In this document: one piece after another, positions 1-64,000 of the stretch
Layout of the letters: every line of letters begins with the position of its first letter
Numbering within the stretch: the stretch's first letter is position 1
Assembly: GCA_009692555.1 (NCBI GenBank)
Contig: SHYY01000003.1
Location: 25,937 to 89,936, forward strand
Direction of reading: 5' to 3'
Source: Myxococcales bacterium
GTDB lineage: Bacteria; Myxococcota_A; Polyangia; Palsa-1104; SHYY01
DNA length: 64,000 nucleotides
Position numbers and translations under genes: made by a program
The notes under the pieces: generated by a model
What the model saw: only the letters and a program-made list of their open reading frames with translations
The model's database searches: none
What the model was told of the DNA's origin: nothing

Positions 1-52
1 CCGGGCAGCGGCGGAGGCGCGCATCGTCCAAGCGCTGACGCGGCGGTCGGGA

Positions 53-2191
53 GTGCTGAGCGCGGTGTCGATCGCCAGCGTGTTCTCGGGCGCCTTCCTG
101 CTGTTTCTCGTCGAGCCGATGGTGGCCAAGATGGCGCTGCCGCGGTTCGGCGGCAGCCCGGCGGTGTGGAACATGTGCATGCTGCTGTTCCAGGCGCTCC
201 TGCTGGCAGGGTACGGCTACAGCCACCTCCTCGGGAGACGGCTCGTTCCCCGCAGGCAGGTGGCCGTTCACGGCGTGCTGCTGATTGCGTCGCTGGCCGC
301 GCTGCCACCGGTGCTGCGCGAGGTCGGGGATCCGACGGTACACCCGGCGCCCGCCCTGCTCTTCGCGGCGGCGTCCGCCGCGGGCGTGCCGTTCTTTCTG
401 CTCGCATCGCACAGCAGCCTCGCGCAGCGCTGGTTCTCGTTGCGGACCGGACGGGAGCCCTATTTCCTGTACGGCGCGTCGAACGTGGGGGCGCTGGCGG
501 CGCTGGTCGCCTACCCGCTGCTGATCGAGCCCTACCTGGGCGCGCGGTGCCAGGGGCACCTTTGGTCGGTCGGGTATGGGGTTTTCCTGGTGCTGGTCGC
601 GGGGGTTCTGGCGAGCGCATGGAAGAGCCCGCTGCCGTCGGTGACGGGCGTAGCGGTGGGCGCGGGATGGACGCAGCGCGGGCGCTGGCTCTTTCGTTCG
701 ACGACCGGATCGTGCCTCCTGCTCGCGATCTCTCTGCGGATCACCACCGACGTCGCGTCGCTGCCGCTCCTGTGGGTGGCGCCGCTCGCGCTCTACCTCG
801 CGACGTTCGTGCTCGCCTTCTCGCCCCGGATACCCTACCCGCGGCGGTGGCTGGAGATGCTGGTGGTGTGCGGTGTGACGGTCGGGCTCGGATCGACGCC
901 GATGGCGAACTCTCCGTCGCTGTGGCAAGCCCTGGGCCTGCCGCTCGCGACCCTTTTCGCGGGCTGCTGGGTCTGTCACGCCGACCTGGTGCGGGACCGG
1001 CCGCCCGTCGAGCACCTCACCGAGTTCTACGCGTGGATCGCCGTCGGTGGACTGCTCGGTGGCGTGCTGTGCAACCTGGTGGCGCCGCTGATCTTTGACA
1101 GCGTCGCCGAGTTCCCGATCGCGCTCCTGCTGCTGGCCGTGGCGCTCGCCTTCGGCGAGGACGGGGGCACCTCCCTCCGGCGCGCGCTCGGGCGACCGAT
1201 CACGTTTGCGGCGCCGGCGGCGATGGCGGCTGCGCTCGGCGTCTGGGCGTGGCAGATCGGCGGCGATCCAACGGCGGCCCACGCGTCCTGGAACCTGATC
1301 CCGCTCCTGGTCCTGGTCGCCGGGATGGCGCTTTGGCGGGTGCCCGCGCAGTTCTGCCTGGCGAGCGCGCTCGTCGCCGGGGTGAGCCTGGGCGGGCTCT
1401 ACACCAGCGGGCGGGTGCTCGCGGCGCGACGCAGCTTCTTCGGCGTGCTGCGTGTCATGCAGCTCGGCGATGGGCGCGTGATGGTCCACGGTACGACGGT
1501 CCACGGGGCGCAGATCACGAACCCGCTGCGGCGGGAGCCGGCGACCTACTACCACCCCGATGGGCCGATGGGCACGGTGGTGGCGGAGCAGCGCGACGGT
1601 GCTCGAATCGCGGTGGTGGGCCTCGGCAGCGGCTCTCTCGCGGCGCTGCTGCGTCCGGGACAGAAGATGACCTTTTTCGAGCTCGACCCGACGGTGGAAC
1701 CGATGGCGCGCGCATGGTTCACCTTCCTCGGCGAGAGCCGCGGCGAAGTGGCCGTCGTCGCCGGCGATGCGCGGTTGACCCTGCCCCGCGAGGCGGGCAG
1801 CGCGTTCGACCTCCTGGTGCTCGATGCGTTCACGGGCGACGCGGTGCCGGTGCATCTGCTCACGGTCGAGGCATTCAACCTCTACCTCGGGAAGGTCAAG
1901 ACCGGCGGCCTGCTGCTCCTCCACATCAGCAACCGCCACCTCGATCTCGCGCGCGTGGTGCGCGGCGCGTCGGCGCGACTGGGGCTGGCGACGGTCCGCA
2001 AGCGGTTCGGACCGACGGCGCGGCAGCTCGCCGAGGGGGCGCTGGAAAGCGATGTCGTGGCGGTGGCGCGCTCGCGGACCGATCTGGCGGCGCTGGAGCG
2101 CGAGGGATGGAGGCGGCTCGACGACGGAGAAGCGGTCACGTGGACCGACGACCGGTCGAGCCTGATCGGGCTTCTCCGGCTGCCGGAGTAG
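53..2191 (+). CDS. Fused polytopic membrane domain / spermidine-synthase-like (class I methyltransferase fold) protein
   Basis: 712-aa ORF. The N-terminal ~450 aa are hydrophobic multi-TM. The C-terminal part has VVGLGSGSLAALL...DLLVLDAFTGD...GGLLLLHISN, a spermidine-synthase-type fold. It is collinear with the paralog at 51403..53550 (N-termini share FLLFxVEPMxAKMxLPxFGG). Confidence 0.8.
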   Translation: MLSAVSIASVFSGAFLLFLVEPMVAKMALPRFGGSPAVWNMCMLLFQALLLAGYGYSHLLGRRLVPRRQVAVHGVLLIASLAALPPVLREVGDPTVHPAPALLFAAASAAGVPFFLLASHSSLAQRWFSLRTGREPYFLYGASNVGALAALVAYPLLIEPYLGARCQGHLWSVGYGVFLVLVAGVLASAWKSPLPSVTGVAVGAGWTQRGRWLFRSTTGSCLLLAISLRITTDVASLPLLWVAPLALYLATFVLAFSPRIPYPRRWLEMLVVCGVTVGLGSTPMANSPSLWQALGLPLATLFAGCWVCHADLVRDRPPVEHLTEFYAWIAVGGLLGGVLCNLVAPLIFDSVAEFPIALLLLAVALAFGEDGGTSLRRALGRPITFAAPAAMAAALGVWAWQIGGDPTAAHASWNLIPLLVLVAGMALWRVPAQFCLASALVAGVSLGGLYTSGRVLAARRSFFGVLRVMQLGDGRVMVHGTTVHGAQITNPLRREPATYYHPDGPMGTVVAEQRDGARIAVVGLGSGSLAALLRPGQKMTFFELDPTVEPMARAWFTFLGESRGEVAVVAGDARLTLPREAGSAFDLLVLDAFTGDAVPVHLLTVEAFNLYLGKVKTGGLLLLHISNRHLDLARVVRGASARLGLATVRKRFGPTARQLAEGALESDVVAVARSRTDLAALEREGWRRLDDGEAVTWTDDRSSLIGLLRLPE

Positions 2192-2236
2192 GCCGGTGGA
2201 TATCGTCGCGCGAGCGGCGTACGATTCCAACACCGC

Positions 2237-2992
2237 ATGCGCCCCGGGATTCGGATGGTCGTCGCAGTCGCCGCCGGGTGCGCTGCCGGGTGCGGAATGG
2301 AGCTCGAGCACGGGCTCGATGAGCGCCAGGCGAACGAGGTGGTCGCGGCGCTCGATCGCGCCGGGATCGCGGCCGACAAGTCTGGCGACGACAAGCCCGG
2401 AACCTACCAGGTGCTCATCCCGCGGGCGGACGCGGCGCGAGCATTTCAGGTTCTCGAGACCGGCGGGCTGCCGAGACGGTCGGCCAAGGGGGTCGGCGAA
2501 GCCTTCGCCGAGAAGGGTCTCCTCCCGTCGGCGACAGCCGAACGGGCGCGGCTCCAGGCCTCCCTGGCGATCGATCTGGAGCGCACGCTGGAGGCGCTTC
2601 CGCAGGTGGCATCGGCGCGGGTCCACCTCGCGCTTCCCGAGGAGGAACCGCTCCACGCGGGCTCGGCGCGCCAGCGGCCGACAGCGTCCGTGCTCCTCCG
2701 CACGCGCGGCGCCACCGACCCGTTCGACGGTGAGGTCAAGCGGCTGGTAGCGGGCGCCGTGCACGGCCTGCAGGGGGTGGACGTCAGCGTGGTGATCTCC
2801 CAGGCGATGGCCGATCCGGCTCCGTCGGAGCTGGCGCAGGTCGGCCCGCTTCGCGTCTCACGCAGCTCGCGGGGCCTCGCCATCGGGTTCCTCACCGGCG
2901 CTCTTGGGGCGATTCTGTTGTTGTCGCTGGCGGTGATGGTCCTGGCGGCGCGCCTGGCCACGCTGCGCAAGCGTCTGCGCGAGCGCGCCTGA
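2237..2992 (+). CDS. YscJ/EscJ/HrcJ (SctJ)/FliF-family ring lipoprotein homolog
   Basis: 251 aa. Lipobox-like VAAGC near the N-terminus. LDERQANEVVAALDRAGI...ASARVHLALPEE...RPTASVLL matches the YscJ_FliF family pattern. It has a C-terminal TM helix followed by basic residues. Confidence 0.65.
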   Translation: MRPGIRMVVAVAAGCAAGCGMELEHGLDERQANEVVAALDRAGIAADKSGDDKPGTYQVLIPRADAARAFQVLETGGLPRRSAKGVGEAFAEKGLLPSATAERARLQASLAIDLERTLEALPQVASARVHLALPEEEPLHAGSARQRPTASVLLRTRGATDPFDGEVKRLVAGAVHGLQGVDVSVVISQAMADPAPSELAQVGPLRVSRSSRGLAIGFLTGALGAILLLSLAVMVLAARLATLRKRLRERA

Positions 2993-3026
2993 GCCCGGCG
3001 TCCCCTGGGTTCGGGGACTGAGCGGG

Positions 3027-5012
3027 CTACTGCGCCTGGAGCAACAGAGGGAAGGGAACTTCGTACTCCGCGTCCATCGAAGGAAAGTGCCACCGCCGGA
3101 TCGCCTGGACGAGGCACAGCCCGACCGGTTGCGTGGCCCATTGATCGGGAAGCTTGACTTTCGTGACGACGCCGGAGATTCCGACCTTCACGTCGACGTC
3201 GATGCGGGCGTTGCGTAGGGTGTTGTCGCGCTTGAGCTCGCGCTCGTAGCACGCGGTCAGGGACTGCTTGTTTTTGCGCACGACATCGGCGACCTGGCTA
3301 TCGTTGACCTGGGTCCTGGTGGTCTCCTGGCGCTCGACCTTGCTCGGAAGCTTCTCGCCGATGCTCGGGCGATCGTTGTCCTTGAACGTTTCGAGGATCG
3401 CCTTCTGATCGGCGGTCAAGCTGGGGCCTTTCGTCTTGGTAGGAACGAATTTCTTGTTCTTCGTCGGCACAACCAGCGGAAACACCTGGTTGCCAGGGGC
3501 CGGCAGCGGCGGCTGCACGACATTGGGAGGAGGAGCCTCGATGATCCGCGCCGGAACGTCGTCCACCGGTCGGCTGTTGCTGGCCACGGGCGACGGCGGC
3601 AGAAGCGGCTGCTTGTGCATGAGCAGGTAGCCGACGGTTCCCGCAAGCGCGACAATGACCCCGAGACTGCCGATGGCCGCCCACTTGATCCAGGGGGCCG
3701 CGTGTCGCGGCGCAGGCCCGGTGATGATCACCACGGGAGAGGGTGCGGCGTGGGTGTGGCCGTTGGGCGGCGACGGTGCGGCCGGCAACGGGGCCACCAC
3801 GGAGGCCTCGGTGATCAGGAGTTCGGCGCCGGGCGGAGGAGGCAGCGGCTTCGCCGCCTCCTCTGCGGAGCGCGCAGCGAGGACGGAGCCGGCGGCGGCG
3901 AGAGGCAGCGGCGGCGCGGCGGGAGCCTTGGGTGATCGCGGAGGGATGGAGGGTTTGGCGGGTGCCGGCTTGACGTGAGGAGGCGTCGGATCGGATTTCT
4001 TCTCGACGGGCTTGACCGCGGCGATCGGCTTCTCGCCGCTTCTTGCCTCCGCGGGCTTGGCTGCAATCGCCGGCGCACCCGCGACGGGGATGACCTTCGG
4101 ATCCAGAGAAGCCATCGGCTCCGGCTTCACCGCGGCCAGGGCTGGCTCCGACGCCGTCTTTTTCGCTGCGGCAGGGACCGGCGGGGGCGCCGACGGCGCG
4201 AGAGGAAGCGGCTCGACCGGCACGGGAGCCACTGCCGCTGCAGTGGCGGCACGCGCCGCCAGCGGGGCAGAGGAGGCGGCTGGAGAAACCGCTGGACGCA
4301 CTGGGGAGATCGCCGCCACCGACGGGGCCGCGCGCTCGGTCTGCGCCGCCGTGTCGGCGTGAGGCGGTGAGGGGTGGACCGCGGCGGGCGCGGCAGCGGG
4401 CTTGACCGGCTTCGGCTGCGCCGCCGGCGGCTTCGGCTCGAACCGCGCGATCGGCGTCGCCACCTTCGGCGCGGCGGGTACGGCGGGCCTGGCGATCGGT
4501 GTCGCGACCTTCACCGGCGCGGGCGCGAGCGCCGGATTGAGCAAGCGAACGATCTCCGGCACCTGCTCGACGGGGAGCCAGCGCTCGAATCCATCGCGCC
4601 AGGTGAACGACTCCTTGCCCTTTTCGACGCGGATCCGCGCGACCATCTTGTCGAGCGAGAACGGGCCTTCCTGCTGGCCATCGAAGGAGACGAACCACTC
4701 GTCCGCCGAGGGTAGGGTCGCCTTGGCCGCCGCGGTGAGCACGGCCTTCACCTGCGCCGGGCTCGACACCATTGTGTGCTCGGGCTCGAAGGAGGCGGGC
4801 CCAGCGAACGAAGCGTCGAGCGCCTTCGACAGCGCCGCCTTCACCGAGGGCACCGCAGCCGCGGCGACAGGGCCGCTGTGAGGGGCCGCGGTCTCCTCGC
4901 GCACCGTGATGATGTGGTTGCATTGCTTGCAGCGGATCTTCAGGACCTTGCCGCGCACACGTGCGTCGTCAATCGAATACTTGGTCGTGCACTGATCGCA
5001 GACGAACTTCAC
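3027..5012 (-). CDS. AgmX/GltJ-like protein (zinc ribbon + GYF_2 + Pro-rich linker + TM + AgmX/PglI TonB-C-like C-terminal domain)
   Basis: The N-terminus MKFVCDQCTTKY...IRCKQCNH is an MJ0042-type zinc ribbon. WFVSFDGQQEGPFSLDKM...WLPVEQVPEI is GYF_2-like. A long Ala/Pro-rich region and one TM follow. The C-terminal VVRKNKQSLTACYERELK...VGISG resembles the AgmX/PglI domain. The GTG start overlaps the ttcA stop (GTGA). Confidence 0.75.
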   Translation of the reverse strand: MKFVCDQCTTKYSIDDARVRGKVLKIRCKQCNHIITVREETAAPHSGPVAAAAVPSVKAALSKALDASFAGPASFEPEHTMVSSPAQVKAVLTAAAKATLPSADEWFVSFDGQQEGPFSLDKMVARIRVEKGKESFTWRDGFERWLPVEQVPEIVRLLNPALAPAPVKVATPIARPAVPAAPKVATPIARFEPKPPAAQPKPVKPAAAPAAVHPSPPHADTAAQTERAAPSVAAISPVRPAVSPAASSAPLAARAATAAAVAPVPVEPLPLAPSAPPPVPAAAKKTASEPALAAVKPEPMASLDPKVIPVAGAPAIAAKPAEARSGEKPIAAVKPVEKKSDPTPPHVKPAPAKPSIPPRSPKAPAAPPLPLAAAGSVLAARSAEEAAKPLPPPPGAELLITEASVVAPLPAAPSPPNGHTHAAPSPVVIITGPAPRHAAPWIKWAAIGSLGVIVALAGTVGYLLMHKQPLLPPSPVASNSRPVDDVPARIIEAPPPNVVQPPLPAPGNQVFPLVVPTKNKKFVPTKTKGPSLTADQKAILETFKDNDRPSIGEKLPSKVERQETTRTQVNDSQVADVVRKNKQSLTACYERELKRDNTLRNARIDVDVKVGISGVVTKVKLPDQWATQPVGLCLVQAIRRWHFPSMDAEYEVPFPLLLQAQ

Positions 5013-5980
5013 GGCGCCTCGGCGGTCGCGGTCCCGCGGGTTAGCCGACCGAGCAGCGAGCGGTCAAGAAGATGCCCAGCGCGCACGTTCTTCAGCGCCG
5101 CGAGCATCTGCGTCTTCAGGCCGGGGTGCTCCGATTCCAGCGATGACAACATGCGCTTCACGACCTGCCGCTTCTGGTCGGGGAGCCCGCAGGTGGGGCA
5201 GCCGCAGCGCACCACCGGATATTGCTTCTCTTGCGCGTAGGCGGTCAGATCGCGCTCCTCGACGTACGCCAGCGGACGGATGACGGTGTTGCGGCCGTCA
5301 TCGGAGATCAGCTTCGGCGGCATCGCGCGGAGCTGGCCGGAGTAGAACAGGTTGAGCAGCAGCGTCTCCACCGAGTCGTCGAGGTGGTGCCCGAGGGCGA
5401 TCTTGGTGGCGCCGAGCTCCACCGCCAGATTGTAGAGGACGCCGCGCCGCAGACGCGAGCAGAGCGAGCACGGCGTCGCCCCGGGCTCGAGCTTGTCCTC
5501 GACGATCGCAGCGATCTGCGAGGCGGTCACCATGCGGTACTCCACGCCGCGCCCTCGGAGGTGCTCCTCGATCCGCCCGGTCGCGTAGTCCGGCCAGCCC
5601 TGGTCGACGTTGACCGCCACGAGGTCATAGTGCACGGGTGAGCGCCGCGCGTTCAGCAGCAGCACATCAAGCAGCGCGTAGCTGTCCTTGCCGCCCGAGA
5701 GACAGACCATCACGCGGTCGCCGCTCTGGAGGAGGCCCCACTCGCCGATCGCCTCGCCGGCCTTCTGCACGATCCGCCGCTCGAGCTTCGATCCGTAGCG
5801 GAAGGCCCCAAGCTCCGTCGCGCGCAGCGGCAGGGAACTGACGGGAGGAATCTCGTGCGGTGCGCGACCAACAGCCGCGGGGGAGAGGTCCTTCAGGATG
5901 GTGAGGTGGCGGTTCAACCGAGGCTCCGTGAGCGACGTGGGACGTCCGGCGAGTATAGCGGATTCCTGGGCGACGTTCAA
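5009..5980 (-). CDS. ttcA: tRNA 2-thiocytidine(32) synthetase TtcA
   Basis: PP-loop MVCLSGGKDS. CSLCSRLRRG, ALGHHLDD and the C-terminal CGCPTCG motifs are collinear with E. coli TtcA. The listed 583-aa ORF is an upstream over-extension. The start is set at TTG 5980, downstream of the neighbouring gene's stop at 6028, and is uncertain. Confidence 0.85.
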   Translation of the reverse strand: MNVAQESAILAGRPTSLTEPRLNRHLTILKDLSPAAVGRAPHEIPPVSSLPLRATELGAFRYGSKLERRIVQKAGEAIGEWGLLQSGDRVMVCLSGGKDSYALLDVLLLNARRSPVHYDLVAVNVDQGWPDYATGRIEEHLRGRGVEYRMVTASQIAAIVEDKLEPGATPCSLCSRLRRGVLYNLAVELGATKIALGHHLDDSVETLLLNLFYSGQLRAMPPKLISDDGRNTVIRPLAYVEERDLTAYAQEKQYPVVRCGCPTCGLPDQKRQVVKRMLSSLESEHPGLKTQMLAALKNVRAGHLLDRSLLGRLTRGTATAEAP

Positions 5981-6027
5981 CCGGGCGGGAGGCGAAACGA
6001 GAGGGAAGAGACCTCCGCCGACGACGC

Positions 6028-6741
6028 TCAGGCCACGACCCTCTTGAGGTAGTCGGGGTAGGCGTCGCCGTCGGGGAGGTTGAGGTCCACCACCACCCGC
6101 CCGGGAGGCCCGCTCTCCTGCGACACGAACACCGCCGCACCGAGCCGCTGCCAGGCGGGCACGCGCTGGTACTCGAGAGCGTTTTGCCGCAGGAGCTCGA
6201 CCTTCTCCTCCGGGTCCAGCCCCTGGAGGATCATCGGCACCGCCTGGGGGTCCGACCCGTTGACCGTCAGGACCTGGGTGCAGTAGGCGGTCAGCGCCGA
6301 GGCCTGGGACTCCTGACTGCGCCAGTGGAAGTACTCCCACACCTCGTCTGCGCAGGTGAACTCGTAGAGCCGCGTCTCGAAGGTCATCACGCGCCCCATG
6401 AGGAGAGACATCTTCGCCGACGCTTCGCCGCCGATGCGCGATGCGAGCCGCCGCGCCTCGCCACCGCCGCCCACCGCGAACAGCGACATCTCGGTGCGCT
6501 CGCAGTAGCCATAGCTCGCCCCGAGCGCCGAGCAGAGGTGGGCCAGGGTCTTGAGCAGCACCTTCCCGAGGCGAGCGTCGAACGGGCGCTCGAACTCCGA
6601 TTCGAACAGCTCCTCGAAGCGGCGGCCGGTCAGCCGTGCGACGATCGGGCGGCCCTCTGTGAGCTCCTTCGCCGAGAGCACCTCGAAGGGATTGATCTTG
6701 TCCGAGAGGTCCGGCCGTGGCATGGACGCGGATTGTATCAT
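6028..6741 (-). CDS. Divergent Thg1/TLP-like (tRNA-His guanylyltransferase fold) protein, catalytic carboxylates substituted
   Basis: 237 aa. IVARLTGRRFEELF, ERTEMSLF, FETRLYEF..EVWEYFHWRSQES and LQGLDPEEKVELL are collinear with the Thg1 motifs VVRxDGxxFHxF, SDEYSF, FDxRv...YLxWRQxD and LxGxxxxEKxExL. Confidence 0.6.
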   Translation of the reverse strand: MIQSASMPRPDLSDKINPFEVLSAKELTEGRPIVARLTGRRFEELFESEFERPFDARLGKVLLKTLAHLCSALGASYGYCERTEMSLFAVGGGGEARRLASRIGGEASAKMSLLMGRVMTFETRLYEFTCADEVWEYFHWRSQESQASALTAYCTQVLTVNGSDPQAVPMILQGLDPEEKVELLRQNALEYQRVPAWQRLGAAVFVSQESGPPGRVVVDLNLPDGDAYPDYLKRVVA

Positions 6742-6817
6742 TTCGCGGTACGCCCGCCAAGCTTCGCCGAACGGCTTCGGCGAACGGCCGCAGGGCGGTC
6801 GCTACCGGCCGTCAGGT

Positions 6818-8464
6818 TCAGCGTCCGAGAAAGATCAGGATCAGCAGGACCACCGCCATCACCACCATGCAGCCGCCGACCACCACGCCGGTCGAGATCC
6901 GGCTCGGCCGGCGACGTCGGCGGCGAGCCGCCGGCGCCCGCACCATCTGGGTCGGTTCGACCGAGGCGGAGGCGCGCTCGGCCTCGCGGCGGCGTTCGCG
7001 ATCGGGCAGGCGGACCAGCGCGGTCTGCGCTTCGCCCGACGGCGGCGCTCCCTTTTGCCCGGCCTTCGGGAGGCGTACCTGCGCGGTCGGATCGCTCCCA
7101 TCGACCTCCACCTTCCGCGGCGCTCGACGGCGCTTGTCCACCATCGGAGCCGGGACCTGATCGTTGCGCACGGCCACCTGTCCTGAGGCGGCATGCGGGC
7201 GCCCGTCGTCCGGCGTCCGGCGGGTCGGCTGCACCGCGGGCTTGACGTCCACCGACGCGCGGGCCGCAGCGGCGTCGAGCGCTCCGATCGGTGTCCCATC
7301 CACCGGGGTCTGATCGTGGCGCGCCCCGGCCGGCCCATCGAGCGTGGTCATGTCGACCTCGGTGTCGCCTTCGAACCCCTCGAAGGAAGCGGTATCCTCG
7401 TCGAAGAGATCGTCGTCGTCGTCATCGGGATCGATCTCCACGTCGAGCGACGGCATGGCGCGCTCGAGGTCGAGCTCCTCGTCTCCGGTGCCTTCGGCGA
7501 ACTCGGCGCCTGGCGCGAGGCCGCGCGGCGCACGGAACAGGTCGCGCATGTAGAGCGCGATCTCACGCTTTCCCCACCCCTCCTCCTCCTCTTGAAGGTA
7601 CGTCCGCAGGTCCTGCCGCAGCGCCGAGGCGGTCTGGTAGCGCTTCGCAGGATCGCGCGCCAGGAGCCGCCCGAGAATCCGCTCGAGCGAGCGCGGGAAG
7701 TCGGGGCGCACGTCGCGCGGGCGTGGGATATCGCCCTCCAGCACCTTGCGTCGCACCGCGGCCGGCTTGCCCCGAAAGAGGCGCTTGCCGACGGTGAGCT
7801 CGTAGAGAATCACGCCCAGCGAGAACAGGTCGGCGCGCGCGTCGACCTTCTCGCCGCGGATCTGCTCGGGCGCCATGTAGTTGAACTTGCCGGCGACGCC
7901 GTCCTCCTTGCGCAGGGCGATCGCCGCGCGCGCGATGCCGAAGTCGACGATCTTGGCGGTGCCGCGGCGAGAGACCACGATGTTGCCCGGGGAGATGTCG
8001 CAGTGGACGATCGACAGGCCCGCTCCGTCGACGCCGCGGTGGGTGTGGGCGTAGGCGAGGCCGGTGGCAGCCTGGGCAACCACACCGACGGCAATCGGGC
8101 GCGGGATGAATTGCCCGGTCTCGACGCCGCGGCGGGCGATCGCCACCAGATCGTGGCCCGGGATGTACTCCATCGCGATGTAGTAGGTGCCGTCGAGCTG
8201 CCCGACGTCGAGGGTGCGGACGATGTTCGGGTGATCGAGGGTGAGGGCGATGCGCCCCTCGTCGATGAACAGCTTCACGACGTGGGTGTGGTCGAGATAG
8301 CGGCGCTGGATGCGCTTGAGAACGAGGTCGTCTTCGCTGTCACTGCGACGGGCGAGGTAGAGATCGGCCATCCCGCCGGCCGTGAGGTACCGGACGAGCT
8401 GGTACGCGCCGAAGCGTTCCGCGGGTGCTGGTACCGGTGGGGGCGACATCCCGGGGGGGATCAT
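6818..8464 (-). CDS. Ser/Thr protein kinase, membrane-anchored (C-terminal TM), HCD catalytic loop
   Basis: Hanks kinase motifs are present: LVLKRI (beta3 Lys), IVHCDISPGNIVV, IVDFGIA and YMAPEQ. An acidic/Pro-rich linker and a C-terminal TM (VVVGGCMVVMAVVLLILIFLG) follow. The start overlaps the HDAC stop (ATGA). Confidence 0.9.
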   Translation of the reverse strand: MIPPGMSPPPVPAPAERFGAYQLVRYLTAGGMADLYLARRSDSEDDLVLKRIQRRYLDHTHVVKLFIDEGRIALTLDHPNIVRTLDVGQLDGTYYIAMEYIPGHDLVAIARRGVETGQFIPRPIAVGVVAQAATGLAYAHTHRGVDGAGLSIVHCDISPGNIVVSRRGTAKIVDFGIARAAIALRKEDGVAGKFNYMAPEQIRGEKVDARADLFSLGVILYELTVGKRLFRGKPAAVRRKVLEGDIPRPRDVRPDFPRSLERILGRLLARDPAKRYQTASALRQDLRTYLQEEEEGWGKREIALYMRDLFRAPRGLAPGAEFAEGTGDEELDLERAMPSLDVEIDPDDDDDDLFDEDTASFEGFEGDTEVDMTTLDGPAGARHDQTPVDGTPIGALDAAAARASVDVKPAVQPTRRTPDDGRPHAASGQVAVRNDQVPAPMVDKRRRAPRKVEVDGSDPTAQVRLPKAGQKGAPPSGEAQTALVRLPDRERRREAERASASVEPTQMVRAPAARRRRRRPSRISTGVVVGGCMVVMAVVLLILIFLGR

Positions 8465-9507
8465 GCCGGATCGCCGAAGTGGATGCGAGCGGCGGCGGCG
8501 AGCGCCTCGCGCTCCGGGGCGGTGAGCGGGCCCGCGTTCACCGCGGGGAGGGGGTCACCGAGCAGCGCGGCGACGGTCGCCACCGCCGAGCAGCCGAGGC
8601 CGTCGAGATCGTAGCCCCCCTCAAGAACCGCTGCGATCCGACCCCCGGTGCAGGCGCGCAGCTCCTCCGTGAAGCGGGCGAACGTGGCCTCGCCGACCTG
8701 CATGGAGGCCAGTGGATCGAGGCGGTGGGCGTCGAAGCCGGCGCTGAGCAGGATCGCGTCGGGACGGAAGCGCAAGGCGGCCCGCCGGATCAGCGCGAGG
8801 GCGGCGAGGTAGGCCGCGTCGCCCGACCCCGCGGGCAGCGGGAGGTTCATCGTCGCGCCGAGCGCCGAGGGGCCGCCCACGTCGGTGAGCGCACCGGTGC
8901 CGGGGTAAAAAGGGTACTGGTGGGTGGAGGCATAGAGGACCTCCGGATCGTCCCAGAAGATCGCCTCGGTGCCGTTGCCGTGGTGGACGTCGAAGTCGAC
9001 GATCGCCACGCGAAGCCCCCGGGCGCGCAGGGCGGCGGCGGCGACCGCGATGCTGTTGATCAGGCAGAACCCCATCGCCGCATCGCGTGTGGCGTGATGA
9101 CCGGGCGGGCGAACGAAGGCGATTCCGTTGTCGAGGGTTCCGTCGGCCACGGCGAGCGCGATGTCGACCGTCGATCCAGCGGCGAGGAGCGCGGCCTGCC
9201 AGGAACCAACGGAGAAGTAGGTGTCGGGATCGAGCCAACCCGGCTCGGTGGCGCCGCCCACCACGCGCTCGAGGGCGTCGAGGTACTCCGGCGCGTGCAC
9301 GCGCTCGAGCTCCGCCCGGGTCGCCGCGCGCGCCGGGACCTGGACGCAGCGCCGTGGCAGCCCGGCTGCGTCGAGGGCGGCGTCGATCGCGTCGAGGCGC
9401 GCCGGCCGCTCCGGGTGCCCGGCGGGCGCGACGTGCTCGCGGAAGAGGCGGTTGGTGACGAGGCCGGTCCTCATCGCGAGCGCATGATAGGGCAAATCAC
9501 GGCGCAA
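8461..9507 (-). CDS. Histone deacetylase-family (class II HDAC/AcuC-like) deacetylase
   Basis: 348 aa with PPGHHA, GFCLINSIAVAA, DFDVHHGNGTE and YPGTG motifs. Confidence 0.9.
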   Translation of the reverse strand: MRRDLPYHALAMRTGLVTNRLFREHVAPAGHPERPARLDAIDAALDAAGLPRRCVQVPARAATRAELERVHAPEYLDALERVVGGATEPGWLDPDTYFSVGSWQAALLAAGSTVDIALAVADGTLDNGIAFVRPPGHHATRDAAMGFCLINSIAVAAAALRARGLRVAIVDFDVHHGNGTEAIFWDDPEVLYASTHQYPFYPGTGALTDVGGPSALGATMNLPLPAGSGDAAYLAALALIRRAALRFRPDAILLSAGFDAHRLDPLASMQVGEATFARFTEELRACTGGRIAAVLEGGYDLDGLGCSAVATVAALLGDPLPAVNAGPLTAPEREALAAAARIHFGDPA

Positions 9508-9540
9508 AGGGAGCCTCGCTACGAGGGTGCTTTCTCCAGT

Positions 9541-10362
9541 CTAGGCGCGCGGTGGAAAGAGCGGCGCCAGCGACGAGAGCACCCGGTCGTGCAGCCGGCC
9601 GTTCGAGGCGCACAGGCCGCGCGCGTGCTTCAGCGACGGGCCGAGGTAGTCGATCGGCGCCCCGGCGAGATCGCTCATGCGACCGCCCGCCTCGTCGAGG
9701 ATCACCTCCGGCGCGAGGGTGTCCCACAGCGAAGCGTGGCTCTCCGGGTTCACGTAGAGATCGCGCTCGCCGCGCGCGATCAGCCCGAGCTTGAGGCCGA
9801 CCGAGCCGATGTTCATCTCGTCGGTGACGCCGAGGGCGGCGCGCACGCGATCGATCGAAGGGCCGCGGTGGGACTTCGAGGCGACCAGCCGGATCGCCGC
9901 CAGCTCGTCGACGGTGGAGACCTGGAGCCGCGTCACCCCTCCGGCGCCATCGACCTGCTCCGCGCCCTCGCCGCGGACCGCCCGGTAGAGCACCCCCGTG
10001 GTGGGCTGGAGCACCACGCCCACCACCGGCCGCCCAGCGATCGCGAGGCCGATCATCACCGCGAAGCCCGCTCGCTCGCGCACGAAGTCGCTCGTCCCGT
10101 CGAGCGGATCGACCATCCACACCCGTTCGTGGGTGCGCCGCGAGCCATCGTCGGGCGCCTCCTCCGAGAGGATGCCATCGCCGGGGAAGGCCGCTCTCAG
10201 GCCACCCACGATCAGCGCGTCGGCCTCGCGATCCGCCTGCGTCACCGGCCCTTCACCGGGCTTGTAGTCGACCTTGATCCCGGTGCCGAAGTAGGCCGCG
10301 ATGATCGCCGCCGCCTCGCGACCCAGCCGCTCCGCGACCGCCAGTTCCCGTCGCAGATCCAT
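9541..10362 (-). CDS. Inositol monophosphatase / CysQ-family phosphatase
   Basis: 273 aa with ILSEE and WMVDPLDGTSDF motifs and a C-terminal WDxxA-like LWDTLAPEVIL. Confidence 0.85.
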   Translation of the reverse strand: MDLRRELAVAERLGREAAAIIAAYFGTGIKVDYKPGEGPVTQADREADALIVGGLRAAFPGDGILSEEAPDDGSRRTHERVWMVDPLDGTSDFVRERAGFAVMIGLAIAGRPVVGVVLQPTTGVLYRAVRGEGAEQVDGAGGVTRLQVSTVDELAAIRLVASKSHRGPSIDRVRAALGVTDEMNIGSVGLKLGLIARGERDLYVNPESHASLWDTLAPEVILDEAGGRMSDLAGAPIDYLGPSLKHARGLCASNGRLHDRVLSSLAPLFPPRA

Positions 10363-10369
10363 GGAAACG

Positions 10370-10844
10370 TCAGCCCTGTTTCTGCGACTGCATCCGGGCC
10401 AGGAGCGCGTCGTGCGCGACCTTCATCTCCTCGGGCGTCACGTCTTTCGTGTGCGACGCGAGCGTCCACTGGTTGCCCCAGCGGTCGGTGACCTGGCCCA
10501 TGCGGTCGCCCCAGAACATGTCACTGAGCGGCATCTTCACGGCGGCCCCCGCAGCGACGGCGCGCGAACGCCCGGTCGCAATCGTCGACGTACAGCCACG
10601 GCGAGAACGGCCTCGCCACGCCGCCCTGCTCGGGGAACTCGTCGTTCACGAACAGCGTCGAGTCGCCGATCCGCACCATGGCGTGCAGGATCTTTGTCCC
10701 CGACGGCTCGGTCATCCGCTGCAGCTCCTCGGCGCCGAAGGCCTCCCGGAAGAAGGCGATAGCCTCGCCACAGCCCGCGATCGTGAGGTGAGGCGTGACC
10801 GTGTGCATCCCCTCAGGGACCGCCTTGACCTTGTGCTCGTTCAT
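10370..10844 (-). pseudogene. VOC/glyoxalase-family (PhnB-like) gene interrupted by a frameshift
   Basis: The 107-aa ORF (10521..10844) carries the N-terminal VOC half and ends ...DRAFARRRCGGRREDAAQ*. A second frame continues with the expected family C-terminus AVAAGAAVKMPLSDMFWGDRMGQVTDRWGNQWTLASHTKDVTPEEMKV...* ending at 10370. The frame switch lies near 10556-10565 in a GCGCGC run. Confidence 0.6.
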
Positions 10845-10872
10845 CGCAGAGCTCCTGGTTCGTGCTCGCGGT

Positions 10873-11709
<837 letters not shown>

Positions 11710-11777
11710 GGATCGTCCTCCTGGGTGACGCGCATCCTAGTTGCGGAGCGGGGTCCGGTCAACGACGAGCGGACCCC

Positions 11778-13019
<1,242 letters not shown>

Positions 13020-13046
13020 CGGCTTCTCCTTGGCCCCGGATCAACC

Positions 13047-14615
13047 CTATACCGGCATCACGCCGTGCTTGCGCCACGGCCGCTGGACCTGCTTGTTCCA
13101 CGACAATTTGAGCCCGCGTGCGAGCACCTGACGCGTGTCGCGCGGATCGATCACATCGTCGACCAGCCCCCACCCCGCGACCTTGTAGATATCGATATGC
13201 TGCTGGATCATCGACACGATCTGCTGCTTCACCTCGGGCGGCGGCTCCACGCCCCCGAACAGCTTCTTCCCGGCGATCCCCACCATCCCCTCCGCCCCCA
13301 TCACGCTGATCTCCGCGTTCGGCCACGCCACCAGCAGGTCCGGCTCGAACGCCCGCCCCGCCATGACGTAATACCCCGCGCCATACCCCTTCCGCACCAC
13401 CACGGTGAGCTTCGGCACCGTCGCTGAGGCCATCGCATGGAGCATCTTCGCCCCGTGCCGGATGATGCCCTCGTGCTCCACCTTCGAGCCCACCATGAAA
13501 CCCGGCACGTCCATCAGGAACACCAGCGGCAGGTTGAACGCGTCGCAGAGCTGGACGAAGTGCGCCGACTTGTCCGCCGAGTCATTGGTCAAGATCCCGC
13601 CGAGATGCCGCGGATTGTTGGCGATGATCCCGCAGGGATAGCCATCGATCCGAGCAAGACAGGTGATCAGCGAACGTGCCCACTTCGGCTTGAGATCGAG
13701 GATCTTCCCATCGTCGACGATCGACTTCACGATCTTGTACATGTCGTACGACTGCCGCGCCGACTCGGGCAGCACATCGAGCAGCGCCTCGTCGCGCCGA
13801 TCCGCCGGATCGCTCCCGCGCACGATCGGCGGCTTCTCCTCGCAGTGCGACGGGAAATACGAGAGGTACTGCTTGATCACCGCGATGCACTCGTCGTCGT
13901 TCGCCACCTCGAGATCGCCCACCCCCGACACCTCGGAATGCACCTTCGAGCCACCCAACTCCTGCTCCCCGATCTCCTGCCCGGTCACCGCCTTCACCAG
14001 CGGCGGCCCGGCGAGCGCCATCGACGCGATCCCCTTCACCATCGGCACGAAGTCGGCGAGCCCCGGGATGTAGGCCGTCCCCGCCGCCCCTGGTCCCACC
14101 ATCGCAGCGACGAGCGGGATCACCCCCGACATGATCACCTCCTCGCGGAACAGGTGCCCGCTCCCCGCGAACAGCGAGATCAGATCGGTCTGCCCGCCCG
14201 CCTTCGGATCGATCCGCGCGCCCGCCGAATCGACGAACCACACCATCGGGATCCGACTCCTGAGGGCGATCTCGCGCAGCCGCGACACCTTCACCTCGCC
14301 CACCTGCCCGATCGATCCGCCCTTGACGGTGAAGTCGTATGCTGCAGCGCACACCATCCGCCCTTCGACCTCCCCGTACCCGCAGATCACCGCGTCCGCG
14401 GGCGGCTTGTCCTCGGCCTGGCTCGCGCCCTGCCCCATCTGCGTGCCGTGGATCCCGAGCTCGAACCACGCCCCACCGTCGAAGAAGCGGTCCATCCGCT
14501 CGCGCGCGGTGAGCTTGCCGCGATCGTGCTGCTTCTTGATCTTCTCCGCCCCGCCCATCTCCCGGATCAGCGCCCGCCGCCGCTCCAGCTCCGCCACCGC
14601 GTCGCGCATGCTCAC
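13047..14615 (-). CDS. Acyl-CoA carboxylase carboxyltransferase (beta) subunit / acyl-CoA decarboxylase family
   Basis: 522 aa, Carboxyl_trans family layout (GGSIG, PMVWFVDSAGARI, VVRKGYGAGYYVMAG). The GTG start overlaps the BKACE stop (GTGA). Confidence 0.9.
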   Translation of the reverse strand: MSMRDAVAELERRRALIREMGGAEKIKKQHDRGKLTARERMDRFFDGGAWFELGIHGTQMGQGASQAEDKPPADAVICGYGEVEGRMVCAAAYDFTVKGGSIGQVGEVKVSRLREIALRSRIPMVWFVDSAGARIDPKAGGQTDLISLFAGSGHLFREEVIMSGVIPLVAAMVGPGAAGTAYIPGLADFVPMVKGIASMALAGPPLVKAVTGQEIGEQELGGSKVHSEVSGVGDLEVANDDECIAVIKQYLSYFPSHCEEKPPIVRGSDPADRRDEALLDVLPESARQSYDMYKIVKSIVDDGKILDLKPKWARSLITCLARIDGYPCGIIANNPRHLGGILTNDSADKSAHFVQLCDAFNLPLVFLMDVPGFMVGSKVEHEGIIRHGAKMLHAMASATVPKLTVVVRKGYGAGYYVMAGRAFEPDLLVAWPNAEISVMGAEGMVGIAGKKLFGGVEPPPEVKQQIVSMIQQHIDIYKVAGWGLVDDVIDPRDTRQVLARGLKLSWNKQVQRPWRKHGVMPV

Positions 14616-15466
14616 GAGGCAAGCCCGAGCGCGACTCTCGTCTCCTCGACGGTGGTCGGCTCCCGCCCGACATCACGCGCCATCTTCACCGCCTGCCCCA
14701 CCAGCTCCGCGTTCGACGCGACCATCTTTCCATCCGGCAGGTAGAAGTTGTCCTCCAGCCCGATCCGCACATTGCCCCCCATCCCGAGCGCCAACGCGGT
14801 GAGCTTCCACGTCATGTGCGACACCGCCGTTGTCTTCCACACCGCCCCCTTCGGCAGGTGCGCCACCATGAAGGTGAGCATGTCCGCCGTCGCCGGCATC
14901 CCGCCCATCACCCCCATCACCAGGTTGATATCGAACGGTGGCGTGAGCAGCCCCATGTCGATCAGCGGCTCCAGCGACGCCAGGTGCCCGGTATCGAACG
15001 TCTCCATCTCCGGTCGCACCCCCACCTCGGTCATCCTCTTCAGATAAAAAATGATCTCGTCGAACGGGTTCGCGAAGACGAACTGGAACACGAACTCCTT
15101 CCGCTTCGCCGAGTACTTCGCATAGTTCATCGACCCCATGTTGAGCGCGCCGATCGCCGGCCGCGTGGTCAGCACGTGCGCGATCCGCTCCTCCTTCGAC
15201 AGCCCCACCGCCCCCGTCGAGAAGTTGATGATCACCGGGCAGCGCTTCTCGATCTCGCGCTTGTAGGCCGCGAACACCTCGGGCCGATACGAGGGCTGCC
15301 CCGAGTCCTCCCGCCCGTGCACGTGCACCACCGTCGCCCCCGCCTCCCACGCCCGCCGCGCCTCCTCGCCCATCTCCTCGGCGCTGTACGGGATCGCCGC
15401 GCACTGGCGCTTGGTGGTCACCGCGCCGGTCAGCGCGCACGTCACGATCACCTTGTCCGACATCAC
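14612..15466 (-). CDS. Beta-keto acid cleavage enzyme (BKACE/DUF849, 3-keto-5-aminohexanoate cleavage enzyme family)
   Basis: 284 aa. VIVTCALTGAVTTK...IPYSAEEMGEEARRAWEAGATVVHVHGRE...INFSTG is collinear with Kce-type enzymes. Confidence 0.85.
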   Translation of the reverse strand: MMSDKVIVTCALTGAVTTKRQCAAIPYSAEEMGEEARRAWEAGATVVHVHGREDSGQPSYRPEVFAAYKREIEKRCPVIINFSTGAVGLSKEERIAHVLTTRPAIGALNMGSMNYAKYSAKRKEFVFQFVFANPFDEIIFYLKRMTEVGVRPEMETFDTGHLASLEPLIDMGLLTPPFDINLVMGVMGGMPATADMLTFMVAHLPKGAVWKTTAVSHMTWKLTALALGMGGNVRIGLEDNFYLPDGKMVASNAELVGQAVKMARDVGREPTTVEETRVALGLAS

Positions 15467-15475
15467 TTGGCCTCC

Positions 15476-15955
15476 TTAGATCTGATTCGCGAGGCCGGTC
15501 GTCGCCCGCTTCCCAGCGACGGAGCGCGCCACGTTCCCGGCCACCTGGTTGAGGATCTCCACCAGCTTCCGCTTGTCCGCCCGCGGCAGCGCCGAGAGCG
15601 CCGCACGCAGCGTCTCCCATGGCCCCACATCGGCCCCCTCCGCCACCGCCCGCCCCTGCTCCGTGAGCGCGATCGTCCAAACACGGCGGTCGTCCGCGGA
15701 GCGCGAGCGCAAGACCAGCCCCGCCTCCTCCATCCGATCGACGATCCCGGTCACCGTCGAGTTCTGCGCCTGGATCCGTCGCGAGAGGTCGCCGAGCTTC
15801 AGGTCGCCGATCTCGCGGAGCAGCTTCAGCACCGAGAGCTGCGTCGGGGTCACGCCGTGGCGCGCCGCCACCTCGCGCGCGAGCCGCCGGCTCTCGGTCA
15901 CCAGGAAGATGATCGTCTCGACGATCCGGTCGAGCTCTGGCTTCAGCACGCCCAC
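15476..15955 (-). CDS. MarR-family transcriptional regulator
   Basis: 159 aa with a winged-HTH pattern: GVTPTQLSVLKLL...LGDLSRRIQAQNSTVTGIVDRMEEAGLV.R..S..DRR. Confidence 0.85.
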   Translation of the reverse strand: MGVLKPELDRIVETIIFLVTESRRLAREVAARHGVTPTQLSVLKLLREIGDLKLGDLSRRIQAQNSTVTGIVDRMEEAGLVLRSRSADDRRVWTIALTEQGRAVAEGADVGPWETLRAALSALPRADKRKLVEILNQVAGNVARSVAGKRATTGLANQI

Positions 15956-15973
15956 GCGCTTCTCACCCTGAAA

Positions 15974-16002
15974 GTTCGTACACTAAATATCCGTCCACGA
16001 AC
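15974..16002. promoter_or_regulatory. Candidate MarR operator (inverted repeat GTTCGT-N17-ACGAAC) in an AT-richer patch
   Basis: The palindromic arms sit ~20 bp upstream of the MarR start, in the divergent intergenic region. They are only 6 bp long, so support is weak. Confidence 0.25.
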
Positions 16003-16114
16003 CATCTGTCAATGCTTTCGTGGCCGCAAACGGCCGTGGGCAGGTGCGGCCTCCCGCCCCACCCGATCCAACAAAATCACAAATAGTTACAGCGAGCTGA
16101 AGCCCATGAATCCG

Positions 16115-16130
16115 TGGCACGCGCGCTGCT
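16115..16130 (+). promoter_or_regulatory. Sigma54-type promoter (-24/-12): TGGCAC-N5-CTGCT
   Basis: GG and GC dinucleotides have canonical spacing. GGAGG lies 13 nt downstream and the ATG is at 16155. The same element sits at the same distance upstream of the paralog (17519..17534). Confidence 0.45.
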
Positions 16131-16154
16131 CAAGCCCCCTCCCGGAGGTCGACC

Positions 16155-17438
16155 ATGCACACCCTTTCCATCGCCACCCTGATCACCGTTCTCGCCACCC
16201 CTGCCCTCGGCAACCCGAAGCCGATCACCCGCGACGAGATCCTCCAGAACGCGAAGTGCTCCGTCGGCTTCTCCTACTGGTGGGGCCACGGACGCTACAC
16301 CTGCGAGAAGGCGCAGGCCGGCTCCTGCCTCGGCAGCTGTCCGAACTGCAGCCACAACGGCAGCTACGGCGCCGACTGCTCGGGGATGGTCTCGAAGGCC
16401 TGGCAGGTCCCCGGCCCGTCGCCGCTCGACAGCGACGGCCACCCCTACTCGACGATCAACTACGACACCCAGTCGACCTTCTGGAAGACCATCCCGCGCG
16501 GCCAGGCTCAGCCCGGCGACGCCTTCGTCTACAACACCAACGGCGCCGGCCACATCTTCATCTACGAGAAGGGCGACCCGTGGGGCAGCGCGTGGGCCTA
16601 CGAGTGCAAGGGCTGCTCCTACGGCTGCGTCCACGACCTGCGCACCATCGATGGCGGCTACAAGGCGATCCGCCGCGACGACGTCATGGACGCGCCCGAC
16701 AAGGACGGCGACGGCGTCACCGACAAGGACGACAACTGCCCGAGCGACAAGAACGGCGGCCAGAACGACGAGGACAAGGACGGCAAGGGCGACGAGTGCG
16801 ACCCCGACGACGACGACGACGGCGTCCCCGACGACAAGGACAACTGCGACAAGGTCAAGAACCCCGCGCAGGCCGACCACGACCAGGACAAGCACGGCGA
16901 CGCCTGCGACGACGACGACGACGACGACGGCATCCCCGACCCGAAGGACAACTGCCCGCTGGTCGCCAACAAAACCCAGGTCGACAGCGACAAGGACGGC
17001 CAAGGCGACGTCTGCGACGACGATAGCGGAAACGGGAAGCCTGACGGTGGAAACGGAAACGGAAACGGAAACGGAAACGGAGCCGACGGCGGAACCGGAA
17101 GCGGAAGCGGAAACGGAAACGGAAACGGAAACGGAAACGGAAACGGAAACGGAAACGGAGCCGACGGCGGAACCGGAAGCGGAAACGGAAACGGAAACGG
17201 AGCCGACGGCGGGACCAAGGGCGGCAACAGCACCGACGGTGGCGTCGGAAAACCCGGCGACGGCGGCGACCACACCAACGCGGATCGCCCCGAGAACGAC
17301 CCCCATCACCCGCCCGCGGAAAGCGCCCCTTCGATGATCGGCGGCTGCACCGTCGGTGGCGCCCCCGCCACGCCAGCGCCCGCGCTCGTCGCGTGCGCGC
17401 TGATCGCCCTCACCCTCCTCCGCCGCCGCCGGGGCTGA
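16155..17438 (+). CDS. Secreted NlpC/P60-like domain + thrombospondin type 3 repeats + (GN)n low-complexity region + MYXO-CTERM-type tail
   Basis: It has a signal peptide. [12 protein letters not shown] (Cys) and GAGHIFIYE (His) are NlpC/P60-like. There are about 6 DxDxDGxxDxxDNCP repeats and three GN runs. The C-terminus is GGCTVGG...[13 protein letters not shown]. Confidence 0.85.
17049..17198 (+). repeat. Hexanucleotide microsatellite blocks (GGAAAC)5, (GGAAAC)8, (GGAAAC)3 separated by GGAGCCGACGGCGGAACCGGAAGC-type spacers
   Basis: Counted directly at 17049-17078, 17109-17156 and 17181-17198. They encode (GN)5, (GN)8 and (GN)3 inside the CDS. Confidence 0.9.
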
Positions 17439-17518
17439 TCGGTCCATCTGTGGTCTTCACCCCCACCCCGCCAGAAATAAACACGAATAATTACAGGTCA
17501 TTGAAGCTCAATCGATCG

Positions 17519-17534
17519 TGGCATGTGCGGTGCT
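17519..17534 (+). promoter_or_regulatory. Sigma54-type promoter: TGGCAT-N5-GTGCT
   Basis: Spacing is canonical. GGAGG is at 17547-17551 and the ATG at 17563. 32/50 ungapped upstream positions are identical to the 16071-16120 region. Confidence 0.45.
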
Positions 17535-17562
17535 CGTAGCCCCGATCGGAGGTTTTCCCCCC

Positions 17563-19149
17563 ATGCGCGCGCTCCGCAAGCTGCCCGTGACCGCCCTGTT
17601 CGTCGCCGCCCTCGCCGCCCCCGCCGCTGCCGCCCCGCAACCGATGACCCGCGACGCGATCATCGCCAACGCCAAATGCTCGGTCGGCTTCTCGTACTGG
17701 TGGGGCCACGGCCGCTACACCTGCGCCAACGCGCCCGCCGGCTCCTGCCTCGGAAGCTGCCCGAACTGCACCCACGGCGGCAGCTACGGCGCCGACTGCT
17801 CGGGCATGGTCGCGAAGGCGTGGCAGGTCCCCGGCCCGATCCCGCTCAGCAACGACGGCCACCCCTACTCGACGTTCCACTTCACCGACCAGTCGACCTG
17901 GTGGAGCTCGATCCCCCGCGCGAGCGCCAAGCCCGGCGACGCCTTCACCTACAACACCAAGGGCGCCGGCCACATCATGATCTACGAGAAGGGCGATCCC
18001 TGGGGCAGCTCGTGGGCCTACGAGTGCAAGGGCTGCTCGTACGGCTGCGTCCACAACCTCCGCACCGTCTACTCGAACTACGTCGCCCGTCGCCGCGACA
18101 GCGTCCTCGACGCCGCGGACAAGGACGGCGACGGGATCATCGACCCGAAGGACAACTGCGATCTGGTGAAGAACGCCAGCCAGACCGACACCGACAAGGA
18201 CGGCAAGGGCGACGCCTGCGACGACGACGACGACGGCGACGGCCTCTCCGACGCCAAGGACAACTGCGATCTGGTGAAGAACCCCACCCAGACCGACACC
18301 GACAAGGACAAGCAGGGCGACGCCTGCGACGACGACGACGACAACGACGGCGTCCCCGACGCCAAGGACAACTGCGATCTCGTCGCCAACAAGACCCAGG
18401 TCGATACCGACAAGGACGCCAAGGGCGACGACTGCGACGACGACGACGACAACGACGGCCTCCCCGACGCCAAGGACAACTGCCGCACGGTGAAGAACCC
18501 GGGCCAGGAGGACGCGAACAACAACAAGAAGGGCGACGCCTGCGAGGACGACGACGACAGCGACGGTGTCCTCGACGCCAAGGACAACTGCCGTCTGATC
18601 GTCAACCCCGATCAGGCCGACACCGATCAGGACAAGAAGGGCGACGCCTGCGACGACGACGACGACGGCGACCTCCTCCCTGACGCAAAAGACAACTGCC
18701 CGCTCGCTCCGAACGCCGATCAGGCCGACACCGACAAGGACGGCAGCGGCGACCTGTGCGACGACGATCGCGACGGCGACGGCGCGCAAAACGCGAGCGA
18801 CAACTGCCCCGAAGCGGCGAACGCCGATCAGGAGGACGCCGACGGCGACGCGATCGGCGACCGCTGCGACGACGACACCGACGGGGACGGCAAGACCAAC
18901 GCCGCCGACAACTGCCCGACCATCGCCAACCCCGATCAGGCGGATCGCGACCACGACGGCGCCGGCGACGCCTGCGAGATGGGCGACGACGGCGAGATCA
19001 CGCCGCTCGGCATCCCCGCAGCTCCGCCGGAGGACAGCGGGGCAGTAAGCGGCGGTTGTACCGTCGGGGGCGCCCCTGCCTCGGCCTCGCTGGCGCTGCT
19101 CGCCGCCGCGGCCCTCGCCCTCGCGCTGCGCCGTCGCCGCCACCCGTAG
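17563..19149 (+). CDS. Secreted NlpC/P60-like domain + ~16 thrombospondin type 3 repeats + MYXO-CTERM-type tail (paralog of 16155..17438)
   Basis: The start is set at MRALRKLPVTALFVAALAAPAAA (signal peptide), not at the listed 17518. It shares the Cys-rich N-terminal domain ([21 protein letters not shown]). The C-terminus is SGGCTVGG...ALALALRRRRHP. Confidence 0.85.
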   Translation: MRALRKLPVTALFVAALAAPAAAAPQPMTRDAIIANAKCSVGFSYWWGHGRYTCANAPAGSCLGSCPNCTHGGSYGADCSGMVAKAWQVPGPIPLSNDGHPYSTFHFTDQSTWWSSIPRASAKPGDAFTYNTKGAGHIMIYEKGDPWGSSWAYECKGCSYGCVHNLRTVYSNYVARRRDSVLDAADKDGDGIIDPKDNCDLVKNASQTDTDKDGKGDACDDDDDGDGLSDAKDNCDLVKNPTQTDTDKDKQGDACDDDDDNDGVPDAKDNCDLVANKTQVDTDKDAKGDDCDDDDDNDGLPDAKDNCRTVKNPGQEDANNNKKGDACEDDDDSDGVLDAKDNCRLIVNPDQADTDQDKKGDACDDDDDGDLLPDAKDNCPLAPNADQADTDKDGSGDLCDDDRDGDGAQNASDNCPEAANADQEDADGDAIGDRCDDDTDGDGKTNAADNCPTIANPDQADRDHDGAGDACEMGDDGEITPLGIPAAPPEDSGAVSGGCTVGGAPASASLALLAAAALALALRRRRHP

Positions 19150-19235
19150 CGCGCGCAAAAGATCCTTTCAAAAAATTAGCTCCGCTCCGCGTTCGAGCGC
19201 AAGCTCGGCGGCGTTCACGCGAGCGAGAGAGCAGA

Positions 19236-20465
19236 ATGGCGAAGCGAGAGGAGCTGATCGTCGGCCTGGACATCGGCACGACGAAGATCGCGGCGATCGT
19301 CGGTGAGCTCACGCCCGACGGCCTGGACGTGATCGGCGTGGGCACGCACCCGTCGCGCGGCCTCAAGAAGGGCGTGGTGGTCAACATCGACTCGACGGTC
19401 GCCTCGATCCGGCGCGCCATCGAGGAGGCCGAGCACATGGCCGGGGTGGAGATCACCTCGGTCTACGCGGGCATCGCCGGCGGCCACATCCAGGGTCAGA
19501 ACTCGACCGGGATGACCACCGTGAAGGACAAGGAAGTGCGCGAGGCCGATATCGCTCGGGTGATCGATGCCGCGAAGGCGGTGGCAATCCCGGCCGACCG
19601 CGAGATCATCCACGTCCTCCCGCAGGAGTACATCATAGACGGCCAGGACGGCATCAAGGACCCGCTGGGCATGGCCGGCGTACGCCTCGAAGCCAGGGTC
19701 CACCTCGTCACCGCCGCGGTCACCTCCGCGCAGAACATCGTCAAATGCTGCAACCGCTGCGGCCTCAACGTCGCCGACATCGTGCTCGAGCCGCTGGCCT
19801 CCGCCTACGCGGTCCTCGACGACGACGAGAAGGAGCTCGGCGTCGCGCTGATCGACATCGGCGGCGGCACCACCGACCTCGTCGTGTTCTACGACGGCTC
19901 GATCGTCCACACCTCGGTGCTCGCCGTCGGCGGCCACCAGCTCACCAACGACATCGCGATCGGCCTCCGCACGCCGATGAGCGACGCCGAGCGGATCAAG
20001 CATCGCTTCGGCTGCGCGATGACCTCCCTGGTGAACGAGGGCGACCTGATCGAGGTCCCGTCCGTCGGCGGCCGCAACCCCCGCGAGCTCCCGCGCAGCG
20101 TTCTGACCGAGATCATCGAGCCGCGCGTCGAGGAGATCTTCTCCCTGATCAAGCGCGAGCTGGAGAAGACGGGCTACGCCGAGCTCCTCGGCTCGGGCGT
20201 GGTGATCACCGGCGGCTCGACGATCCTCGAGGGGATGCCCGAGCTGGGCTCGCGGGTGCTCGACCTGCCGGTGCGCCGCGGCGATCCGAAGGGCATCGGC
20301 GGCCTGTCCGCGGTGGTCGGCTCGCCCATCTACGCCACCGGAGTGGGTCTCGTCCAGTACGGTGCGCGCAACGCCGCCGCCAACCACTTCCGCGCCGGCC
20401 GCGACGAGAACGTCTACTCCAAGGTCAAGAAGCGCATGCGCTCCTGGCTGGGCGAAATCTTCTAG
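19236..20465 (+). CDS. ftsA: Cell division protein FtsA
   Basis: MAKREELIVGLDIGTTKIAAIVGE..., IDIGGGTTDL and VVITGGSTILEGM are present. The C-terminus KVKKRMRSWLGEIF is a membrane-targeting amphipathic helix. The listed ORF start (18756) is an over-extension. Confidence 0.92.
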   Translation: MAKREELIVGLDIGTTKIAAIVGELTPDGLDVIGVGTHPSRGLKKGVVVNIDSTVASIRRAIEEAEHMAGVEITSVYAGIAGGHIQGQNSTGMTTVKDKEVREADIARVIDAAKAVAIPADREIIHVLPQEYIIDGQDGIKDPLGMAGVRLEARVHLVTAAVTSAQNIVKCCNRCGLNVADIVLEPLASAYAVLDDDEKELGVALIDIGGGTTDLVVFYDGSIVHTSVLAVGGHQLTNDIAIGLRTPMSDAERIKHRFGCAMTSLVNEGDLIEVPSVGGRNPRELPRSVLTEIIEPRVEEIFSLIKRELEKTGYAELLGSGVVITGGSTILEGMPELGSRVLDLPVRRGDPKGIGGLSAVVGSPIYATGVGLVQYGARNAAANHFRAGRDENVYSKVKKRMRSWLGEIF

Positions 20466-20688
20466 CCGAACGCCTCTCCTCGCCGTCTCCTCTTCCACCC
20501 TCCTCCAACCCCCGGCGCCTGTCAGTGGCTTGACATGATCGCCACCGCGGCACGCCGTCTCCTCCGTCGTCGCCCTATTCAACCATTGGATTCTAATCGG
20601 TTTATCAGTTGGCCCGCCGGATGCTTTAGGCACGCTCCGTCAGCGACTCCGGTTCAACAGGCAAACCAAACTGCCGAGGAGAATTCAG

Positions 20689-22260
20689 ATGAAAACGTCC
20701 ATGCTCCGCTCGATCACGAAGTCAGTTCTGCCCCTGGTTGCGGCCGCCCTGGTCGCGTGCGCTGGCCCGCCCGCCGAGGTCGCCGAGACGCCCGGTTCCG
20801 ATCCGCCCGCCCCGGCCGACATGAGCCCGCCGACCACGAAGGACGCCAAGCCCCCAGAGGTGATGCAGCCGAGTCCGGCGATGCTGGTCGACATCCGCAT
20901 CGATCCGGCGTTCGTCTCCATCCCGGTCGGCATCAAGCAGCAGCTCCACGCCTTCGGCCAGTACAGCGACGGAACGACCCGCGACGTGACGAAGGACGTC
21001 GAGTGGAGCTCGGCCGACCAGAACGTGGTGGCCATCAGCAACGAAGCGGGTAGCAAGGGCCTGGCGGAGGGTCTCGCTCTCGGCGAGGCGTTCATTGACG
21101 CCCGCAAGGGCGCGATCTTCTCCAAGTCGCAGCTCTACATCACCGCGCTCAGCCTGGTGTCGCTCAAGGTGTCCCCGGACGGCGTGCTGATCCCGAAGGG
21201 CCTCAAGCAGCAGTTCACCGCCGAGGGCACCTTCGACGACGGCTCGGTGAAAGACATCACCGCGTCCGTGCTGTGGGCGTCGTCCGATGAGAGCGTCCAG
21301 GTCAGCAACGAGCCCGGCGAGAGCGGCCTCGCGTACGCCAGCGGCCAGGGCGCGGCGGTGATCAGCGCCCAGCTCCTCGGCTTCGACCACGGCGTGCAGA
21401 TGATGGTCGACGCGGCGGAGCTGGTGTCGATCGCCGTGAGCCCCGATGCGGACCACGTCGCCAAGGGCCTCGCCAAGCAGTTTCGCGCCGAGGGCACCTA
21501 CACCGACGGCTCGACCCAGGACCTCACCCTCCAGGTGATCTGGTCGACCTCGGACGAGAGCGCTCTGTCGATCAGCAACGAAGAGACCACCCAGGGCCTC
21601 GCGCAGGGACTCTCCGAGGGCGAGGCGATCGTCACGGCCACCTACCAGCATCTCAACGCGTCGGCGGCGATGGTGGTCAGCCCGCACGAGCTCGCCTCCC
21701 TCGCGATTTGCCCCGAGGAGCAGTACGTCGAGGTGGGCGGCTCGGTCCAGTTCAGCGCGACCGGCATCTACAGCGACGGCGAGACCGAGGACATGACGGC
21801 GGCGGTGGTGTGGTCGTCGGCGGACGAGAACGTCGCTACGGTTGGCAACGAGCGCGACGGCGGTGAGGCGGGCAAGGCGCAGGCCGCCGCCCCCGGCGAC
21901 ATCGATATCGTCGCCACGATGGGTGACCTGAGCGCGAAGGTCAGCCTCCACGTCGCGGTGCCGGAGCTGGTCGACATCACCGTCCTCCCGGGCAACGCGA
22001 GCATCCAGATGAACCACGATGAGCAGTTCCAGGCGGTGGGCACCTACTCGGACGGCTCGACGCTGGACCTGAGCGCCTTTGTCACCTGGTCGTCGAGCAA
22101 CGAGAGCGTCTGCCTGATCAGCAGCAACGAGGGCTCGATGGGCCTGCTGAGCGGTCTCTCGCACGGCGAGTGCATCATCACCGCGACGCTGTCAGGCGTC
22201 ATCGGCACCACGAAGCTCGCGGTCATCGACCCGGAGCACGAGGAGGATCCGGCCCCGTAA
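20689..22260 (+). CDS. Lipoprotein with ~5 tandem Big_2 (bacterial Ig-like group 2) domains
   Basis: Signal peptide with lipobox LVAC. The unit V.SI.VSP....I.KG...QF.A.GTYSDGST.D.T..V.WSSSD..V..I.N......G.A....G...I.A is repeated. Confidence 0.85.
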   Translation: MKTSMLRSITKSVLPLVAAALVACAGPPAEVAETPGSDPPAPADMSPPTTKDAKPPEVMQPSPAMLVDIRIDPAFVSIPVGIKQQLHAFGQYSDGTTRDVTKDVEWSSADQNVVAISNEAGSKGLAEGLALGEAFIDARKGAIFSKSQLYITALSLVSLKVSPDGVLIPKGLKQQFTAEGTFDDGSVKDITASVLWASSDESVQVSNEPGESGLAYASGQGAAVISAQLLGFDHGVQMMVDAAELVSIAVSPDADHVAKGLAKQFRAEGTYTDGSTQDLTLQVIWSTSDESALSISNEETTQGLAQGLSEGEAIVTATYQHLNASAAMVVSPHELASLAICPEEQYVEVGGSVQFSATGIYSDGETEDMTAAVVWSSADENVATVGNERDGGEAGKAQAAAPGDIDIVATMGDLSAKVSLHVAVPELVDITVLPGNASIQMNHDEQFQAVGTYSDGSTLDLSAFVTWSSSNESVCLISSNEGSMGLLSGLSHGECIITATLSGVIGTTKLAVIDPEHEEDPAP

Positions 22261-22299
22261 CCCGGCCGAACACTAGCTTCTCCTTCGGCTTCTGAGAGC

Positions 22300-22332
22300 G
22301 GGTCGCCCATACCGGGCGGCCCGTTTTTTTTT
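22300..22332 (+). terminator. Intrinsic (Rho-independent) terminator
   Basis: GGGUCGCCC-AUACC-GGGCGGCCC forms a 9-bp stem (one G-U pair), followed by G and nine consecutive T (22324-22332). This is exceptional in such GC-rich DNA. Confidence 0.75.
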
Positions 22333-22753
22333 GTGTGCCCAGCATGAGACTCGGCTTGGAGGTGGAAGTCCTTCGGGGAAGCTGGTCGCAGCGACCCCAA
22401 GCAAACCGCAAGGCGTCCGGCCGCGAGGCCGGCGCTGAAAGAAGCGGGGAGCGAAACCGCGCGTCGACGAACAGAAACCGGATACGAGGCGGCGTCGAGC
22501 AGGGCGAGCGGGCAGATGACCGCGAAGCTCTCGCGACCAAGGCTCGACGACGTAGATCCGGCGACGGTGCGGGGAAGGTCGATGCTCTTACCTGGGGAGA
22601 TCTCGCCTTGCGCTTGAAAGAGCGACGCCCGTCGAAGGACGACGCGTCGTCGACGTGGACCTCGAACAGTTTTTCGATCGGGTGAACCACGACGTGCTGA
22701 TGGGGAAGCTGGCGGCGCGGATCATGGACAAGCGGATGCTGGGGCTGATCCGT
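22333..22753 (+). mobile_element. Degraded group II intron remnant (5' GUGUG + fragments of the intron-encoded reverse transcriptase)
   Basis: It begins GTGTG directly after the terminator T-tract. One frame (22518-22634) gives DREALATKARRRRSGDGAGKVDALTWGDLALRLKERRPS, like the RT-0 region sRENLlaAlkRVrrNkGAaGVDGmT...L..yLke.WP. A shifted frame (22640-22753) gives [39 protein letters not shown], the DxxxFFDxVxHdxLm motif. The intervening RT domains and everything 3' are missing. Confidence 0.6.
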
Positions 22754-22845
22754 CACCCCCTATCCCGATTCGCCAGATCCCCTGCCTCCCCCGCCGCTTC
22801 TCCTCCGACTGCTCACCCGTACAGCGAAAAAGTGGGGCAAAAAAA

Positions 22846-22873
22846 TTGACCCGCCCGTTCCCCGACGGAGAAT
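22846..22873 (+). promoter_or_regulatory. Candidate sigma70-type promoter for ftsZ (TTGACC-N16-GAGAAT) with upstream A-tract
   Basis: GGGGCAAAAAAATTGACC precedes a 16-nt spacer and GAGAAT. GGAGGG is at ~22883 and the ATG at 22896. Confidence 0.35.
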
Positions 22874-22895
22874 GGGCGAGCGGAGGGTACCTTAC

Positions 22896-24176
<1,281 letters not shown>

Positions 24177-24228
24177 CCTCACCAGTCCCCGCACCACGCC
24201 CCCGCTGGAGGCGGCTATACTCCCTGCC

Positions 24229-24873
24229 ATGATGCTCTCCCTCCCCTCCCTGGCGCTGCCTCTCGCGCTCTGCGCCTCCCTGCTCATCGGCTGCCTCGGC
24301 AGGAAGGACGCGGGCGGGGCGGGAGGTGGCGAAGACACGGCGCTGAAGGCGCTCCAGGGACTCCGCGTGGTGCGGCCGGTGGACGCGCGCGACGCCGGGG
24401 GGCGCACGACGTTCTCGATCGGCGACCTGAGCGGCACGCTGCCCGCCGGGTGGAGCGCGCTGACCATGGGCGGCCAGACCACCTACCGCTCGGCGGATTT
24501 CCAGGAGACGATGCGGGTGTTCGGCTACCGCAGCGAGACGCCTCTCGATGCCGAGCGGCAGCGCGCGGTCCTGGGCTCGCTCACCGATCTCGGCGGCAGG
24601 GCGGAGCGGGTGCTCGGGATGCTCGGGATGTCGCCCAAGGTGTCGCCGCCCCAGGTCGGACGCGCCGCGTGGGGCGCAAGCTCCACCTTCACCGCGATGG
24701 GGCCGCTCAACCGGATCGCGTTTCACTACGCCACCGTCGGCCCGCGCGAGGCGATCATGATCCAGCTCGACGGCAACACAGAAACGCAGGCGCCCGCGCA
24801 CGCCCTCGCGGTGATCCAGAGCCTGCGTCACCAGGCGGACCCGGCGGCCGACGCGGTACCGGCGACGAAGTAG
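24229..24873 (+). CDS. Hypothetical lipoprotein
   Basis: MMLSLPSLALPLALCASLLIGC is a signal peptide with lipobox. Codon usage is GC3-rich and I recognise no family. Confidence 0.55.
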   Translation: MMLSLPSLALPLALCASLLIGCLGRKDAGGAGGGEDTALKALQGLRVVRPVDARDAGGRTTFSIGDLSGTLPAGWSALTMGGQTTYRSADFQETMRVFGYRSETPLDAERQRAVLGSLTDLGGRAERVLGMLGMSPKVSPPQVGRAAWGASSTFTAMGPLNRIAFHYATVGPREAIMIQLDGNTETQAPAHALAVIQSLRHQADPAADAVPATK

Positions 24874-24882
24874 CGCCGCGGC

Positions 24883-25455
24883 GTGCTGTTCCTCGAGGAC
24901 CACGCGCGGTGGCTGCTGGTCGTCCACGGCATCGCGGCGGCGACGCTCGTCGCGGCCAGCACGCATCACCTCCTGTGGTGCCGCCACTACCTGCATGGAC
25001 GCTTCGGGCGCGCGCGCGCCGAGCAGCGGTTCGCGCTGATCGCGACGGGGGCCTTCGTCGGCACATTCTTCCTCGGGAACCTCCTCTATCCGACCTACAA
25101 GGTGCGCGTGCGGGCCGAGTACTTCGACTCCCCCGAGGCGGTGGCGGCGGAGGTGCAGCAGCGACGAGAGGCAGCGGCGCGGGTCGACGATCCGGCGCCG
25201 CGCGGCGGCGGGCACGGGAGGATTGGCCTCGCCTGGGTGGCGCGGTTGTTCGATATCAAGGAGCACTGGGTGGCGCTCGGGTGCGCGTCGTCGCTGCTGC
25301 TCCTGCTGTTGTCACGGCGCGCCCACCCGAAGGACGACCTGCGCGTGCTGCCGCTCTACCTCGGTTTGTCGGTGGTGGTGTGCGGGACGGCGTGGGCGGG
25401 CGCGGTGATCGGTCTCCTGACGGTCAGCTTCCGCGCCGTCGGTGGAGCGACGTGA
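24883..25455 (+). CDS. Hypothetical membrane protein (about 4 TM)
   Basis: 190-aa ORF with hydrophobic helices, His/Trp-rich in the first TM region. Its stop overlaps the next start (GTGA). Confidence 0.45.
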   Translation: MLFLEDHARWLLVVHGIAAATLVAASTHHLLWCRHYLHGRFGRARAEQRFALIATGAFVGTFFLGNLLYPTYKVRVRAEYFDSPEAVAAEVQQRREAAARVDDPAPRGGGHGRIGLAWVARLFDIKEHWVALGCASSLLLLLLSRRAHPKDDLRVLPLYLGLSVVVCGTAWAGAVIGLLTVSFRAVGGAT

Positions 25456-25778
25456 GCCCGCGCGCCTATCTCGCCGCCTGCGCGGCGGCGGTGGGCTTCG
25501 CGCTCGGCTATGCGCTGCCAGTCTATGCCCACCTGCAGAACCTCTACTACGATCCGATCGCGCGCCAGCTCCTCGTCGGTGCTTGGCCGGGTCCGGTGCC
25601 GATGGGCTACCTCGGTCAGATCCTGTACGGCCTCGGTGCCGCGCTGATCGCGGTCGGGATCATCCGCGTGGTCGTGCGGCGGGCGCCGTCAGCGACGGTG
25701 ATCGCGCTCGCGGGCGCGTGGGCGCTGACCGCGATAGTGCTCGTCGGCGCCTACTTCACCTGGAACAACTGGCCCTGA
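25452..25778 (+). CDS. Hypothetical small membrane protein (3 TM)
   Basis: A GTG start overlaps the upstream stop. The product VSPRAYLAACAAAVGFALGY...AYFTWNNWP is strongly hydrophobic. It is embedded in a longer spurious listed ORF (24450..25778). Confidence 0.4.
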   Translation: MSPRAYLAACAAAVGFALGYALPVYAHLQNLYYDPIARQLLVGAWPGPVPMGYLGQILYGLGAALIAVGIIRVVVRRAPSATVIALAGAWALTAIVLVGAYFTWNNWP

Positions 25779-25934
25779 TCGATCGGGCAGAAATCGCCGG
25801 ATCGCCAGAGCTCGGGCGACCTGATCGAGGCCGTGTCGGAGCGCGTCCACGCGATGCTCACCGAGGCGGTAAAGCGGGCGAAGGAGAACGGACGCGCCAC
25901 GGTCCGCCCGTACGACCTGTCATAGCCAGCCGCG

Positions 25935-26783
25935 CTACGGAGCGATCTCGAGCGTCGTGCCCTCCGCCGCGGCGAGGGTCTTCATCCCCGGGGCGTGCTC
26001 GCGTGCCCACGCGGCCGAGTCGGCGGCGATCCGGTCGAGCGCGTCGTCGTCGCGGTCGGGGTCGTGGTGGTGCAGCGCGAGGGCGCGGGCCTCGGCCTTT
26101 TGACCGAGCGCGAGCACGTCAGCGACGAGGGAGTGCCCCCAGCCGTGCTTGTGCGGCATGTCGGTGGGGAGGTACTGCGAGTCGTGGATGATCAGGCCCG
26201 CCGATGCGGCGAAGCGCGCCAGATCGTCGGAGGAGGTGGTGCAAGGCCCGGGCGGGGCGAGCTCGTTGTCGGTCAGGTAGCAGACCGAGGAGCCGTCGGC
26301 GTCGTCGATCCGGAAGCCGTCCGCGCCCCCCGGGTGATTGAGCTGGATCTGCTTCACCGTCGCCGAGCCGATGCGCACCGAGGAGCCGACGAAGGGCGGG
26401 CGCTCGACGTGGGCCGGGATGTCCTGCGCCCGCACCGGAAAGTGCTCACCGTCGAAGAGCACGTTCTTCGAGAGCCGCTGGTGCGCGCGCTGGGAGAGCG
26501 CGTGGAGCACCACGTGGGCGTCGCGGCGCCACAGCGGCGCGAAGAACGGCGCGCCGATGATGTGGTCCCAGTGGGCGTGGGTGACGAAGATGTGGATCGG
26601 GTCGGGCAGCGGCGCGCGGATGAGCTGCTTGCCGAGCTCGCGCACTCCCGTCCCGAGGTCGAGGACGATCAGCGAGCCGTCGACCGTGCGGACCTCGACG
26701 CATACCGTGTTGCCGCCGTAGCGGATGGTGGCCGGCCCCGGGGTGGCGACGGAGCCGCGGACACCGTGGAAGGTGACCCGCAT
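25935..26783 (-). CDS. MBL-fold metallo-hydrolase
   Basis: 282 aa with the THAHWDHI motif and downstream His/Asp ligands (HPGG, HDSQY, HGWGH). Confidence 0.85.
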   Translation of the reverse strand: MRVTFHGVRGSVATPGPATIRYGGNTVCVEVRTVDGSLIVLDLGTGVRELGKQLIRAPLPDPIHIFVTHAHWDHIIGAPFFAPLWRRDAHVVLHALSQRAHQRLSKNVLFDGEHFPVRAQDIPAHVERPPFVGSSVRIGSATVKQIQLNHPGGADGFRIDDADGSSVCYLTDNELAPPGPCTTSSDDLARFAASAGLIIHDSQYLPTDMPHKHGWGHSLVADVLALGQKAEARALALHHHDPDRDDDALDRIAADSAAWAREHAPGMKTLAAAEGTTLEIAP

Positions 26784-26786
26784 CGG

Positions 26787-27203
26787 CTACTTGAACTTCG
26801 CGTGGCAGGCCTTGCAGGTCGCCTTGGCCGATGCCAGGGCGGCCGATGACTTCACGGCGTCCTTCGCCGTCGCTGCGTCCGCCAGCTCACCGGCATTCGC
26901 CGCGAGCTGATCGGCGAACGCGTTGAACTCGGGCCCCTTCGAGAAGGTCTCCTTGGCGCGCGCGGTGGTCAGCTTCAGGCGCGCTCCGGCGGCGATGAAG
27001 GCGGCGTAGTCCTCGTCGGTGTAGGTGGCGCGACCGATCTTCTTGAACTGCGGATCCATCACCTGCGCCTGCGCCCACATCACGTCGTCGAGCTCCGCCA
27101 TCTTGGGGACGTCGGCGTCGCTGTAGACGATCTTCGGGGCGCAGGAGCCGGCGAGGAGGAGGAGCGGGCAGAGGAGGAGAGCCTTCGTTGGGCGCACGAG
27201 CAT
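26787..27203 (-). CDS. Class II (cytochrome c-prime / c556-like) four-helix monoheme cytochrome, lipoprotein
   Basis: 138 aa. It has a signal peptide plus LLAGSC lipobox, is helical and Ala-rich, and has a single CXXCH at the extreme C-terminus (CKACHAKFK). Confidence 0.7.
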   Translation of the reverse strand: MLVRPTKALLLCPLLLLAGSCAPKIVYSDADVPKMAELDDVMWAQAQVMDPQFKKIGRATYTDEDYAAFIAAGARLKLTTARAKETFSKGPEFNAFADQLAANAGELADAATAKDAVKSSAALASAKATCKACHAKFK

Positions 27204-27241
27204 GGCGCGGATATTACATCATTCGCAGGAGATCGACTCGC

Positions 27242-28609
27242 CTACGCGGCGAAGCGCAGGACGAGATCGTGGAGCACGTTCACGCCCCAGCGCAGACCCT
27301 CGACGTGGATCCGCTCGTCGTGGCCGTGGAACATGTCGGCGAAGCGCGGGGCGTCGGGAGGAAAGCGGTTCGGGCAGAAGCCGTAGCAGCGCGCGCCGAG
27401 GCGCGACCAGTGCTTGGCGTCGGTGTAGCCGGGCATCAGGATCGGGATGGCGATCGCGCCGGGGTGGCGCGCGCCGAGGGTGGCGACGATCGCATCCCAG
27501 AGGGGCGACGGGCCCTCCGTCTCAACGGGAGGGAGGTCGCGGATCACCTGGATCTCGATGTCGGGGCCGACCACGGCGCGTACCTCCGCGACCAGATCGG
27601 CGGCGCTCTGGCCGGGCAGGGACCGCCCGTCGACCTCTGCCTCGGCCTCGCCGGGGATGACGTTGGTCTTGTCGCCCGCGCGGAGCACCGTCGGGACCGC
27701 GGTGTTGGAGAGCCCGGCGGCGAGCGCCATCGCGATCCCGCGGTCGGGGATCATCTTCAGCACCCAGCCCGACAGCGACGGGCGCTTGAGCTGACCGAGC
27801 AGGAGCGACTTCGGGAAGCCCTGGGTGGCGGCGAGGGCCTCAAGGTAGCGCGCCGTCGACGCGGTGAGGTGCTGGGGCAGCCGCGTGCGCCCGAGCCTCG
27901 CCACCGCTTCGGCGAGCCGCACCGTGGCGTTGTCGTCGCGCGGGAGCGAGCCGTGGCCGGGCGTGCCGCGCGCCTTCAGCTTCATCCACACCACGCCCTT
28001 CTCGGCGATCTGGACCGGGTAGATCGCGCGCCCGCCCAGGTGAATCGTGAAGCCGCCGTTCTCGCCGAGCGCGTACTCGGCGCGCACGAGGTCCGGGTGC
28101 TGGTCGACGAGAAACTTCGATCCGTGATCGCAGCCCGCCTCCTCGTCAGCGACGGCGGCGAAGATCAGATCGCGGGCGAGGCGCCTCCCCTCGCGACGCA
28201 GGCGCGCCATCACCAGCGCGGACATCACCACCATGTGCTTCATGTCGATCGCGCCGCGGCCCCACAGGTAGCCGTCGTGGATCTCGCCGCCGAACGGCGG
28301 GTGCTTCCAGGCCGCGGCGTCGGCGGTCACCACGTCGAGGTGGCCATGGAGGAGCAGCGGCGGACGTTCGCCCGTGCCGGCGAGGCGGGTCACCACCGAC
28401 TGCCGCGAGGGGGTGGGGCCGAGCAGCGTCGGGGAGAGCCCGGCGTCGCTGAGGAGCGCGGCGACGTACTCGGCCGCCTCGGTCTCGTTCCCGGGCGGGT
28501 TGGTGGTGTCGATGCGAAGGAGGGCCTGGAGGTGCCTGACCGCGTCGTCGCCGAGCTGCGGGTCGTCGCTTGTTGCTCCCGGCGGCAAGGTCACCCGGAC
28601 CGCCGTCAC
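27242..28609 (-). CDS. M20-family metallopeptidase/deacylase
   Basis: LLLHGHLDVV, RGAIDMKH, AVADEEAG and HGHDERI motifs are present. The GTG start overlaps the GMC stop (GTGA). The listed 953-aa ORF is a same-frame over-extension. Confidence 0.85.
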   Translation of the reverse strand: MTAVRVTLPPGATSDDPQLGDDAVRHLQALLRIDTTNPPGNETEAAEYVAALLSDAGLSPTLLGPTPSRQSVVTRLAGTGERPPLLLHGHLDVVTADAAAWKHPPFGGEIHDGYLWGRGAIDMKHMVVMSALVMARLRREGRRLARDLIFAAVADEEAGCDHGSKFLVDQHPDLVRAEYALGENGGFTIHLGGRAIYPVQIAEKGVVWMKLKARGTPGHGSLPRDDNATVRLAEAVARLGRTRLPQHLTASTARYLEALAATQGFPKSLLLGQLKRPSLSGWVLKMIPDRGIAMALAAGLSNTAVPTVLRAGDKTNVIPGEAEAEVDGRSLPGQSAADLVAEVRAVVGPDIEIQVIRDLPPVETEGPSPLWDAIVATLGARHPGAIAIPILMPGYTDAKHWSRLGARCYGFCPNRFPPDAPRFADMFHGHDERIHVEGLRWGVNVLHDLVLRFAA

Positions 28610-30171
28610 CCGCTTTGGCCCCAGGAGGCGTGGAGTCGCGTCGCGGTGAGGTGGGCGAGCCCGTAGATGCTCTCCTGCGGGTTGACGCCGAGCGAGGTGG
28701 GAAAAACGGAGCCATCCACGACGTGCAGGTTCTCGACGCTGTGATGGCGGAGATCCTCGGGGCGCACCACCGCGGTCTTCGGGTCGGGGCCCATCGCGCA
28801 GCCGCCCATCTGGTGCGCGCTGAACACCGACACCCGGCCGACGTCGTAGGCGGCGGCGTCGATCTTCGCGAGGTCGGCGACGGAGCGGACCTCGATCGAG
28901 GGATCGTGGCCGGTGCGCACCACGTCGGCGCCGGCGGCGAGATCGATCTCTGCGAGCTTGCGCAGGCCGAAGCGGAAGGCCTCCCAGATCCGAGGCGGGA
29001 TCGGGTAGTCGACGAGCGCCGCGCCCGAGGGACGGAGGGTCACGGTGCCGCCCGGCTCGTCGGGCGAGAAGCCATCGATCGCCAGCGCGATGTGCGCGGC
29101 GGTGTTCGGCAGCTCGATCATTCCCCGCCGGTGAGCGTCGCCGAAGCCGGGCAGGGCGGTCGAGGCGATCACCGGGTGGATCGGCGCGGCCTCGAGGAAC
29201 AGGCCCACGTCGGCGCCGCGGTGGGCGAGGGCGTGGCTGGCGATCGACTGCGGCGCGCCGTAGTAGGGCTCGACGAGATCCTTGTAGTGCCCGGTGATGC
29301 CGACGACGGGGTGCAGGAAGGTGCGTCGGCCGATCGGCGTGTCCGCGCCGCCGAGGCCGGAGCGGAGCAGGAGCGCCGGCGAGTTGATCGCGCCGGCGCT
29401 GACGAGGAACCGCTTCGCCTCGATCACCACCACCTCGCCCGTCGGTGTGCGACCGCTTGGACCGCCAAGGACCTGACCGCGCGCGCGGACCACGCGGCCC
29501 CCTTCGATCTCGAGCCGTTCGATGCGGCAGCGGTAGAGCACGGTCGCCCCGCGCGCCACCGCGTCGGGCAGGTAGGTGATGAGCATCGACTGCTTGGCGT
29601 CGACGGGGCAGCCCATCCCGCAGTAGCCCGACTTCATGCACTGCTTGACGTTGCGCTTGGTGGGCGTGGCCTCCAGGCCGAGCGCCTTGCAGCCGTCGTA
29701 CAGGAGGCGGTTGTTGCGATTCGAGTCGGCGAGCGGGATCTCGGCGATCGAGAGGCGCTCCTCGACCGCGGCGAAGTGCGGTGCGAGGTCGGCGGAGGTG
29801 AGGCCGCGCACGCCGTGGCGGTCGCGCCAGTGATCGAGCACCGGGTCGGGGGTGCGGAAGCAGGTGGTCCAGTTGACGACGGTGGTGCCACCGACGGTGC
29901 GCCCCTGGAGGAGGGTGATCCCGAGGTCCTTGGTGGCGCGGGTGGCGCCCTCCTGGTAGAGCTGCGCGAAGGCGACGTCCTCGCGCATGTTGAAGTCCTT
30001 GCGCGTGCGGTGGCCGCCCTCCTCGACCACCAGGACGTCGTGGCCCGCGGCGGTGAGCAGCGCGGCCGATACGGCGCCGCCCGCGCCGGAGCCGATGATG
30101 CACACCTCGGGGGTGTATTTCTTGCCGGTGCCGACGGTACCGGCGTCGACGAATCCGCCGGGCGCGCTCAT
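28606..30171 (-). CDS. GMC-family FAD-dependent oxidoreductase (large subunit)
   Basis: VCIIGSGAGGAVSAALLTAAGHDVLVVEEG is a Rossmann FAD motif. The C-terminus has the GMC signature ...HQMGGCAMG...VVDGSVFPTSLGVNP. The ATG overlaps the upstream stop (ATGA). Confidence 0.9.
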   Translation of the reverse strand: MSAPGGFVDAGTVGTGKKYTPEVCIIGSGAGGAVSAALLTAAGHDVLVVEEGGHRTRKDFNMREDVAFAQLYQEGATRATKDLGITLLQGRTVGGTTVVNWTTCFRTPDPVLDHWRDRHGVRGLTSADLAPHFAAVEERLSIAEIPLADSNRNNRLLYDGCKALGLEATPTKRNVKQCMKSGYCGMGCPVDAKQSMLITYLPDAVARGATVLYRCRIERLEIEGGRVVRARGQVLGGPSGRTPTGEVVVIEAKRFLVSAGAINSPALLLRSGLGGADTPIGRRTFLHPVVGITGHYKDLVEPYYGAPQSIASHALAHRGADVGLFLEAAPIHPVIASTALPGFGDAHRRGMIELPNTAAHIALAIDGFSPDEPGGTVTLRPSGAALVDYPIPPRIWEAFRFGLRKLAEIDLAAGADVVRTGHDPSIEVRSVADLAKIDAAAYDVGRVSVFSAHQMGGCAMGPDPKTAVVRPEDLRHHSVENLHVVDGSVFPTSLGVNPQESIYGLAHLTATRLHASWGQSG

Positions 30172-30680
30172 GTGGGCACCGAGATCGAAGGCGGGCCCGG
30201 GTAGCCGAGGCCGGCCCAGGTGGAGATGTTGGAGTAGTAGGCCGCGGCGGTGAGCCTGCGGAGCGCGTGGTAGCCCGAGCGGCGGAGGGCGAGGCGGGAG
30301 TCGCGGAAGGCGAGCAGCGCGGCGTCCTGGGCCTCGGGCGGGAGGCGGGTGAAGGGCCGCGGGCGGAGGTCGAGGAGCATGCCGGCGAAGCCGTTCTCGA
30401 GGAGGCGGAGGAGCTTCTTGAAGTCGTCCTGCGACTCGGGGGCGCCGAAGCGGACCGCCTCCTCCACGCGGTGAGCGAGCTCGATCGGATCGGCGTCGGG
30501 CTGCGTCACCACCCGCGCGGCGACTGCGGCGAGCACGGCGAACTCCATCTCGTCGAGCAGCTCGAGCTTGCGGCGCGGCGCGTGCCGGAGGAGCGCCGGC
30601 CACATCCCGAGTCCGACGCTCGACAGCGCGAGCAGGCCGCCGCCGAGCAGGCCCAACCGGAGAAAGCCGCGGCGCCGCAT
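30168..30680 (-). CDS. Gluconate 2-dehydrogenase subunit 3-family small subunit with Tat signal
   Basis: MRRRGFLRLGLLGGG carries a twin-arginine motif. Its size and position upstream of the GMC subunit are typical of three-subunit flavoprotein dehydrogenases. Confidence 0.7.
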   Translation of the reverse strand: MRRRGFLRLGLLGGGLLALSSVGLGMWPALLRHAPRRKLELLDEMEFAVLAAVAARVVTQPDADPIELAHRVEEAVRFGAPESQDDFKKLLRLLENGFAGMLLDLRPRPFTRLPPEAQDAALLAFRDSRLALRRSGYHALRRLTAAAYYSNISTWAGLGYPGPPSISVPT

Positions 30681-30806
30681 CGGGATCACCCTACAAGGCA
30701 GAGGCCGCCATCGCAAGCGCAGGGGCGGAGGCGGAGCCGGAGCGGGAGCGGAGAGGGAGCGGAGAGGGCGCAGGGTGGCGGAGTGCGGCCACGCTGCGGT
30801 GCCGGC

Positions 30807-32492
30807 TCACTGCAGCAGGGCCGTCACGCGAGCGGCGGCGGAGGAGAGGCGGGGATCGCCGAGCTGGGCACGAACCGTGGTCACGAACTCCGATCCGGCG
30901 CCGAGGCGAGCGGCGGCTTCCCGGAGCGTCTGCGCGGCTCCTTCGTCCTGCGGGTTGGCGACGATGGCCTCGACGAGGATGCGCGCCGCGGCAGCCTCGC
31001 TCTTGCGCTCGAGCAGGCCGATCGCCAGGATGCGCGCCGACACGGGATCACCGGGGTGTAGCCGCTGTGCGCGCTCGGCAGCGACGAAGGCTTCGCCGCG
31101 GCGGCCGTTCAGCATGAGAAAATGCGCGGCCTGCGACCACGCGGTGTCGCTCCATGGATCGAGCTGGGCAGCGCGGAGGGCGTGGCCGCCCGCCTGCTCG
31201 GTCCGGCCCGCGGACTGCTCGACGCGGATCAGCAGCAGGTGCCCGGCCGGGTCGGCGGGGTGATCGCGCACCATCGCCGTCGCCAGCCCGCGCTGGTCGT
31301 GCCAGTCGTCGCCGGCGGCGAAGGTCTGAACGGCCAGCAGCCCGATGAGCAGCGCGCCAGCGACGGCGAGCGCGCGGCGGAGCTGCTCGCGGAGGCGGGG
31401 AACGACCCGCTGCTCGACGGCGACCGCCAGCGCCAGCGCGAGCATCGGCGCGGACGGGTAGAGATAGCGCCCCCATCCGATGTACCCGCGCATGTAGGTG
31501 AGCAGAGCGACCGGCGCGGTCACCATCAGGAACGTGGCGATGGCCCACGCCTCGATGCGGCGACCGCGCCAAAAGCAGAGGGCGGCGCAGGCGAGCAGGG
31601 CGAGCACCACCAGGACGCCGGTGATCACGGCGCCCGGCGAGACCGCGCGATAGCGGAACTCGAGGGTCATCGGACTCTCTGCCGCCGGCAGCAGGAGGGC
31701 CATGAGCGCGTCGCCGAGGACGACTGGCAGGCGGCGCAGCGCGTACCCCACGTGCTGGGATCCGTCGGACACACCGCTGTGCCGCAGCGCCCCAACGCGG
31801 AGCGCCGCCCCGAGAACCGCCCCGGCGAGCCACGGTGCGAGCGCGATCACCGCCGGTCGTGCAGGTCCGCGGCGGTGCGGCAGGAGGAGGACGATCGGCG
31901 GGATCAGCACGAACGCCGTCTCCTTGCTCAGCGACGAGAGCAGCACCAGCACGACGACGGGGATCGTCCGCCCGCGCAGCCATGCCAGCAGCGCGCCGAG
32001 GAAGAAAACGACGCACAGCGGGTCCGATCGCCCGTTGACCCAGTAGACCGCCTCTGCGATCGCCGGGTGCGCGGCGAACACCAGGGCGGCGAACAGCGCG
32101 GCGCGCAGCGAGGCACCGAGGGCGCGACCCAAGAGGAGCAGAAGGAGCGCCGCGGTGAGATGGAGGAGGACGCTGTCGACGTGGAACAGCGCGGGCCGCC
32201 GTCCCACCAGGTTCTCCTCGATGAAGAACGTCGCGAGCGGGAGCGGTCGGTAGGTGTCGAGACCTGCCCGCGCATCGAGGCCGACCACGTAGACCGCGTT
32301 GTGCGCGAACAGGGCCACCATCCCGCCCAGGTCGGCCGGGAGGCGGCGATCGACGATCACGCGGTGATCGTCCCACACGAAGCCGGCCCACGGAGCGCGC
32401 GCGTACGACGCCGCGCCGACCAGCACGACGAGAAGCATGGCGATCCGCAGGTCGCGCGCCTGCGCCGGCTGCGGGGCCTTGGGAGGGACCAT
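30807..32492 (-). CDS. TMTC-like GT-C-fold membrane protein with C-terminal TPR repeats
   Basis: 561 aa. There are about 10 TM helices, and the first loop has GFVWDD followed by TYRPL. The C-terminal ~150 aa are TPR-like. Confidence 0.65.
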   Translation of the reverse strand: MVPPKAPQPAQARDLRIAMLLVVLVGAASYARAPWAGFVWDDHRVIVDRRLPADLGGMVALFAHNAVYVVGLDARAGLDTYRPLPLATFFIEENLVGRRPALFHVDSVLLHLTAALLLLLLGRALGASLRAALFAALVFAAHPAIAEAVYWVNGRSDPLCVVFFLGALLAWLRGRTIPVVVLVLLSSLSKETAFVLIPPIVLLLPHRRGPARPAVIALAPWLAGAVLGAALRVGALRHSGVSDGSQHVGYALRRLPVVLGDALMALLLPAAESPMTLEFRYRAVSPGAVITGVLVVLALLACAALCFWRGRRIEAWAIATFLMVTAPVALLTYMRGYIGWGRYLYPSAPMLALALAVAVEQRVVPRLREQLRRALAVAGALLIGLLAVQTFAAGDDWHDQRGLATAMVRDHPADPAGHLLLIRVEQSAGRTEQAGGHALRAAQLDPWSDTAWSQAAHFLMLNGRRGEAFVAAERAQRLHPGDPVSARILAIGLLERKSEAAAARILVEAIVANPQDEGAAQTLREAAARLGAGSEFVTTVRAQLGDPRLSSAAARVTALLQ

Positions 32493-32583
32493 GAGCCCGC
32501 TGACTCTATCACGCGGGAATCGCCCTCTCCGTCGGTGGCGGTCGGTCGATGAGGCTCAGCCGCCTCCGGCGGGTTCTTGAGGC

Positions 32584-34152
32584 TCAGTCCCCTCTCGATC
32601 GGGCGGACAGCGACGAGAGGGCGGCCGCGCAGCGCTCCTGGGCGACCGCGCAGTCTCGATAGAAATGGAGAGCCAGGGCGTGCTCCCCGCGCCCCTCGTA
32701 GCAGCGGCCCGCCGCGAGCGAAAACAGGCCGGGTTGGGCCAGCACGCTCCGGTGAGCCTGCGCGAGACGCACCGCCTCGTCGCAGTGGCCGGTCTGGGCG
32801 CGCGTCACCGCGAGGTAGAGTCCCACCTCGTCAGCGCGCGCACCGAGGGCGAGAGCGCGCTCCAGGCAGCTGGCCGCCTCCTCCGGCCGTCCGGCGTTGA
32901 GCAACGCCACGCCGAGCTGCTGCAGCGGCCACGGCTGCTCGGGCTGCTCGTCGACCATGGTCGTGAACAGACGCAGATCGTTTCGCCACACCGGGATCGT
33001 CCGCTCCGTCTGGAGGACGAGCGCAGCGATGGCGAGTGCCCATGCGGCGGTCCGCCTGCGCGACGACAGATGGACCGCGATCCCGCCGTGGATCGCCAGC
33101 GCCAGCCCCGGCATCCCGACGTAGAGCCAGCGGGAGAAGCCGGGCCAGTCCAGCAGCGCCAGCGCCGCGACGGGAAAAAGCGCCATGAGCCACCAGGAGA
33201 GGCCCAGCACTACCAGGAACTTCCCGCGCCTTGCGTAGAGCCCGCCGAGGGCCAGCAGCGCCGAGACGGCCACGACGTCGGCCACGCGCTCCACGGTGGA
33301 GAGCGCGCGTAGCCACGGTCCGACGAGCCCGATCGATCGATCGAGGGGGAAGATCGCCGCCTCCAGCGAATGCACCCACACCGCTGGCAGCGCGGCCAGG
33401 AGCGTGAGCCAGCGATCGGAGGAGAGCGCCGTTCCACCGTCGAGTGCGTGGTGTCGCAGCAGGGCGTAGGCGGCCACCGCCCCGGCGGCACCCAGGGCCG
33501 CGGGCAGGGCGCGGCGGATGGCAAGGCCGGGACCCGTCCCGGTTGGGTCGCGCGCGGCGACGAGGAGGACCAGCGGCACGAACACCACGCCGGTCTCCTT
33601 TCCGAGCATCGCCAGGAGCAGCAACAGGCCGATCGCCAGGGAGCGCAGACCGCGCGCCTTCCTTCCCGCCGTGAGCATCGCGGCCGCTCCGAAGAGCAGC
33701 GCGAACAGCTCCGAGCGCCCGTTGATCCAGACCGCGGCCTCGACCACCGTCGGATGAAGGCCGCAAAGCAGCGCGAGGGCGAAGGCCTGCCGCTGGCTGC
33801 CGGTGAGGCGGCACAGGAGCGCGAATACCGCGAGCTGCGCCAGCAGGTGGAGCACCAGGCTGGTCAGGTGGTAGCCGGCGGGGTTCATCCCCCACATCTG
33901 GTGATCCAGCACGAAGCTGGCGAGCGCGAGCGGGCGGTAGGTGCCGAGCCCCTGCTGGGGCAGCTCGGCCGACCACATCGCCGGGCGACGGAAGACCTCG
34001 AACGCGGCGCTCCAGTGGTGCAGCCGCGGGCTGATCACCAGGTTGTTCAGGTCGTCCCACGCGAAACCGTTCCACAGCGCCGGCAGCAGCGCCGCTGCGA
34101 GGAGCAGGAGCAGCAGACCGCCCAGCTTTTGCGCCTTGGTGGGAGCGATCAT
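32584..34152 (-). CDS. TMTC-like GT-C-fold membrane protein with C-terminal TPR repeats (paralog)
   Basis: 522 aa with GFAWDD...TYRPLALASF in the first loop. It is multi-TM with a C-terminal TPR-like region. Confidence 0.65.
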   Translation of the reverse strand: MIAPTKAQKLGGLLLLLLAAALLPALWNGFAWDDLNNLVISPRLHHWSAAFEVFRRPAMWSAELPQQGLGTYRPLALASFVLDHQMWGMNPAGYHLTSLVLHLLAQLAVFALLCRLTGSQRQAFALALLCGLHPTVVEAAVWINGRSELFALLFGAAAMLTAGRKARGLRSLAIGLLLLLAMLGKETGVVFVPLVLLVAARDPTGTGPGLAIRRALPAALGAAGAVAAYALLRHHALDGGTALSSDRWLTLLAALPAVWVHSLEAAIFPLDRSIGLVGPWLRALSTVERVADVVAVSALLALGGLYARRGKFLVVLGLSWWLMALFPVAALALLDWPGFSRWLYVGMPGLALAIHGGIAVHLSSRRRTAAWALAIAALVLQTERTIPVWRNDLRLFTTMVDEQPEQPWPLQQLGVALLNAGRPEEAASCLERALALGARADEVGLYLAVTRAQTGHCDEAVRLAQAHRSVLAQPGLFSLAAGRCYEGRGEHALALHFYRDCAVAQERCAAALSSLSARSRGD

Positions 34153-34174
34153 CGCGCGCCGGTCGTGGGCCCGC

Positions 34175-36127
34175 TCACGGGCCGATGGCGTCGAGCAGGC
34201 TCTTCACCTGGCGGTCGGCCCGCTGCGACGTTGGAGAGCCGTCGAGGGAGTTCAGGTTCTCCTGCGCGAGATCCGACTTGAGGGCGAACGCGACGCGGTG
34301 CAGCTCCGCGACCAGGCGGCGCGCTCCCTGCTGCGGACTCTCGCCGGGCTCGGGCTTCACCGTCGCGCACTGGATGACCTCGTGGCTCGCCCCGAGGAGG
34401 CAGGCGCTCGGCTGGGCGCCGCTCGCGAGCACGATTCCGAAGCGCCCACCGTCGGTGCGGAAGCGGGGCGAGGCCTCGATCAGCGCGGCCGCCGCACCCT
34501 GCAGCTCACCGCCCGTGCTCTCGACGCGCACCGGCAGCCGGATGCCGAGGCGGCGAAACACGCCGGGGTCCTGCTGCAGCGCGATCGCGAAGCGCGCCGA
34601 GGAGGTGGCCTCGTCGCCGCGCCGCCGCGCCGCCTCGCCGGCGATCGCGGCGATTCGCCCGCGCAGGAGCGCCTCGGCGTGAGGCAGCGTGGCCAGCGCG
34701 CGATCGGCCAGGGAGAGCGCGCGATCGTCGTCGCCGCGCGCGAAGTGGGCCTCGGCCTCGAAAGCATCGAAGAACGCCGCCGCTCCAGGCAGCGATTCGG
34801 CCGCGCGCGCGCGCGCCAGCGCCTGGAGCGCCACGCCGGACCCGACCGTCGCGACCACCTCGCTGCACAGCCACGGTGGGACATCGATCCCGCCGACGTA
34901 GTAGGGCCGGAGCGAGCGCTCGAGGAAATCCTGGTCGGCCAGCATGACCGCCGCGCGCCGCCGTTCGCGCCACGACGCCACGCGCTCCGCCAGCGCCCGC
35001 GCCCGCAGGTTCAGCCCGGCGGCCAGCGTCGCCACCGCGGCCTCCTCGCGGTGCCGCTCCGACAGCTCGCGCAGCGCCACCGACAGGCCCAGCGCCGCCG
35101 CCGCCCGCGCCTGCCGCTCGGTCCCCGAGGTGACGCCCATCCGATCCGGGCGGTCGACGGCGCGCCGCGCGATCTGCGCCGCCCGCTCGGTGAGACCGGC
35201 GACGAGCAGGAGCTGCGCGAGCGTCTGGTCGAGCCGCGCCTGCCCGTGCTGGTCGAGCCACGCCGCGCGGCGGAGGCGCAGCTCCTGGCCGCCCTTCAGC
35301 GCGCCCACGGCCTCGGGGATGCGCCCCTCGGAGACCAGCAGCATCCCGAGGTGCTGGTAGGGGTTGCCCCAGGAGTCCGGCACCGCGCGCTTGGTGGCCT
35401 CGCCGAGGAACCGCTCCGCCTCGTCGTACTTCAGCACCGACAGGGCCGCCTCGGAGGCGTTGGAGAACTCGACCATCCCGCCGTGGTCGACCAGGCGATG
35501 CTCGGTGAGCGCGTCGGTGCAGGCCCGGTAGGCCCGCTCGCGGCTGCCCGCCTCGCACTCGGCCGCGCAGAGGTCCGAGCGCGCGATCACCTTCTGCTCG
35601 CGGATCCCCGTTGCCACCGCCGCCCGGGCCGCCTGGCGCGCCTCCTCGTAGCGGCGCAGCTTCATGAGCGGCCACACGCGCTGGGCCAGCCGCTTCGGCT
35701 CGTAGAGCTGGTCGAAGGTGTCGAACAGCACCACCTCCTCGGCGGCCCGGTCCATCTCGCCGTAGGTGTAGGCGAGCTCCTTCAGCGCCGCCTCGTGCCA
35801 GCGCCACGGGCGCGCCGCCTGGGGCACGCCGGCGAAGCGCGCGTCGTACGCGCGGATCGCGAGGTCGAGGTGGAAGGCGGCCCGCGCGAGGTCGCCCTCG
35901 CCGTAGTGCATCGCCATGCCGAAGACGTAGTGCCCGGCGAAGGCGTCGGGGCGCTCGCGCAGCAGCTTGCGGCCGATCTCGCCGGCGCCGATCCACTTTC
36001 CATCTTCGCAGGCGGCAAAGCCCGCCAGCTCGTCGGGGGTCCCCGAGAGCGCGTCGGCGCGCGAAGGCTCGGCCGCCGCCCGCCCGCACAGCGCCGCGAG
36101 GAGCGCCAGGGTGCCTGCCCGCCTCAT
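34175..36127 (-). CDS. Secreted helical-repeat (TPR-like) protein, function unknown
   Basis: The start is set at MRRAGTLALLAALCGRAAA (signal peptide), whose ATG overlaps the MoxR stop (ATGA). The body is Ala/Arg/Leu-rich and helical. Confidence 0.55.
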   Translation of the reverse strand: MRRAGTLALLAALCGRAAAEPSRADALSGTPDELAGFAACEDGKWIGAGEIGRKLLRERPDAFAGHYVFGMAMHYGEGDLARAAFHLDLAIRAYDARFAGVPQAARPWRWHEAALKELAYTYGEMDRAAEEVVLFDTFDQLYEPKRLAQRVWPLMKLRRYEEARQAARAAVATGIREQKVIARSDLCAAECEAGSRERAYRACTDALTEHRLVDHGGMVEFSNASEAALSVLKYDEAERFLGEATKRAVPDSWGNPYQHLGMLLVSEGRIPEAVGALKGGQELRLRRAAWLDQHGQARLDQTLAQLLLVAGLTERAAQIARRAVDRPDRMGVTSGTERQARAAAALGLSVALRELSERHREEAAVATLAAGLNLRARALAERVASWRERRRAAVMLADQDFLERSLRPYYVGGIDVPPWLCSEVVATVGSGVALQALARARAAESLPGAAAFFDAFEAEAHFARGDDDRALSLADRALATLPHAEALLRGRIAAIAGEAARRRGDEATSSARFAIALQQDPGVFRRLGIRLPVRVESTGGELQGAAAALIEASPRFRTDGGRFGIVLASGAQPSACLLGASHEVIQCATVKPEPGESPQQGARRLVAELHRVAFALKSDLAQENLNSLDGSPTSQRADRQVKSLLDAIGP

Positions 36128-37113
36128 CCCGCGGCCCGCTGGAGCGAGAGCCGCGCCATGCGCTCGAGCAGCGGAGCTCCGCACTCGCGGATCACCGGCG
36201 CGGCGTCTTCCACCCCGGGCGCGAGCTCGAGGCGGTGTCCGAAGATCGGGCCGAGCAGCGCATCGACGTCGTCGGGGGCGACGTGATCCCGGCCGCGGAT
36301 CATCGCGCGCGCCTGGAGCGCCGGCAGCGCCATCACCAGCGAGCGCGTCGACGCGCCTTGCAGCACCCGGCGATCGGCGCGCAGGGCCCGCGCGATGTCG
36401 ACCAGCGCCTCGTGCACCGCCGGCGTCACGTGAACCAGCTCGTGGCAGGCGTGGCGCGCTGCCACCACCTCGGCCCGGCCCACCCGCGGCAGCGACTCGG
36501 GCACTCCGCTCCGACGCTCCTTCGCGGTGAGGAGCACGTCGAGCTCGGCCTCGCGCGACACGTCCTGCATGCGGATCTTGAAGAGGAAGCGGTCGAGCTG
36601 GGCGACCGGGAGGGGGTAGGTGCCGGCGAGATCGAGCGGGTTCTGGGTCGCCACCACGAAGAACAGCGCGTCGAGCTTGTGGGTGGTGTTGTCCACGGTG
36701 ACCTGCTTCTCCGCCATCGCCTCGAGCAGCGCCGACTGCACCTTCGGCGAGGTGCGGTTGATCTCGTCGGCGAGCACGACGTAGGCGAACACCGGGCCGC
36801 GCCGGAAGGAGAAGGCGGTGGTCGCCGCGTCGAACACCGTCACGCCGGTGACGTCCGACGGCAGGAGATCGGGGGTGAACTGGATGCGCCGGAACCCGGG
36901 GATGTCGTCGTCGGGCTGGTCGTCGATGATCGAGTCGCCGAGGGTCTTGGCGAGCAGCGTCTTGCCCGATCCGGGGTAGTCCTCGAGCAGCACGTGCCCG
37001 TCGGCGAGCAGGGCGATCAGCACCAGCTCGATCACGTCGTCGCGCCCCTTGACGGCGGCGGCGAGGCGAGCGCGCAGGCGGAGGACAACCTGCTGTGCGG
37101 CGGCGAGATCCAT
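36124..37113 (-). CDS. MoxR-family AAA+ ATPase
   Basis: 329 aa with HVLLEDYPGSGKT (Walker A), VVLADEINR (Walker B) and the FFVVATQNP motif. Confidence 0.9.
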   Translation of the reverse strand: MDLAAAQQVVLRLRARLAAAVKGRDDVIELVLIALLADGHVLLEDYPGSGKTLLAKTLGDSIIDDQPDDDIPGFRRIQFTPDLLPSDVTGVTVFDAATTAFSFRRGPVFAYVVLADEINRTSPKVQSALLEAMAEKQVTVDNTTHKLDALFFVVATQNPLDLAGTYPLPVAQLDRFLFKIRMQDVSREAELDVLLTAKERRSGVPESLPRVGRAEVVAARHACHELVHVTPAVHEALVDIARALRADRRVLQGASTRSLVMALPALQARAMIRGRDHVAPDDVDALLGPIFGHRLELAPGVEDAAPVIRECGAPLLERMARLSLQRAAG

Positions 37114-37366
37114 GGGGCGGTCTTCTACTTTCGCTCGCGCGGCGGGCCGCGACGAGAGGCTAGAGCATCGACCAGTTTACCCGGACCGAGCCCGCCGAGG
37201 GCCATTTCGGGTCCGGCGAGGCGCGAGGAGGGAGCAGGCTGGCGGCCTGTGACCGACGAGCAACGAAGTCGGGCGCGAAATGGGACCGGCCGGCGACGGG
37301 AGCGGTAGACTGATCGGTGCTCCAGGGGCGGGGCGGGAGCCAGGCCCGATTGTACGACGGCGGCGA

Positions 37367-39571
37367 TCATCGCGTCCGCAGCCATGACGTCGGATCGAGC
37401 GCGCCGAGCAGCCGCAGCCAGAAGGGCGCCGCCTGCCTCGCCTCGCGGGTCGAGGTCCTGGCGAGCCGCAACATCTCCTCGGGCGGCGCCAGAAGGGTCG
37501 AGCCGAAGGCGCGACCGATGTGCTCGCGGGTCAGCTCGCCGAGCGCCGGGGCGACCGCCCCGAGCCGCGCCGCGAACCGCTCGCGTGTCTCGCCCGGGGC
37601 GCGCCGCCAGCCCAGCTCGGCGAGCCGATCGAGCGCCGCGCGATAGGCGACGCGGTGGACATGGCGGGTGCCCGCCAGCGACGGTACGGCGAGCCGCCAC
37701 AGCTTCACCGCGTAGAGCAGCGCGAGCAGCCCGAGCAGCCCGAGCGCGGCCCACCGGCCGATCCGGCCGAGATCGAGGCCGCTCCCGGGGCGCGGCGGGA
37801 GCTTGCCCGCCCTCGGATCGCCGCGCGCCAGCTCGCCGAGCATCCGCTGGAGGTCGGGATCGGGAGGGGTGTCCGGGGGATCGAGCGAGCGCTCGGGCGC
37901 CACGTCGACGATGATCCAGCCGAAGCCGTCGAGGTACAGCTCCGCCCAGGCGTGCGCGTCCTTCTGGCGCAGCAGCAGCGTCGAGCCGGAGCCGCGCCGC
38001 CCCTCGTCGGCGACGTAGCCGGCGGCGATCCGCGTCGGGAGCCCGCGGGCGCGCAGGAGGAAGGCCGCGGCGTGGGAGAAGTGCACGCAGTAGCCGGTGC
38101 GGTCGCCGAACAGGAAGTCGGCGGTGGGATCGCCGGCGCCGGCGTGCTGCGAGCGGGTGCTGTAGATGCCGTTCTTGCCCAGCCACGACGAGATCGCGAT
38201 CGCCTGGGCGAACGGGTCGTTGCGATGCTCCGGGCGCAGCGTGGTCTGCACGATCCGGTCGGCCAGCTCGCGGTAGCGCGGATCGTCGGGCAGGCCGGTG
38301 TAGGCCGCGGCGGCGCCGGCGGTCCAGCGGGACGAGCGGCGGCCGAGGAGATCCTCGTAGCGCAGCGCCAGCGACGAGGAGGTGACGTCGTACAGGCGCT
38401 GGAACCGGCCCGCGTCCGGTGAATCGCGGGGCACGAACTCGGTCGGCGACTCGAGGCCGAACGGGCGTGCGTGCTCGGCCAGGAGCGCGACGGTGGTGTG
38501 GACGACCGTCCGCTCGCGGCTCTCACCGCCCTCGGGCGCATCGGGGACGGCGATCCGACCGGTCGGGAACTCGGTGAGGATGTCGCGATCGATGTCGTCG
38601 CGCGTGCGGGCGACGAGGCGCCGGCCGTTGTACTGGCTGAAGGCGGTCTGGCGGAAGTAGTAGTAGCCGAGCGGCGGCGAGTAGTCGTCGTGCAGGATCA
38701 CCACGGCGACCGGGGAGTCCTGCGACTTCGACGAGTAGTCGTCCTGGAATTCGAGCTGCGTGAGCTGGTCGCCGCCGCGTGCAGCACCGCGCTCGCCGCC
38801 TCCGTTCCGGGCGCCCTTCACCCGCGCCTCGCTCTCCTTTGCGCCCTGCCCGATGCCGCCTCCCCGCGGGTGCGGCGGTCCGAGGACGCGAAACAGGAGC
38901 AGCAGCAGGGCGGCGAGCACCGCCGCCGACCCGAGGTGCAGGAGCACGCGCCCCCCGCGGCCGCGTCGCTCCCGGAGCAGCGCCAGCACGAGCAGGACCA
39001 GCGTCCCAGCGCCGAAGGCGAGCAGCAGGTGCTGCGGATCCCGGCCGGTCGAGAGCGCCCAGTCGGAGAGCCAGCGCGGATGATTGATCGCCCCGTCGCG
39101 GTGGGCCGCGGTGACGCCCGCCAGCGCCAGCGCGACCGCGATCAGCTCCCCGACGGCGAACACCGGATAGCGCACCGCCGTGGTGCGCAGGACCAGCACC
39201 GCGCCCATCCCGAGCACGCCGTAGCGGACCAGATCGGCGCCCTCCAGTGCGACGCGTGGACCGATCCAGGCGGCCGCGTTGCCGTCGACCAGCCAGCCCG
39301 CCACGAGGATTCCGAGCCAGCTCGCGATCAGGGAGCCGGCCCACACCACGAACAGGCGGACCCGGCTCCGGGCGAGCCGACCCGCCGCCAGCGCCGCGAG
39401 CACGGTTCCAACCACCGCGCCGAGCCATCCCGCCGTCAGCGCGATATCGAGCACTGCCGCGCCCGCCGCCGCCGCGAACACCAGCGTCCGCACGGCAGCG
39501 ACGAGCCGGGACTCGGGCGCGGGGTCGATTTGCGCGATCACTTCATCCCCGCGGCGGCGCGACCCATCCAC
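37367..39571 (-). CDS. Transglutaminase-like membrane protein (TgpA-like: N-terminal TMs + transglutaminase core + DUF4129-like tail)
   Basis: GDRTGYCVHFSHAAAFLLRARGLPTRIAAGY...DAHAWAELYLDGFGWIIVD supplies the Cys-His-Asp core. It has about 6 N-terminal TM helices and a late TM. Confidence 0.85.
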   Translation of the reverse strand: MDGSRRRGDEVIAQIDPAPESRLVAAVRTLVFAAAAGAAVLDIALTAGWLGAVVGTVLAALAAGRLARSRVRLFVVWAGSLIASWLGILVAGWLVDGNAAAWIGPRVALEGADLVRYGVLGMGAVLVLRTTAVRYPVFAVGELIAVALALAGVTAAHRDGAINHPRWLSDWALSTGRDPQHLLLAFGAGTLVLLVLALLRERRGRGGRVLLHLGSAAVLAALLLLLFRVLGPPHPRGGGIGQGAKESEARVKGARNGGGERGAARGGDQLTQLEFQDDYSSKSQDSPVAVVILHDDYSPPLGYYYFRQTAFSQYNGRRLVARTRDDIDRDILTEFPTGRIAVPDAPEGGESRERTVVHTTVALLAEHARPFGLESPTEFVPRDSPDAGRFQRLYDVTSSSLALRYEDLLGRRSSRWTAGAAAAYTGLPDDPRYRELADRIVQTTLRPEHRNDPFAQAIAISSWLGKNGIYSTRSQHAGAGDPTADFLFGDRTGYCVHFSHAAAFLLRARGLPTRIAAGYVADEGRRGSGSTLLLRQKDAHAWAELYLDGFGWIIVDVAPERSLDPPDTPPDPDLQRMLGELARGDPRAGKLPPRPGSGLDLGRIGRWAALGLLGLLALLYAVKLWRLAVPSLAGTRHVHRVAYRAALDRLAELGWRRAPGETRERFAARLGAVAPALGELTREHIGRAFGSTLLAPPEEMLRLARTSTREARQAAPFWLRLLGALDPTSWLRTR

Positions 39572-39592
39572 GCAGGGTAGCGCATGCGCCGC

Positions 39593-40915
39593 CTAACCGC
39601 CGCCATAGCGCCCCCCCGTTGCACTCCCGCCGTACGCTCGCGGCGAGAAATTCCGGTGGACCTTGCCGCTCGGCCGCTCGATTGCGGTCACCGTCGCCCC
39701 GACGGCGGCAAGCTCGGCGGCGATTGCCTCCAGCTCGGAGAGCCGCGCCTCGTCGGGGCGCTCCTGTGGGCGCGCGAGCAGCCAGCCGCCGCGGCGCGGC
39801 CGGTCAGCGATGGCATCGCAGCCAAGCAGCACCTCGACCGGGACCCCCAGCGCCCGCAGCTGCGCCACGGCTGTTGGCAGCCACGGCCCGCGCCGGGCCG
39901 GCGCGAAGAGGACGAGGCGGCCCCCCAGGCTGCGCGCCCGGCCCGCGAAGGCGGCCAGGCCCTCGGCGCCCCGCTCCCGCGCGCTCCGCGACCGGACGAT
40001 CAGCCGCAAGGCGGCGTCGAGATCGCGCGCGCACTCGTCGGAGCCGGCAGCGCCGAACCACCACTCGGCGCCGAGGGCTCCCGACTCGAGCGCCAGACGC
40101 GCCAGCCCGGCGGGCGGCTCGTCCCCCTCGCCAGCGACGAGAAACCCGAACGTGCGGCGCGCCGGGGAGACCGCGCGCTCGGGCACCCTGACCATGAGCG
40201 TGCGGTTGCGCGCGTAGGCCTTCCAGAGCACCAGCTTGATCGGATCCCCGGGCGTGTAGCGGCGCATCTCGATGCGATCCCCGTCGGGCGGCGGCGCGGG
40301 GTGCGAGAAATGGTCGCCCCCGATCAGTGCGCGCATGAGCGGGGCGGTGGGCGGCCTTCCGCGCGCCGGCAGCACGGTGCGCATCGCCGGCTCGCAGAGG
40401 CGTAGCCGGACGCGCGCCAGGCCGAGGACGTCCTCGACCACCAGCTGGCGGACGGTCCGCTGGTGCTCGCCCCGCTCGCCGTGCACCACCACCTCGTGCT
40501 GTCGCCCTCGCCTCTCGACCACCGACACCGCGACTCGTTGCGGATCGAGCCACTCCCATCGGGTGGAGATCAGGGGCAGCCAGCGGAGCCCGGCGAGCGA
40601 GAACCCGGTCTCGACCGCCACCCCTGCGTCGAGCCGCTCCTCGCGTGGAGTGGCCGGCCGGAAGGAGAGGCGAAGCCCGAGCGCGCAGAGGGAAACCAGC
40701 GCGGCCGAGAGCACGCAAAGGCCCATCACGCCGTAGCCTGCGACGTAAAGGATGAGGTCCTGGCGCTCGCTCCCGTAGGCGAAGACGGCGAGGGCGCCAG
40801 CGACGGAGAGCAGCAGGCCGGAGGGGGTCGGCGGGAGGAGATCGAGGCCCCGCTTGACGACGTTCAACAGGGCGCGGGGAGAACGACTTGGCCCGACGGC
40901 GGGCAGGGGAACCAT
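39593..40915 (-). CDS. DUF58-family protein
   Basis: IEMRRYTPGDPIKLVLWKAYARNRTLMVRVPE matches the DUF58 signature (R.Y.pGD....I.WkasAr). It has two N-terminal TM helices. Confidence 0.8.
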   Translation of the reverse strand: MVPLPAVGPSRSPRALLNVVKRGLDLLPPTPSGLLLSVAGALAVFAYGSERQDLILYVAGYGVMGLCVLSAALVSLCALGLRLSFRPATPREERLDAGVAVETGFSLAGLRWLPLISTRWEWLDPQRVAVSVVERRGRQHEVVVHGERGEHQRTVRQLVVEDVLGLARVRLRLCEPAMRTVLPARGRPPTAPLMRALIGGDHFSHPAPPPDGDRIEMRRYTPGDPIKLVLWKAYARNRTLMVRVPERAVSPARRTFGFLVAGEGDEPPAGLARLALESGALGAEWWFGAAGSDECARDLDAALRLIVRSRSARERGAEGLAAFAGRARSLGGRLVLFAPARRGPWLPTAVAQLRALGVPVEVLLGCDAIADRPRRGGWLLARPQERPDEARLSELEAIAAELAAVGATVTAIERPSGKVHRNFSPRAYGGSATGGRYGGG

Positions 40916-41018
40916 CTCGTCATGGTAGCGTGCCTTGGAGCGGCGCGCCGGGACGGTTGGGAGGAGGGAGGAGAAGCGGAAGGGGGAGAGTGGTGCGGGG
41001 GACTTCGTGGAGCCGGAG

Positions 41019-41570
41019 CTACTCGATGTCGCTGATGACGAAGAGGCCCGAGCCGCCCTTGAGCGAGAGGTCGGCCTGGACGGTGGCGGTGCGCTCGTAG
41101 TGCGAGACGGTGGCGTCGCAGTTCAGGTTGCCGTTGGCATACAGACGCGAGATGTGGCCACCCAAGTTGCCAAGGGCGTTGGCGGTCGTGCTGTACCAGA
41201 AATAGTGCGGGTCATCGACCGAGAAGTTGAGCGCCTGCCACGTCGCCCCCTGCCACTGCGAGGTGTTGGGCTGGCACTTGTTACCCACCTGGCCGCAGCA
41301 GGCGTTGAGGGCCGGCGTAAACCCCTGCGAGGACGGGAACATGCGCTGGACGATGTTGCCCGCGCTGTCGGCGTGCTCGGCGACGTGGTAGGTGACCGTC
41401 GAGTCGTACATCTTGCGGATGTTGAGGGCCGCCTCGGTGGTCTTGGAACGCCGGATGTACTTGATGAACGCCGGGATCGCGACCGCCGCCAGAATGCCGA
41501 TGATGGCGACGACGATCATGAGCTCGACCAGGGTGAAGCCTCGAACCAGAGAACGCAGTTTCCGCGACAT
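41019..41570 (-). CDS. Type IV pilin-like protein (prepilin N-terminal cleavage/methylation domain)
   Basis: [11 protein letters not shown]|[36 protein letters not shown] has Gly-1, Phe+1 and Glu+5. The C-terminal globular part carries conserved Cys residues. Confidence 0.85.
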
Positions 41571-41621
41571 GAAAGCCTCCTAGAGAAGTGGTTGGGGTTG
41601 GGTGGGCAGTCGGGCGGCTAT

Positions 41622-41637
41622 CCAAGTTGTGTGCCAG
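41622..41637 (-). promoter_or_regulatory. Sigma54-like promoter CCTGGCAC-N5-TTGGA upstream of the pilin gene
   Basis: The -24 element is perfect. The -12 element reads TTGG instead of TTGC. It lies ~50 nt upstream of the ATG, which is preceded by GGAGGC. Confidence 0.35.
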
Positions 41638-41731
41638 GGAAGGAAGGCCGCACTGGCGGGGGGATCGTACCTCGAAGGCCTTGGATTGTGACCTTTTTTG
41701 TCACCGCGGGGACCTTTTCCGGCAGCGGCCG

Positions 41732-42298
41732 CTAATCGTTTTCGCTGATCATGAGGAGGGCTCCGCCGCCACGGATCTGGACCTCGCCATCGAGGGTGAG
41801 GGTGCGCTGGAAGAACGAGGTCGCGCCGTCGCAGTTGAGGTCCCCCATCGCCTGGACCTGGGAGAAGTCACCGACCTTGCTGCCAGCACCGAGGGCGTGC
41901 ACGGTCTGGTAGGAGAAGTAGAACGGCTCGTCGACGCTGAAGTTCAAGGCCTGCCAGGTGGGGGTCCGCCAGTGGGCGGGGTTTGGGGCGCACTTGAATC
42001 CGGGCGAGCCGCAGCAGGTGCCGAGGGCGGGACTGATGGACTGTGCGTCGGTGAACTGGAACGCGAGGACCTTGCCGGCGGCATCCGCGTGGATGGTGTG
42101 GTGGTAGGCGATCGCGGAGTCGTAGATGACCCGGATGTTCATCGTCGCCTCTACGGTCTTCGAGCGGCGGACGTAATGGATGAAGGAGGGGATGGCGATC
42201 GCCGCGAGGACGCCGATCACGGCGACGACGATCATCAGCTCGACCAGGGTGAAGCCGGCCGGGAAGGGCGTGGATGAGGCTCCGGGGCGCCGGTTCAT
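41732..42298 (-). CDS. Type IV pilin-like protein (paralog)
   Basis: MNRRPGASSTPFPAG|[36 protein letters not shown]. It shares [13 protein letters not shown] and NCD motifs with the neighbouring pilin. The start is set at ATG 42298; the listed ORF extends spuriously through the repeat. Confidence 0.85.
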   Translation of the reverse strand: MNRRPGASSTPFPAGFTLVELMIVVAVIGVLAAIAIPSFIHYVRRSKTVEATMNIRVIYDSAIAYHHTIHADAAGKVLAFQFTDAQSISPALGTCCGSPGFKCAPNPAHWRTPTWQALNFSVDEPFYFSYQTVHALGAGSKVGDFSQVQAMGDLNCDGATSFFQRTLTLDGEVQIRGGGALLMISEND

Positions 42299-42311
42299 GC
42301 GCGCCCGCCAC

Positions 42312-42327
42312 CCAAGAGCCGTGCCAG
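42312..42327 (-). promoter_or_regulatory. Sigma54-like promoter CCTGGCAC-N5-TTGGG abutting the 57-bp repeat
   Basis: The motif architecture matches 41622..41637, but the -12 element is only ~14 nt from the ATG. This implies a nearly leaderless transcript or a non-functional site. Confidence 0.3.
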
Positions 42328-42448
42328 GCTCAGTCCCCGAAGACCCAGGGGACGCTTTGGAGCCGCCTGCGGCGGGTCGGTGAGGCTCAGTCCCCGAAGA
42401 CCCAGGGGACGCTTTGGAGCCGCCTGCGGCGGGTCGGTGAGGCTCAGT
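42327..42448. repeat. Perfect 57-bp tandem repeat x2 plus an 8-bp third partial copy
   Basis: 42327-42383 and 42384-42440 are identical (GGCTCAGTCCCCGAAGACCCAGGGGACGCTTTGGAGCCGCCTGCGGCGGGTCGGTGA). 42441-42448 repeats GGCTCAGT, which contains the cytochrome stop codon. Confidence 0.95.
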
Positions 42449-44684
42449 GGGCATGCCAGCCCAGGGCGGAGTGGCAATCGGCGCAGCTCCAGCCGCGGAA
42501 CATGTGGTTGGGGTTCTGGGGGCGGTCCTTGGCGTGGCAGGTGACGCACTCGGTGCGGAGGCCGGTCCACTGGTTGTTCTTGTGGCAGTCGGCACACGGG
42601 GTGACGAAGTGGCGGCCGCGCAGGGGGAACTCGCTGCGGTCGTGATCGAAGCGCACCAGGAGCCAGCGATCGGGCTTGTGGCAATCGGCGCATTCGCGGC
42701 CCAGGGCGCCGCGGTGGGGGTCGCCGTGGCAGCTCTGGCAGGCGGGGTCGAGGCGGGCGCCGCGGGCCGTGTCGTGGCAGGTGAGGCACTTCACGGCGGC
42801 GTGGCGGCGCTCGAGGGGGAAGCCGGTCTTCTCGGCGTGCGCGAAGGGCGGGACGTCGGCGAAGCGGGTGGGCTGGTGGCAGCTCGTGCATTCCTTGCCG
42901 AACTGCGCGCCGTGGACCGCGGTGTGGCAGGTGGCGCAGGTGATCGGGCGCGCGACCTTGCTCAGGCGCTCGCGATCGGCGCCGTGGCAGGAGGCGCAGG
43001 CGCGCTTCGCGTGGGCGCCTGAGAGGGCGAAGCCGGTGGCGGCGGCGTGGTCGAAGTTCACGACCTCGTTGAAGCTGGTCTCGGTGTGGCAGCGACGGCA
43101 GTCGGTGCCGAAGCGGGCGCCGTGGGCGTCGGTGTGGCAGGAGGCGCAGGCGGTGGGTGTGCCGACGAACTTGCCGCCGGTGTGGCAGCGCGCGCACGCG
43201 ACCTTCTCGTGCGCCGCGCGGAGCGGGAAGGCGAACTTCGCGTGCTCGGCGAGGCCGATCGTCGAGGGCTTCCACGAGGTTCCGGTGTGGCAGTCGCGGC
43301 ACGACCAGCGCGGCGAGACGGCGTGGGCTCCGTCGTCCGGGGCGAGGTGGGCGCGCGCTTGCGAAGGCGCAGGCAGCGACGGTGATGCGGCTTTCCGCGG
43401 AGCCTTGAACTGGCCCTCGTGCGGGTCGCCGTGGCAGAGAACGCAGGCGTTCGGGCCGGGGACGAAGGCGCCCTTGGCAAAGCGGGTGTGGCAGGTCTGG
43501 CAGGCCACCGGGGAGTGCGCGCCGTCGAGCGGGAAGCGGGTGGTGTCGTGCGAGAAGCGCGCGGGGGTGAAGCCCTTGGTGTCGTGGCAGGCGGCGCAGG
43601 GGCCGAAGTCGCCGTGCTTGGGGGCCTTCGGGCCGGTCAGGAGGTGGCAGCTCTCGCACTTCGTCGGCGCGCCCTTGAAGATGCCGGGCCTGGTGTGGCA
43701 GCTCTCGCAGCCGACGGTGAGGTGCATCCCTTCGAGGGGGAAGCCGACAACTTTCTTGTTGTGGTCGAAGGTCTTCTTTTTCCAGGAGAGCGCGGAGTGG
43801 CAGCGCGCGCAGGCGCCGAGGTCCTCGTGCTTGAGATCTTTCTTGTGGCAGGAGGCGCACTCGAAGGGCGTGGGCTCGAACTTGTAGGCGGGGTGGCAGG
43901 AGAGGCAGGGCGCGGTCTGGTGCTTGCCCGGGAGGATGCAGGCGCAGAAGTCGTGGGCGTGGGTGGCCTTCTTCCAGTCGAGCGGGGTGTGGCAGGTGTC
44001 GCACGCGGCCTTGGTGCCGCCGTGCTTCTGCTCGTGGCAGTCGCCGCAGCTGGCCTTCGCGACGTAGTGGGTGCCGTTCTTGTGGCAGGTGGCGCAGATC
44101 AGGCCCTGGTGGCCGCCGATCATCGGGACCTTGTGATCGGCGGCGGTGCGCGTCGGGGGGACCCAGGCGGCGCTGCTGTGGCACTGCTGGCACTTCGGGC
44201 CGAGCGAGCCCTTGTGGTGGGTGTCGGCGTGGCAGCCGACGCAGGTGGTGGGGATTCCGGCCCATTTCGGGCCGTGTCCACCGTCGGGGTGGCAGCTCTG
44301 GCAGAGGGCCGGCTGGTGGGCGCCGGTGAGGACGACGCCGGTGACCTTGTGATCGAAGGTCTTCGGATCGATCGGCGGGGTGAGGCGGAAGTCCCGGCCC
44401 TTGTGATCGCCGTGGCAGGCGCTGCACTTCTGCTTGGCGAGCGGGCCGTGGAAGCCCTTGCCGGAGCGGACCTGGGCGGCGGTGTGCTCGTGGCAGGAGA
44501 GGCAGTTGGCCTGCGGGATGCCCTGGAAGGGGACGTGGCATTTGTCGCACTTGCCGTCGAGGGCGGCGTGCGGGGCGGCGAGCGGGCCAGGAGTGACGAG
44601 CCCGCGGAAGTCGGCGCGCGCGGATCTGGAGAGCAGCCCGAGAAGGGCGGCGACGGCGACGAGTGGGAGGGCGCGGCGGATCAC
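42444..44684 (-). CDS. Multiheme cytochrome c, 30 CXXCH motifs in 746 aa
   Basis: A GTG start overlaps the upstream stop (GTGA). The signal peptide is VIRRALPLVAVAALLGLLSRSARA. I counted 30 CXXCH motifs, about one per 25 residues, with many extra His residues as distal ligands (c3/c7-type density). Confidence 0.9.
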   Translation of the reverse strand: MIRRALPLVAVAALLGLLSRSARADFRGLVTPGPLAAPHAALDGKCDKCHVPFQGIPQANCLSCHEHTAAQVRSGKGFHGPLAKQKCSACHGDHKGRDFRLTPPIDPKTFDHKVTGVVLTGAHQPALCQSCHPDGGHGPKWAGIPTTCVGCHADTHHKGSLGPKCQQCHSSAAWVPPTRTAADHKVPMIGGHQGLICATCHKNGTHYVAKASCGDCHEQKHGGTKAACDTCHTPLDWKKATHAHDFCACILPGKHQTAPCLSCHPAYKFEPTPFECASCHKKDLKHEDLGACARCHSALSWKKKTFDHNKKVVGFPLEGMHLTVGCESCHTRPGIFKGAPTKCESCHLLTGPKAPKHGDFGPCAACHDTKGFTPARFSHDTTRFPLDGAHSPVACQTCHTRFAKGAFVPGPNACVLCHGDPHEGQFKAPRKAASPSLPAPSQARAHLAPDDGAHAVSPRWSCRDCHTGTSWKPSTIGLAEHAKFAFPLRAAHEKVACARCHTGGKFVGTPTACASCHTDAHGARFGTDCRRCHTETSFNEVVNFDHAAATGFALSGAHAKRACASCHGADRERLSKVARPITCATCHTAVHGAQFGKECTSCHQPTRFADVPPFAHAEKTGFPLERRHAAVKCLTCHDTARGARLDPACQSCHGDPHRGALGRECADCHKPDRWLLVRFDHDRSEFPLRGRHFVTPCADCHKNNQWTGLRTECVTCHAKDRPQNPNHMFRGWSCADCHSALGWHAH

Positions 44685-46120
44685 AGCGCGTACCCCAGCT
44701 GGACCAGCGTCCGGAGCTGCTTCCCGTCGAGGGCCAGCTCGGCGTCGAGGCCGGCGAAGAAGTCGCGCCAGAGCGCGAACAGGCGGAGGTAGGCGATCCG
44801 CTGCGCGCCCAGGACGAGCGGGAAGAGCTCGCTCGTCGGGCCGGCGTCCATGGCTTGCTTGGCGTGATTCGAGAAGGCGAGCCCGGTGCCGATCGCGTCG
44901 GTGTAAAGCACGCCGACGCGCGCGTCGAGCCAGGGGCGGAGGAACGATAGGCCGCCGGTGACGACGAGGTTGCCGCGCGGCTTCTTGCACTCCAGCGGCT
45001 TGGCGGGGTCGCACTCGATGCGGTCGACCTGGTAGACGTCGCCGCCGACGGTGGCGAAGGCGCCGAAGCCGGCGAGCAGGTTCTCCGCGTCGACCTGGCC
45101 CTCGAAGCGGTGGATGACGTCGGTGTTCTCGCGGAAGCGCAGACGGTAGCGCGCACCGACGCGGAGGGCGCGCCAGATCCGCACCCCGGCCTTCAGGGTG
45201 TGATCCTCGAACGAGCCGCCAGCCGCGGCGATCGCGTTGTTGAGCGGCTGCACCGGGACGAGCAGGCGCACGCGCTGGAAATCGAAGGCGTAGGAGAGGC
45301 GGAGGCGCTTTTGCGGCCGCCACTCACCGACGGCGTAGGCCATGAGCGATCCGATCGGCTGGCTGTCGACGGTCGGGACGTCGGTGAAGTGGCCGGCCTG
45401 CGACGAGTAGGTGACCAGGTAGCGCGAGCCAAGCGTCAGGCCGCCCGCGAGCATCACGTCGGCGTGGGGGAGGACGAGGAGCTGGGCGTCGAGGAAGTTC
45501 TCGTTGGTCTGACGGCTGGCCGGCGTCGCCTCGGCCGCGCCGCGCTGGAACTCGAGGAGATCGTCGGTGCGGGTGAAGAACAGCGAGGCGCGGACCACCG
45601 GATGGTCGACGGCGGCGCCGGCGCCGTAGAGGGGGAGAAGGTGGCCGCGGAAGGTGGCGTCGGCGCGACCGCCGGTGAAGGCGCGGACGCCGCCGTAGGC
45701 TTGCAGCGAGAGGGGGCCCAGGCGGAGGGTGGCCGCGCCGCCGTCGTTGATCAGCCAGAATCCGCCGCCGACCGGGAAGCGACCGACGGTGAGGTCGAGC
45801 CGCCCGAACAGGTCGTTGACCCGCAGGGAGAGGTTGTGGAGCTGGTGGCGCGACTGCTTGCTGTTGTAGCCGAGCGATGAGTCGGCGGCGAGGAACGACT
45901 CGCGATCGCGGTAGTCGAGGCGGAGATCGAAGCGCTTGCCGAGGCGGCGGAGATCGGCGCGCAGCGCGAAGCCGAGGTCGAGGTTGGCCGGGCTGCCGGT
46001 GCCGGGCTGGTTGACGCCGAAGAGATCGATCCCGCCGAGGAGGTGCAGATCGGCAGCGCGGGAGGCCCCGGGGGCAGCCGCGACGAGGGCCGCGGCGGCG
46101 ATCGCCAGGAGGCGTCTCAC
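44681..46120 (-). CDS. Putative outer-membrane beta-barrel protein
   Basis: The GTG start overlaps the upstream stop (GTGA). The signal peptide is VRRLLAIAAAALVAAAPGASRA. Alternating amphipathic strand patterns occur (RLDLTVGRF, LRLSYAFDF, VGARYRLRF) and the sequence is Gly/Asp/Arg-rich with no long hydrophobic helix. The C-terminus is ...VQLGYAL. No family was recognised. Confidence 0.5.
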   Translation of the reverse strand: MRRLLAIAAAALVAAAPGASRAADLHLLGGIDLFGVNQPGTGSPANLDLGFALRADLRRLGKRFDLRLDYRDRESFLAADSSLGYNSKQSRHQLHNLSLRVNDLFGRLDLTVGRFPVGGGFWLINDGGAATLRLGPLSLQAYGGVRAFTGGRADATFRGHLLPLYGAGAAVDHPVVRASLFFTRTDDLLEFQRGAAEATPASRQTNENFLDAQLLVLPHADVMLAGGLTLGSRYLVTYSSQAGHFTDVPTVDSQPIGSLMAYAVGEWRPQKRLRLSYAFDFQRVRLLVPVQPLNNAIAAAGGSFEDHTLKAGVRIWRALRVGARYRLRFRENTDVIHRFEGQVDAENLLAGFGAFATVGGDVYQVDRIECDPAKPLECKKPRGNLVVTGGLSFLRPWLDARVGVLYTDAIGTGLAFSNHAKQAMDAGPTSELFPLVLGAQRIAYLRLFALWRDFFAGLDAELALDGKQLRTLVQLGYAL

Positions 46121-47019
46121 CCGGTCATTCCTGCGCTGTAAATGTAGTGGCCGAGGACGTGGAGAATGGTCGCGCCGAGGAGGATGAAGGTCAGCGGCTT
46201 GTGCAGGATCGTCCAGCCACGGAAGAGGCGCTCGGCCGCGTTGAAGGTGGCGAGGCGGCGGGCGAGCATCACCCGGCGGCGGGTGGCGGCGACGAAGGCT
46301 TCGAGCTTCTCGCGATCCTCCCGCTCGCTGTGCAGCGCGAGGAGCTGGGTCTGACGATCGGCCAGGGCGCGCTCGAGCTGGCGCAGGGCGCGCCGGGCGC
46401 GGAGGTCTTCGCCGAGGATGCGCAGAAGAGGAACCCGGCCGGTCAGCGTCGGCGCGTCCTGCTCGCACGCCGCGATGGCCGCCGCCACCTCGGGGGTGGG
46501 GACATGGCCGCCGACTCCCTTCAGGTCCGCGAGCTCGGCCTCGATCTGCTTCGCGTTGAGGCGATCGCCCGCGAGTGACTTCGGGATGAGCGCGTACAGG
46601 TAGCGCCCGAACAGCCCCGAGGCGACCACGATCGCGACGCACAGGATGTTGAGGCCCTGGATGCTCTTCGCCTGGTGGAGGTGCAGGCTGTGGTAGGTGA
46701 CGAAGAGCGCCCCCTGGAGGCCGAGGAAGATGTGGAGGTGGAGCCAGGAGCGCAGCCTTCCGAGGCCACGCATCGCCTTCAGCCGGCGGCGCAGCGAGTA
46801 GATGTGCATCAGCACCATGGAGGCGGTGCCGGCCCAGCCGAGGAGGTAGCTGTAGCGGCCGGAGCCCGACTGCTCGGGGGCCAGAACGGCGAGGGCCACC
46901 AGCGCGGCTACCTCGGCCAGAAGCAGCGCGTAATAGGCGGCCGGCAGCACCACCTCGGCGGGGGGCGCCGCTTTTTTGTTGATCCCGGTGACCGGCGCAG
47001 CCTGGCTCTCCGTCGTCAC
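46117..47019 (-). CDS. Polytopic inner-membrane protein with two intramembrane His pairs (candidate di-heme b-type/ferric-reductase-like domain) and a cytoplasmic coiled-coil insert
   Basis: 300 aa with 5 predicted TM helices. His96/His110 lie in one TM (WLHLHIFLGLQGALFVTYH) and His273/His287 in the last TM (ILHKPLTFILLGATILH), each pair 14 residues apart. An LRRR...G...W..LH pattern resembles ferric-reductase-type domains. Confidence 0.5.
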   Translation of the reverse strand: MTTESQAAPVTGINKKAAPPAEVVLPAAYYALLLAEVAALVALAVLAPEQSGSGRYSYLLGWAGTASMVLMHIYSLRRRLKAMRGLGRLRSWLHLHIFLGLQGALFVTYHSLHLHQAKSIQGLNILCVAIVVASGLFGRYLYALIPKSLAGDRLNAKQIEAELADLKGVGGHVPTPEVAAAIAACEQDAPTLTGRVPLLRILGEDLRARRALRQLERALADRQTQLLALHSEREDREKLEAFVAATRRRVMLARRLATFNAAERLFRGWTILHKPLTFILLGATILHVLGHYIYSAGMTG

Positions 47020-47135
47020 GGCCCCTTGCGCCTGAAGGTCATACGGGAGGCGCCCGGGGTGGACGTTAGTCGGGGGCCGGGCGGGGTGTCAAGGATTCAG
47101 GATGACAGGATGCAGGGGCGTGGTAGCGTCCGCGG

Positions 47136-49262
47136 GTGTCCGACGTCCGCGACCCTCCACCGCCGGCGAGGACGCTCGTCGTCGGGCTGGGGCTGATCGC
47201 GCTCCTGGCCGTCGCCTTCGGGACCCGGTTCGTCGCGACCTGGGGCGGGGCGCGGCTCGACGGTCAGTACGTCCTCTCCGCCGACAGCGACCCCTACTAC
47301 CACTTCCACCGTCTCACCTACCTCTACCACCAGCACGCGCCTCTGGTGGTGGACTACCACGCGGCCGCCCCGGCGCGCTTCGAGTGCGTATGGCCCGTGG
47401 CGCTCGAGTACATCGCTCTCTTGCTGGACCGCGCGGTCTTCGGCGCCGAGCGGGACCTCGAGTCGCTGCTGCTGATCGCCGGTTTCGTGCCGGTGCTGTT
47501 CGGGCTGGCGGCGATCCTGGCGGCGTTCGCCGCGTCGCTGCGGGCCACATCGCCGGGGGCCGCCCTTGCCGGCGCGGCCGCGCTCGCCATTGTGCCGGGA
47601 GCGATTCACGTCAGCTCGTTCTCGCTGTTCGACCATCATTGCGTCGAGCTGCTGATCGTTGTCGCGCTGCCCGCGATCGCCGCGCGCGCGCTGCTGGCGC
47701 ACCCCGCCGCGGCGGCGACCGGCGGGTTCGTCAGCCTCGGCCTGTCTGTTCTTGCGGCGGACGCGACCTACCTGGTCATGGCGAGCTTCGGGGCGAGCGC
47801 GTTGCTGCTCGCCCTGCGCGGCGGGGCGAACCCGGAGAGGGACCGCGGGCTGGCACCGTTTCTCGTCGGTGGGCTGGGCGGAGTGGTGAGTGCGTCCGCG
47901 CTCGAGGTGGCCCTCGGGCTGCCGCGGCTGCTCCCGCACGGCGGGAGGATCGGGCTGATGCTGGCCGTCGTCGGGGCGGGGCTGCTGGTCGGGGCGCGGG
48001 TCGGGCGACGCATCGCAGGGATCGCCTGCCTGCTGGTCGCAGCGCCGCTCACACTGCCTACCGTTCTGACCGCCGTCCGGTATCTCACGGCGACCGCCGA
48101 CGCGATCAGTCCGAACATCGCCGAGGCGATTCCGATCTGGCGGAACGTTCCTGCACCGCGGATCGCGGTCTACTGCGGCCTCGCGCTTCTCACAATCGTC
48201 CAGGCGTGGCGGCGGCGAGGCGACGCCAGAGAGGCATTTCCGTCGCTGGCGGCGGCTGGTGCCGCGGTGATCGGGCTGGTCCAGCGGAAGTACCTGTTCC
48301 TCCTCGGGGCGGCCGTGGCGTGGGCCATTTCGCGCACGGTCCACGATCTCGTGCCGGCCGCACCCGGGCGACGGCGACTGGCGGCGCAGTGCGCGATCGC
48401 GGTCGTTCTTTGCGGCGTGGTCGTCGAGCGGACGGGGCATGCCGTCGCCATCGCACCGTCGGACGTCTCGCCCGGCGACGTCGCCTTCGCCCGGCTTGCA
48501 CGCCTGATCGACCAGCGCCTCCCGCCGCAGACGCCGTTCGTTCCCGGATCGCGCCCGGCGTGGGCGATCGCGGTCGAGCCCTCGCTGGGACCGAGGGCGC
48601 TCCACCTCGGCGGGAGGGCGGTCACGGCGCTCCCGTTCTGGGGCACCCCCGAGCTGGCAGGACAGTTCCAGCGCACGCTCCTGGCCCTTCTGGCCGGCGA
48701 CGAGGCCGAGGCGCATCGCCTGCTCGATGGGCTGTCGGCCCGCTTTGTGTTGATTTCTGATCTCGAGCCGCTGCTCCCCTTCGTGATCGCCGCGACGGGG
48801 CGCCCCCCGGCCTCCTTCACCCGCCCGGAGGACGAGCGCGCCGCGATCCGCGGGGCCCTGTGGTACCGCCTCCACCACCTGCGGGGCGCAGCCTCCGAGG
48901 ACGGCGTCCCCGCGCTCGGTCGCTTCCGACTGGTCGCTTCGGCGGGCCATGGCACCGACGGTCTGGCGCTGTTCGAGCGGGTGCCCGGAGCGGAGATCGC
49001 GGGTACCGCTCCCCCCGGCGCGAGGGTGCTCCTGTTCGCCCGGATCCATTCTCCCGATGGCGAGGACTTCACGTGGGTCGCGACGGCTCCCACCGATGCC
49101 GCGGGCCGATTCGCGCTGCGAGTGCCCTATGCCACAGAGGAGGTCGGCGGGCGCGCCCACGCGGTGGAGCTTCGCGTGCGCTGCCCCGGGCGTGAGTTCG
49201 CCCTCGCCGTCCCCGAGAGCGCGGTGGCCAGCGGCTGGCGCGTCGCGGCAGACTGCTCGTGA
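47136..49262 (+). CDS. Large GT-C-like membrane protein, possibly STT3/AglB-related
   Basis: 708 aa. The N-terminal ~480 aa are multi-TM, with SADSDPYYHFHRL after TM1, resembling the DxD..YYH.R first-loop motif of STT3-type enzymes. The C-terminal part is a soluble domain. I could not find a WWDYG motif. Confidence 0.45.
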   Translation: MSDVRDPPPPARTLVVGLGLIALLAVAFGTRFVATWGGARLDGQYVLSADSDPYYHFHRLTYLYHQHAPLVVDYHAAAPARFECVWPVALEYIALLLDRAVFGAERDLESLLLIAGFVPVLFGLAAILAAFAASLRATSPGAALAGAAALAIVPGAIHVSSFSLFDHHCVELLIVVALPAIAARALLAHPAAAATGGFVSLGLSVLAADATYLVMASFGASALLLALRGGANPERDRGLAPFLVGGLGGVVSASALEVALGLPRLLPHGGRIGLMLAVVGAGLLVGARVGRRIAGIACLLVAAPLTLPTVLTAVRYLTATADAISPNIAEAIPIWRNVPAPRIAVYCGLALLTIVQAWRRRGDAREAFPSLAAAGAAVIGLVQRKYLFLLGAAVAWAISRTVHDLVPAAPGRRRLAAQCAIAVVLCGVVVERTGHAVAIAPSDVSPGDVAFARLARLIDQRLPPQTPFVPGSRPAWAIAVEPSLGPRALHLGGRAVTALPFWGTPELAGQFQRTLLALLAGDEAEAHRLLDGLSARFVLISDLEPLLPFVIAATGRPPASFTRPEDERAAIRGALWYRLHHLRGAASEDGVPALGRFRLVASAGHGTDGLALFERVPGAEIAGTAPPGARVLLFARIHSPDGEDFTWVATAPTDAAGRFALRVPYATEEVGGRAHAVELRVRCPGREFALAVPESAVASGWRVAADCS

Positions 49263-49313
49263 CCACCCACCGCGGGCACACGATGGCTGGCCCTGCGACG
49301 CGGGCTCAACCCG

Positions 49314-51308
49314 GTGGCGGTTGACAGCGGCATGTCGTCCGCGGAGCGTCAGCGCAGTTCCCGTCAGGCTCCAAGGGGTGCGGCGGTCGGGTGGCGCGGA
49401 ATCGCCGCGTGGGCGGGGCTGATCGTCGTCGGCGCGCTCGCGCTCTACGCGCCCTCCGTCGGCCACCCGTTCGTGATCGACGACTTCGCCTACATCGCGG
49501 AGAACCAGGCGGTGACCTCGGGCGCTCCGCTGCGCGACTACTTCCTCGAGCGCGCTACCACCGCTGGCGACGCCCACCTCGCGACTCAGTCCTACCGGCC
49601 CCTGCGAACGCTCGCGTTCCGGGCGGTGGTGCGCACCTTCGGGCTGCGCCCGGTGGCTTTCGGGTGGGCGAATCGGGCTCTCTACGCGCTGTCGATCATC
49701 GGAGTGCTCCTGGTAGCGCTGCGGGTCACCCGTGACGCCGCGGCTTCGCTCGTCGCCACGGCTCTCTGGGCCCTCGCGCCGGTCCATGTCGAACCGGTCC
49801 TCTATGCCTCGTCTCTCGGAGACCACCTGTCCCTGCTGCTCGAGCTCGGCGCCCTCGCGAGCGGTGCGTTCGTGATCGGTGGCGGCGCGCTGGCCAGGCC
49901 AGGGCACCCTCTGGCGCGGCCGGCAGGGGTACACACGGCGGCCCTGCTCGGGGCGGCGGCGCTGTCACTCGTGCTCGCTGCCCTGGCGATGCTGGCGAAG
50001 GAGATGGCGGTGACGGCGTGCGCACTGCTGGCGGCGTGGGCGCTCCGGGACGGCCCGCGCGCGCTCGTCCGACTGCGCACGGGGCTCCTGCTGATGGCCC
50101 ATGGGGCGTTGGCGATCGCCTGTGTGGGCGCGGGCGTGGCCGTCCGCGGCACCCCGCTCGGCCACGCGCCAATCGACGCCGCCAGCCTCGGGCACGGCGT
50201 GCGGCAGGCGCCGGTACTCCTGCTCGAATACGCCCGGCTGTACGTCGTCCCGCTCGGCCATCATCCCGGCTATGTGCTGCCCGAGCCATCGGTCGCCGTC
50301 TCGCTCGCTGCGCTCGCCGTTGTCGTTGCCCTGGCGCTGGCCACGTGGAGGGCGCGGCTCCCGGGGCTCGCCCTGGGCCTCGCCGGCTACGCGATCGCGC
50401 TCCTGCCGGTGCTGCAGCTCGTCCCGATCCTCGCCGATCTTGCGGACCGGTTCGCGCTGGTACCGTCGGTGGGCCTGGCACTGGCGACGGCAGCGCTGAT
50501 CACCGCGGCCCCGGATCGCCTCCGGGGCCTCGCGCTCGTGCCGTGCGCCTTCGCGCTCCTGCTTTTTGCCGCGGGCACCCTGGTCGAGCAGCGTGCGTGG
50601 TCGAGCGAGGAGGCGCTCTGGGCGCACTCCGTGGAGCTCGCCCCGGAGTCGGCGCAAGCCCATGCCAACCTGGGGGTGGTGCGGCTGGCCTCCGGGCAGG
50701 CCAGGGAGGCACTGGCGGAGCTCGATCGCGCGCGGGCGCTGGGCCGGCGGGCGGCGCCGCTCGAGTTCCGACGGGCGGTCGCCCTCCATGACCTTGGGCG
50801 CTTCGAGGAGGCGGCGCGGGCCGTCGAGGAGGCGCTCGCGCTCGATCCCCTCCACGGCGCGGCCCATGCGCTGAAGGGCGACCTGTCTCGTCGGCGGGGG
50901 CAGCTCGTGGAGGCGGCCACGGAGCTCGATCGGGCGCGCACGCTGTCTCCGCTTCATCCGTCGATCACGCTGCTCGCCGCGAACCTCGCCGAGGCGAATG
51001 GGCGCCCCCAAGACTCCGCGCGCGAGCTCTCGGAGCTGGTCGGGCGCTCCCCGGAAGTTCCGCGCTTCCAGTATCTCCTCGGTCGTGCCGCGCTGCTCGC
51101 CGGCGACGCCGGCCTGGCGCTCCGGGCGGCGGACGCCTGTCTCGCGCTCGACCACGCGCAGCCCCAGTGCCGCTGCATCCGGGGGCGCGCTCTGACGGTC
51201 ACCGGGCGGGTCGACGAGGCGCGCGTCGCGCTGGATCAGGCGCTCGCGGCTCTCGACGACGGTCCCGAACGTGCGGCGTGCGAGGAGGCGCGGCGTCGGC
51301 TGCCATGA
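49314..51308 (+). CDS. TMTC-like GT-C-fold membrane protein with C-terminal TPR repeats
   Basis: 664 aa with HPFVIDD...SYRPLRTLAF in the first loop. It has about 10 TM helices and at least 6 clear TPR-like repeats at the C-terminus. The start may be the ATG at 49332. Confidence 0.7.
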   Translation: MAVDSGMSSAERQRSSRQAPRGAAVGWRGIAAWAGLIVVGALALYAPSVGHPFVIDDFAYIAENQAVTSGAPLRDYFLERATTAGDAHLATQSYRPLRTLAFRAVVRTFGLRPVAFGWANRALYALSIIGVLLVALRVTRDAAASLVATALWALAPVHVEPVLYASSLGDHLSLLLELGALASGAFVIGGGALARPGHPLARPAGVHTAALLGAAALSLVLAALAMLAKEMAVTACALLAAWALRDGPRALVRLRTGLLLMAHGALAIACVGAGVAVRGTPLGHAPIDAASLGHGVRQAPVLLLEYARLYVVPLGHHPGYVLPEPSVAVSLAALAVVVALALATWRARLPGLALGLAGYAIALLPVLQLVPILADLADRFALVPSVGLALATAALITAAPDRLRGLALVPCAFALLLFAAGTLVEQRAWSSEEALWAHSVELAPESAQAHANLGVVRLASGQAREALAELDRARALGRRAAPLEFRRAVALHDLGRFEEAARAVEEALALDPLHGAAHALKGDLSRRRGQLVEAATELDRARTLSPLHPSITLLAANLAEANGRPQDSARELSELVGRSPEVPRFQYLLGRAALLAGDAGLALRAADACLALDHAQPQCRCIRGRALTVTGRVDEARVALDQALAALDDGPERAACEEARRRLP

Positions 51309-51402
51309 GCGTGCTCGCGGGGCTCGCCGGCAATCGCCGGCGTGCAGCAAGCTCGGAGCGCAACGGTCCAGGAGTCACTCGCCACCCCGCTCGCCGGGAG
51401 GC

Positions 51403-53550
51403 TTATTCCAGGAAGACTGCGAGGAGGCTCGATCGGTCGTCGGTCCACTCGACGGCCGGGTGATCGCCGAGCGGGCTCCATCCGTCTTCGAGGAGCGCGG
51501 CGATCGGCGCGGCGGCGGGCGACAGAGCGACCACCGTGTTCGGCGCCACCCCCTGCTTTTCCAGTGCCTCGTCCGGAACGAACCGCCTGAGCGCGGCGTG
51601 TAGACCGAGTCGGCGCGCGGTCGCGCGGAGCACGCGCGCGAGATCGAGGTAGCGGTTGCTGACGTGGACCAGCAGCACGCCGTCCGGGGCGAGCCTCGCG
51701 ACGTAGAGCGCGACCGCCTCGACCGTGAGGAGGTGCAGGGGCACCGCATCCCCGCTGAAGGCGTCGACCACCAGCAGGTCGGAGGAGGTGGCCGGCGCCC
51801 GCTTCAGCGTCAGGCGCGCATCGCCCACCACCACGTCGACCGTGCCGCGGCTGTCGCGGAGGAAGGTGAACCAGCGCCGCGCCATCTCCTCGACCAGCGG
51901 ATCGATCTCGTAGTAGGTCATGCTCTGGCCGGGAGAGAGCAGGGCGGCGAGGGCGCCCGTGCCGAGGCCGACGACGGCGATCCGGGCGCCCGGCCGCTGG
52001 CGAAGCACCGCCGCTCCCATCGGCGTTCGCGGGTGGTAGTAGCTCCCCGGCGTGCTGCTCGGCGGGTCGATCATCTGGACGCCGTGCTCGGTCATGCCAT
52101 GCATCAGCCGCCGCTGGGTCTTTCCTTCGGCGACCCGCAGCACGCCAAAGAAGCTCCGGCGGGCCTCGAGGATCCGCACCTCGTGATGCAGCCCCAGCAC
52201 GGCGAAGAGCCCGACCAGCGCGCACGCGAACAGGAAGCGCTCGGGCCGCTTCCACGCCAGCAGCCCGGCCAACAGGACCACGAGCGGAAGCATCTCACCG
52301 ACGGCGCGAGCGTCGGCATCGGCGGTCCGGATGAGGAGGAGGGCGACGGCGAGGACGGCTGCCATGGCGGCCGGCGCGAGGTAGCTCGTGCGGCGCCGGA
52401 GTGCGCCGAGAAGCGCCGCGCCGCGATCCTCCTTCAACGCGAGCACCACGGCGACCAGCACCAGCGCCAGCGGGTACTCGAGGAGATCGTCGAACACGAG
52501 CGGCGCGGCGAGGCTGCCGAGTAGACCGCCCAGGACTCCGCCGAGCGCGACCCACAGGTAGAACTCGGTCAGCCGGTCGGGCGGCGGGCGATCGCGCGCC
52601 AGGTCGGCGTGGCAGATCCAGCAGCCGAGGAAGAGCGCCCCGAGCGGCGGCATCAACTCGCGAAACAGCGAACCCGCGAGCAGCCAGGGCCACGGCACGA
52701 TCGCGAGGGTGATGAACATCATCGCGAAGGGCTCGATCTTCGCGCGCGGGTAGGGGAGCCACGCGAGGAAGGCGAGGATGAAGCTGAGCAGGTAGAGCCC
52801 GAGCGGGACGGTCCACAGGAGCGGAACGGGAGCGAGATCGGTGGTGATCCGCTGCGAGACGGCGAGCAGCAGCAGCGACGGCACGGCCGGGAGGAGCAGC
52901 CAGCGAAGGCGGCGCGACCAGGCGATCGATGCGCTCGGCGCCGCGCGTGGGATCGCTGATCGTTTTCCGGCCAGGGCGGCCACCATCGCGAGCACGGTGA
53001 TCGCGACGAAGCCCAGGTAGCCGACGGTGAAGAGCCGCCGCTGCCACGCGAGGCCGATCAGCGGCTCGATCACGAAGGGATAGGCGAGCAGCGCGACGAG
53101 CGAGCCGGCGTTCGAGGCCGCGTAGAGGAAGTAGGGCTCGCGGCCCGAGCGAAGCGCGTACCAGCGCTGGACAAGGCTGCTGTTGGCCGAGAGCACGAGG
53201 AACGGGGGGCCGATCGCCGCCCCGAGGGCCGCGAGGAGCGGGAGAACTGGCCACTCGCCGGGACCGGGCAGGAAGCGCTCCGAGAGCGCCAGCGGGAGGG
53301 CGAGCAGCGACCCGAGGAGGAGGACGAGATGGAGCGCCATCTGCGTGCGCGTGCCGAGGAGGCTCCCACCGTGGCTGTAGGCGTATCCGCACAGGAGGAG
53401 CGCCTGGAAGAACAGGAGGCAGGTGTTCCAGATCGCCGGGCCCCCGCCGAACCACGGGAGGATCATCTTCGCGATCATCGGCTCGACGGTGAAGAGCAGG
53501 AACGAGCTGACGAGGATCGCGCCGGCCAGGACCGCGGAGGCGAAGCGCAC
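51403..53550 (-). CDS. Fused polytopic membrane domain / spermidine-synthase-like protein (paralog of 53..2191)
   Basis: 715 aa, collinear with the window-start gene. It shares FLLFTVEPMIAKMILPWFGG, CWICHADLARDRPP and VVGLGTGALAALL...DLLVVDAFSGD...GVLLVHVSN. Confidence 0.8.
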   Translation of the reverse strand: MRFASAVLAGAILVSSFLLFTVEPMIAKMILPWFGGGPAIWNTCLLFFQALLLCGYAYSHGGSLLGTRTQMALHLVLLLGSLLALPLALSERFLPGPGEWPVLPLLAALGAAIGPPFLVLSANSSLVQRWYALRSGREPYFLYAASNAGSLVALLAYPFVIEPLIGLAWQRRLFTVGYLGFVAITVLAMVAALAGKRSAIPRAAPSASIAWSRRLRWLLLPAVPSLLLLAVSQRITTDLAPVPLLWTVPLGLYLLSFILAFLAWLPYPRAKIEPFAMMFITLAIVPWPWLLAGSLFRELMPPLGALFLGCWICHADLARDRPPPDRLTEFYLWVALGGVLGGLLGSLAAPLVFDDLLEYPLALVLVAVVLALKEDRGAALLGALRRRTSYLAPAAMAAVLAVALLLIRTADADARAVGEMLPLVVLLAGLLAWKRPERFLFACALVGLFAVLGLHHEVRILEARRSFFGVLRVAEGKTQRRLMHGMTEHGVQMIDPPSSTPGSYYHPRTPMGAAVLRQRPGARIAVVGLGTGALAALLSPGQSMTYYEIDPLVEEMARRWFTFLRDSRGTVDVVVGDARLTLKRAPATSSDLLVVDAFSGDAVPLHLLTVEAVALYVARLAPDGVLLVHVSNRYLDLARVLRATARRLGLHAALRRFVPDEALEKQGVAPNTVVALSPAAAPIAALLEDGWSPLGDHPAVEWTDDRSSLLAVFLE

Positions 53551-53623
53551 GCGCGAATCCTACCATGGTGGGCGAGGGCCGCCCGCTTGCCGCCTCCGTC
53601 GGGGACATGCTAGAAAACGGCTC

Positions 53624-55063
53624 TTGGCGCACGAGAAACGGTGGCCCGGGGCGTGGGCGGCGGGGCGGTGTGCCGCTCTCCTGGGCGTGGTGCTGGTCGT
53701 CTCGGTGTGCCGGATCGTCGAGCACGACACGCCGTGGCTGCTGCGGGCGGGCGAGGAGATCCTGCGCACCCGGTCGCTGCCGCGTCTCGATCCGTTCTCC
53801 TACACCTCGCAGCAGGAGTGGCTGAACCACGAGTGGCTGGCCGAGGTGCTGCTGGCGGCGACGCACCGGCTGGGCGGGCTGCTCGGCCTCGGGCTGCTCC
53901 AGGGAATCGTGTGCGCGGCGACGGTCGGCCTGCTGGTGTGGGCCCGCCCACGCGGCGACGAGAATCGCGATCCACTCGCCGGGTTTGCGCCGGTCGCCTT
54001 CGCGGCGGCGGCGGCGATCCTGCGCGAGGCCGCCTCGCCGCGCGCCCAGCTGTTCGCTAATTTGCTGTTTGCCGCCACGTTGGCGGTTGCCCTTCGCTCG
54101 GCCAGGGCACGCCAGGGTGGTGGTTCCGCGCGCATGGCCGCGGCGCTGGCGATCGGGCTCGCCCTCACCCAGGTCCACGGAGGAAACCCGAACGTGGCCA
54201 TCCTCTTCGGCCTGCTATTTCTCTCCGCTCCGTCGCTGCGGAACGCCCTGATGGCGCTCGCGGCCGCGGCGCTGACGTGCGCCGGGCCCTACGGCTACCA
54301 CGTCCACGAGCACTTCCTGCGCGGACAGGACACCCTGCCGGTGTTCCACGAGTGGCGCCCGCTCTCGTTTGCGGTGAGCGAGGGCTCGCCGATCCTGATC
54401 GGCTTCCTGGTGCTGGACCTCGCGGCGTTCGGCGCGCTCCTCCATCGCCACCGACGGGGCGAGAACATCCGCTTCGAGGCGCTGGCGCTGCTCTTCTTCA
54501 GCGCGGCGGCGGCGCGCTACGTGCGGTTCTCGTCGGAGGCGTCGATGGTCGCGGCGGTGGTGCTCGCCCCGGCCCTGGCGCGGATCCGCCCCGGGCGCGC
54601 CGGCATCCTCGGGCTCGCCGCCGCCCTCGCGCTCCTCGTCGCTGTGCTGCCGCTGTCGGCGCGCGGGATCGGGATCGGCTTCGAGGCGGATCGATTTCCG
54701 ATCGCCGCGGTCGAGTTCCTGCGCGCGCAGCACCCGCCAGGGCCGATGTTCAACAGCTACGGCTATGGCGGCTACCTCATGTGGGCATGGCCCGAAGAGC
54801 GGGTTTTCATCGACGGGCGCGCCTTCACGGTCTACCCGGCCGATCGCATCGGCGATCTGCTCGCGGTGTACGACGATCCTCCGCGCTTTCGTGAGCTCGA
54901 ACGCCGCTTCGGATTTCGTCTCGCCGTGCTGCAACGCAGCGGTCGCGGCGCCGCGCTCGTCGAGGAGCTGCGGAAGCGCGCCGACTGGCGGATCGTCCAC
55001 GAGGACGCGGTGGCGACGGTGCTGGTGCGCGACGCAGGACCCGCGGACCCGCCTGCCCGATGA
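53624..55063 (+). CDS. Polytopic membrane protein, GT-C-like (family not resolved)
   Basis: The long ORF frame from 53423 overlaps the divergent gene, so the start is tentatively moved to TTG 53624, before a basic stretch and the first TM. It has about 11 TM helices. The C-terminal soluble tail is FNSYGYGGYLMWAWPEERVFIDGR... Confidence 0.45.
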   Translation: MAHEKRWPGAWAAGRCAALLGVVLVVSVCRIVEHDTPWLLRAGEEILRTRSLPRLDPFSYTSQQEWLNHEWLAEVLLAATHRLGGLLGLGLLQGIVCAATVGLLVWARPRGDENRDPLAGFAPVAFAAAAAILREAASPRAQLFANLLFAATLAVALRSARARQGGGSARMAAALAIGLALTQVHGGNPNVAILFGLLFLSAPSLRNALMALAAAALTCAGPYGYHVHEHFLRGQDTLPVFHEWRPLSFAVSEGSPILIGFLVLDLAAFGALLHRHRRGENIRFEALALLFFSAAAARYVRFSSEASMVAAVVLAPALARIRPGRAGILGLAAALALLVAVLPLSARGIGIGFEADRFPIAAVEFLRAQHPPGPMFNSYGYGGYLMWAWPEERVFIDGRAFTVYPADRIGDLLAVYDDPPRFRELERRFGFRLAVLQRSGRGAALVEELRKRADWRIVHEDAVATVLVRDAGPADPPAR

Positions 55064-55281
55064 TGCACCAGACATTTCCGCGCCGCGGCATTTCCGCGCG
55101 GCGAACTCGACAGCCGACCGGCGCTTGAAGTAGCCTCCCGACCATGGGGGATCGACGACCTCCTCGCCGCTCCGGCGAACTGTGCCATCCACGATGTGCC
55201 CCCGCCCGCCGCCGCGGCACCATCGACGACGGAGATCTCGCCCGGGCGCCCCGGGCGTGGACGGTTGTGGCAGCCTGACGC

Positions 55282-56370
55282 ATGCGCCCCGCTGTCCGCT
55301 CGGCCGCAATCGACGCGCTGCGAGGGGTGGCGATCCTGCTCGTGCTTGGCCGGCACATTCCGGAGGTGTTGCAGCTCCCGGCCGTGGTGCACACTGCCCT
55401 GGCCGAGTGGCGGCGGTTCGGCTGGATTGGGGTGGACCTGTTCTTCGTGCTGAGCGGGTTCCTGGTGAGCGGGCTGCTGTTCCGGGAGCATCAGCGGCAC
55501 GGCCGCCTCTTCGCCGGACGTTTTCTGATCCGGCGCGGCTTCAAGATCTACCCCGGATTCTACCTCCTGCTCTTTGCCACCTGGCTGGTTCTCGGCCGAT
55601 GGCTGCCTCCGCACGCGCTGCTCTCGGAGGGGCTGTTCGTGCAGAACTACTGGCTGAGCGCGTGGGCCCACACCTAGTCCCTCGCCATCGAGGAGCACTT
55701 TTACCTCGTGCTGGTCGCGCTGTGCGCGCTGCTGGCTCGGGCGCGCGGGTCGTCCGGCGATCCGTTCCGGGTGATCCCGCGCCTGTTCGTCGTGGTCGGC
55801 GTCTTCGTGCTGCTCCTGCGCGTCGCCAACTACGCCATCGTTCCCTATTCACACACGACGCACCTGATACCGACCCACCTCCGGATCGACGGGCTTCTGT
55901 TCGGCGTGGCCCTCTGCTACGGGTGGACCTACCATCGGGCGTCCGTCGAGGCGCGGCTGCATCGTCGCGGCGCCCTCCTCGCGGCATCCATCGCGCTGCT
56001 GCTGCCGAGTCTGCTACTCGATATCGAGCGGGACTGGGCAGTCAGCACCGTCGGCCTGACCCTCAACTACCTGGGCTTCGGCGGGATCCTGCTGCTCGCG
56101 ATCAGCGCGCCCCCGTCGAGCGGAACGCTGCGGAGGCATCTGGTCGCCGTGGTGGCGCGGATCGGCTTCTACTCCTACTCGATCTACCTGTGGCACCTCC
56201 TGATGCTGGTGTTTGCCGAGATGGTGCGTCGGCACCTGGGCGATGTCGCCACGCTCGGCCTCTACCTCCTCCTCAGCGTCGCCGGCGGCATGGTCCTCGG
56301 CAGGGTGATCGAGGGTCCGTTCCTGGCGCTGCGCGACCGTCTCTTTCCGTCGCGGTCGGGGGTGGATTGA
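55282..56370 (+). pseudogene. Acyltransferase-3 (OafA/YrhL-like) family gene with an in-frame TAG
   Basis: The 55282..55677 ORF ends ...LSAWAHT*. The same frame continues SLAIEEHFYLVLVAL... to 56370. The family motif at this point is H-x-W-S-L-x-x-E-E-x-F-Y, so TAG (55675-55677) replaces the conserved Trp codon TGG. Confidence 0.75.
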
Positions 56371-56494
56371 CGCCCGCTACCGCAGGTGGCCGGGGGCGAC
56401 GATCGGGCCACCACGGCGATCGGGCCAGGGTTATGATTCGGCCGGCCGGCGGGTGCTTGACAGCGGAGGGGGCCCTCTTGCTGGCTCTTGCTCG

Positions 56495-56779
56495 TCACGT
56501 AGTCGTAGTCGTAGTCGTAGTCGTAGTCGTAGTCGTCCCGTCCGCGGCGACGGCAATCGAACTTCCTCCCGCAACAAATTCCTCCTGCCAACCGACCCCC
56601 CTGGCCACAAAGGAGGATGCCCATGCTGGCCTACCAGAAGCTCGACGTCACAGGCCATGGAGTTGCTGACCCGCATCGTGGAGATGCTCACGCGCATGTG
56701 CCGGGGAGGTGATCCCCCGCGCGCGAGTGCCCCTGAATCGACTACGACTACGACTACGACTACGACTACGACTACGTGA
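56495..56779. repeat. Perfect ~40-bp inverted repeat built from hexamers, (GTAGTC)6 ... (GACTAC)6, enclosing a 203-nt loop
   Basis: The left arm 56495-56535 is exactly complementary to the right arm 56739-56779. The loop contains AGGAGG-N6-ATG and a broken four-helix-bundle-protein-like reading frame. Confidence 0.9.
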
Positions 56780-56876
56780 GCGGAGGGACCCCCTTCGCCG
56801 TTAAGCACCCCCGGCCGCCCGGCCGGCTGCCGGGCCGGCTCGACAGGCGCGGTGCGGTTGAGGTAGCCTCTCGGCC

Positions 56877-58211
56877 ATGGGGGACCCCCTGACCCTCGTC
56901 GCGGCCGCCATCGGTGCCCTGCTGGTCGTCGGTGGCGTGTGGTATTTCTGGTCGTCGGCGAAGCGCGCCAAGCGGCACCAGAAGGTGTGGGACCGCACGC
57001 AGCGCCTGGGCCTCACCGAGCCGGTGTCGCTGCATCCGAAGATCCGCGAGGACGTCTGCATCTGCACCGGCGCCTGCGTCGAGGTCTGTCCCGAGAAGGA
57101 CGTCCTCGGGATGATCGATGGCAAGCCGAAGCTGATCAACCCGACGGCGTGCATCGGCCACGGCGAGTGCCTGCGCGCCTGCCCCGTCGAGGCGATCGAC
57201 CTGGTGATCGGCACCGAGAAGCGCGGCGTCGACATCCCGCTGCTCGCCGATCCCGGGTTCCAGACCAATGTCCCGGGGCTCTACATCGCCGGTGAGCTGG
57301 GCGGGATGGGCCTCATCCATAACGCGATCAACCAGGGGCAGCAGGCGATGCGCGCGATCGCGAAATCGAATCCGCCGCGGACGCCGGGGATCCACCAGGT
57401 GCTGATCGTCGGCGCCGGACCGGCGGGGATCGCGGGCGCGCTGCAGGCGAAGGAGGCGGGGCTCGACTTCGCCGTCGTCGACCAGGAGCAGATGGGCGGC
57501 GCGCTGCGCTCCTACCCGCGGCAGAAGGTGGTGATGACCGCCCACGCGCACCTGCCGCTGTTCGGCAAGGTGAAGCTCACGCGCACCACCAAGGAGGCGT
57601 TGCTCGAGCTGTGGGAGTCGGTGTCGAAGAACACCGGGCTGACCGTCGAGGAGGGGGTGAAGGTGCAGGAGATCAAGCGCGAGGAGGACGGGACGTTCAG
57701 CATCGCGACCTCGACGGGGGCGCGGCGCAGCCAGCGGGTGCTGCTGGCGATCGGGCGGCGGGGCTCGCCGCGCAAGCTCGGCGTCCCGGGCGAGGAGCTC
57801 CCCAAGGTCACCTACCGGCTGCTCGAGCCGGAGCAGTACCGCGGAGCACGCTGCCTGGTCGTCGGCGGTGGCGACAGCGCGATCGAGACGGCACTGGCGC
57901 TCTCCCGCGAGCCGGGCACCCCGGTGACGCTGTGCTACCGCGGCGAGAAGTTCGACCGGATCAAGCCGGCGAACCACGATCTGATCGAGGAGGCGCGCGG
58001 GGCGGGGAAGGTCGATGTGCGGATGAAGACCACCCCGACGGTGATCACCGCGGCCGACGTGACGCTCGGTGGCGCGGGCGAGGGGACGATCGCGAACGAG
58101 TGGGTCTTCGTGTGCATCGGCGGCGAGCTGCCGACGGCGTGGCTGGCCAAGATGGGCGTGGCGGTGAAGCGGATGCACGGCGAGGCCCACCCGGCCCTGG
58201 GAGGGCGATGA
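56877..58211 (+). CDS. Membrane-anchored ferredoxin-domain + FAD/NAD(P)-dependent pyridine nucleotide-disulfide oxidoreductase-family protein
   Basis: It has an N-terminal TM (LVAAAIGALLVVGGVWYFW). Two Fe-S-type motifs follow: CICTGACVEVCP and CIGHGECLRACP. Then come VLIVGAGPAGIAGAL and CLVVGGGDSAIE Rossmann motifs. Confidence 0.85.
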   Translation: MGDPLTLVAAAIGALLVVGGVWYFWSSAKRAKRHQKVWDRTQRLGLTEPVSLHPKIREDVCICTGACVEVCPEKDVLGMIDGKPKLINPTACIGHGECLRACPVEAIDLVIGTEKRGVDIPLLADPGFQTNVPGLYIAGELGGMGLIHNAINQGQQAMRAIAKSNPPRTPGIHQVLIVGAGPAGIAGALQAKEAGLDFAVVDQEQMGGALRSYPRQKVVMTAHAHLPLFGKVKLTRTTKEALLELWESVSKNTGLTVEEGVKVQEIKREEDGTFSIATSTGARRSQRVLLAIGRRGSPRKLGVPGEELPKVTYRLLEPEQYRGARCLVVGGGDSAIETALALSREPGTPVTLCYRGEKFDRIKPANHDLIEEARGAGKVDVRMKTTPTVITAADVTLGGAGEGTIANEWVFVCIGGELPTAWLAKMGVAVKRMHGEAHPALGGR

Positions 58212-58993
58212 TGCGCGCGCTCCTCGCGATGTGGTGCGCGGCGCTCTGCGCGGCACTCTTTGCGGTCGGGGTCGGCGCGGGGGATGCCAGCGCCGATAGC
58301 GCCGGGAAGACCGGCGCCTCGGGGATGGGGGGCCTGCTCTGCACCGACTGCCACGGCGGCGGCAAGGCGCCGACGGTGAAGCTCACCGGTGCGGAGTCCG
58401 TGATGGCCGGCTCGACCAGCACCTACACGATCATCATCACCAGCGCGACGCCGAAGGGGCAGAAGTTCGGGGGCGTCGACGTGGCGACCAGCGGCGGCAC
58501 GCTCCAGGCGATGCAGGCCGACACGAAGGTGAGCGGCGGCGAGCTGGTCCACTCCAAGATCCTCGGTCCCGGCGACCCGATCCAGGTCCAGTTCCAGCTC
58601 CTCGCCCCGTCGCAGGCGGGGACGATCACGCTGTTTTCCGACGTGCTCTCGTCCGACGGATCGAACTCGCCGGCGGGCGACAACAGCGCCACGGCGAAGC
58701 TGGCGGTGCAGGTGGTGGTGCCCCCCGATCTGGCGATGCCGCGGCCCGACTTCGCGGGCTTGGATCTCCTGGGGATCGATCTCGCGGAGCCCCCGCCGCC
58801 GCCCGATCTGGCGATGCCGGTGGACCTGGCCTTCGTCCAGCCACCCGACTTCGCCACCGCGCCTCCGCCGAAAAAGGATGAGCCGCGCTGGGGCTGCGGC
58901 TGCCGGGTCGGCCCCCCGGGCGGCGGCCGATCAGCGACGATGGCCGTGCTGCTTTTCGCTCTTGTCTTCGCTCTCCGGCGACGGACGAGCTGA
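58208..58993 (+). CDS. Secreted monoheme (single CXXCH) protein with Ig-like body, PPDLAMP repeats and MYXO-CTERM-type tail
   Basis: The ATG overlaps the upstream stop (ATGA). It has a signal peptide and LLCTDCHGGG. The middle is beta-rich. PPDLAMP occurs twice. The C-terminus is WGCGCRVG...MAVLLFALVFALRRRTS. Confidence 0.7.
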   Translation: MMRALLAMWCAALCAALFAVGVGAGDASADSAGKTGASGMGGLLCTDCHGGGKAPTVKLTGAESVMAGSTSTYTIIITSATPKGQKFGGVDVATSGGTLQAMQADTKVSGGELVHSKILGPGDPIQVQFQLLAPSQAGTITLFSDVLSSDGSNSPAGDNSATAKLAVQVVVPPDLAMPRPDFAGLDLLGIDLAEPPPPPDLAMPVDLAFVQPPDFATAPPPKKDEPRWGCGCRVGPPGGGRSATMAVLLFALVFALRRRTS

Positions 58994-58999
58994 GCGGAT

Positions 59000-60010
59000 C
59001 TACACCCCGGACAGCTCGACCGTGCACAGCGTGGAGGGCTTCTCGGCGTCCTCCGGATCGATCACGATGAAGGCGCTCTTGTCGCTGGTCACCGCGATCC
59101 CCTCGGCCTTGCGCAGCGACGGAGATCCGTCGCGCTCGACCACCACGGAGTAGCGCGCCGAGCCATCGGGATCGATCACCCCGAGGCAGGTGCCGAGGCA
59201 CTCCCCGTCGACGTCCGCGTCCTCGGACCGCTCGGCGCATGCGATGTAGACGATCCGCCCATCTTCGAGCGTCGCCGCGTCGGTGAAGGTGAAGGGCACG
59301 CCGCCGATCTCGTCGAGGTCGTAGCGACGCACGTTCGAGAAGTCGGTCCCGAGCGTCGACGCGGGGTCGCGCTTGCAGCGGTCGAGGTAGCCGAGCAGCG
59401 CGTCGAGCCGGATGTCCACCGTCGCGTTGAGGCGCTGCCCATCGCCGCGCGCCTTCCCGTTGGCGCGGTGGAACAGCCGCACGCCGTCGCGACCGTCCAT
59501 CGCCTTCGGCAGGAGCGCCACGCCCTCGATGTTGAGGGTGGTGGTGGCGAACTCGGCGATCTCCTCGAGCCCCTGGTAGAACTTCGGCGTCTCGACCACC
59601 CCCAGCTCGGTGTCGCCGCCACCGAGGCGAACCCGTGCGATCCCGCGCCGCGACGCGGACGATCCGGAGCCGAACGCGAGGATGAAATCGCCGCGCCAGT
59701 CGCGCGCCGAGAGCACCGCCTCGAGCTGCAGGTGACCGCCCGCCTTGTCCTTGCCGCCGCTCGGCGAGCGCAGCCGGAAGCCCGCCGCGCCGCCGCCCGC
59801 CGCGCCATCGATCACCGCGATGTAGTCGGCGTCGTCCTGGATGACGAAGATCTTCTCACCCGACCACGCGAGGCCCGAGCCGGCGCGGACGTGGTGCGGG
59901 CGATCCGCCGGGGCCAGCTCGCTGCCGCCCTCGTAGCTCAGTGTGCGTTCGGACAGGATGCGCGCACGCAGCTTCGGGTCGCGCTTGGCGGTGAACACGG
60001 GGGCAGGCAT
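59000..60010 (-). CDS. Hypothetical protein (no signal peptide recognised; beta-rich)
   Basis: 336-aa ORF with genome-typical codon bias and no overlapping better candidate. I recognise no family. Confidence 0.5.
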   Translation of the reverse strand: MPAPVFTAKRDPKLRARILSERTLSYEGGSELAPADRPHHVRAGSGLAWSGEKIFVIQDDADYIAVIDGAAGGGAAGFRLRSPSGGKDKAGGHLQLEAVLSARDWRGDFILAFGSGSSASRRGIARVRLGGGDTELGVVETPKFYQGLEEIAEFATTTLNIEGVALLPKAMDGRDGVRLFHRANGKARGDGQRLNATVDIRLDALLGYLDRCKRDPASTLGTDFSNVRRYDLDEIGGVPFTFTDAATLEDGRIVYIACAERSEDADVDGECLGTCLGVIDPDGSARYSVVVERDGSPSLRKAEGIAVTSDKSAFIVIDPEDAEKPSTLCTVELSGV

Positions 60011-60065
60011 GGCGGGAATACTAGCGCACCGGGGGCGCGCGGCGGAAGAGCGGGGACGGGAGCTG

Positions 60066-62480
<2,415 letters not shown>

Positions 62481-62522
62481 GGTAGCCGACCGGCGGCGTT
62501 AGTTCAACGTCCTTGCGCGGGT

Positions 62523-63140
62523 TTATCGGCGGGCGGCGACGCGGGCGGCGAGGTCGGCGAGGTCCTCCGGAAGGGGTGCGCCGGCATCCAGTTGGGCGAG
62601 CAGGAGCGCCAGCGCGGAGCGCGCCACCGACGCGACGAGATCGGCGATCGGCGCGGGAGCTTCTGCTGCCGGCGCGGGTACCGGTGCGGGAGCCGCGGCG
62701 CCGCCGAGCGCCTCGAGGACGTCGGTGGCGTGCTTCATCACGTCGACGCGCGGGTAGATCTTCTGGACGATCCCCTTCTCGTCGAGGAGGAAGGTCATCC
62801 GGCCGACGCCCTGCCCGCGCCAGGCGCCCCACTCTTCGCACACCACGTGGCCCTGATCGGCCAGCAGCGGGAAGTTCAGGTTGAATTTGCCGGCGAAGGC
62901 CGCCTGGTCGGGCTGGGTGTCGGCGGAGATCCCGACCACGTTGATCCCGCGCGCGCGAAACTCGTCCATCGCGTCGCGGAAGCCGCAGGCCTCCATGGTG
63001 CAGCCGGGGGTGTCGGCGGCGGGGAAGAAGTAGACCACCGTCGCGCGGCCGGTCTCGAGCAGGCGGCCGAGCTTGATGTAGTTGCCCTCCTGATCGGGCA
63101 GGGCGAAATCGGGGGCGAGGGAGCCGACGTCGAGCGCCAT
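62523..63140 (-). CDS. bcp: Peroxiredoxin, Bcp type, with ~55-aa Ala/Pro-rich and helical C-terminal extension
   Basis: MALDVGSLAPDFALPDQEG...VVYFFPAADTPGCTMEAC has the TxxC active site and a CxxxxC resolving Cys. The start is set at ATG 63140. Confidence 0.85.
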   Translation of the reverse strand: MALDVGSLAPDFALPDQEGNYIKLGRLLETGRATVVYFFPAADTPGCTMEACGFRDAMDEFRARGINVVGISADTQPDQAAFAGKFNLNFPLLADQGHVVCEEWGAWRGQGVGRMTFLLDEKGIVQKIYPRVDVMKHATDVLEALGGAAAPAPVPAPAAEAPAPIADLVASVARSALALLLAQLDAGAPLPEDLADLAARVAARR

Positions 63141-63262
63141 GGGTGTCCTCCGGTCGGGGTTCGGGAGCGGCGGATTGTGGCACGGGGGCGTGCGGGCGGG
63201 GCAAAGATCGAGCGGCGCGCGGTGGAGTGCCGCGCTTCGGACTCCGGTGACGTGAAGCCCGG

Positions 63263-63697
63263 CTACACCGAGCGTCCGCGCACCTCGAGCCACCGCTCGA
63301 TGTCGGCGACAAACGCCTCGATGTCGTCGAGGCGGCCGAGGCCAGCGTGCACCTTCCGCAGATCCACCTTGGCGTAGTCGTGCACCAGCGCGGTTCGGAA
63401 GCCCGCCAGGCCCGCCAGCCGCCGCGCCGTCTCGGGAGCAATCACACCGAGCGCGGCGAGACGCGGAGGGATCTCCCGGTACTCATCGACAGCCTCCCGG
63501 AACTCGCCGGCGAGGATGTGTGCCCCCGCGTCGAACAGCGACTCCGCGGCGATCTGCAGGCCGCGCTCGACGGCCCACTGGACCATCAGGTCCTGCTCCA
63601 GCCGCTCGACGGTGAGCGGCTGCCACGACTGGATTCGCGCGACCGCCTGCGGGATCTCCAGCAGCTTGCGCCGCACGACCTCAATCTTGATCGTCAC
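63263..63697 (-). CDS. hepT: HepT-like (DUF86) toxin of a HepT/MntA type VII toxin-antitoxin pair
   Basis: GFRTALVHDY matches the Rx4HxY motif. It is ~144 aa and helical. The GTG start overlaps the upstream nucleotidyltransferase gene by 17 nt. Confidence 0.8.
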   Translation of the reverse strand: MTIKIEVVRRKLLEIPQAVARIQSWQPLTVERLEQDLMVQWAVERGLQIAAESLFDAGAHILAGEFREAVDEYREIPPRLAALGVIAPETARRLAGLAGFRTALVHDYAKVDLRKVHAGLGRLDDIEAFVADIERWLEVRGRSV

Positions 63698-64000
63698 GTT
63701 GCGCCTCCACCCGCCCGCGCAGGTAGGCATATTGCAACTCGCGAAGGTGGCGCGTGTCGAGGTAGCGCATGATCGCGGACAGCTCGAAGCCGGCCTGCTC
63801 GTCCTCGGCACGACACAGCAGCACCACGCCCTCGCGAATGATTTCGCGACACAGGAGCGGAGGCGCCTCGCCGAGCAGGACGAGGTCGACCGACCGGCCG
63901 GCCGCGGACGAAAGGGTCTCGCGGAGGCGCATCTCGGCGTCGCAGCCGAGCGCGGGCGCCAGCACGGCGACATCGAGGTCACTGCGCGCAGTCGCCTCGC
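63681..64000 (-). CDS. mntA: MntA-like minimal nucleotidyltransferase antitoxin (5' end outside the window)
   Basis: ...ATARSDLDVAVLAP...SVDLVLL... matches the GSxARG-x-SDxDxxV nucleotidyltransferase pattern. The reading frame is still open at the window edge. Confidence 0.75.
   Translation of the reverse strand, partial: EATARSDLDVAVLAPALGCDAEMRLRETLSSAAGRSVDLVLLGEAPPLLCREIIREGVVLLCRAEDEQAGFELSAIMRYLDTRHLRELQYAYLRGRVEAQRDDQD

Follow-up and report, generated by a model that had tools for sequence, protein, structure and literature searches.

A probable dead copy of an intervening-sequence-like hairpin cassette, dispersed outside rRNA in a Myxococcales genome

A 506-nt spacer between two protein-coding genes of a Myxococcales bacterium (a MAG with locus tag EXR72) contains a palindromic element that is very probably a dead, internally deleted and non-autonomous copy of a dispersed selfish cassette, a hairpin resembling the intervening sequences (IVSs) of 23S rRNA but residing outside rRNA. 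Judging from its sister copies, the intact form would carry a ~120-codon four-helix-bundle gene (PF05635, the S23p or 23S rRNA IVS protein family) that has a leader and a ribosome-binding site of its own, set between long terminal inverted repeats with tandem hexamers in their inner part.

The palindrome and the relic gene in its loop

In the window (i.e., the whole stretch of 64,000 nt that was analysed), a repeat search returned a perfect inverted repeat of 41 nt (56495-56535 / 56739-56779; 100% complementary, with 203 nt between the arms), by far the strongest in the window and with no other coming close. TRF resolved its arms into period-6 arrays at 56498-56536 (6.5 copies, 100%) and 56739-56776 (6.3 copies, 100%). 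A preliminary description of this DNA, made from its letters and open reading frames, had reported a (GTAGTC)6 / (GACTAC)6 inverted repeat of about 41 bp around a 203-nt loop, and all of its coordinates proved exact. The palindrome is larger than was then described: a weaker outer pairing (56439-56477 with 56783-56821, 85% complementary over 40 nt) extends it to ~56449-56815. The 431-nt region folds at -251 kcal/mol on the plus strand, against -179 +/- 6 in shuffles (z -11.4), and its minus-strand fold reaches z -9.9; the mismatches of the outer arms are neutral as to strand, with two becoming G-U pairs on either strand. Elsewhere in the 64 kb, (GTAGTC)3 is absent (0 expected over 100 shuffles), and no second copy or partner element was found within the window.

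The limits of the element were taken from the points at which gene calls in other copies (P0121 to P0130, described below) stop matching the window, the left one from P0123 and the right one from P0122 and P0128, which places the termini at GCGGGTGCTT... (left) and ...AAGCACCCCCGGC (right). The features are as follows, with the evidence for each in brackets.

55282..56370, plus strand: upstream acyltransferase_3 gene, interrupted by an in-frame stop near 55675; 78 nt separate its end from the element
56449..56815, plus strand (sense of the relic gene): whole element, a palindromic cassette of ~367 nt, limits +/- 3 nt (match ends in other copies' gene calls; fold z -11.4)
56449..56477: left outer arm, GCGGGTGCTTGACAGCGGAGGGGGCCCTC (imperfect pairing with 56783-56815, 85% complementary over 40 nt)
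56478..56494: 17 nt present in the left arm only, TTGCTGGCTCTTGCTCG, unpaired in the stem as a bulge or internal loop (from aligning the arms with each other)
56495..56535: left perfect arm, TCAC(GTAGTC)6G (repeat search and TRF)
56536..56609, plus strand: leader of 74 nt, from left arm to ribosome-binding site (retained in P0123, P0124, P0125 and P0127)
56610..56649, plus strand: ribosome-binding site AAGGAGG (56610-56616) and N-terminal relic MPMLAYQKLDV (56617-56649) (9 of 11 residues as in P0126 residues 1-11)
56650, plus strand: deletion junction and frameshift (comparison with P0126, P0127 and their 126-aa join)
56651..56738, plus strand: C-terminal relic QAMELLTRIVEMLTRMCRGGDPPRASAPES, last helix of the bundle and tail (+1 frame, open through the right arm to TGA 56777-56779)
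56739..56779: right perfect arm, C(GACTAC)6GTGA (repeat search and TRF; junction reproduced in Logan contig L001)
56780..56815: right outer arm, GCGGAGGGACCCCCTTCGCCGTTAAGCACCCCCGGC (arm alignment; conserved in P0122 and P0128)
56877..58211, plus strand: downstream ferredoxin-domain FAD/NAD oxidoreductase gene, MSP58985.1; starts 61 nt after the element

Both neighbouring genes (with Acyl_transf_3 and Pyr_redox/Fer4 domains, respectively) lie on the plus strand, co-oriented with the relic gene, and consensus scans found no promoter-like or terminator-like site at the element. No rRNA was detected in the window at Rfam gathering thresholds and nothing around the element at E <= 10, in agreement with the earlier statement that the site is far from any rRNA. 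There is no adjacent transposase or reverse transcriptase gene; a reading as retron or DGR was rejected for want of the latter, the neighbours being the two genes just named. The single retroelement signal in the window is a group II intron RNA fragment 34 kb away.

That the structure is an assembly artefact, such as a chimeric or fold-back join at a microsatellite, is extremely improbable. The source is a MAG and such arrays do break assemblies (Logan contig L001 starts inside one, and gene call P0121 ends at a contig end), but the element is internal to a 94.6-kb contig, and a second assembler working from the same reads (L001, SRR8561391), whose contig begins inside the right array, reproduced the junction with the outer arm. 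In addition, arms, leader and relic recur at nine other loci with varied numbers of repeat units.

Inside the loop, AGGAGG (56611-56616) is followed after 6 nt by an ATG (56623-56625) that opens MLAYQKLDV, an earlier ATG at 56617 yields MPMLAYQKLDV, and QAMELLTRIVEMLTRM is read in the neighbouring +1 frame from 56651; ribosome-binding site and both peptides had been described in this form. The peptides had further been likened to the N- and C-terminal helices of four-helix-bundle proteins, a similarity that profile searches of the window peptides did not return: the loop peptides, including a frameshift-corrected join and a version with an inserted W, had no four-helix-bundle match in Pfam, NCBIfam or PDB (E <= 10), and the window ORF itself, a relic only, matched neither PF05635 nor TIGR02436 at that threshold. 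A tblastn search of the window with four-helix-bundle consensus sequences likewise found no intact gene. Because these window-only searches were empty, the identity of the relic rests on the sister copies, two of which are decisive.

P0126, which reads MPLLADQKLDV...NIAEE...QAMELLTRIVEMLTRR; MPLLADQKLDVYRRAIEFLALASQIATSAPRGNSVLAEELKRAALSIPWNIAEE-DTPRQAMELLTRIVEMLTRR..., matches positions 1-48 of the 106 of PF05635 (E 7.8e-6), and P0127, which contains ...YIAVGAGRFGAPDGARFYSIARGSAMECMAIVDAFAVLQLAEEDTRRHAMELLTRIVEMLTRM..., matches positions 46-105 (E 8.9e-7) and passes TIGR02436 (28.5 bits, cutoff 24). Both are named 'four helix bundle protein' by NCBI and represent complementary halves of a PF05635 gene. 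When joined at NIAEG into a protein of 126 residues, a reconstruction never seen as one protein, they cover PF05635 positions 1-105 with 69 bits (cutoff 33.8; E 4.9e-19) and match the solved Xanthomonas protein XCC0516 (2GSC; E 2.4e-12). The N-terminal relic of the window shares 9 of its 11 residues with P0126 residues 1-11, which begin the PF05635 match, and 56651-56767 shares 92-95% identity with the P0126 and P0127 C-termini, which align to PF05635 up to position 105 of 106 and also to the final helix of 2GSC. At 56650 the window copy is ~75 codons short of the reconstructed gene (helix 1 past its first turn, helix 2 and helix 3), and the copy represented by P0123 still carries gene sequence to the right of the point matching 56649. 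By these comparisons the window copy reads as codons 1-11 and the last helix of a four-helix-bundle gene, joined out of frame. The proposal of a miniaturised, frame-broken gene in an IVS-like stem is in this way borne out by the sister copies, beyond what the window could provide, and it is with P0126 and P0127 that both halves of the peptide assignment stand.

A TPR-like reading of the loop peptide was dropped, database searches being empty or returning generic helical-repeat proteins only. A 21-nt 'tandem duplication' (56658-56697), considered as an argument against a C-terminal helix, was also set aside: it occurs in all copies and corresponds to the heptad periodicity of that helix.

A live small gene, encoding either a functional peptide of 29-31 residues or a real protein from the 108-codon frame that runs through the element, would account for the intact AAGGAGG and ATG and for a frame 2 that is open over the whole element. 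We consider it very improbable: the sister copies P0123 (H->Q), P0125 and P0127 have lost either the start codon or the frame, the 31-residue product would join 11 residues from a known fold to sequence that is out of frame, and the 108-codon frame amounts to SR and T runs encoded by the arms.

Sister copies and their decay

Including the window, the element is present at ten loci with unrelated flanks on nine contigs of this one MAG (94.6, 74.1 with two copies, 45.1, 42.4, 30.4, 21.8, 18.5, 16.1 and 12.0 kb). The evidence on the sister copies consists of predicted proteins throughout, the copy in the window being the sole one compared as DNA. With the corrected loop peptide as query, a word-indexed search of proteins gave just one cluster, made up of P0121 and P0122, short 'hypothetical proteins' on other contigs in which MELLTRIVEMLTRMCRR.DPPRASAPES is followed by a T-run that continues into the right outer arm in P0122 and is cut at the contig end in P0121. 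A six-frame query of the element added P0123, a minus-strand read-through of the left half, and P0124/P0130, in which the frame of a YfhO gene continues into a copy; five further gene calls (P0125-P0129) came from an exhaustive HMMER search with the 108-codon frame spanning the element. All of these sister gene calls bear MSP accessions or EXR72 locus tags. The EXR72 proteins that mark the family are MSP58985.1, MSP59065.1, MSP59087.1, MSP59956.1, MSP60048.1, MSP61342.1, MSP62013.1, MSP62359.1, MSP62634.1 and MSP63316.1. The preliminary description had suggested looking for other copies and had raised the possibility that stem and cargo are independently mobile; the nine further loci, all from these protein searches, answer the former, and at least ten copies with different flanks in one genome support the latter. 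The cassette is dispersed and recently amplified.

At the protein level, arms and leader are nearly identical among the copies in three frames and on both strands. The translation of the left outer arm is identical or nearly so in P0123, P0124, P0125 and P0127; the 17-nt bulge is kept in P0124, P0125 and P0127 (LAGSCSS / LLLALAR) and, on the minus strand, in P0123 (DEQEPARG); and the right outer arm has its counterparts in AEGPPSPLSTPG of P0122 and VSGGTPFSVKHPG of P0128, beyond which the flanks diverge. The leader, in which two CCUCC motifs (56565-56571 and 56581-56587) pair with the GGAGG of the ribosome-binding site in the minimum-free-energy structure, is kept even in a copy without any of the gene. 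Outer arms, bulge and leader are thus almost unchanged wherever visible, which is partly an ascertainment effect because detection needed an arm or the C-terminal helix. The cargo, by comparison, is found in various states:

P0123: at least 34 N-terminal codons kept (codon-compatibility test)
P0124/P0130: helix 3-4 kept, frame shifted (codon-compatibility test)
P0126: helix 3 lost
P0127: N-terminal half lost
Window: codons 1-11 and last helix only
P0125: cargo gone, left arm and leader running straight into the right arm

The codon-compatibility test, written for this analysis, asks whether one DNA can encode two peptides in different frames or on opposite strands. By this measure a DNA that encodes the P0123 N-terminus can carry P0126 residues 1-34 on its antisense strand, over 102 nt where none of 60 shuffles exceeded 39 nt, and one that encodes P0124 can carry IARGSAMECMAIVDAFAVLQLAE of P0127 in its +1 frame, over 69 nt (null maximum 30 nt). 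The internal deletions are independent in different copies, and the number of hexamer units per arm varies from 4 to 6 (window 6/6, P0125 4/4, P0127 4/5). No intact master copy is among the ten loci.

Beyond the MAG, (GTAGTC)4 occurs at 66 or more loci in species-representative genomes, almost always as part of a long open frame (DY, T, V and SR runs); among the matches listed, all are single arrays without an inverted (GTAGTC)4 pair, and the source MAG is likewise not among them. In metagenomes, TCAC(GTAGTC)3 was found only in coding arrays and in a hairpin, L071/L074, that is unrelated and has its arms in reverse order; the outer-arm consensus was absent from JGI metagenomes in one pattern scan, and two scans of viral contigs returned no match, such that the element family has been seen in one MAG only. 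Other high-GC contigs (L074, L017) have cargo-less hexamer-repeat hairpins in intergenic positions.

The persistence of arms and leader as the cargo decays could also mean that the host has domesticated the element as an RNA or DNA structure, i.e., as an mRNA processing site, a 3'-end stabiliser or a terminator placed between the acyltransferase gene and the oxidoreductase gene, with the relic gene being irrelevant. Equal arm repeat numbers in two copies (6/6 and 4/4) and the cargo-less hairpins of L074 and L017 fit such a role, which we nevertheless regard as unlikely, given that the arms are unequal in a third copy (4/5), that P0123 and P0124 represent copies lying opposite ways round with respect to the adjoining genes, and that the conservation of the arms is subject to the ascertainment effect just mentioned. 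Nor is the element conserved at its locus: the nearest relatives of the downstream oxidoreductase (65-73% identity) have different neighbours and 18-88 nt upstream with no such element, in loci too rearranged upstream to serve as an empty site.

Related cassettes and known systems

We searched 72,556 plasmids by tblastn with the reconstructed protein and a Nostoc homologue and obtained ~30 four-helix-bundle genes, twelve of which were sampled (one each from Gemmatirosa and Azospirillum, and ten from cyanobacteria). In nine of these twelve, a sample that is plasmid-borne and mostly cyanobacterial, where heptamer repeats are common, the gene is bracketed by an inverted repeat scoring above all 200 shuffles; a tenth is borderline and the other two lack such a repeat. 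Tandem repeats of period 7 or 8 make up the arms, e.g., (GAGTCAG)n, (GGGCAGGA)n and (GGTGACA)n. As a control, 58 genes in 50 kb of pNPUN02 were scored in the same manner, of which the four-helix-bundle gene and a ParG-like gene reached 40 and 50 and the rest at most 23; the repeat bracketing the ParG-like gene is non-tandem. Several plasmid cassettes are located inside operons in sense orientation, including the junctions cas10/cmr2|cmr3 and cas6|cas4. From these sequences, a stem built of repeats looks like a general feature of four-helix-bundle gene cassettes, and the hexamer arms, which the preliminary description had called odd, are indeed present but not singular, being a trait of the family with analogous 7-8-nt arms in other phyla.

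Repeats of this kind have also been catalogued in Xanthomonas campestris, in which a (GGGAATC)4 array abuts the start of XCC0516, the structurally solved four-helix-bundle gene, and ~70 convergent GGGAATC pairs have spacers of 21-67 nt, some in the operon spacers groES|groEL, atpA|atpG and gltD|gltB (PMC4692102 S2 Table A). They share with the EXR72 element the convergent pairing of short tandem repeats, as do the cyanobacterial heptamers. Both have been described as G-quadruplex-forming simple repeats rather than as cassette arms, and their purine-rich units measure 7-8 nt, versus 6 nt in EXR72, with no sequence similarity between the arms. As a lead, the Xanthomonas GGGAATC pairs may be cargo-less relatives. 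Taken with the cassettes of Cyanobacteria, Azospirillum (Alphaproteobacteria) and Gemmatirosa (Gemmatimonadota), the Xanthomonas array abutting such a gene suggests a common cassette architecture.

This recurrence bears on whether the element is an ordinary MITE, moved by a transposase from elsewhere that recognises the GC(C)GGGGTGCTT termini, with the gene as a passenger and the RNA hairpin incidental. Like a MITE, the element has terminal inverted repeats, a length of ~367 nt (~370 nt among its copies), no transposase and ten loci at unrelated sites, and at least ten copies among which deletion derivatives extend down to a bare hairpin. As a candidate target-site duplication, a 7-nt CCGGCCG is present on both flanks of the window copy, the single one available as DNA; it is offset by 3 nt on the right and of low complexity, and short GC-only matches are expected by chance in DNA of 71% GC. 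The 64 kb contain no autonomous partner sharing these termini. Moreover, other phyla have the same layout of cargo within a stem, with very dissimilar arms and around four-helix-bundle genes that are unrelated, which argues that the gene is tied to the stem and is no chance passenger. We hold the ordinary MITE to be possible but doubtful.

Bacterial hairpin MITEs such as the Correia elements of Neisseria and ERIC are similarly short, multi-copy and intergenic with terminal inverted repeats. They are co-transcribed with neighbouring genes, and Correia transcripts are substrates of RNase III. The EXR72 element differs from them in deriving from a cassette with a non-transposase cargo and arms made of hexamer arrays.

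Close counterparts to the cassette are the ORF-bearing IVSs of 23S rRNA (Coxiella burnetii, Leptospira and Brucella, with an S23p ORF), which it resembles in size (370-450 nt), in the long stem formed by complementary termini, and in a PF05635 ORF that lies in the loop, is sense to the host transcript and decays by deletions. In Coxiella the IVS is 428 nt long; its termini form a stem of 28 bp, its loop holds an S23p ORF under reductive evolution, and it contains tandem heptamers of variable number; RNase III excises it (PMC4990558). Variable short tandem repeats in the 5' part, heptamers in Coxiella and hexamers here, add to the likeness (PMC4990558). The element departs from these IVSs in its site, between protein-coding genes and not in the 23S rRNA gene at helix 25 or helix 45, which defines them; in its number, with at least ten dispersed copies as opposed to one per rrl gene; and in its much longer stem, perfect over 41 bp. 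Excision by RNase III, known for the IVSs, is proposed for the EXR72 element by analogy.

Avd, the accessory four-helix-bundle protein of diversity-generating retroelements, has a homologous fold and has been grouped with the PF05635-like 23S rRNA IVS proteins (PMC10053308). Unlike Avd genes, the EXR72 element is without an adjacent reverse transcriptase gene. Avd genes are not known to occur within hairpin loops.

Proposed working of the cassette and its implications

A selfish cassette of this kind may be likened to an ORF-bearing rRNA IVS in its working and to a MITE in its dispersal. It would spread, or would recently have spread, as a unit, with the window copy being movable in trans only. 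Its transcript would probably derive from read-through of the neighbouring genes, because the cassette is co-oriented with both and has no promoter-like or terminator-like site, and would form a stem of ~75-90 bp that includes 41 perfect pairs. RNase III could then cut the stem out or cut across it, as in rRNA IVSs, parting the upstream from the downstream message, a step that we infer from the established specificity of RNase III and the IVS precedent. The 31-codon ORF from ATG 56617 in the loop would be without function, and a stem built of repeats could pair in a shifted register even with arrays of unequal length.

The origin and mobility of rRNA intervening sequences, along with the function of the four-helix-bundle protein, have been questions since about 1990, and the IVS has been hypothesised to be either a remnant of transposition or a mobile element whose ORF serves its mobility (PMC4990558). 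Within the literature searched, whose coverage was incomplete and did not extend to early Leptospira work, we found no description of dispersed IVS-like cassettes outside rRNA and no link between four-helix-bundle genes and inverted tandem-repeat arms. From the present copies, IVS-type 'intervening sequences' seem able to spread outside rRNA. At least ten recent non-rRNA copies at varied stages of decay provide direct material on termini, target sites, empty sites and the master copy, as well as for studying RNase III processing and the binding of the protein to the stem.

A wider reading, which we offer tentatively and at somewhat less than even chances, is that S23p/'IVS protein' genes are the cargo of widespread, unrecognised mobile hairpin cassettes that have inverted arms of 6-8 nt tandem repeats, insert into transcribed DNA (operon spacers, cas operons and rRNA genes), are tolerated through removal by RNase III, and decay to hairpins without an ORF. 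If this were true, the classical 23S rRNA IVS would be merely the best-known landing site, enigmatic repeat pairs such as the inverted GGGAATC pairs of Xanthomonas, and part of the heptamer arrays of cyanobacteria, would represent dead arms, '23S rRNA IVP' would owe its reported association with CRISPR loci to insertion and not to function, and the oligomeric protein might recognise its own repeated stem. A common cassette architecture could also explain several unexplained classes of repeats, as well as the presence of these genes in cas and housekeeping operons.

Surroundings of the hairpin element

The acyltransferase_3 gene upstream of the hairpin element is broken into two ORFs. An in-frame stop or a sequencing error could account for the break, or the gene could be a pseudogene:

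55282-56370, + strand: acyltransferase_3 gene, upstream of the element
55282-55677 and 55708-56370, + strand: the two ORFs, pieces of this one gene

A full-length, strong match to an Rfam group II intron model (RF02001, group II intron D1-D4-3; 118 bits) lies elsewhere in the window, and neither a reverse-transcriptase ORF nor any further intron domain match was found around it, between 21.5 and 26 kb in the window:

22417-22586, + strand: RF02001 match, with a Big_2 repeat protein gene on one side and ftsZ on the other
22872-24176: ftsZ, neighbour of the match

Other repeats in the window include a perfect 57-nt tandem repeat (42326-42448; 2.2 copies, 100% identity) and long, D-rich coding repeats with a 108-nt unit (16695-19000), which are thrombospondin-type-3-like by eye; the same region has a (GGAAAC)x25 array at 17049-17201.

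Repeat arms in other genomes

Hexamer-repeat hairpins may be common across Myxococcota. Long imperfect, hexamer-periodic inverted repeats occur in two Myxococcota MAGs, with 93-nt arms of 83% complementarity in one (L017, 4544-4769) and 47-nt arms of 77% complementarity in the other (L061, 1857-1967).

A metagenome contig of 71% GC (L074) carries at 10640-10780 a hairpin of ~70 bp, (GACTAC)7-GACCTATCAC-(GTAGTC)8, between convergent kinase and carbamate-kinase-like genes, and the identical sequence is present in contig L071. GATCAC/GTGGTC repeats prolong its stem, whose outer part has G-U pairs on just one of the two strands. This hairpin shares its hexamer with the window element, but its arm order is reversed and its loop is tiny.

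In Xanthomonas campestris ATCC 33913, a (GGGAATC)4 array (~622956-622983) overlaps the start of XCC0516, whose four-helix-bundle product has a solved structure, at a distance of 6 nt from bccP; the operon spacers of this genome hold ~70 convergent GGGAATC pairs (PMC4692102 S2 Table A). These repeats may be decayed arms of such a four-helix-bundle cassette.

Four-helix-bundle genes on plasmids

Besides the four-helix-bundle gene, the sole outlier in the control set was a ParG/ribbon-helix-helix-like gene of Nostoc punctiforme plasmid pNPUN02 (L091, 24540-25051). The inverted repeat on either side of it is AT-rich, 40 nt long and 85% complementary, and is not composed of tandem repeats.

Three plasmid four-helix-bundle genes lie within CRISPR-Cas operons, where their neighbours are either cas10/cmr2 and cmr3 or cas6 and cas4:

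L081, 683-1039: four-helix-bundle gene, with tandem-repeat arms
L085, 598-957: four-helix-bundle gene, without tandem-repeat arms
L086, 589-957: four-helix-bundle gene, with tandem-repeat arms

A '23S rRNA IVP' has been associated with CRISPR (PMC10910872); given these genes in plasmid CRISPR-Cas operons, that published association might therefore reflect cassette insertion.
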